DNA of 28,133 nucleotides from a bacterium (lineage in GTDB: Bacteria; Verrucomicrobiota; Kiritimatiellia; UBA8416; CAMZLY01): NCBI GenBank assembly GCA_030632465.1, contig DAOVUR010000001.1, positions 1 through 28,133 on the forward strand, written 5' to 3'. The translations under genes were made by a program, and so were the position numbers. The notes under the pieces were generated by a model. The model searched no databases and was not told the DNA's origin. It was given only the letters and a program-made list of their open reading frames with translations. Numbering within the stretch: the stretch's first letter is position 1; each line of letters opens with the position of its first letter. Below, one piece after another: positions 1 to 28,133 of this stretch.

Positions 1-80
1 CCAAACTGCTTACGACGCAAAGTCTTGGACGGCCTCGTAGACCTCAGACCATCTTAATAGCGCACCGCACCCCGTAGAGC

Positions 81-115
81 AACTTCATCGCTCAGCGTTC
101 ATCGTTCATCGTTCA
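81..115 (-). repeat. Heptamer tandem array (TGAACGA-like x5) beginning at the deaminase stop codon
   Basis: The minus strand reads TGAACGA TGAACGA TGAACGC TGAGCGA TGAAGTT; the first TGA is the stop at 113-115. Confidence 0.85.
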
Positions 116-586
116 ATAAACCACCTTATCAGGATTAGCCGCCCAGCCAGTAAGCACCGCCGCCCCTTCATCCTGCAATTCTTGCACAAAAACGACAGCA
201 CGCGCCTCTAACGGTAAAGCCACTTCTTTATATAAGAATTCATCATCAAATCCAGCTGCCGCCGCATCTTTACGCGTAGCAGCATATACCACTCGCTTTA
301 TCCTAGCCCAATAAGTGGCCGCTAGACACATAGGACAAGGCTCACAACTAGCATATAGAGTACATTCAGAGAGATCATGATCACCCAACTCAGAACAGGC
401 ATTACGTATCGCCACCACCTCAGCATGTGCCGTTGGATCATGCGCGGCAACAACCTGATTGCACCCTTCGCCAACAATAACGCCATCCTTAACAACCACA
501 GCACCAAACGGACCATGCCCCCCATCAGAAGAGTTTCTTACAGCAAGATCCAATGCCACCTTTAAAAATTTAATATCATTATTCAC
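113..586 (-). CDS. guaD: Zn-dependent nucleoside/nucleobase deaminase, B. subtilis GuaD-type guanine deaminase
   Basis: GPFGAVVV, DPTAHAEVVAIR (HAE) and SCEPCPMC (PCxxC) motifs; the YWARI...AAAAGFDD C-terminus is typical of GuaD rather than TadA. Confidence 0.85.
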   Translation of the reverse strand: MNNDIKFLKVALDLAVRNSSDGGHGPFGAVVVKDGVIVGEGCNQVVAAHDPTAHAEVVAIRNACSELGDHDLSECTLYASCEPCPMCLAATYWARIKRVVYAATRKDAAAAGFDDEFLYKEVALPLEARAVVFVQELQDEGAAVLTGWAANPDKVVY

Positions 587-605
587 AATACACCTCTCTT
601 TTTAC

Positions 606-634
606 TTGTCTGCACAACAAAATAATAACACAAT
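606..634 (+). promoter_or_regulatory. Putative promoter TTGTCT-N17-CACAAT
   Basis: 17-nt spacing; the same architecture and an identical AATAACACAAT 11-mer occur at 5445-5473. Confidence 0.4.
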
Positions 635-680
635 ATACAGCTAATCAAAAATAATTTTATATAAAAGGAGAGGAAGCAAG

Positions 681-1160
681 ATGACAGAAGAAAAGAAAAA
701 TGACGAAGTAACAGAACAAGCAGCAACCGAAACAGCTGTAACAGAGGAACCTAAAACAGAAACAGTTCCACCAACACCTGTTGAAGAACCTGCAGCAACA
801 CCTGAAACACCAGCAATGGATGAAATTGAAGATGGCAAATCTTTTGCTATTTTATCATACGTACTTACCTTTATCGGTATCCCATTCTTCCTTGTTCCAC
901 TAATCATGCGCAACAATAGCTTTTCCTTATATCACGCCAAACAGTGCCTTCTTCTAGCACTAGCTGGAATTGTACTGGGTACAATAAGCGGATTACTAGT
1001 GGCTGTATGTATCGGTTTGATTCTACTACCTGTAGTTGCCATTATGCTTATCGTATTTACAGTTATGGGCTTAATGAATGCAATTAACGGTAAAGCAGAG
1101 CCAGTACCGCTAATCGGAAAGTTTGCAGAAGATTGGTTCAAAGGAATCCAGAAAGTATAA
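681..1160 (+). CDS. DUF4870-like membrane protein with an acidic disordered N-terminus
   Basis: GKSFAILSY...PFFLVPL...NSFSLYHAKQ followed by hydrophobic helices and NAINGKAEPVPLIG; strong SD (AGGAGAGG). Confidence 0.8.
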   Translation: MTEEKKNDEVTEQAATETAVTEEPKTETVPPTPVEEPAATPETPAMDEIEDGKSFAILSYVLTFIGIPFFLVPLIMRNNSFSLYHAKQCLLLALAGIVLGTISGLLVAVCIGLILLPVVAIMLIVFTVMGLMNAINGKAEPVPLIGKFAEDWFKGIQKV

Positions 1161-1184
1161 TTAGAACCACGTATAAACTAGCGT

Positions 1185-1215
1185 CCCCAATGACCTCGTG
1201 TCATTGGAACGAAAG
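1185..1215 (+). other. 31-nt 3'-UTR structured motif CCCCAA-N13-TTGGAACGAAAG (copy 1)
   Basis: CCAATGAC/GTCATTGG stem; a same-length counterpart lies at 6619-6649. Confidence 0.55.
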
Positions 1216-1217
1216 AC

Positions 1218-1255
1218 AGAAAAGGGTAATCTGCAAAGATTACCCCTTTCTTTTT
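1218..1255 (+). terminator. Rho-independent terminator
   Basis: GGGTAATC/GATTACCC stem (1224-1245) with a 6-nt loop, followed by a T-rich tract. Confidence 0.75.
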
Positions 1256-1289
1256 CACCTTAAACTTCTAAACCATTGAACCTTAATAG

Positions 1290-1712
1290 ATGAACTGGAA
1301 ACTGAAAAACTTACAGCCGCTCGAAAACAACTACGAATTAATTTTCGGCGTGTTAGTTATTCCTATAACAGCAACTATTTATATAGGGATATCATTCTTA
1401 CCAGTTGCACTAATGCCAACCTGTCACTTTCATGCAGCCACAGGACTACCCTGCCCGACATGCGGAGCCACCAGAGCATTACATCTATTATCATCAGGAG
1501 ACTTCACTCAAGCGTGGCTTATGCAACCCCTGCTAATAACCACTGCAATCTGCGCCGCAATATATTCGCTCTACTCCTTCATTGTCGTGCTAGGTAAGCT
1601 GCCAAGAATACGAGTAGCCAAGATAACAAAAAAAGATCGACGCCTTATCCTAACCAGCTGCATAACCCTATTCTTACTCAACTGGCTCTACCTAACCTTA
1701 ACAGGAATATGA
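1290..1712 (+). CDS. DUF2752-like membrane protein
   Basis: CHFHAATGLPCPTCGATRA signature followed by A..MQPL and hydrophobic helices. Confidence 0.85.
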   Translation: MNWKLKNLQPLENNYELIFGVLVIPITATIYIGISFLPVALMPTCHFHAATGLPCPTCGATRALHLLSSGDFTQAWLMQPLLITTAICAAIYSLYSFIVVLGKLPRIRVAKITKKDRRLILTSCITLFLLNWLYLTLTGI

Positions 1713-1725
1713 AACAAGATTACAG

Positions 1726-2070
1726 GTAGCGCGATCTCTTCCATCTTCTCCCGCAACTGCGGAACATGCCGAGCTAGCCATAGAGAATCTGTCATGCGTT
1801 GCTAGCCACCCTTAGGAATGTCAGCATGGCGTGCATTTTATTGTCGAGCCTGCGAGACAATCAAATAAACGCCATACAGTAGAGCACACCATCAAACAGA
1901 CTCGTGCCTGCCGTGAGCCTGCCGAACCGGTATTCGTGCATTCGTGGCAATTCCTCTTTTAGTTTTCAGTAGTGCGTTCCGTTGAGCAGAAAATCATTTT
2001 GTCAAAAAATATTTTCAGTACATAGGCACCGTCGAGCGGGAAGTCATTCTGTAAAAAAAATTCAGTAGTC
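1726..2070 (+). repeat. Mosaic intergenic repeat array with hairpin copy at 1826-1875
   Basis: ATGGCGT...ACGCCAT hairpin, ATTCGTG repeats, AATCATTTTGTC module, and GTAG(A/C)GC junctions at 1726 and 1879; shared with the 11.2, 15.1, 18.3 and 22.2-22.5 kb loci. Confidence 0.85.
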
Positions 2071-2071
2071 C

Positions 2072-2629
2072 TTAACTATCCGCAAAACCAGCAAAAAAGA
2101 TAAGCCCACCCAGCAGTACAATAATCATCCCGAAAGTGACCATAACTTTAAGCACTACGATCAGTACCCGCGCAATCACAGCACCCCAGGCAATATCAAC
2201 AGCATGCGCTGCCTCAAGTCGTTGTCGCTCCACCAGAAAAACTAAAAGAAAACTGCCAACCATCATGCCCAGCAAACTACCGATGATTGGAATCGGAATA
2301 AAACTACCCACTACCATTCCTAATAAGCCGCCAATAATAGCCATAAATCCGGCAAATCGAGAACCACCACGTTTAGCAACCCCCCATGCACCAGCCATAG
2401 CCTCAGCAAACTCCACAGCAGCTGATAGCAGCACAAAAATAGTGATTGTCCACCAACCAGGAAAAGAGAACCCACGTACTATCGCAGCAATAATGGTAGC
2501 CAGCACCACCAGCCAGGTACCTGATATAGAAAGACATGAGAGAAGCAGCGCAACCAAGCAGAGTACTACTATTATTAGATAGACTAACCCCACCCCAGCA
2601 ACCTGAAAGAAATTAAGCAACATCTCCAT
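2072..2629 (-). CDS. DUF456-like membrane protein
   Basis: Hydrophobic, Gly-rich; GAWGVAKRGGSRFAGFMAIIGGLLG...IPIPIIGSLLG pattern. Confidence 0.8.
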   Translation of the reverse strand: MEMLLNFFQVAGVGLVYLIIVVLCLVALLLSCLSISGTWLVVLATIIAAIVRGFSFPGWWTITIFVLLSAAVEFAEAMAGAWGVAKRGGSRFAGFMAIIGGLLGMVVGSFIPIPIIGSLLGMMVGSFLLVFLVERQRLEAAHAVDIAWGAVIARVLIVVLKVMVTFGMIIVLLGGLIFFAGFADS

Positions 2630-2647
2630 ATAGTTTTCCGGCAGTTA

Positions 2648-2676
2648 AATCTGTGCTAATCTGAGTAATCTGTGGA
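2648..2676 (+). repeat. Short tandem AATCTGTG-type repeats (x3)
   Basis: AAATCTGTGC TAATCTGAGT AATCTGTGG; same family as 18362-18392. Confidence 0.7.
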
Positions 2677-3441
2677 TTAGAAATGATAACGAAAACTAGC
2701 TCTTGCTGATATATCATCTTCTGTTACATCAAACATCCAAGCCTGTCCGCCAATAGATATGCTTCTAGTGAAATATAGATCAATACCAGCAACAACACCA
2801 AACTCTTGTTTGGCACTAAAATCAGTATCGCCAACACCTGTATCAAGCGAACCATTAACAAAGCTAAGTGCCGGCCCTGCATAAATCGAAAGTCTGAAAA
2901 GCTCACTATCATTATCTATTCTGCTATTACGTTCAAATCTTTCGTAAGCTATTGGTAGCGCAATAAGAATGTCATTCCAGTCCATATTACCAGCACCTGT
3001 ATCAGCCTCATAGCGTGCGAATTCTGCAAAAGCACGTATAGTCACTCTGTCGCCAGTAGCAACTTTAGGCTCTCTGATATACCATTTATATAGATTTGCA
3101 TTTGCACCTACAGACCATTTAACCTGCCTGCTATCAGCCTGTCCAAGTATAAAGTCACTACTATTTTCCGACTGACCAACTGTTGCAAAAACTGTTAACC
3201 AATCGATCACATCATACCCTAAGAACAGACTTACCGAAGATGCATCAAGCCGAAAGTCTTCTCCTTGGTCAGGCTCAACATAACGCTTGATATTCTCATA
3301 ATTCACACCAACCGAAAATTTATCAGCACTGCCAACAGCCATAAAATCATCACCTGTACCACCTGGTAATGTTGCAGCCTGCGTATGTGATAACCCAACG
3401 ATTACAAAAACAATTAATCCTAAAACAATGCTTTTCTTCAT
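2677..3441 (-). CDS. Outer-membrane beta-barrel protein (254 aa)
   Basis: Start reassigned to MKKSIVLG (SD GGAAGG, N-terminal signal peptide); alternating beta-strand pattern; C-terminal ARASFRYHF aromatic signature. Confidence 0.75.
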   Translation of the reverse strand: MKKSIVLGLIVFVIVGLSHTQAATLPGGTGDDFMAVGSADKFSVGVNYENIKRYVEPDQGEDFRLDASSVSLFLGYDVIDWLTVFATVGQSENSSDFILGQADSRQVKWSVGANANLYKWYIREPKVATGDRVTIRAFAEFARYEADTGAGNMDWNDILIALPIAYERFERNSRIDNDSELFRLSIYAGPALSFVNGSLDTGVGDTDFSAKQEFGVVAGIDLYFTRSISIGGQAWMFDVTEDDISARASFRYHF

Positions 3442-3547
3442 AAACTTATTCCTTCCAATAAATTTCCAACAGCAGGAAAAATAATCACTCAAAATATTAA
3501 ACTTAGTCTCACGGAAAACTGCCACAATGTCAAGATGACATTCTCCG

Positions 3548-5284
3548 CTATATCCTATCAGGTGTCTCTATACCCAACAGTCCCAAGCCATCCCTCAATA
3601 CTGTAGCAACCATCCCGCACAGCCTTATTCGGCTCTCACGAACACCTTCCTCAGCCTTCAAAAACGGAACTGTCTGATAAAATGTACTATATGCCTGAGC
3701 AAGGTCATACAGGTAATCAGCTATAACACTTGGTTTATATGACGATGCAGCACGAATCACAGTTTCCCCAAAACGCGCCACCTTTATTGCTAACTTACGC
3801 TCTATATCTTCAGAAAACAGTAGCGGGTAAGAATTAAAATCAATATCCTCAAACCGTTCACGATACTTGTCCGAGACACTCGCTATACGCGCGTAGGCAT
3901 ACTGCAAGTATGGACCTGAATTACCATCAAGAGCTAACGCCTTCTCCCAAGTGAATGTGACTGTCGACTGCGGATTCTGGCTAAGATCAGCATACTTAAC
4001 CGCACCGATTCCCACAGCCCTAGCAATATCTTTTTGCACATCCTCAGATAGCTCCAAACTAGACCGGCTAACAATTTCAAAGGCTCGCCGCTCAGCCTCA
4101 TCAAGCAGCATCTCTAACTTAATAACATTACCTTCACGAGTTGAGAAAACTCCACTCGGCAATCTCATTAAGCCAAACCAAACATGCTTCAACTCAACAT
4201 CATAACCAAGTTTCTTGCTGATACAGAAGAACTGCTTAAAATGCGCCTGCTGCCGCTCATCAGTGACATACACAATTGTGTCAGGCTTAAATTCATCCAC
4301 GCGACTAGCAACAGTAGCAATATCAGTTGTCGCATAATTAAAACCACCATCACTTTTTCTAACAATGCAAACTGGCAGCTTTTCCTCTTCCAAGAAAACA
4401 ACCAAAGCACCCTCACTCTCCTCTGCCAGCTTCTTCTCCAGCAGTAGATCAAGCGTAGGCTGCAATCTATCATTATAAAAGCTTTCGCCACGCACGTAAT
4501 CAAATTTAACATCAAGACGAGAATAAACCCGTTCAAACTCTCCCATACTCAGTTCTATGAACTCGTCCCAGAGCGCTATATTATCCTTATCACCCTGTTG
4601 CAACTTAACCAACTCTTGACGACACTGCGTCAGCCACTCATCATCTTCACGACTCTTTTCATAGCTTTTCACATAGACGCGCTCTAGCTCAGCAACCGGA
4701 TCAGCTTTCAGGGCAGCTTGGTCTATAAAGTTACGGTATCCCATAATGATGATCCCAAACTGAGTTCCCCAGTCACCAATATGATTATCAGCAATAACAC
4801 GATATCCTAAAGCTCGATACATACGATCAATCGTATTACCTATAATTGTCGAACGTATATGACCAATATGCATCGGCTTAGCTATATTTGGACTTGAGTA
4901 ATCAACAACAACAGTATGACCATCACCTACATCAGACACAGCGCAGAACGAATCAGCACTCATCTTTTCCAAATATGCAACTAACCACTCATCTTTAATA
5001 TAGATATTTATAAAACCAGGCCCTGCCACTTCAAGCTTCTCGATAAAATCAGGCAGTTTTGCACCATCAACCACAGCCTGCGCAATATCACGTGGCGCCT
5101 TACCAAGCTTTTTAGCCAACGGCATTGCCTCATTACACTGGTAGTCACCAAGACCACGCGCACCAGCCATTGCAACACTAACATTACTAAAATCTACATC
5201 CGTATCACTAAATATAGTAGCGAATACCCCTCTAACCCAGTCAGTAAGAAGATTCACTACCGTACAATCATTATTCCTATTCAT
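3548..5284 (-). CDS. argS: Arginine--tRNA ligase
   Basis: GDYQCN, VAGPGFIN, VVDYSSPNIAKPMHIGHIRS (HIGH), GNSGPYLQYAYARI. Confidence 0.97.
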   Translation of the reverse strand: MNRNNDCTVVNLLTDWVRGVFATIFSDTDVDFSNVSVAMAGARGLGDYQCNEAMPLAKKLGKAPRDIAQAVVDGAKLPDFIEKLEVAGPGFINIYIKDEWLVAYLEKMSADSFCAVSDVGDGHTVVVDYSSPNIAKPMHIGHIRSTIIGNTIDRMYRALGYRVIADNHIGDWGTQFGIIIMGYRNFIDQAALKADPVAELERVYVKSYEKSREDDEWLTQCRQELVKLQQGDKDNIALWDEFIELSMGEFERVYSRLDVKFDYVRGESFYNDRLQPTLDLLLEKKLAEESEGALVVFLEEEKLPVCIVRKSDGGFNYATTDIATVASRVDEFKPDTIVYVTDERQQAHFKQFFCISKKLGYDVELKHVWFGLMRLPSGVFSTREGNVIKLEMLLDEAERRAFEIVSRSSLELSEDVQKDIARAVGIGAVKYADLSQNPQSTVTFTWEKALALDGNSGPYLQYAYARIASVSDKYRERFEDIDFNSYPLLFSEDIERKLAIKVARFGETVIRAASSYKPSVIADYLYDLAQAYSTFYQTVPFLKAEEGVRESRIRLCGMVATVLRDGLGLLGIETPDRI

Positions 5285-5444
5285 TATTCCCTCAAATCTA
5301 TAAAAGTCTCTAAAATCAATAAAACAGCCAACATTATATACTCAACTATCACAAAATTAACAAGAAACAAAAAATAGTTTTCCCCATAGGTCGGGCGACC
5401 TTCTCGAGATAGCCACAAAACTCGCAAACTCCCCTCTTTTTTCC

Positions 5445-5473
5445 TTGCCAACACCACTTCAGAATAACACAAT
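5445..5473 (+). promoter_or_regulatory. Putative promoter TTGCCA-N17-CACAAT
   Basis: 17-nt spacing; matches 606-634 including AATAACACAAT. Confidence 0.4.
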
Positions 5474-5511
5474 CTAATTTTGAAGATATTAAAACTGATA
5501 AAGGGGAGAAA

Positions 5512-6591
5512 ATGACAGATTCCACAGAGAAAAAAAATAAGACCACTAAAGACGAGACAGCTAAAAGCCCAGAAAACACAAAAGATACTGTAGAAGACAC
5601 CACAAAAGATACCGTAACTATCGAAGCTGAAACTGAAGATAAGCCAAGTAGCGACGAAGCGACCACCAACCCTGAAGCTGAAAAAAGTGCAGCTGAAAAA
5701 GATGATGATAAATTCATAGAATCAACAAAGAAGTTTGTAGCATCAGCTATAGATTTTATAAGTGGCCTATATGCAAAACTAAAAAATGCAATTGAGGCAT
5801 CTGGCTTTGATCCACAAATGCAGTCAAAAACTGTCGACCGTATACTTGACTGGGTGAAAAATCGTTACCCATCAGAAACTTACAAATCGTTCTCCGACTT
5901 CCTGACCACTCTTGGTCATTGGGGAATTGTACTTGCAGAGATATTAGTAATACTATTTGGTCTCACAGCCGCCATTAAATTAGGCAACTGGGTATATGCT
6001 GCCTACTCTGTTGGTATCGCTATTCTATTAGCTGTCTTTCAATATATAGCAAATCGATTCTTAACAGCAGGCGACACTCTAATAGAAGCAACACCAAGTT
6101 CACTGCAATCCACTGCATTTATGGACTGCGCTGCACTCCTTACAGAAATAGCCGGACTGCTATTTTTCCTTACATCAATGATAATTGCCCACAATATAGG
6201 CCAATGGAGCATGCTCTGGGTCGGTTTAGGCATCTGGTGCCTCTGCGATGCCTTCAGCTACATTGCAATCAACCCAAAACTAACAAATATCGAAATCAAG
6301 ACCGATATCAGTGCTGGTGAAGAAGCAATTGGTATTCTATCCTTTATCGTTAAAACAATTATCCGAATTGTCCCTATTGCATTTGGCGCAGGTACAATTA
6401 TCGGCGTAATCGGCCTACTATCAGGCACAATATCACTTATGTTCACAGGAGTAGCCGCAGCAGGTGTAGCATCTATACGCCTAATCATTCTCTGCACATG
6501 CCTCCCATTCGCAAGCTATATATTCTTCGCATTCTATCACTTAACCATTGATATTTTGCGCTCAATTCTTAGCCTGTCTAACAGAAAGTAG
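5512..6591 (+). CDS. Hypothetical multi-pass membrane protein with a T/E/K/D-rich low-complexity N-terminus
   Basis: 359-aa ORF with SD GGGGAG; about 65 charged residues followed by several hydrophobic segments; no family recognised. Confidence 0.8.
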   Translation: MTDSTEKKNKTTKDETAKSPENTKDTVEDTTKDTVTIEAETEDKPSSDEATTNPEAEKSAAEKDDDKFIESTKKFVASAIDFISGLYAKLKNAIEASGFDPQMQSKTVDRILDWVKNRYPSETYKSFSDFLTTLGHWGIVLAEILVILFGLTAAIKLGNWVYAAYSVGIAILLAVFQYIANRFLTAGDTLIEATPSSLQSTAFMDCAALLTEIAGLLFFLTSMIIAHNIGQWSMLWVGLGIWCLCDAFSYIAINPKLTNIEIKTDISAGEEAIGILSFIVKTIIRIVPIAFGAGTIIGVIGLLSGTISLMFTGVAAAGVASIRLIILCTCLPFASYIFFAFYHLTIDILRSILSLSNRK

Positions 6592-6618
6592 TAGTCGAGA
6601 TATCGATAAAACTAATAC

Positions 6619-6649
6619 CCCCAACGAGCTAGCCCCGTTGGAACGAAAG
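6619..6649 (+). other. 31-nt 3'-UTR structured motif CCCCAA-N13-TTGGAACGAAAG (copy 2)
   Basis: CCAACG/CGTTGG stem followed by AACGAAAG and a T7 tract. Confidence 0.55.
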
Positions 6650-6710
6650 TTTTTTTGTTGCAAGCGCCGAACTTAGGATTCTGAGTTGTTAATTCTTTTT
6701 ATTTAATATA

Positions 6711-6739
6711 TTGACATAAAGACGTAGTTTCCCTATCTT
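6711..6739 (+). promoter_or_regulatory. Sigma70-type promoter of rpsU
   Basis: TTGACA (6711-6716), 17-nt spacer, TATCTT (6734-6739), AT-rich upstream. Confidence 0.65.
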
Positions 6740-6817
6740 TTGGCGCTGAATTCACTGATGAGCCATTTTATTTTTACACAAGGCTCAAGTTATAGAAGGG
6801 AAGGTGATTAAACACCA

Positions 6818-7012
6818 ATGATTCAAATTAAATTAAAACGCGGCGAAGCTGTCGAACGTGCCATCAAACGTCTAAAAAAAGTTATGGACAAAGAAGGCAT
6901 AATGAAGGAACTAAGAGCTAATCGTTACTACGAAAAGCCAAGCGAAAGAAAACGCAAGAAATCAGCACGTGCTCGTGCAAGAGTTGCTAGCGACGCTAAA
7001 TATAATAGATAA
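6818..7012 (+). CDS. rpsU: 30S ribosomal protein bS21
   Basis: EAVERAIKRLKK...KEGIMKELR..RYYEKPSERKRKK. Confidence 0.95.
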   Translation: MIQIKLKRGEAVERAIKRLKKVMDKEGIMKELRANRYYEKPSERKRKKSARARARVASDAKYNR

Positions 7013-7040
7013 TTAATTATTATTATTTAACAAAAAATAC

Positions 7041-7080
7041 AGCTCTCTGTGCATATAAAAAGCCAGAGAGCTTCTTTTTT
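7041..7080 (+). terminator. Rho-independent terminator after rpsU
   Basis: AGCTCTCTG/CAGAGAGCT stem followed by TCTTTTTT. Confidence 0.65.
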
Positions 7081-7102
7081 AACTGTAGAATGAACCACTA
7101 TT

Positions 7103-8029
7103 ATGATGCCATTAGCAGTATCCACCCACTGGAATGCACATAAGCACACTTCAGGTGAGGCTTTGGTAGAAGAGACTCTTGAATTAGGATTCAAGCATCT
7201 CGAACTCGGGTATGACCTAACCGCCGACCTAATCGCTGGCGTCAAAAGCATGGTGGAACAAAAGGCCACACAGATAAATAGTGTCCACAACTTCTGTCCT
7301 GTCCCCGCAGGCGCTTCACGCGGTCATCCAGAACTATTCGAACTAGCAAGCTTTTCACCAATGGAACGTGAAAATGCAATACAGCTCACACTAAAAACTG
7401 TCCGCTTTGCAGCAAGCTTTGGTGCCACAAGAGTAGTTTTACATTGCGGGAATATACAAACCAAACCTTCAACAAGAACACTTATCCAACTTAGCGAAGA
7501 TGGCAAACAGCACACACCAAAATTCGAGAAACAGAAAATGAAGCTCATGATAAAACGTGAGAAACATGCACAAAAACATATCGACAACCTATACCACTCC
7601 CTAGAAAAGATGCTACCTACCCTAGAAGAATACAACGTTACTCTCGGTATAGAGAACCTACCAACATGGGAAGCCATCCCGACAGAACAAGAATCAGAAG
7701 CGCTCTTTAAACACTTTGATTCACCATTCATACGCCACTGGCACGACGTAGGACACGGACGCATCAGGCACAACCTAGGCTTTATCAATCAGATTTACTG
7801 GCTAGAAAGACTAAGCCCATTCATGTGCGGCATGCATATTCACGACGTCAAACCACCAGCAATGGATCATATTATGCCGCCTCGTGGAGATTTTGACTTT
7901 ACACAGCTTGAACCTTTCATAAAAAATGATACAGTACTGGTCATGGAGCCAGCACCAGGCACTCCCGCAGAAGAAGTTTTGACAGGAAAAACAATTATAG
8001 AAAATGCAATATCCTCACCAAGTGAGTAA
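7103..8029 (+). CDS. Sugar phosphate isomerase/epimerase (xylose-isomerase-like TIM barrel)
   Basis: [29 protein letters not shown]...DH..P..G metal-binding pattern. Confidence 0.85.
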
Positions 8030-8051
8030 ACAAACAAAAGGAAGTAAATTA

Positions 8052-9026
8052 ATGAAAAAAGCTCTTATCACAGGTATTACAGGACAAGATGGATCATACT
8101 TAGCCGACCTTCTTCTTGAAAAAGGATACGAAGTAACCGGCATGGTTCGTCGCTCTAGCACAGAAACATATGAACGCATATCGCACATCAAAGATAAAGT
8201 TAATCTCATCCAGGGCGATCTACTAGACGAACTCTCGCTAATGGAGATCATGGAAGAAGTTAACCCAGACGAAATCTACAACCTAGCAGCCATGTCATTT
8301 GTACCTACATCATGGTCGCACCCAGTGCTAACAGGAGAATTCACCGCCCTAGGTGTAGTACGCATGCTGGAAGCCATGAAACGTATCTGCCCAAAAGCGA
8401 AATTCTATCAGGCATCAAGTAGCGAAATGTTCGGGAAAGTACAGGAAGTGCCACAAAGCGAAACCACCCCATTCTACCCGCGCAGCCCATACGGAGTATC
8501 CAAAGCTTACGGTCACTATATCACAGTAAACTATCGCGAAAGCTACGATATCTTCGCATCATCAGGAATCCTATTTAATCACGAAAGCCCACGCCGCGGA
8601 AAAGAATTTGTAACTCGTAAAGTTACAGATAGCGTAGCTCGTATCAAACTAGGACTCATGGACAAACTTTATATGGGTAACATCGACTCATGTCGCGACT
8701 GGGGCTTTGCTGGCGACTACGTAGAAGCCATGTGGCTCATGCTACAACAGGATCAGCCTGACGACTTCGTCATCTCTACAGGAGAAGAAAACTCCGTCCG
8801 CACACTGCTACAAGTAGCATTTGATCATGTAGGACTTGACTGGGAAAAACATGTCGAAATCGATAAAGCCCTCTATCGTCCAGCTGAAGTAGAAAAACTA
8901 CTTGGTGACTGCACAAAAGCAAAAACTGAACTCAATTGGGAACCGAAAGTAAACTTCGAACAACTAACAAAAATGATGGTTGATTCTGACATGAAACTAG
9001 TGGAAAAAGAGATCCAGGATAAATAA
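8052..9026 (+). CDS. gmd: GDP-mannose 4,6-dehydratase
   Basis: [50 protein letters not shown]; start moved to MKKAL. Confidence 0.97.
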
Positions 9027-9031
9027 CTATA

Positions 9032-9949
9032 ATGCGTATTCTCGTCACAGGTGCAGCAGGATTTGTTGGTAAACATCTCCTGCAAGAATTAATCAGACAC
9101 AAACATCAAGCAATTGCTGTTGACCTTAAAGCTGGTGAAAAACAAGATAATGTCACTTGGTACGAATGCGACATTCTTAAACCTGATGAAGTTAATGCAA
9201 TAGTAACAGAAACAAAACCTGATGCCTGCATACATCTCGCAGGCATTGCTTTTGTCCCCTCCGCAGATACTCACCCAGAAACAATGCTCTGCATCAACAT
9301 CCTCGGCACACTAAACATCCTCAATGCGCTCAGCAAAACGTCTCCATCATGCAAAACACTTGTAATCTCCACTGGACACGTTTACGGCACACCTAGCGAA
9401 GATAAGTTAGTAACCGAAGATATGCCACTACATCCCGTAACACTATACGCAATCACCAAAGCCGCCTCCGATTCAGCAGCCCTAGGATTCACCGAAAATA
9501 ACCGACTGCCAGTCATGACAGCACGCCCCAACAACCATTCCGGTCCCGGGCAGTCACCCAACTTTGTCATCCCCGGCTTTGTTAATCAGGCAAAAGCAAT
9601 TGCCGCCGGAACATCAGAACCACTACTACGTGTTGGTAACCTAGAAAGCATCCGCGACTTCACCGATGTACGAGACGTCGTTCGAGCCTACCGTCTACTC
9701 ATAGAAAAAGGGATACCGGGACACGCATACAACATTGCATCATGCGACACCGTATCCATTGGCGACATGCTTAACGAAATATGTCAACTAACAGACATCG
9801 ATCCAACAATAGAAGTAGATCCGAATAAGTTCAGACCAAAAGATCACTCACCAGTACTAGATACAAGCAAACTAAAACAACATACCGGCTGGCAACCAGA
9901 ATATACACGCATCCAAACCCTCACCGATATGATTGAAAGCAGTGAATAA
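9032..9949 (+). CDS. NAD-dependent epimerase/reductase, Rmd-like (GDP-4-keto-6-deoxy-D-mannose reductase)
   Basis: GAAGFVG, YAITK catalytic motif, LRVGNLESIRDFTDVRDVVRAY; directly follows gmd. Confidence 0.75.
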   Translation: MRILVTGAAGFVGKHLLQELIRHKHQAIAVDLKAGEKQDNVTWYECDILKPDEVNAIVTETKPDACIHLAGIAFVPSADTHPETMLCINILGTLNILNALSKTSPSCKTLVISTGHVYGTPSEDKLVTEDMPLHPVTLYAITKAASDSAALGFTENNRLPVMTARPNNHSGPGQSPNFVIPGFVNQAKAIAAGTSEPLLRVGNLESIRDFTDVRDVVRAYRLLIEKGIPGHAYNIASCDTVSIGDMLNEICQLTDIDPTIEVDPNKFRPKDHSPVLDTSKLKQHTGWQPEYTRIQTLTDMIESSE

Positions 9950-9975
9950 CTAATAGTGAACAGTGAATAGTTAAA
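9941..9975 (+). repeat. Heptamer array overlapping the stop codon
   Basis: AGTGAAT AACTAAT AGTGAAC AGTGAAT AGTTAAA; stop TAA at 9947-9949. Confidence 0.8.
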
Positions 9976-10019
9976 AGAAGAAGGTAATATGACACCTACG
10001 GGGTCTTGAAAATTATCAT

Positions 10020-11024
10020 ATGAAGAAAAAAGTCTTCACAATCATACAGATCACCATCGCAATACTCATTCTTGCCGTAATTTTTTTCAAACTACAACAA
10101 AGCGGGCAGCTTACGCAACTACTTGATGCTATCAACAGAGCCATCGGCAACTGGCCCTACCTAATCATCACATTCATCGGACTTTTTCTATCGGCATTTT
10201 TCTGTACAGTCCGCTGGGGTTGCCTACTTAAAGCCCAAGATGTACATATAAAATTCAGCCGCCAGTTCACTCTTTATCTTATCGGACAATTCTTTAGCGC
10301 ATTCATGCTAGGCTCAACAGGTGGCGATGTCATCAAAGCATATTATGTCTCGACAGAAACCAAACATAAACGTGCCGAAGTTGTCGCTACAGTTATTGTC
10401 GATCGTATCATCGGACTCATAGCACTGGTAATACTACTAGCCATACTCACGGTCGTACGAATAAATTTCTTCCTCTCCAGCCCAGAAACAAAAATAGCTA
10501 TATGGTTTAATATGAGCCTACTCATAGCAGTAACAGTTGGGCTTCTAATAATATTTAAGCGTAACCTACTAGAAAAATGGAGTCTATTCAGGAAATTTGA
10601 AGAATCGACATCCATCGGCAAAGTGATAGGTAAAGTCTACAACGCAATGCACATCTGCTTCAACCAACCAGGGCTCATGCCAAAAGTTCTATTTCTATCA
10701 TTCCTGAATCATATCAGCATGGCCGTCTGGGGCTTCTACATTGCCATGGCGCTAGGAATACCAAATGGCTTTATCGACATACTCACAGTCGTAATACTAA
10801 TCAACACAATAGCATCCATCCCAATAACCCCAAATGGACTAGGTACTAGAGAATCTGCTGCTATCTTCATGATGGGCGCAATAGGTGTTTCCGCAGCCAC
10901 AGCCGTAACCTTCTCACTACTATGCTACGCAGCAATACTGCTAATCAGCCTTATCGGCGGCATCTTCTACATCATCTATACCGCCCAAAAAGGAAAGATC
11001 ACCGTCGAGCAACCTATCCAATAG
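10020..11024 (+). CDS. Lysylphosphatidylglycerol-synthase TM / flippase-like (UPF0104) membrane protein
   Basis: RWGCLL, YLIGQFFS..MLGSTGGDVIK, TVIVDRIIG, IPITPNGLGTRE. Confidence 0.88.
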   Translation: MKKKVFTIIQITIAILILAVIFFKLQQSGQLTQLLDAINRAIGNWPYLIITFIGLFLSAFFCTVRWGCLLKAQDVHIKFSRQFTLYLIGQFFSAFMLGSTGGDVIKAYYVSTETKHKRAEVVATVIVDRIIGLIALVILLAILTVVRINFFLSSPETKIAIWFNMSLLIAVTVGLLIIFKRNLLEKWSLFRKFEESTSIGKVIGKVYNAMHICFNQPGLMPKVLFLSFLNHISMAVWGFYIAMALGIPNGFIDILTVVILINTIASIPITPNGLGTRESAAIFMMGAIGVSAATAVTFSLLCYAAILLISLIGGIFYIIYTAQKGKITVEQPIQ

Positions 11025-11387
11025 ATCCTGTTAATCCTGTCTAAAAGAATCTTTTCCGTCGAGCAGATTCGTTTTTTTCATTCGTGCATTCGTGGCAATC
11101 CCCCTTTACTTTTCAGTAGAGCGGTCCCGTAGCGCAAAAAAAATCATTTTGTCCCTAAATCATTTTGTCGTTTCTTTTAATAGCGCACCGTTTTCACCCT
11201 TTTCCCTTTCCGGAATGCCAGCATGGCGTGCATTTGATTGTCGAGCAAAGCGAGACAAGCAAATAAACGCCATCACCGTAGCGCGACATAACAGATTCGT
11301 GTCATTAGTGCAATTCGCGGCAAAACATCTTTTCAGTAGAGCGGTCCCGTAGAGCAAAAAATCATTTTGTCACATAATCATTTTGTC
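11023..11387 (+). repeat. Mosaic intergenic repeat array with hairpin copy at 11223-11273 and internal direct repeat (~11110-11169 and ~11330-11387)
   Basis: Seven GTAG(A/C)GC-type junctions separating modules of 50, 5, 43, 90, 50 and 5 nt. Confidence 0.9.
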
Positions 11388-12204
11388 TTCCAATAACAAC
11401 TTTTTCATTTCGTTCCCGTAAAATCTCATTATTCTCCCCACACTGCGACAGATCACGATACGGAACAGATTTTGCAGACTCAGTAATAGCCAACATCTCA
11501 TCATCGCTATATGGATACTTAATCATATTCTCACTCTTCGCCGCAACAGTCCCAATCCTCTGCTCGCCAACCTGTTCCGACTTACCAATAAAAAAACCAG
11601 CCTCCAGAAAACCAACAAGCACTGGTAAAGCTGTCGAATAGGTCAAGAGCACACCATCAGTCTTCAACAACAGATAGAGCTTCTTAAAGAAATCAACCGT
11701 CCATAACTGCGCATTACGTTGAGTAGAAAATGGGTCATGATAAATCAAGTCATACTGCCGGTGATCAGCAATCAGCTCAGAACAACTCAGCCTAGCATCA
11801 CCCCAAATCATCTCTATATTCAGATAATCACTTGAGTATAATGAGCGTTTGTAGAGCTCAGACAGAATCACTTGCCATTTAGAGTCAATAGATTGCGAAG
11901 CATCACCAACAACCGCCTTATCGATTTCCAGTGCAGTCACACTAATACTACCGCGCCATTTAGCAGCTTCCTCCGCCGCTAAGAGCGTATTGTACCCGAG
12001 CCCAAAACATACATCCAGAACAGAGACAGCAGCATTCGCTAACCGCCTCTCCAGCTCTGACGGAACAATATACTTCGCCAAAGCCTCCTCACGCGCGCCC
12101 TCAAGCGAATGATAATGCTCCTTAAAATCAGAATTAAAAAAGGTGACAGATCCATCACCAGTAATCTTACTTTTCACGTCATCCCTCACCCTTTGCATGT
12201 CCAT
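11362..12204 (-). CDS. Stand-alone MnmC/MnmD-like SAM-dependent tRNA methyltransferase
   Basis: TGDGSVTF...EHYHS..GAREEA..KY, VLDVCFGLGYN, WGDAR, IYHDPFS...LWT; start probably MDMQ at 12204, 4 nt after the upstream stop. Confidence 0.8.
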   Translation of the reverse strand: MDMQRVRDDVKSKITGDGSVTFFNSDFKEHYHSLEGAREEALAKYIVPSELERRLANAAVSVLDVCFGLGYNTLLAAEEAAKWRGSISVTALEIDKAVVGDASQSIDSKWQVILSELYKRSLYSSDYLNIEMIWGDARLSCSELIADHRQYDLIYHDPFSTQRNAQLWTVDFFKKLYLLLKTDGVLLTYSTALPVLVGFLEAGFFIGKSEQVGEQRIGTVAAKSENMIKYPYSDDEMLAITESAKSVPYRDLSQCGENNEILRERNEKVVIGRQNDYVTK

Positions 12205-12208
12205 CAGC

Positions 12209-12394
12209 TCACTTATATAGCACAAAAGGCACATTAACAGGTTGACGAGACTCTTGTCGATAAATACGCTCCATCTGCCCTGTTTTCTTGAGCATACGGA
12301 TATTATCAGCTATCCATTTGTAAACAAGCTCATTCGGCATGCGATCATGCCTATAGACAGGCACATCAAAATTTGGCAGATCTGGCATATCCAC
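12209..12394 (-). CDS. Small hypothetical protein (61 aa), coupled to the upstream nucleotidyltransferase
   Basis: Its ATG overlaps the upstream TGA (ATGA at 12394), and it fills the gap to the next gene exactly. Confidence 0.6.
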   Translation of the reverse strand: MDMPDLPNFDVPVYRHDRMPNELVYKWIADNIRMLKKTGQMERIYRQESRQPVNVPFVLYK

Positions 12395-12921
12395 TATAAT
12401 GCCTCCATCAATCTATTATATATTCCATCAGGCCCATAACGATCACAGAGTTCATGAAGATCATTGTCGTCAATACAGGAAGGCTTATTCTGCAGTATAG
12501 CTACGATATCACTCAAATCTTTAAGTTCACGCTTACTACTGTTCTTCATTGCATGCAATTTCAGCATAATCATATGAGCAAGGCATGGCACATTAAACAG
12601 AACATTTCCTATATTCAGCGGCTGGCTTTCCGCAAACAGAGAGTCAAAAGTTGCCGTATCCACCAACAAAAGGTCAACATCAGCGTGATATATTGAAGGG
12701 GAAGAATAACGAACGAAGTTCTCAGTTTTTGCGGTTTCCACATAACCAGCTGCTGCTAATACATCATGTAGTATCGACTCTTCGCCACTCACCATCAAAC
12801 AATCAATATCAACAGTCTGCCGAACAACATCAAATGCCGGCAGAGCCATACCGCCTATTAACAAAACCGAGACACCACGTTCAGCCAATCCTTCTGATAT
12901 TAATTCCTGTGTAGTTTTCAT
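12394..12921 (-). CDS. Nucleotidyltransferase-fold protein (GG...RxTxDID type)
   Basis: LLIGGMAL...VRQTVDIDCL, DVDLL, LIMLKL.A...KDLSDI: Pol-beta-superfamily NTase pattern. Confidence 0.75.
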   Translation of the reverse strand: MKTTQELISEGLAERGVSVLLIGGMALPAFDVVRQTVDIDCLMVSGEESILHDVLAAAGYVETAKTENFVRYSSPSIYHADVDLLLVDTATFDSLFAESQPLNIGNVLFNVPCLAHMIMLKLHAMKNSSKRELKDLSDIVAILQNKPSCIDDNDLHELCDRYGPDGIYNRLMEAL

Positions 12922-12930
12922 ACTAGTCGT

Positions 12931-12959
12931 ACTATAGCGAGAACAGATAACGCAAACAA
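12931..12959 (-). promoter_or_regulatory. Putative promoter giving a near-leaderless NTase mRNA
   Basis: Minus strand TTGTTT-N17-TATAGT with only 9 nt to the ATG and no SD. Confidence 0.4.
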
Positions 12960-13039
12960 GGAGAATATATACCCCGAGAACTGGAATATTAAATATCGTC
13001 CTGTAAAACAGCTTTCAATAGCGCAACGCCTTCCCTATC

Positions 13040-13318
13040 TTACAGCACCATCTTCACACCATCGACCGCGCGTATCGCCTGATCAACTTTCTCCATTATC
13101 TCTTTTGAATCAGCAGTAAAACTAAAGTTATATGTTGTATACTTACCTTCCGCCGAACTATTCCCTAGAGAAACCTCAGCAACCACCTTTAAATTACCAA
13201 GAACATCCTCAATCAAACCATGAATATCATCACGTTTCTCTGTAATCACCTTAACATGACATACCAGAGGAAACTCCAGCTCCACTCCACACATTTTTTT
13301 TGTTTTTTCTTCTGTCAT
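13040..13318 (-). CDS. DUF493 / YbeD family protein
   Basis: LEFP..CHVKVI...SSAEGKYTTY...VDGVKMVL (ACT-like YbeD pattern). Confidence 0.85.
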   Translation of the reverse strand: MTEEKTKKMCGVELEFPLVCHVKVITEKRDDIHGLIEDVLGNLKVVAEVSLGNSSAEGKYTTYNFSFTADSKEIMEKVDQAIRAVDGVKMVL

Positions 13319-13417
13319 ACTTTTTATCTACTACTTTCTACTTTCTTTTAGAACTTGATTTGAGAACAAGGAACACCGATTAACGAATAATGAGGTATTT
13401 ATTTTTTATCCTGCTAC

Positions 13418-13515
13418 CGGCATTTCGGCTCCGCTCAATGACCTTCTTACTTCTAACATCCCGACACGAGGTCCCTGAGCGGAGCCGAAGGCGTTGCCCT
13501 GAGCGGAGCCGAAGG
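13418..13515. repeat. REP-like TGAGCGGAGCCGAA cluster (one inverted and two direct copies)
   Basis: CCCTGAGCGGAGCCGAAGG at 13473-13491 and 13497-13515; the inverted 26-mer at 13418-13443 is identical to 17065-17090. Confidence 0.85.
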
Positions 13516-13570
13516 GCCGTATCTATTCATCGTTCCGCACTCCCTTTCCCCCTCTCTCTAATTTTTTCTC

Positions 13571-13591
13571 CTGAATCCTGTCTTCTGTTTT
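13571..13591 (-). repeat. Heptamer array directly after the asnS stop
   Basis: Minus strand TAG AAAACAG AAGACAG GATTCAG. Confidence 0.55.
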
Positions 13592-14965
13592 CTAAAATTC
13601 TGCATTGCCAGGCGTACGCGGGAATGCAATCACATCTCTAATATTCTGCATGCCGGTACAGAACTGCACAATACGCTCAAAACCCAGCCCAAACCCTGCA
13701 TGCGGCACAGAGCCAAACTTCCGTAAATCTCTATACCACCAATAGTCATCACAACTCAATCCAGCCTCTTCTATCCTAGCCGACAACACGTCCAGCCGCT
13801 CTTCACGCTGGCTACCACCAATAATCTCTCCAACATGCGGCAACAACACATCCATCGCCGCCACCGTCTTATCATCCTCATTAAGGCGCATATAGAATGA
13901 CTTTATCCCTTTCGGATAATCAGTAACAGTTACCGGACACTCAAACTTCACCTCTGTCAGATAACGCTCATGTTCCGACTGCAAATCCGCCCCCCACTTC
14001 ACCGGATACTCAAACGACACCGTAGCCTGTTCCAGTATAGCAATCGCTTCGGTATAAGTTATACGCTTAAACTCACTACCTGCTAATTTCCGTAAACTAG
14101 CCAACAACGTTGTATCGATGCGCTTATTAAAAAACTCCAGATCCTCCATACAATTTTCCAAAACATAATTAAAAAGATAACGTAAATAATCCTCCGCCAT
14201 ATCTGCATCATCAGCCAGATCAGCAAATGCCATTTCCGGTTCAACCATCCAGAACTCTGCAAGATGCCTACGCGTATTAGAATTCTCCGCCCTGAAAGTA
14301 GGCCCAAACGTATATACATTACCTAACGAGCAAGCAAAACACTCAGCAGCAAGCTGTCCGCTCACGGTTAAACCTGTTTTCTGCCGGAAAAAATCTTTTT
14401 CATAATCCGGCTTTTTACCCAACTCAAGCGTTGTCACCTGAAACATCTCTCCGGCACCCTCACAATCACTAGCAGTAATAATAGGAGTATTAATATAATA
14501 GAATCCAAGATCATCAAAAAACTTATGCGTCGCCATAGCTAATGCATGCCGAACCCTAGTCACGGCACCAAAAGTATTCGTCCGGGCACGGAGATGCGCA
14601 ACCTCACGCAACCGTTCAAACGAAACTCTCTGCTTCTGTAACGGATAATCTGTTGGCTCACAAAAACCAAGGACCTTAACTGACACAGCCTGCACCTCCA
14701 CCGACTGCCCGCCCCCTTGCGATGCAACAACTTTGCCCGTAACAACGATCGAGCTGCCAGGAAAGAGCCTACTTATCTCGCTCTCATAATTAGCCAATGT
14801 AGCATCGGCAATAATCTGCAAACTCGCAAAGCAAGAGCCATCATTTAGCTCAATAAAGGAAAATCCACCCTTAGAATCACGCCTAGTGCGAACCCAGCCA
14901 GCAACACGAACCTCTCGCTCTTCAACTGGACCATTTAATATACTCTTAATAAACTCACGCTTCAT
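13592..14965 (-). CDS. asnS: Asparagine--tRNA ligase
   Basis: [69 protein letters not shown]. Confidence 0.97.
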
Positions 14966-15049
14966 AACTATTTACATCTCCATATCTTCACTTACCGCAA
15001 TACTCAACTTTACAACCTAAGTTGTCAAATACTTAACCATTAAACAGGC

Positions 15050-15267
15050 AGTGAATAGTGAATAGTTATTGATTTCCTTCCTTTTTTAATAGTTAGTCAT
15101 CGCTCCTTTTAATAGCGCACCGTTTTCATCCGTTACCCTTTTCTGAATGCTTGCATGGCGTGCATTTGATTGTCGAGCAAAGCGAGACAAGCAGATAAAC
15201 GCCATCACCGTAGCGCAGATTCGTGTAATTCGTGCAATTCGTGGCAAAACATCTTTTCAGTAGAGCA
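15050..15267 (+). repeat. Mosaic intergenic repeat array with hairpin copy at 15155-15205
   Basis: 15050-15100 is near-identical to 22056-22105; junctions at 15112, 15210 and 15260. Confidence 0.88.
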
Positions 15268-15298
15268 GCATCCCCACTTGTACTTTTCTATTTTCTCA

Positions 15299-15328
15299 TT
15301 GACAATAAGACCCAACAAATCGTACTTT
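15299..15328 (+). promoter_or_regulatory. Putative sigma70 promoter of the deacetylase-nagB-kinase genes
   Basis: TTGACA-N18-TACTTT. Confidence 0.4.
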
Positions 15329-15381
15329 TTTCGCATTTATTACCCGTGTACCAACCAAACAAGTAAAGATGGATATTTATA

Positions 15382-16230
15382 ATGAACTTTAGTAGAAAAG
15401 ATACCGATATTTTTGTACCAGACAACACAGCCATGCCAGGTGCCCTAGCCAGAACAACTCACCTCTGCATCGGCGCACATCAAGATGACCAAGAATTTAT
15501 GGCATACCACGGCATCGCCGCCTGTTTCAATAATCCAAACAGATGGTTTAGTGGAGTCTGCGTAACAAATGGTTCCGGTAGTGCACGTGGCGGTATTTAT
15601 GAAAAATATAGCGACGAAGAGATGATGGCGATACGAAAACTAGAACAGCGTAAGGCCGCCTTTCTCGGAGAGTACGGTTGCGAAATCCAACTAGCACACC
15701 CAAGCTCAACCGTAAAAGATGCAACAAACTCTGACGTTGTTGACGATCTCCGTCAAATACTGGAAATCGCAACACCTGAAGTAGTATACCTACATAATCC
15801 TGCCGACAAACATGACACGCACGTAGCATCAATGATGCGCGCTATAACCGCCATACGTAGCTTACCTGCAGAGCAACGCCCAGCCAAAGTATATGGCGCA
15901 GAAATATGGCGTTCACTAGACTGGCTTAATGATGAAGATAAAGAAGTGCTTCCTGTTGATAATAATAAAAATCTAGCATCATCACTTTGCGGCATATTCG
16001 ATTCGCAAATCACCGGCGGCAAACGTTACGACCTAGCAACTATGGGCCGCCAAGCAGCTAACGCAACTTTCTTTTCATCACACGAAACCGACACAAACGA
16101 TGCGCTCACATGGGCCGTAGACCTAACCCCTCTTATCAACGATGACTCACTATCGGTTACCGACCATATTATATCTTTCATAAAACGCTTCGAAGAAGAT
16201 GTTACTAACCGTATAAACAACCTTACATAA
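15382..16230 (+). CDS. PIG-L/LmbE-family Zn-dependent N-deacetylase
   Basis: IGAHQDD (AHxDD), VTNGSG, HNPADKHDTH motifs. Confidence 0.88.
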   Translation: MNFSRKDTDIFVPDNTAMPGALARTTHLCIGAHQDDQEFMAYHGIAACFNNPNRWFSGVCVTNGSGSARGGIYEKYSDEEMMAIRKLEQRKAAFLGEYGCEIQLAHPSSTVKDATNSDVVDDLRQILEIATPEVVYLHNPADKHDTHVASMMRAITAIRSLPAEQRPAKVYGAEIWRSLDWLNDEDKEVLPVDNNKNLASSLCGIFDSQITGGKRYDLATMGRQAANATFFSSHETDTNDALTWAVDLTPLINDDSLSVTDHIISFIKRFEEDVTNRINNLT

Positions 16231-16262
16231 ATAATTTCTAACAACTAATAAAGGATCTTCTC

Positions 16263-17048
16263 ATGGATGTAATCATAAGACCAGACAGCACTACGGCAGC
16301 TAAACTTACAGCAAAAATAATTGCTAACCAGATCATCAAAAAGCCTACTTCAGTAATCGGGCTCGCCACTGGCGGAACAATGGAAAGCGTCTACAAAGAG
16401 TTGGCGCAGATGCATCGTGACGAAGGCCTGGACTTCTCACAAGTAAGTACATTTAATCTAGATGAATATGTTGGGCTCGCACCTGAAGACGTAGATTCTT
16501 ATCGCTACTACATGAACCTCCACCTGTTTGATCAGATCAACATCAACAAAGACAACACCTACCTTCCTAATGGAGCAGCAGCAGATCTAGAACAAGAATG
16601 CCTAAACTACGAAAATAAGATCAAAGAACTTGGCGGCATAGACCTACAACTTCTAGGTGTGGGGCTGTCCGGACATGTGGGATTCAACGAGCCACTTTCG
16701 TCATTTGAATCACTTACAAGAGCGGTCGTTCTAACACCTGTAACCATGGCACAAAATGGTCCACTATTCCCTAACCCAGCCGATATGCCAAAACGCGCAA
16801 TTACTATGGGTGTCAGAACTATTCTAAATAGCAAATCTTGCCTGCTGCTAGCCACTGGTAAACATAAAGCTGATATCCTTGCTAAATCTATCGAAGGCCC
16901 CATGACTGCCATGATTTCAGCGACAGCGCTCCAGATGCACCAGAACTGCAATGTAATTGTTGATGAAGATGCAGCAGCAAAACTTACACAGCAGGAATTT
17001 TGCAAACAGGTTTTCAACATCGATCCTGCCTGGGCAATTTATAAATAG
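16263..17048 (+). CDS. nagB: Glucosamine-6-phosphate deaminase
   Basis: GLATGGT, TFNLDEYVGL, GGIDLQLLGVG..GHVGFNEP, AITMGV, ALQMH. Confidence 0.95.
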   Translation: MDVIIRPDSTTAAKLTAKIIANQIIKKPTSVIGLATGGTMESVYKELAQMHRDEGLDFSQVSTFNLDEYVGLAPEDVDSYRYYMNLHLFDQININKDNTYLPNGAAADLEQECLNYENKIKELGGIDLQLLGVGLSGHVGFNEPLSSFESLTRAVVLTPVTMAQNGPLFPNPADMPKRAITMGVRTILNSKSCLLLATGKHKADILAKSIEGPMTAMISATALQMHQNCNVIVDEDAAAKLTQQEFCKQVFNIDPAWAIYK

Positions 17049-17061
17049 CGACAACTAACAG

Positions 17062-17094
17062 TTACGGCATTTCGGCTCCGCTCAATGACCGTAA
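17062..17094. repeat. REP-like unit between nagB and the kinase gene
   Basis: TTACGG-CAT-TTCGGCTCCGCTCA-ATG-A-CCGTAA hairpin; its 26-mer core is identical to 13418-13443. Confidence 0.8.
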
Positions 17095-17126
17095 TGCAGG
17101 ACAAAAACATTAAACGGAAAAAAGAG

Positions 17127-18227
17127 ATGAAACACGACTTAGCAGCAGTTGCACAAAACTTCGATATGCGTGCCGACTTTATCAGCGCAGAACCATACGG
17201 TAGCGGACATATCAACGACACATACGCCGCAACCTACAGCCAGGCAGGCACAAAAGTACGCTATATCCACCAGCGCATCAACCATCTAATATTTAAAGAA
17301 CCACTCTTATTGATGGAAAACATTGAACGAGTCACATCACACATCAAAAACAGACTTATCGCTAACGGCATGGACGATATCAATCGTCGCACATTAACCT
17401 TAGTACCTACACTAAATGGCAAGTCATGCTACATAGATCCTGACGGCAACTACTGGCGTACATATCTATTTGTCGAGAATGCAAAGACATACGACGAGAT
17501 CACTAGTACTAATCAAGCATTTCAGGCAGCAAAGGCATTTGGTGAGTTCCAAAAACAGCTTGCCGACCTTCCTGGCCCACGCCTACATGATACTATCCCC
17601 GGCTTCCATAACACACGGCAACGCTTCGACAACTTAACAAAAGCAATAGAGGCAGATAGTCACAATAGAGCCGCATCTGTAAAAGCCGATATCGAATTTG
17701 CCATGCAACGTGAAGCTATGGTTGACATCCTATTAGACCTACAAGCTAAAGGCGAGATCCCTGAGATCATCACCCATAGCGATACGAAACTAAACAACGT
17801 TATGCTAGACGATAAGACATCTAAAGGTATCTGCGTAATTGACCTCGACACCGTAATGCCTGGACTATCACTATACGATTTTGGCGATATGGCTCGCACC
17901 GCAATGCGTCCGACAGCAGAGGATGAAGTAGATCTATCCAAGGTCGTAGCACAGCTAGACATGTTCAAAGCTCTTGCAGAGGGTTATCTGTCATCTGCTG
18001 GTGACATGTTAACCCAAGCAGAAAAAGATCACCTCGCCTTCTCAACACAGCTAATAACATTCGAAATCGGACTACGCTTCCTGACAGATCATCTAGAGGG
18101 TGACACATACTTCAAGACACATCGCGATGGACACAACCTGGACCGCGCCCGCGTGCAGTTCAAAATGGTAGAGTCACTAGAAAGTATCGACGATGATATG
18201 AACACCATTGTTGCAGAACTTAATTAG
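17127..18227 (+). CDS. Aminoglycoside-phosphotransferase-fold sugar kinase, N-acetylhexosamine kinase (NahK)-like
   Basis: YGSGHINDTY, HQRINH.IF, HSDTKLNNVML, VIDLDTVMPG, YDFGD, RFLTDHLEGDTYFK; start moved to MKHDL. Confidence 0.85.
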   Translation: MKHDLAAVAQNFDMRADFISAEPYGSGHINDTYAATYSQAGTKVRYIHQRINHLIFKEPLLLMENIERVTSHIKNRLIANGMDDINRRTLTLVPTLNGKSCYIDPDGNYWRTYLFVENAKTYDEITSTNQAFQAAKAFGEFQKQLADLPGPRLHDTIPGFHNTRQRFDNLTKAIEADSHNRAASVKADIEFAMQREAMVDILLDLQAKGEIPEIITHSDTKLNNVMLDDKTSKGICVIDLDTVMPGLSLYDFGDMARTAMRPTAEDEVDLSKVVAQLDMFKALAEGYLSSAGDMLTQAEKDHLAFSTQLITFEIGLRFLTDHLEGDTYFKTHRDGHNLDRARVQFKMVESLESIDDDMNTIVAELN

Positions 18228-18538
18228 TGAATAGTGCAGTTTTCCACCGCAGACCGTAGTACCGTGGACCATTTTTTAAAAATGCCTGCATGGCGTGCAT
18301 TTGATTATTGAGCAAAGCGAAATAAGCAAATAAACGCCATCACCGCCGAGCAGCATATTTTAATCTGTGTTTATCTGTGTTAATCTGTGGTTAACAATCT
18401 TTCAAAGCACACCGCACCGCCGCCACGCCTTAAATCCTGTTCATCCTGTACATCCATGTCAAAACCCATAGCGCACCGTAAAGACGAGAAGCCCGAAGGC
18501 ACAACCACTATTCACTATTCATTATTCACTGTTAGCTG
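18226..18538. repeat. Mosaic intergenic array: hairpin copy 18290-18340, ATCTGTG and ATCCTGT repeats, heptamer arrays at both gene ends
   Basis: Direct sequence match to the other loci; minus-strand heptamers at 18504-18538 start at the acyltransferase stop. Confidence 0.85.
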
Positions 18539-19488
18539 CTTTTTCTCTCCGGCGGCTCAATAGGTCTAGCGTATGTAGGATATCCCTCTTCCGCACATCC
18601 TGCAGGAATAAATTTCCAGCGCTTATAAGCCCACATCCATTTGCTAGGATTCTCACGAATAGCATCCTCTATAAGCTTAACAACTGCCTGCGTAATAACC
18701 TCCTGCGTATTCTCGCCAACAAACCCCTCTGGTAGTGGACGAGCAAAGACCTTGTAATGTCCACGTTTATCAGCAATACAGTACAGGAGAGCAACCTGAA
18801 CATCACCCTTTGTAGCAAGTGCAGCGACTGCTCTACTCACAGGAACTGGTAAGCCAAACATATCAACAAATATACCACCATCTGCAGGAACAACATTCTG
18901 ATCAATAAGCAATGCAACAACCGTATCACCCTTAAGCGCCTTCATCAACTGCCTGATAGCACCATCTTGATACACAACCTGCTGACCTGTAATCTGGCGC
19001 GAACGAGAAACCATACGATTAATAACCGGGTTCCTCAACTCTGCAGCAACACTTAATAAGCCATCCAGATATAGCGCGCCAGCCTGACCTAAAATCTCCC
19101 AATTCCCAAAATGTGCTGCAACAGCTACTCCACGCTTACGTGACGCATACAGCTCAGCACTTTCATCAAGCTTGATATATTTCCTTAACCGTCGCTCCGT
19201 CTGCACACTAAACCAAAAAACATCTAATGCGGTCAAAAGCATTGTCTGAAAAGACTCAACAGCTATCTGCTCCACCTCTGACTCACTTAACTTATGCTCC
19301 TTGTTAAATACCGTCAGAAGATTAGCCATCGCAACATAGCGCTGTCTTTTACTAAGTGCGAAAGCAAGACGCCCCAATAGACGAGAAAGCAGGATAAGTA
19401 GAAAACGTGGTATCCAAGGGATAATCAGAAAGGCCAAGAAGGCTGGCACTGACTCAGCAAATACTTTAATTTTACTTCTTTGCTTCAT
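18532..19488 (-). CDS. Lipid A biosynthesis acyltransferase (LpxL/HtrB family)
   Basis: AAHFGNWE (HxxxxE), LLIDQ, FGLPV, ENPSKWMWAYKRWK. Confidence 0.88.
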   Translation of the reverse strand: MKQRSKIKVFAESVPAFLAFLIIPWIPRFLLILLSRLLGRLAFALSKRQRYVAMANLLTVFNKEHKLSESEVEQIAVESFQTMLLTALDVFWFSVQTERRLRKYIKLDESAELYASRKRGVAVAAHFGNWEILGQAGALYLDGLLSVAAELRNPVINRMVSRSRQITGQQVVYQDGAIRQLMKALKGDTVVALLIDQNVVPADGGIFVDMFGLPVPVSRAVAALATKGDVQVALLYCIADKRGHYKVFARPLPEGFVGENTQEVITQAVVKLIEDAIRENPSKWMWAYKRWKFIPAGCAEEGYPTYARPIEPPERKSS

Positions 19489-19522
19489 GACTGCAGACTA
19501 CTTCCTGTTTTGCGATAAAAAA

Positions 19523-19598
19523 TGGTAGGCCGTGACGGGATCGAACCGTCGACCCGTACATTAAAAGTGTACTGCTCTACCTACTGAGCTAACGGCCC
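19523..19598 (-). tRNA. tRNA-Lys (anticodon UUU), CCA encoded
   Basis: Minus strand GGGCCGTTAGCTCAGTAGGTAGAGCAGTACACTTTTAATGTACGGGTCGACGGTTCGATCCCGTCACGGCCTACCA: 76 nt cloverleaf, GTACA/TGTAC anticodon stem with loop CTTTTAA, GTTCGA T-loop. Confidence 0.97.
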
Positions 19599-19629
19599 CC
19601 AAAATCCTTTTCGCAAAGAACGAGGCATG

Positions 19630-19657
19630 AAACTACCAAATAATAAATTATTGTCAA
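19630..19657 (-). promoter_or_regulatory. Putative tRNA promoter
   Basis: Minus strand TTGACA-N16-TAGTTT with a TG-n extension. Confidence 0.45.
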
Positions 19658-19709
19658 TCATGAATGACATTTTTTTGAAAAAATATATTATCACACCAGT
19701 TTTTATCTT

Positions 19710-20411
19710 TTATTTTTCAATTGATTCAAGCGCCATAGCAGCTGCATTGCGTTCTGCATCCTGCTTGCTACTGCCAACACCATGCCCGACAAGTTTACCA
19801 TTAACCTCAACTTCAACCGTGAAAACCGACTGATGCGCAGGACCAGACTCATCTATAAGACGATATACAGGACTACTCTTCCAGCGTGCCTGCGAATACT
19901 CCTGCAACTCACCTTTAGGATTAGCAGCCCACAAATCATCACCAAGCGCACGTATTAATGCCGGATAAAACTTATCAAAGACCTTCTTGAAACCTTTTAG
20001 GCCGCCATCAATATAAACAGCACCAAACACTGCCTCAATCGCATCAGTGAGATTAGATTTTCTTTCACGTCCACCGGAGCGCTCCTCCCCCTTACCGATC
20101 ATAAGGTACTCACCCAAGCCAATATCACTAGCCAGTGCCGCAAGTGCCTTACCACTGGTAACTCTACTGCGAAGAGTCGTTAAAACACCTTCAGCAGCAC
20201 CCTGCTTTTCATCATAGAGATAAGCAGCGGTCATGAAGCCCAACACCGAGTCACCAAGAAACTCCAGCCTCTGATTATCAACATTAACTTTCTTATTCTC
20301 AAATCGACAAGAACGATGAGTCAAAGCCATCTGTAACAATTCCTTATCACGGAACCTATATCCCAGCTTCTTTTCCAACTGCTTTATCGGATCTTTTGAT
20401 TTCCCAAGCAT
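19710..20411 (-). CDS. rnc: Ribonuclease III
   Basis: ALTHRS, NQRLEFLGDSVL, DAIEAVFGAVYIDGG, and a C-terminal dsRBD (PKGELQE...GSSKQDAERNAA). Confidence 0.97.
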   Translation of the reverse strand: MLGKSKDPIKQLEKKLGYRFRDKELLQMALTHRSCRFENKKVNVDNQRLEFLGDSVLGFMTAAYLYDEKQGAAEGVLTTLRSRVTSGKALAALASDIGLGEYLMIGKGEERSGGRERKSNLTDAIEAVFGAVYIDGGLKGFKKVFDKFYPALIRALGDDLWAANPKGELQEYSQARWKSSPVYRLIDESGPAHQSVFTVEVEVNGKLVGHGVGSSKQDAERNAAAMALESIEK

Positions 20412-20420
20412 ATTTACTCC

Positions 20421-20691
20421 TTTTCACCCTTCACCATTTTCAAATCACCCTTTTTCCTTTTTAAATAGCGCACCATGAAAATAGTCCACAGTTATCAGTA
20501 AAAAACTTTTCACAACCGTTCGTTTCACTCACTTGAGTTAGGGAGACAAACCGAGCAAAAACAATACTATTATTTCCCCTAGTCATACAAACTTCCCCTT
20601 CTCAGCCGCAGGCCCTCTAGCGTAGCGATTGTAAAATCTTTTCATAGCGCATTTTTTACTTTTCCCTTTACCCTTCAGTCTTCATCGTTCA
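20421..20691. repeat. Degenerate mosaic repeats between xerD and rnc
   Basis: TTTTCACC modules, ATAGCGCA junctions at 20465 and 20644, and minus-strand heptamers (TGAACGA TGAAGAC TGAAGGG TAAAGGG) after the xerD stop. Confidence 0.55.
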
Positions 20692-20694
20692 AAA

Positions 20695-21582
20695 TCACGC
20701 TCTCGGATGAAAATCAGAATGCACCGACCGCAACCGGCCCTGATCCACATGCGTATATATCTGTGTTGTAGAAATATCAGAATGACCTAACATTTCCTGA
20801 ATAACCCGTAACGGCGCACCATTAGCCAATAGATGACTAGCAAATGAATGACGTAAAGTATGTGGCGACACATTTTTAGTTATCCCAGCACTTAACGCAT
20901 ACTTCTTTATATTTTTCCAGATCCCTTTACGAGAAAACTTGGTCCCTCGATAGGTAAGAAAAAGAGTACGCTCGTAAGGATCTTTCACAAACTTATCTCT
21001 GAACTCTACTATATATCGGTGTAAACTGTCACTAGCCTTACTTCCAAACGGGATAACTCGTTCCTTCATCCCTTTACCCATACAACGCAGATATCCTTCA
21101 TCAAAATGCAAATCCTCTAACTGCAACTCCGCAACCTCCGATACACGTAAGCCTGTAGCATACATCAACTCCAGCATTGCTTTATCACGTACAGCAATCC
21201 GATCATTACCCACAGGCACAGCAAGCAGACGATCAACCTCTGTAGCAGATAATACCCCTGGCAGGACTCGCCATAGATGCGGTGAATCCATCACATCAGT
21301 CACATTCTTATCCAACATGTTTTCTCGTTGCATATAGCGAAAAAACATCTTGATCGCAACCAATCGACGAGAAATGGAGTTTACAGCAAGCCCACGTTCC
21401 TTCTCATCCATCATATAATCAAGCACATGCTGACGCGTAACGTCATTAAAGCTAGATACATTATGAGCATCAAGAAAAGCACAGAAACTTACAAGATCAG
21501 ACTGATAAGCCTCGCGCGTATTCGGACTCAACCCCAACTCAAGGGAAATATAATCAAGAAATTGATTTATAAGAATATTCAT
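20695..21582 (-). CDS. xerD: Site-specific tyrosine recombinase XerD
   Basis: GLSPNTREAYQSDL, RDKAMLELMYATGLRVSE, GKGMKERVIP, SPHTLRHSFASHLL, LGHSDISTTQIYTHV, FHPRA; start moved to MNIL. Confidence 0.92.
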   Translation of the reverse strand: MNILINQFLDYISLELGLSPNTREAYQSDLVSFCAFLDAHNVSSFNDVTRQHVLDYMMDEKERGLAVNSISRRLVAIKMFFRYMQRENMLDKNVTDVMDSPHLWRVLPGVLSATEVDRLLAVPVGNDRIAVRDKAMLELMYATGLRVSEVAELQLEDLHFDEGYLRCMGKGMKERVIPFGSKASDSLHRYIVEFRDKFVKDPYERTLFLTYRGTKFSRKGIWKNIKKYALSAGITKNVSPHTLRHSFASHLLANGAPLRVIQEMLGHSDISTTQIYTHVDQGRLRSVHSDFHPRA

Positions 21583-21587
21583 ACTTA

Positions 21588-21651
21588 GTAATCGCCTATC
21601 TCCGAGAGGCGATACCCACATCGGCGCTACCTCTCGGAGATAGGTAGCTAC
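21588..21651. repeat. REP doublet (REPIN-like): two inverted GTAR-tagged palindromes
   Basis: Plus strand GTAA-TCGCCT-ATCTCCGAG-AGGCGA; minus strand GTAG-CTACCT-ATCTCCGAG-AGGTAG; perfect 15-bp inverted repeat at 21595-21609/21630-21644. Confidence 0.8.
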
Positions 21652-21980
21652 CTACAACTCTCCGGCAAAGCTGCCTTTGCCTTTTTATCAGCAGGAATCT
21701 CATTTGCAGCAAACCCAACCTCAGCAATATAAAACTCTATATTCTTCATCGAAAGCAAGGTACTCTGATACGGTACCAGCACAACCTTCTCCTGCAAGTC
21801 GATCTCTATCAACCTACCCTCTACACCAGAAACTTTTTTGAGCGCAGTTTTTATGCGATCGGCACAGGCCTGATTTTTCATATCAGGCACACTAACCCAC
21901 GCTGTACGAATATCGCTCTGACGACAAGACACAGACATAACAAGAACAGCCGCCAACATTAATAGTAGTAAATTTTTCAT
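21648..21980 (-). CDS. HMA-fold (heavy-metal-associated-like) lipoprotein
   Basis: Signal peptide with lipobox-like VSC; SVPDMKNQACADRIKTALKKVSGV ferredoxin-like HMA pattern. Confidence 0.7.
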   Translation of the reverse strand: MKNLLLLMLAAVLVMSVSCRQSDIRTAWVSVPDMKNQACADRIKTALKKVSGVEGRLIEIDLQEKVVLVPYQSTLLSMKNIEFYIAEVGFAANEIPADKKAKAALPESCR

Positions 21981-22041
21981 GGCAAAAGATTAGCAAAAAC
22001 CAACAATAGAAGTACAGCGAAAAGATAATGAACTAAAAAAC

Positions 22042-22650
22042 AGTGAACAACTAATAGTGAATAGTGAATAGTTATTGATTTCCTGCTTTTTTAATAGTTA
22101 GTCATTATCTTATTTCATCCCGCACCGTTTTTCCCTATTTACCCTTTCCAGAATGCCTGCATGGCGTGCATTTGATTGTCGAGCCTTCGAGACAAGCAAA
22201 TAAACGCCATCACTGTAGATCCGCCTTCTCCCGCAACTGCGCGGATACGGCGCGACATGGCAGATTCGTGTAATTCGTGTCATTCGTGGTAAAATATCTT
22301 TTCAGTAGCGCACCACCGTAGAGCAATAAATGATTCTGTCGACAATGATTCTGCCGTGCCTTTTAATAGCGCACCGTTTCCACCCTTTCCCCTCTCCTGA
22401 ATGCCTGCATGGCGTGCATTTGATTGTCGAGCCTTCGAGACAAGCAAATAAACGCCATCACTGTAGAGCAGATTCGTGTAATTCGTGTCATTCGTGGTAA
22501 AACATCTTTTCAGTATAGCACCACCGTAGAGCAGTACATGATTCTGTCGACAATGATTCTGCCGTGCCTTTTAATAGCGCACCGTTTCGCGCCCTTCGCG
22601 TATTTCGTAGTAATCCCTGCATAGCGCCGTTTTCACCATTTTCACACTTG
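22042..22650 (+). repeat. Mosaic intergenic array with tandem duplication; hairpin copies at 22161-22210 and 22409-22458
   Basis: 22151-22380 and 22399-22588 are near-identical apart from a 40-nt insert; 248-bp period. Confidence 0.92.
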
Positions 22651-22676
22651 CGACCACGTCATACCCTTGTTACAGT
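22648..22676 (+). promoter_or_regulatory. Putative ilvD promoter
   Basis: TTGCGA-N17-TACAGT with a TG-n extended -10. Confidence 0.45.
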
Positions 22677-22714
22677 GTATCCAATATTCTAAATCAACAA
22701 AAAGGAATCAGCCA

Positions 22715-24382
22715 ATGAGAAGTGATGAAGTCAATAAAGGTGTTCAACGCGCACCACACCGTAGCCTAATGCGTGCAACAGGACTCAAAACAGAAGATTT
22801 CAAAAAACCATATATTGGAGTCTGTAATTCCTTCAATCAGGTTATTCCAGGTCATGTCCATCTTGATAAGGTCTCAAAATATATCAAAGACTACATCCGC
22901 AAGGCTGGCGGTGTTCCTGTCGAGTTTAACGTTATTGGCATCTGTGACGGCATAGCTATGGGACATAAGGGAATGAAATACTCACTACCTAGCCGTGAGA
23001 TCATAGCCGATAGTGTTGAATCAATGGCAAACGCACACTGCTTTGATGCGCTTGTATGCATCCCAAATTGCGACAAAATTGTTCCAGGCATGCTCATGGG
23101 TGCATTACGCGCAAACATACCTACGCTCATGATGAGCGGTGGACCAATGGCCGCCGGTCATACTGCTGATGGCAAAGTCTGCGATCTAGTCAGTGTCTTT
23201 GAAGGCGTTGCCGCTCATGAGAACGGCAAAATGGATGATGCCACACTACAAGAACTAGAAGAGTGTGCCTGCCCAGGACCTGGTTCCTGCTCAGGAATGT
23301 TCACAGCAAACTCCATGAACTGCCTATGTGAAGCAATAGGAATAGCCCTACCAGGTAACGGCACCACCCTAGCAATGGATCCAGCAAGAAAGGCTATCTA
23401 TCGCCGTGGCGCCAAACGCATCGTGGAGATGGCAATAGAAGAAGGGCCATGCCCCCGCGACATAGTTACTAAAGCATCAATCGACAATGCATTCCTGCTT
23501 GATATGGCAATGGGTGGCAGCACCAACACAGTACTGCACACACTCGCTATCGCGCATGAAGCTGGTGTAGCATATGATATGGAGCGTATAAATCAGCTTT
23601 CAGCAAAATGCCCAAACATCTGTAAAGTATCACCAAGCTCAGACATCCATATCGAAGATGTCTACAACGCTGGCGGCATAAGCGCCATAATCAATCGCCT
23701 TGGCGAGATAAAAGGACTACTTAATCGCGACTGCCCAACAGTAACGGGCAAAACCATCTGGCAAAATGTAAGCCGCGCTAAAGTTAAAGATGATCAGATA
23801 ATACGAACTATTGAAAATGCCCACTCACAAGATGGTGGCCTGACAATCTTACGTGGCAACCTATGCGAAGAAGGCTCAGTAGTCAAGAAGGCCGGTGTTA
23901 CAGCAAATATGCTTGTCTTTGAAGGTAAAGCCATCATCTACAACTCACAAGAAGATGCATGTGAAGGAATCCTTGCAGGTAAAGTAGAAGCTGGTCACGT
24001 TGTAGTTATCCGCTACGAAGGGCCAAAAGGCGGCCCAGGTATGCAAGAAATGCTCGCACCCACATCCTACATCATGGGACAAGGTTTAGGCGAAAGCGTC
24101 GCTCTTATAACTGATGGGAGATTCTCCGGCGGAACACACGGCGCATGTATTGGTCATATCTCGCCTGAAGCAGCAGAAGGCGGCCTCATCGCACTACTAA
24201 AAGATGGGGACACCATTAAGATAGATATCCCTAACCACTCACTGGAAGCTGTTCTAACGCAAGAAGAGATAGAAGAACGACGTAGCACTCTACCACCATT
24301 CGAACAGAAAATCACAACTGGATATCTCGCACGTTACGCAAAAATGGTCAAAAACGCTGGCACAGGAGCTATCGTCGAATAA
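22715..24382 (+). CDS. ilvD: Dihydroxy-acid dehydratase
   Basis: [67 protein letters not shown]; start moved to MRSD. Confidence 0.97.
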
Positions 24383-24385
24383 AAG

Positions 24386-25636
24386 ATGAAAAAAGTATCA
24401 TTCAAAACTATCGGCTGTCGGCTTAACAAAGCAGAAACAGCCAAGATACGTGCACAGTTTATAGCAGATGGATATGAAGTTGTTCCATTTAAAGATGATG
24501 CAGATGTCTGCATCATCCACACCTGTACCATCACCGGCATGGCAGAAAAAGAATGCATACGACTTGCACGAAGCATTAAACGCCGCAATCCGTCTACCTT
24601 TGTTGTGATGGCTGGTTGCGCCGCAGAAGTAGAACAAAAACGACTCAAAACAGAATCGGGTGCCGACCTAATTGCTGGCCAAGAGACAAAATATAATCTG
24701 CCAGCAATTGTAGATGAATCACTCTCTTTCACCCCTGCACATAAAACCGACGCCAACATACCCACAGTACCGATATTCGACACCACTAGAGCATGGCTAA
24801 AGATCCAAGACGGCTGTAGTTTTAAATGCGCCTACTGCATTGTCCCGCTAACAAGAGGACCATCACGCTCGCTACCATTCTCTGATATCATGGCCGAAGC
24901 TAATGCATTTGCCGATAATGGCTTCAAAGAGATCGTCATCACAGGCGTCAATATCGGTTGCTACCGTGACAACAATAGAAGACTCGTAGATATCATAAAA
25001 GCACTAGAACAGATCGATCAGATAGAGCGTATACGAATCAGCTCTATCGAGATCACTACTGCAGAGCGATCCATCATTGAATATATGGCAGAATCAAAAA
25101 AACTATGTAACTTCCTGCATCTTCCCCTACAGACTGGCGACAACCGCCTCCTCCAAGCTATGGGCCGCCACTATAATGCAGATGAATATCGAGATCTGAT
25201 TAACTTTGTCACCGACACAATCCCCGACATAGGACTTGGTACAGATATTATAACAGGACTACCCGGCGAAGATGAACAAGCATTCGAAAACACTTTTCAG
25301 CTCATACAAGACCTTCCATTCAGCAACCTGCACGTCTTTCCCTACAGCATACGCGCCAACACTAGAGCTGCCGATATGGACAACCATATCCCATACAAAA
25401 TCGCAAAACAACGGACAGAGCAACTAATAGATCTAGGTAAACAAAAAAGTGAAGAGTTCGCCAAATCATTTATCGGCAAAGAAGTAACAATCTTAACAGA
25501 GAAGATAAAAAAAGATGGCAGCGCCCCCGGCTGGACCGAACAATATGTAGCAGCAAGAGTAGATCAGCCCAACCTAAAAGCAAATCGGATAATGACCTTC
25601 ACACCAACCGCATACGAAAACGGAAAACTTATTTAG
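24386..25636 (+). CDS. mtaB: tRNA t6A37 methylthiotransferase MtaB (radical SAM)
   Basis: KTIGCRLNKAET, IHTCTIT, KIQDGCSFKCAYC (CxxxCxxC), RIRISSIE, HLPLQTG, LHVFPYSIR. Confidence 0.85.
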   Translation: MKKVSFKTIGCRLNKAETAKIRAQFIADGYEVVPFKDDADVCIIHTCTITGMAEKECIRLARSIKRRNPSTFVVMAGCAAEVEQKRLKTESGADLIAGQETKYNLPAIVDESLSFTPAHKTDANIPTVPIFDTTRAWLKIQDGCSFKCAYCIVPLTRGPSRSLPFSDIMAEANAFADNGFKEIVITGVNIGCYRDNNRRLVDIIKALEQIDQIERIRISSIEITTAERSIIEYMAESKKLCNFLHLPLQTGDNRLLQAMGRHYNADEYRDLINFVTDTIPDIGLGTDIITGLPGEDEQAFENTFQLIQDLPFSNLHVFPYSIRANTRAADMDNHIPYKIAKQRTEQLIDLGKQKSEEFAKSFIGKEVTILTEKIKKDGSAPGWTEQYVAARVDQPNLKANRIMTFTPTAYENGKLI

Positions 25637-25652
25637 TGAACAACTAATGATG

Positions 25653-25849
25653 CTCCTCGGGGCAAGCCCCGAAGGTATCTATTTACTGTAGGGCTGGAAC
25701 GGCCCGCCTGCATCGCTTTGCGAAGCAATGCGGGCAGGTTGAGCTTGCGAAACCTTCCCGCCGGGCCTGGCTGGAAGGCATCGTACCTCAGCCGTTCCAG
25801 CCCTACAATTCATAACGCAGCAAGCTGCGGGGTATTAACCCCTCGGCTT
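25653..25849. mobile_element. Palindromic MITE/REPIN-like element, copy 1 (197 bp) with nested 36-bp insert at 25703-25738
   Basis: 16-bp perfect inverted repeat TGTAGGGCTGGAACGG at 25687-25702/25792-25807; near-identical to 27914-28074. Mobility is inferred. Confidence 0.75.
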
Positions 25850-25858
25850 CGCATAAAT

Positions 25859-26169
25859 AATGAATAGTGAATAGTTGTTGCAGCAGCAGGCGGGTCATAA
25901 TCATAATCATAATCCTAATCAAAACTGAATAGAGATCTTGCATCAACAGCCCAATCGCTATCTACACTTCGATATTGCATAAGATCAGACAGCAGAACAT
26001 AAAGAACTAAATCAATCGATTACGAGCACGAGTACTACCTGCCCGCAGTATCTGCGACACGGTCGCAGCAGGCGGGTTAGGACTAGGATACTACATCCTC
26101 GTATTCATAATAATTGTCATTAAAGTGACAATGCAATCACTATTCATTATTAGTTTTTCGTTATTCACT
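25859..26169. repeat. Nested inward-facing heptamer and hexamer arrays
   Basis: Heptamers on + at 25859-25879 and on - at 26135-26169; hexamers TCATAA x4 at 25895-25920 and GATTAC/GAGCAC/GAGTAC at 26018-26035. Confidence 0.65.
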
Positions 26170-26268
26170 TTTAAAGCTTGCGTAAGTCACTGATATGGTG
26201 TCAAATACACAGCTGATTGAAAAATTTAACTCTCCCCGTTTTAACAACTTTATAGATTGAGGAAAACA

Positions 26269-26550
26269 ATGACTAAGAACGATATCGTATCAAAAATATC
26301 TGAAGAAACTGGAATTATTAAAGAAGATGTGTATGCCGTTGTGCAGAAAACTCTTGATCATATTACTGCTGCCCTAGAAAAAGGTGACAATATAGAGTTC
26401 CGTGATTTTGGTGTCTTCGAAGTATGCGTCCGTAAAGCACGTATTGGCCGCAACCCAAGCAAGCCAACAGAAACCTTCCAGATTCCTGAACGCAAAGTTG
26501 TTAAGTTCAAGGCTGGTAAAAAAATGAGAGAAAAAGTAGTCAACAGCTAA
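26269..26550 (+). CDS. HU/IHF-family DNA-binding protein
   Basis: MTKNDIV, IEFRDFGVFEV..RKARIGRNP...IPERKVVKFKAGK; ATG with SD GAGGA. Confidence 0.93.
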   Translation: MTKNDIVSKISEETGIIKEDVYAVVQKTLDHITAALEKGDNIEFRDFGVFEVCVRKARIGRNPSKPTETFQIPERKVVKFKAGKKMREKVVNS

Positions 26551-26592
26551 TAAACAATAGTGTTAAGTTTTAGGTGTTAGGTTTTAAGTTAA
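26544..26592 (+). repeat. Heptamer array from the HU stop codon
   Basis: CAGCTAA TAAACAA TAGTGTT AAGTTTT AGGTGTT AGGTTTT AAGTTAA. Confidence 0.6.
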
Positions 26593-26645
26593 GTGGATCT
26601 CTAGGGCATTTAATAAATATTGTAAAAATCAACCAATAACTAATC

Positions 26646-27911
26646 ATGATAAATTCAGCAATTTCATTTAATCCACCACGCGGCATGCGCGACTTCTACC
26701 CTGAAGATATGCTGTTACGTAACCTCATATTTGATGCATGGCGAACTGCTGCGAAAAACTACGGTTTCTCACAATACGACGCTTGCGTAGTGGAGTCCTT
26801 AGAATTACTAAAACGTAAGGCCGGCGAAGAGATCACCGACCAGATATATGCGTTCAAAGATAAAAGCAATCGCGACCTTGCTCTCCGCCCAGAGATGACT
26901 CCCACTCTAGCCCGTATGATCGCAGCTAAACAGGGCTCACTAACATTTCCTGTCAAATGGTTCACTATTGCGCAATGTTTCCGCTACGAACGAACAACCC
27001 GCGGTCGCAAAAGAGAACATTATCAACTTAACCTTGATATCGTAGGAGAACCATCAATCCTCGCCGAAGTAGAAATCATTGCAACAGCAATAAAGTCTAT
27101 GGAAGCAATGGGGCTAGAAAAAAGTGATATTATTATAGATTTCAGTAGCCGTGCACTACTTTCCGATATCCTTATCAACCTCGGCATTGCAGAGCCGGAA
27201 CATGCAGCAGCATTTGTTGCGCTAGATAAACGTGGCAAGATCACTGATGATGCCATCAGGATAATTTTATCCGAGCATGGACTAACAGATGATACTACAG
27301 ACAAAATCTTCAGCGCACTAGAGATCAAATCGCTTTCCGATGTCGAAAAATTAGTTCCAAAAGAGACAGAATCACTCAAAGAGCTACTCAATTTCATCGA
27401 CCTTCTTAAGGCATACGACATCGACAGCTGCATGAACTTCAACATCTCCGTCATTCGTGGCCTAGCATACTACACAGGTATTGTATTTGAAGCATTTGAT
27501 GCTGACCGCACACTTCGCGCAATCTTTGGTGGTGGGCGTTATGATAATCTACTCTCGTCAATTGGCGGCAAACCAGCCACAGCAGTTGGTCTCGGATTTG
27601 GTGATGTAGTTATTGGTGAACTCCTTAACATGAAACAGAATATAACTATTCCAAAAAGCCAAGGTGGCACAGCTGTTGGGTATATGCAACAAGAACAGCA
27701 GAATACAGCAATTCAAGCCGCAAACAAGCTACGAGCCGATGGTGTCAACACCGACCTTGCTCTCACCGCCGAGAAAGCAAAGAAATTCTTCTCACGATGC
27801 AATAAAGCTGGCTTTGAAGAGGCCGTATATATCGGCCCTGATGATGTTGACTCAAACGAAATACGCATCAAAAACCTGAGCACCCGTGAAGAACGAATAT
27901 ATAGTGAATAA
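26646..27911 (+). CDS. hisS: Histidine--tRNA ligase
   Basis: PPRGMRDF, LALRPEMTP, FRYERTTRGRKREHYQ, RGLAYYTGIVFE, GGGRYDNL, AVGLGFG, and an anticodon-binding domain. Confidence 0.96.
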   Translation: MINSAISFNPPRGMRDFYPEDMLLRNLIFDAWRTAAKNYGFSQYDACVVESLELLKRKAGEEITDQIYAFKDKSNRDLALRPEMTPTLARMIAAKQGSLTFPVKWFTIAQCFRYERTTRGRKREHYQLNLDIVGEPSILAEVEIIATAIKSMEAMGLEKSDIIIDFSSRALLSDILINLGIAEPEHAAAFVALDKRGKITDDAIRIILSEHGLTDDTTDKIFSALEIKSLSDVEKLVPKETESLKELLNFIDLLKAYDIDSCMNFNISVIRGLAYYTGIVFEAFDADRTLRAIFGGGRYDNLLSSIGGKPATAVGLGFGDVVIGELLNMKQNITIPKSQGGTAVGYMQQEQQNTAIQAANKLRADGVNTDLALTAEKAKKFFSRCNKAGFEEAVYIGPDDVDSNEIRIKNLSTREERIYSE

Positions 27912-27913
27912 TA

Positions 27914-28074
27914 CTCCTCGGGGCGAGCCCCGAAGGTATCTATTTACTGTAGGGCTGGAACGGTTGAGCTTGCGAAACCTTCCCGCCGGACCTGGCTGGA
28001 AGGCATCGTACCTCAGCCGTTCCAGCCCTACAATTCATGACGCCGCAAGCTGCGGGGTATTAAACCCTCAGCTT
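27914..28074. mobile_element. Palindromic MITE/REPIN-like element, copy 2 (161 bp, no insert)
   Basis: Inverted repeat at 27948-27963/28017-28032; matches 25653-25849. Confidence 0.75.
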
Positions 28075-28080
28075 CCCAAT

Positions 28081-28108
28081 AACTAATAGTGAATAATGAA
28101 TAGTTGAG
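28081..28108 (+). repeat. Heptamer array
   Basis: AACTAAT AGTGAAT AATGAAT AGTTGAG; follows the element as at 25859. Confidence 0.7.
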
Positions 28109-28133
28109 GAACCAGCAAAACAATTGTCATTAA

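Follow-up and report, generated by a model that had tools for sequence, protein, structure and literature searches.

Mosaic repeats of the BIME, NIME and BOX types have been known for decades, but how such mosaics are assembled is not settled. The REP sequence is defined by a GTAG or GTGG tetranucleotide lying 0-2 nt 5′ of a stem-loop with a basal stem of 7-20 bp (PMC6006769), and REPs of the GTAG type occur in the PVC group (PMC3733652). A bias towards one replication strand has been documented for IS200/IS605, IS91, IS607 and IS110 elements (PMC3971601, PMC6006769); such a bias is a signature of transposition via single-stranded DNA at the replication fork, and is also found in a few other families (PMC3971601).

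Here we describe intergenic arrays that are a real, lineage-specific family of mosaic repeats of the BIME/NIME/BOX kind (PMC3049150, PMC3733652, PMC6006769). What is new about the family is that it is locked to one replication strand, and its interest lies in the near-absolute polarity of modules that are mostly non-palindromic. The combination of a sharp junction, such modules and a near-complete orientation by replication makes the question of assembly testable. No published description of these arrays was found in the literature and sequence collections searched.

The DNA analysed, a stretch of 28,133 nt referred to below as the window, is the largest contig of a 1.97-Mb MAG (295 contigs, 74% complete, 42.5% G+C); the assembly of the sister species used for comparison is 88% complete, and both are fragmented MAGs. 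Look-alikes of HisS are mostly Verrucomicrobiota/PVC proteins. DNA of the window is present in cold-seep metagenome runs, and Logan contigs from four such runs confirmed both the locus at 11 kb and the high copy number of its repeats, at which these contigs break. An independent k=31 assembly from the same samples covers both sides of the 11-kb array and breaks only inside the repeated hairpin. Sequencing depth suggests about 20-40 copies of this hairpin. No allelic pairs of empty and filled sites were obtained from the Logan contigs of the four runs. The repeats fragment short-read assemblies of this lineage, which is relevant to the recovery of MAGs.

Modules, junctions and layout of the arrays

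The region at 11023-11390 is the gap between two convergent genes. Its features, and those of the other arrays of the window, are as follows.

57-115, + strand: dyad junction and F module made of TTCATCG units, directly next to the end of a gene
1726-2060, + strand: diverged array made of a junction, a Q segment, hairpin A, and B and C modules
11023-11065, + strand: D-type module (ATCCTGT units), which begins at the upstream gene's stop codon, followed by the degenerate junction GTCGAGCA (11058-11065)
11066-11115, + strand: B module (ATTCGTG units), holding a 19-nt core identical in the sister species
11116-11136, + strand: dyad junction, consisting of GTAGAGCG, 5 nt and GTAGCGCA
11137-11179, + strand: C module with two AATCATTTTGTC units, unstructured as single-stranded DNA
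11180-11187, + strand: junction octamer ATAGCGCA
11188-11277, + strand: C/T-rich H segment and hairpin module A (stem-loop at about 11223-11273; dG -15.5 kcal/mol, z -5.3; compensatory variants)
11278-11285, + strand: junction octamer GTAGCGCG
11286-11335, + strand: second copy of the B module
11336-11356, + strand: dyad junction, consisting of GTAGAGCG, 5 nt and GTAGAGCA
11357-11390, + strand: second copy of the C module, extending into the convergent gene's 3′ end
15112-15267, + strand: array made of a junction, H segment with hairpin A, junction, B module and junction
18235-18475, + strand: array made of a hairpin of the TTATT/AATAA subfamily, a degenerate junction, J (ATCTGTG x3) and D modules, and ATAGCGCA
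20465-20651, + strand: other repeated DNA flanked by two solitary ATAGCGCA junctions
22105-22628, + strand: longest array, with about 2.5 A-B-junction-C cycles of 208-nt period

The arrays are built from at least ten types of module, each 40-90 nt long, which are joined head to tail through the junction core RTAGMGCR. Most modules that are not hairpins consist of two or three tandem copies of a 7-12-nt unit: ATTCGTG in B, AATCATTYTGTC in C, ATCCTGT in D, CTTCATG in E, TTCATCG in F and ATCTGTG in J, with K a further member of this direct-repeat group. Units are spaced roughly helically within modules, and those inside one module are homogenised. The hairpin modules comprise A, of roughly 50 nt, and the small hairpins G, P and R. 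R is a true REP hairpin lying directly beside octamers, and one further octamer neighbour is a complete REPIN of another family (REP_D, on contig C252).

We read 51 clusters with at least two intergenic octamers, a few of which are tRNA genes matching the pattern. Module order is constrained without being fixed: B was followed by C five times and by D five times, and F was mostly last. A first reading of the window, made from the letters alone, had described a recurrent succession of hairpin, ATTCGTG module, linker and AATCATTYTGTC module; this order does recur (hairpin A was followed by B in 8 of 13 cases), alongside other successions. In the first cycle of the longest array, about 40 extra nt lie between hairpin A and the B module. 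Modules that stand alone have direct copies of the junction (roughly 15 nt) as their boundaries.

The octamer is enriched in the window and, in the whole MAG, between genes, as the same sequence-only reading required. RTAGMGCR has 31 matches in the window compared to 7.3 ± 2.5 in dinucleotide shuffles, none of 100 shuffles reaching 31; 26 of these matches are on the + strand, and the five on the minus strand fall in coding sequence (four) and in a tRNA (one). Genome-wide, where genes were called by a crude, ORF-based procedure, we counted 258 intergenic octamers vs. about 65 expected under an order-3 Markov model, an approximately 4-fold enrichment, with densities of 1.07 per kb in intergenic and 0.28 per kb in coding DNA. 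The exact junctions listed at 11 kb (11116, 11129, 11180, 11278, 11336 and 11349), 15 kb (15112, 15210 and 15260) and 22 kb (22305, 22318, 22366, 22463, 22526 and 22574) are all present, and the spacer lengths given for them (50, 5, 43, 90, 50 and 5 nt at the first of these loci, and so on) are correct. Positions 11058, 22513 and 22621 hold degenerate copies of the octamer.

Around the octamer core, the longer junction consensus is cTTTTCA-GTAGAGCR, with the variants CACC-GTAGMGCR after the hairpin and cTTTTAA-TAGCGCACCG elsewhere. The full dyad junction reads ATAGCGCAC(C/A)GCACC-GTAGAGCA, and in some subfamilies the octamer is replaced by the degenerate junctions GCCGAGCA and GTCGAGCA.

In an all-against-all self-BLAST, alignment ends clustered at both edges of the octamer: fifty 5′ ends fell at octamer offset 0 and each of the offsets +6 to +12 drew 25-81 3′ ends, compared to about 5-15 elsewhere. 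These data show that the junction marks the breakpoints of similarity between arrays, and the coincidence of module boundaries with the octamer over many copies passed a test set in advance. The alignment ends and the reading of modules also agree with the initial description of the arrays as a non-coding, non-autonomous mosaic with breakpoints at the octamer. The octamer is a frequent punctuation rather than a universal one, since an exact copy adjoins 28-75% of the ends of B, C and G modules vs. about 1% of random intergenic windows.

The basal stem of hairpin A is 7 bp long, and GTAG lies 4 nt 3′ of it; on the opposite strand, the tag is on the 5′ side and reads CTAC-GGTG. Its folding energy is -15.5 kcal/mol, compared to -13.0 kcal/mol on the G-rich strand. 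Nearly every position of the stem differs between the two species, but all variants fold (z -4.3 to -9.1), and one subfamily of the source genome shows two compensatory pairs (TTGTC/GACAA to TTATT/AATAA). A copy with a G-T intermediate was also seen, and a GA-rich apical motif is conserved. The hairpin is thus kept by structure rather than by sequence. The B and C modules gave no stem-loop on folding (z +1.35 and -1.37, respectively).

These properties do not fit the idea, put forward in the sequence-only reading, that GTAG is the tag of REP-type modules: the tetranucleotide lies 4 nt 3′ of the stem of hairpin A and not 0-2 nt 5′ of it, and most modules are direct repeats without secondary structure.

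Orientation of the arrays with respect to replication

The GC skew of this genome is extreme (GC3 skew ~0.5). Its contigs have skews of about ±0.17-0.29, and in the window the third-codon-position skew is -0.44 and -0.53 for genes of either strand. We take the G-rich strand to be the leading strand because it carries 67% of coding bases; this coding bias, together with a third-position skew that holds for genes on both strands, points to a replication skew of unusual strength.

Polarity was scored against the C-rich (lagging) and G-rich strands of the contigs of these fragmented MAGs. Intergenic octamers were found 206 times on the C-rich strand vs. 40 times on the G-rich strand, and coding octamers had no strand bias (220 vs. 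224). Counted by locus, the ratio was 112:24 in favour of the C-rich strand, several of the exceptions being tRNA D-arms that match by chance. Strict markers gave 231 vs. 10 (~96%), and 61 contigs vs. 2 had the C-rich orientation (p = 4e-16). The same polarity was seen for individual elements: 19:0 for hairpin A, 18:0 for module B and 63:2 for ATAGCGCACMG. Loci with at least two intergenic octamers, some of which are tRNA genes, had all their octamers on a single strand in 55 of 60 cases and were mixed in five.

Control families in the same genome were unbiased (18:11 for REP_C264, 28:36 for REP_D and 15:25 for family 17, respectively). One genuine REPtron family, REP_C79, does show polarity (23:3); its tag and its hairpin lie on the G-rich strand. 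The arrangements of the genes flanking the arrays were about evenly represented (34, 29, 23 and 20). These results show that array orientation is set by the replication strand and not by the neighbouring genes. A faster decay of wrongly oriented copies does not account for the bias, as BLAST at E ≤ 1e-3 would detect such copies and 0 of 19 hairpins were on the G-rich strand.

On the G-rich strand, every junction reads CTAC then TGAAAAG, and CTAC-GG(N) stands before hairpins A and R. The complement of the octamer, YGCKCTAY followed by TGAAAAG, thus lies on the lagging-strand template, which is single-stranded at the fork. The polarity speaks for a process of some kind that acts on single strands and is coupled to the fork. 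In modules without hairpins, it is hard to reconcile with the standard REP/RAYT picture, and points either to a fork-coupled joining of single strands with other recognition rules, or to one-directional host signals read by the replication machinery.

Distribution, candidate enzymes and possible origins

The 15-mer YTTTTCAGTAGMGCR occurs in 21 copies in the source genome and 10 in the one other species of the genus, and was absent from 62 other genomes of the order; reversed-pattern controls had no match in either species and 0-1 outside the genus. A search for the 21-nt dyad in 185,579 species genomes returned one match, inside a high-GC coding region, which we took as chance. We likewise took as chance the matches to a 17-mer in JGI metagenome contigs (66 loci with a single match each, none of them array-like). 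Judging from these searches, the family appears to be confined to the source species and one sister species.

In the sister species the arrays are built alike, with GTAGAGCG at the junctions, tandem cycles of 52 nt formed by C and B modules, and a hairpin in two variants, and they follow the strand rule in 9 of 10 junction matches. The genes of the two species are syntenic and 73-81% identical, and the 19-nt core of the B module is identical across species (19 and 17 copies, respectively, in source and sister). Arrays are absent from the sister spacers orthologous to 22024-22682, 18205-18547 and 15048-15283 of the window, with orthologous spacer lengths of 660 vs. 116 nt and 343 vs. 136 nt in source and sister, respectively. 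One spacer has arrays in both species, with different modules. Comparison of the two assemblies thus shows gains, losses and recompositions of arrays between sister species. Turnover at orthologous loci, a point that the sequence-only reading had wanted compared, therefore occurs on the time-scale of species divergence, with three spacers lacking arrays and one recomposed. None of the comparisons yielded an empty and a filled site matched closely enough to fix the point of insertion.

Four ORFs of the source genome are Y1_Tnp/RAYT-like and carry HUH and Y motifs. Three of them are classical REPtrons with their own REP families: the RAYT on contig C272 is flanked by REP_D, which is also the element found at 25640-25860 and 27900-28110 of the window, that on C264 by GTAG-TGTTGGCTG hairpins, and that on C79 by AACAGCT...AGCTGTT hairpins. 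The fourth gene, on C243, is cut by the contig end. We found no octamer arrays beside any of the four in the source assembly (74% complete), and no octamers near the two RAYT-like genes of the sister species (contigs C181 and C175 of its 88% complete assembly, G001). RAYTs of the two species were at best 25-33% identical, and no orthologous pair was seen among them. IS110 and TnpB were not found in either assembly, and a reverse transcriptase was found in the sister species only. HUH Y1 enzymes are the sole class of polar transposition seen in either assembly, where a search for IS91 (Y2_Tnp) was silent, as it was on control genomes too.

The suggestion that a RAYT-type enzyme encoded elsewhere handles the arrays therefore stands only in part: RAYT-like genes do exist, but none is flanked by arrays and three have REPs of their own. 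A search of the genome contigs for a RAYT or other nuclease flanked by the modules gave none, and both species carry arrays yet no orthologous RAYT was seen.

We propose that the arrays are genus-restricted, non-coding and non-autonomous mosaic repeats, whose modules would be copied and joined at the junction by a cut-and-join reaction on single-stranded DNA, coupled to the replication fork. Local tandem duplication would then add cycles to the arrays. We favour this account with evenly balanced confidence. The leading candidate for the enzyme would be an HUH Y1 nuclease (IS200/RAYT-like), because no other class of polar-transposition enzyme was seen in either genome. If so, the active strand would probably be the complement of the octamer strand as read, since CTAC-GG(N) precedes hairpins A and R there, in the order tag then hairpin, and since the polar REP_C79 also has its tag and hairpin on the G-rich strand. 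In that case, the resemblance of GTAG to the REP tag may be coincidental. Several observations weigh against this account: no nuclease gene is flanked by arrays in either assembly, the two species share no RAYT ortholog that we could see, hairpins, the normal substrate of HUH Y1 enzymes, are missing from most modules, and no pair of empty and filled sites defines the insertion point. A host function would explain just as well why the 19-mer is identical in both species.

This last point leads to the main rival, which we consider rather unlikely: that the modules are functional polar sites of the chromosome (direct repeats bound by a protein, or strand-specific signals in replication, segregation, repair or the control of head-on transcription), held in orientation by selection and spread by ordinary recombination. 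It would account for the identity of the B core and the junction between species that share only 73-81% identity in their genes, for the roughly helical spacing of units and for an orientation that follows replication and not genes. Chi and KOPS-type signals, however, do show strand bias in coding DNA, where the octamer is unbiased (220:224). Functional sites would also not be expected to comprise at least ten unrelated types of module or to be present at one locus and absent from its ortholog, and no candidate binding protein is known. A more far-reaching idea, in which a novel single-strand mechanism reads a linear junction (YGCKCTAY then TGAAAAG on the lagging-strand template) instead of a hairpin and concatenates cassettes of 40-90 nt at the fork, the cassettes (such as the conserved 19-mer) being host binding sites, seems to us distinctly unlikely. 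If true, it would amount to a replication-polar mini-cassette system, a categorically new element rather than a variant of REPs.

It is very unlikely, in our view, that the arrays are canonical REP/BIME elements with GTAG as the guide tetranucleotide, mobilised by a genomic RAYT. The ingredients are at hand, with four RAYT-like ORFs bearing HUH and Y motifs, GTAG REPs known from the PVC group (PMC3733652), and both the R module and the REP_D REPIN of contig C252 directly beside octamers. Three of the RAYTs nevertheless have REP families of their own and none has octamer arrays, GTAG is on the 3′ side of hairpin A with a 4-nt gap, the B and C modules are unfolded, the elements run head to tail and never form inverted pairs, and no common RAYT ortholog was seen.

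We attach a similarly low probability to an origin without any dedicated enzyme, through slippage, unequal crossing-over and gene conversion, with the other orientation being unstable or harmful on the lagging-strand template. Tandem cycles (with a period of 208 nt at 22 kb and of 52 nt in the sister species), the homogenised units inside modules and the slightly lower stability of the hairpin when on the G-rich strand (-13.0 vs. -15.5 kcal/mol) are all consistent with such processes. However, more than 100 unlinked loci are occupied, and these differ between the two species, so that movement to new sites is required; in addition, unstructured modules are equally polar (18:0 for B). That the arrays act at the RNA level, as small RNAs, UTR structures or terminators, is extremely unlikely, despite the compensatory changes, G-T intermediate and conserved GA-rich apical motif of the hairpin, given an orientation independent of genes that would place them in sense in half of transcripts and antisense in the other half, the lack of an Rfam match for the arrays and the lack of a U-tract after the hairpin.

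Several other ideas were rejected. The similarity to a dif/Xer-like site is limited to 7 nt (GGTGCGC) with no XerD arm, DnaA boxes, KOPS and Chi were dropped for the lack of polarity in coding DNA, and CsrA-type GGA sites are confined to one module type. As for an origin from the tRNA D-arm, the dyad pattern does occur in real tRNAs, yet by Rfam the arrays do not resemble tRNAs, a search of the window returning one tRNA only.

Comparison with described repeat systems

The cyanobacterial STRRs are tandem units of the 7-nt class that fill intergenic spacers, and to our knowledge have no replication polarity. The arrays share this class of tandem unit, but STRRs are simple runs without a common junction or a hairpin module. 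In CRISPRs, unique spacers lie between identical repeats, alongside cas genes or a leader; the 'spacers' of the arrays are repeated at many loci and are internally repetitive. MITEs have terminal inverted repeats and a target-site duplication, and no terminal inverted repeats occur in the modules or arrays read.

The NIME units of Neisseria are bounded by 20-bp dRS3 repeats, which have inverted-repeat ends and are a target of phage or transposase, and we know of no replication polarity described for them. The junction described here is an asymmetric direct dyad, in contrast to the inverted-repeat ends of dRS3. What the two systems have in common is that variable short units are punctuated by one conserved sequence, which makes them intergenic mosaics (cited in PMC3049150). 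The BOX elements of Streptococcus (boxA-boxB(n)-boxC) are likewise composite, with a preferred order, a variable number of internal modules, and variation between strains and species (PMC3049150). BOX elements differ in having terminal inverted repeats, in folding as a whole, and in consisting of three module types without a common junction motif; an IS-like mobilisation has been proposed for them.

BIMEs and REP clusters of Enterobacteria and Pseudomonas are, like the arrays, intergenic, non-coding, high-copy and specific to a species or genus (PMC6006769, PMC3733652). BIMEs are also mosaics of a few motifs with tandem reiteration, an RTAG-containing tag, and RAYT genes in the genome. A single REP, as defined above, has its tag 5′ of a stem-loop; here GTAG is 4 nt 3′ of hairpin A, and B and C have no stem-loop. 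The BIME unit is an inverted pair of palindromic REPs with defined linkers, whereas the arrays are head-to-tail successions of mostly non-palindromic direct repeats, with 55 one-strand vs. 5 mixed loci. In a REPtron, at least one member of the family is found within ~1 kb of a tnpA_REP gene, which its REPs typically flank; no array member was seen in such a place in assemblies that are 74% and 88% complete. The position of the tag, the lack of a flanked RAYT and the ~96% polarity with respect to replication thus all set the arrays apart from BIMEs.

IS200/IS605 elements and their miniatures have subterminal hairpins at both ends and are mostly dispersed as single copies; transposition of this type inserts the element 3′ of a fixed tetra- or pentanucleotide. 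The modules described here are 40-90 nt long, mostly hairpin-free and concatenated, and only some of them (A, G, P and R) have hairpins. The arrays nonetheless share the fork orientation bias of IS200/IS605 (231:10 markers, 61:2 contigs and 9/10 matches in the sister species), a likeness in the way that they work rather than a sign of membership.

RAYT genes and the hairpin families that flank them

A multi-hairpin element carrying a 16-bp GTAGGGCTGGAACGG inverted repeat is present in two copies in the window:

25640-25860, multi-hairpin element, copy 1
27900-28110, multi-hairpin element, copy 2

Members of the same family are found on both flanks of a RAYT gene (contig C272, 3373-3981), and are therefore the classical REP/REPIN sequences of a REPtron. 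The element at these two positions is separate from the octamer arrays, the intergenic mosaics of modules joined at RTAGMGCR. Two further REPtrons occupy a pair of contigs of the same genome, C264 (170-915) and C79 (186-1090):

C264 REPtron, RAYT gene with GTAG-TGTTGGCTG...CAGCCAA hairpins on its flanks
C79 REPtron, RAYT gene with AACAGCT...AGCTGTT hairpins on its flanks

The AACAGCT...AGCTGTT family is also strand-polar, with a ratio of 23:3 toward the G-rich (leading) strand. Replication skew is extreme in this genome, the mean absolute GC skew of its contigs being 0.17; the G-rich strand carries 67% of coding bases, and GC3 skew in the window genes is -0.44 and -0.53 for the two gene strands.

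Extra pieces and apparent insertions within the octamer arrays

In the first of the two tandem cycles of the 22-kb array, about 40 extra nt (22218-22262), containing a small ATCCGC...GCGGAT hairpin, separate hairpin A, the stem-loop module, from the B module of ATTCGTG units. Relative to the copy at 11.28 kb, this extra DNA falls inside the junction, between GTA and GCGCGACAT. It is also seen here:

1735-1765, extra piece

A second small hairpin, CCTCCGTAGC...GCGAAGGATGG, falls exactly between both units of many C modules, the two-unit direct repeats (contigs C1, C52, C67, C70, C255 and C292, and C190 of the sister species). It looks as if a module of one type had been inserted into a module of a different type.

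Heptamer runs and other dispersed repeats

Runs of AGTGAAT-type heptamers adjoin gene ends and show a mild strand bias (35:16). In the sister species, the spacer orthologous to that at 15 kb has instead a long (AACCAAT/AACCAGT)n run, which interrupts the assembly. The runs and two other repeats of the window are:

9936-9976, 15047-15071, 22037-22077, 25856-25880 and 28085-28109, AGTGAAT-type heptamer runs
1175-1215 and 6609-6649, 41-nt repeat, 3' of two membrane-protein genes
13418-13443 and 17065-17090, exact 26-nt repeat of the dispersed TTCGGCTCCGCTCAATGAC family

The 41-nt repeat, whose stem covaries and whose tail GGAACGAAAG is conserved, makes up a small family of its own, which gave about 5 hits in self-BLAST. 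The TTCGGCTCCGCTCAATGAC family is likewise distinct, with about 40 loci and no strand bias.

The dyad junction and the tRNA D-arm

The arrays contain a dyad junction, GTAGNGCR-N5-GTAGNGCR. The pattern is noted at these sites:

11116-11136 and 22305-22325, and contigs C19 and C95, dyad pattern

No tRNA-like score was obtained for the arrays in Rfam. Genuine tRNA genes fit the dyad pattern, and the layout of the junction is the same as that of the tRNA D-arm.
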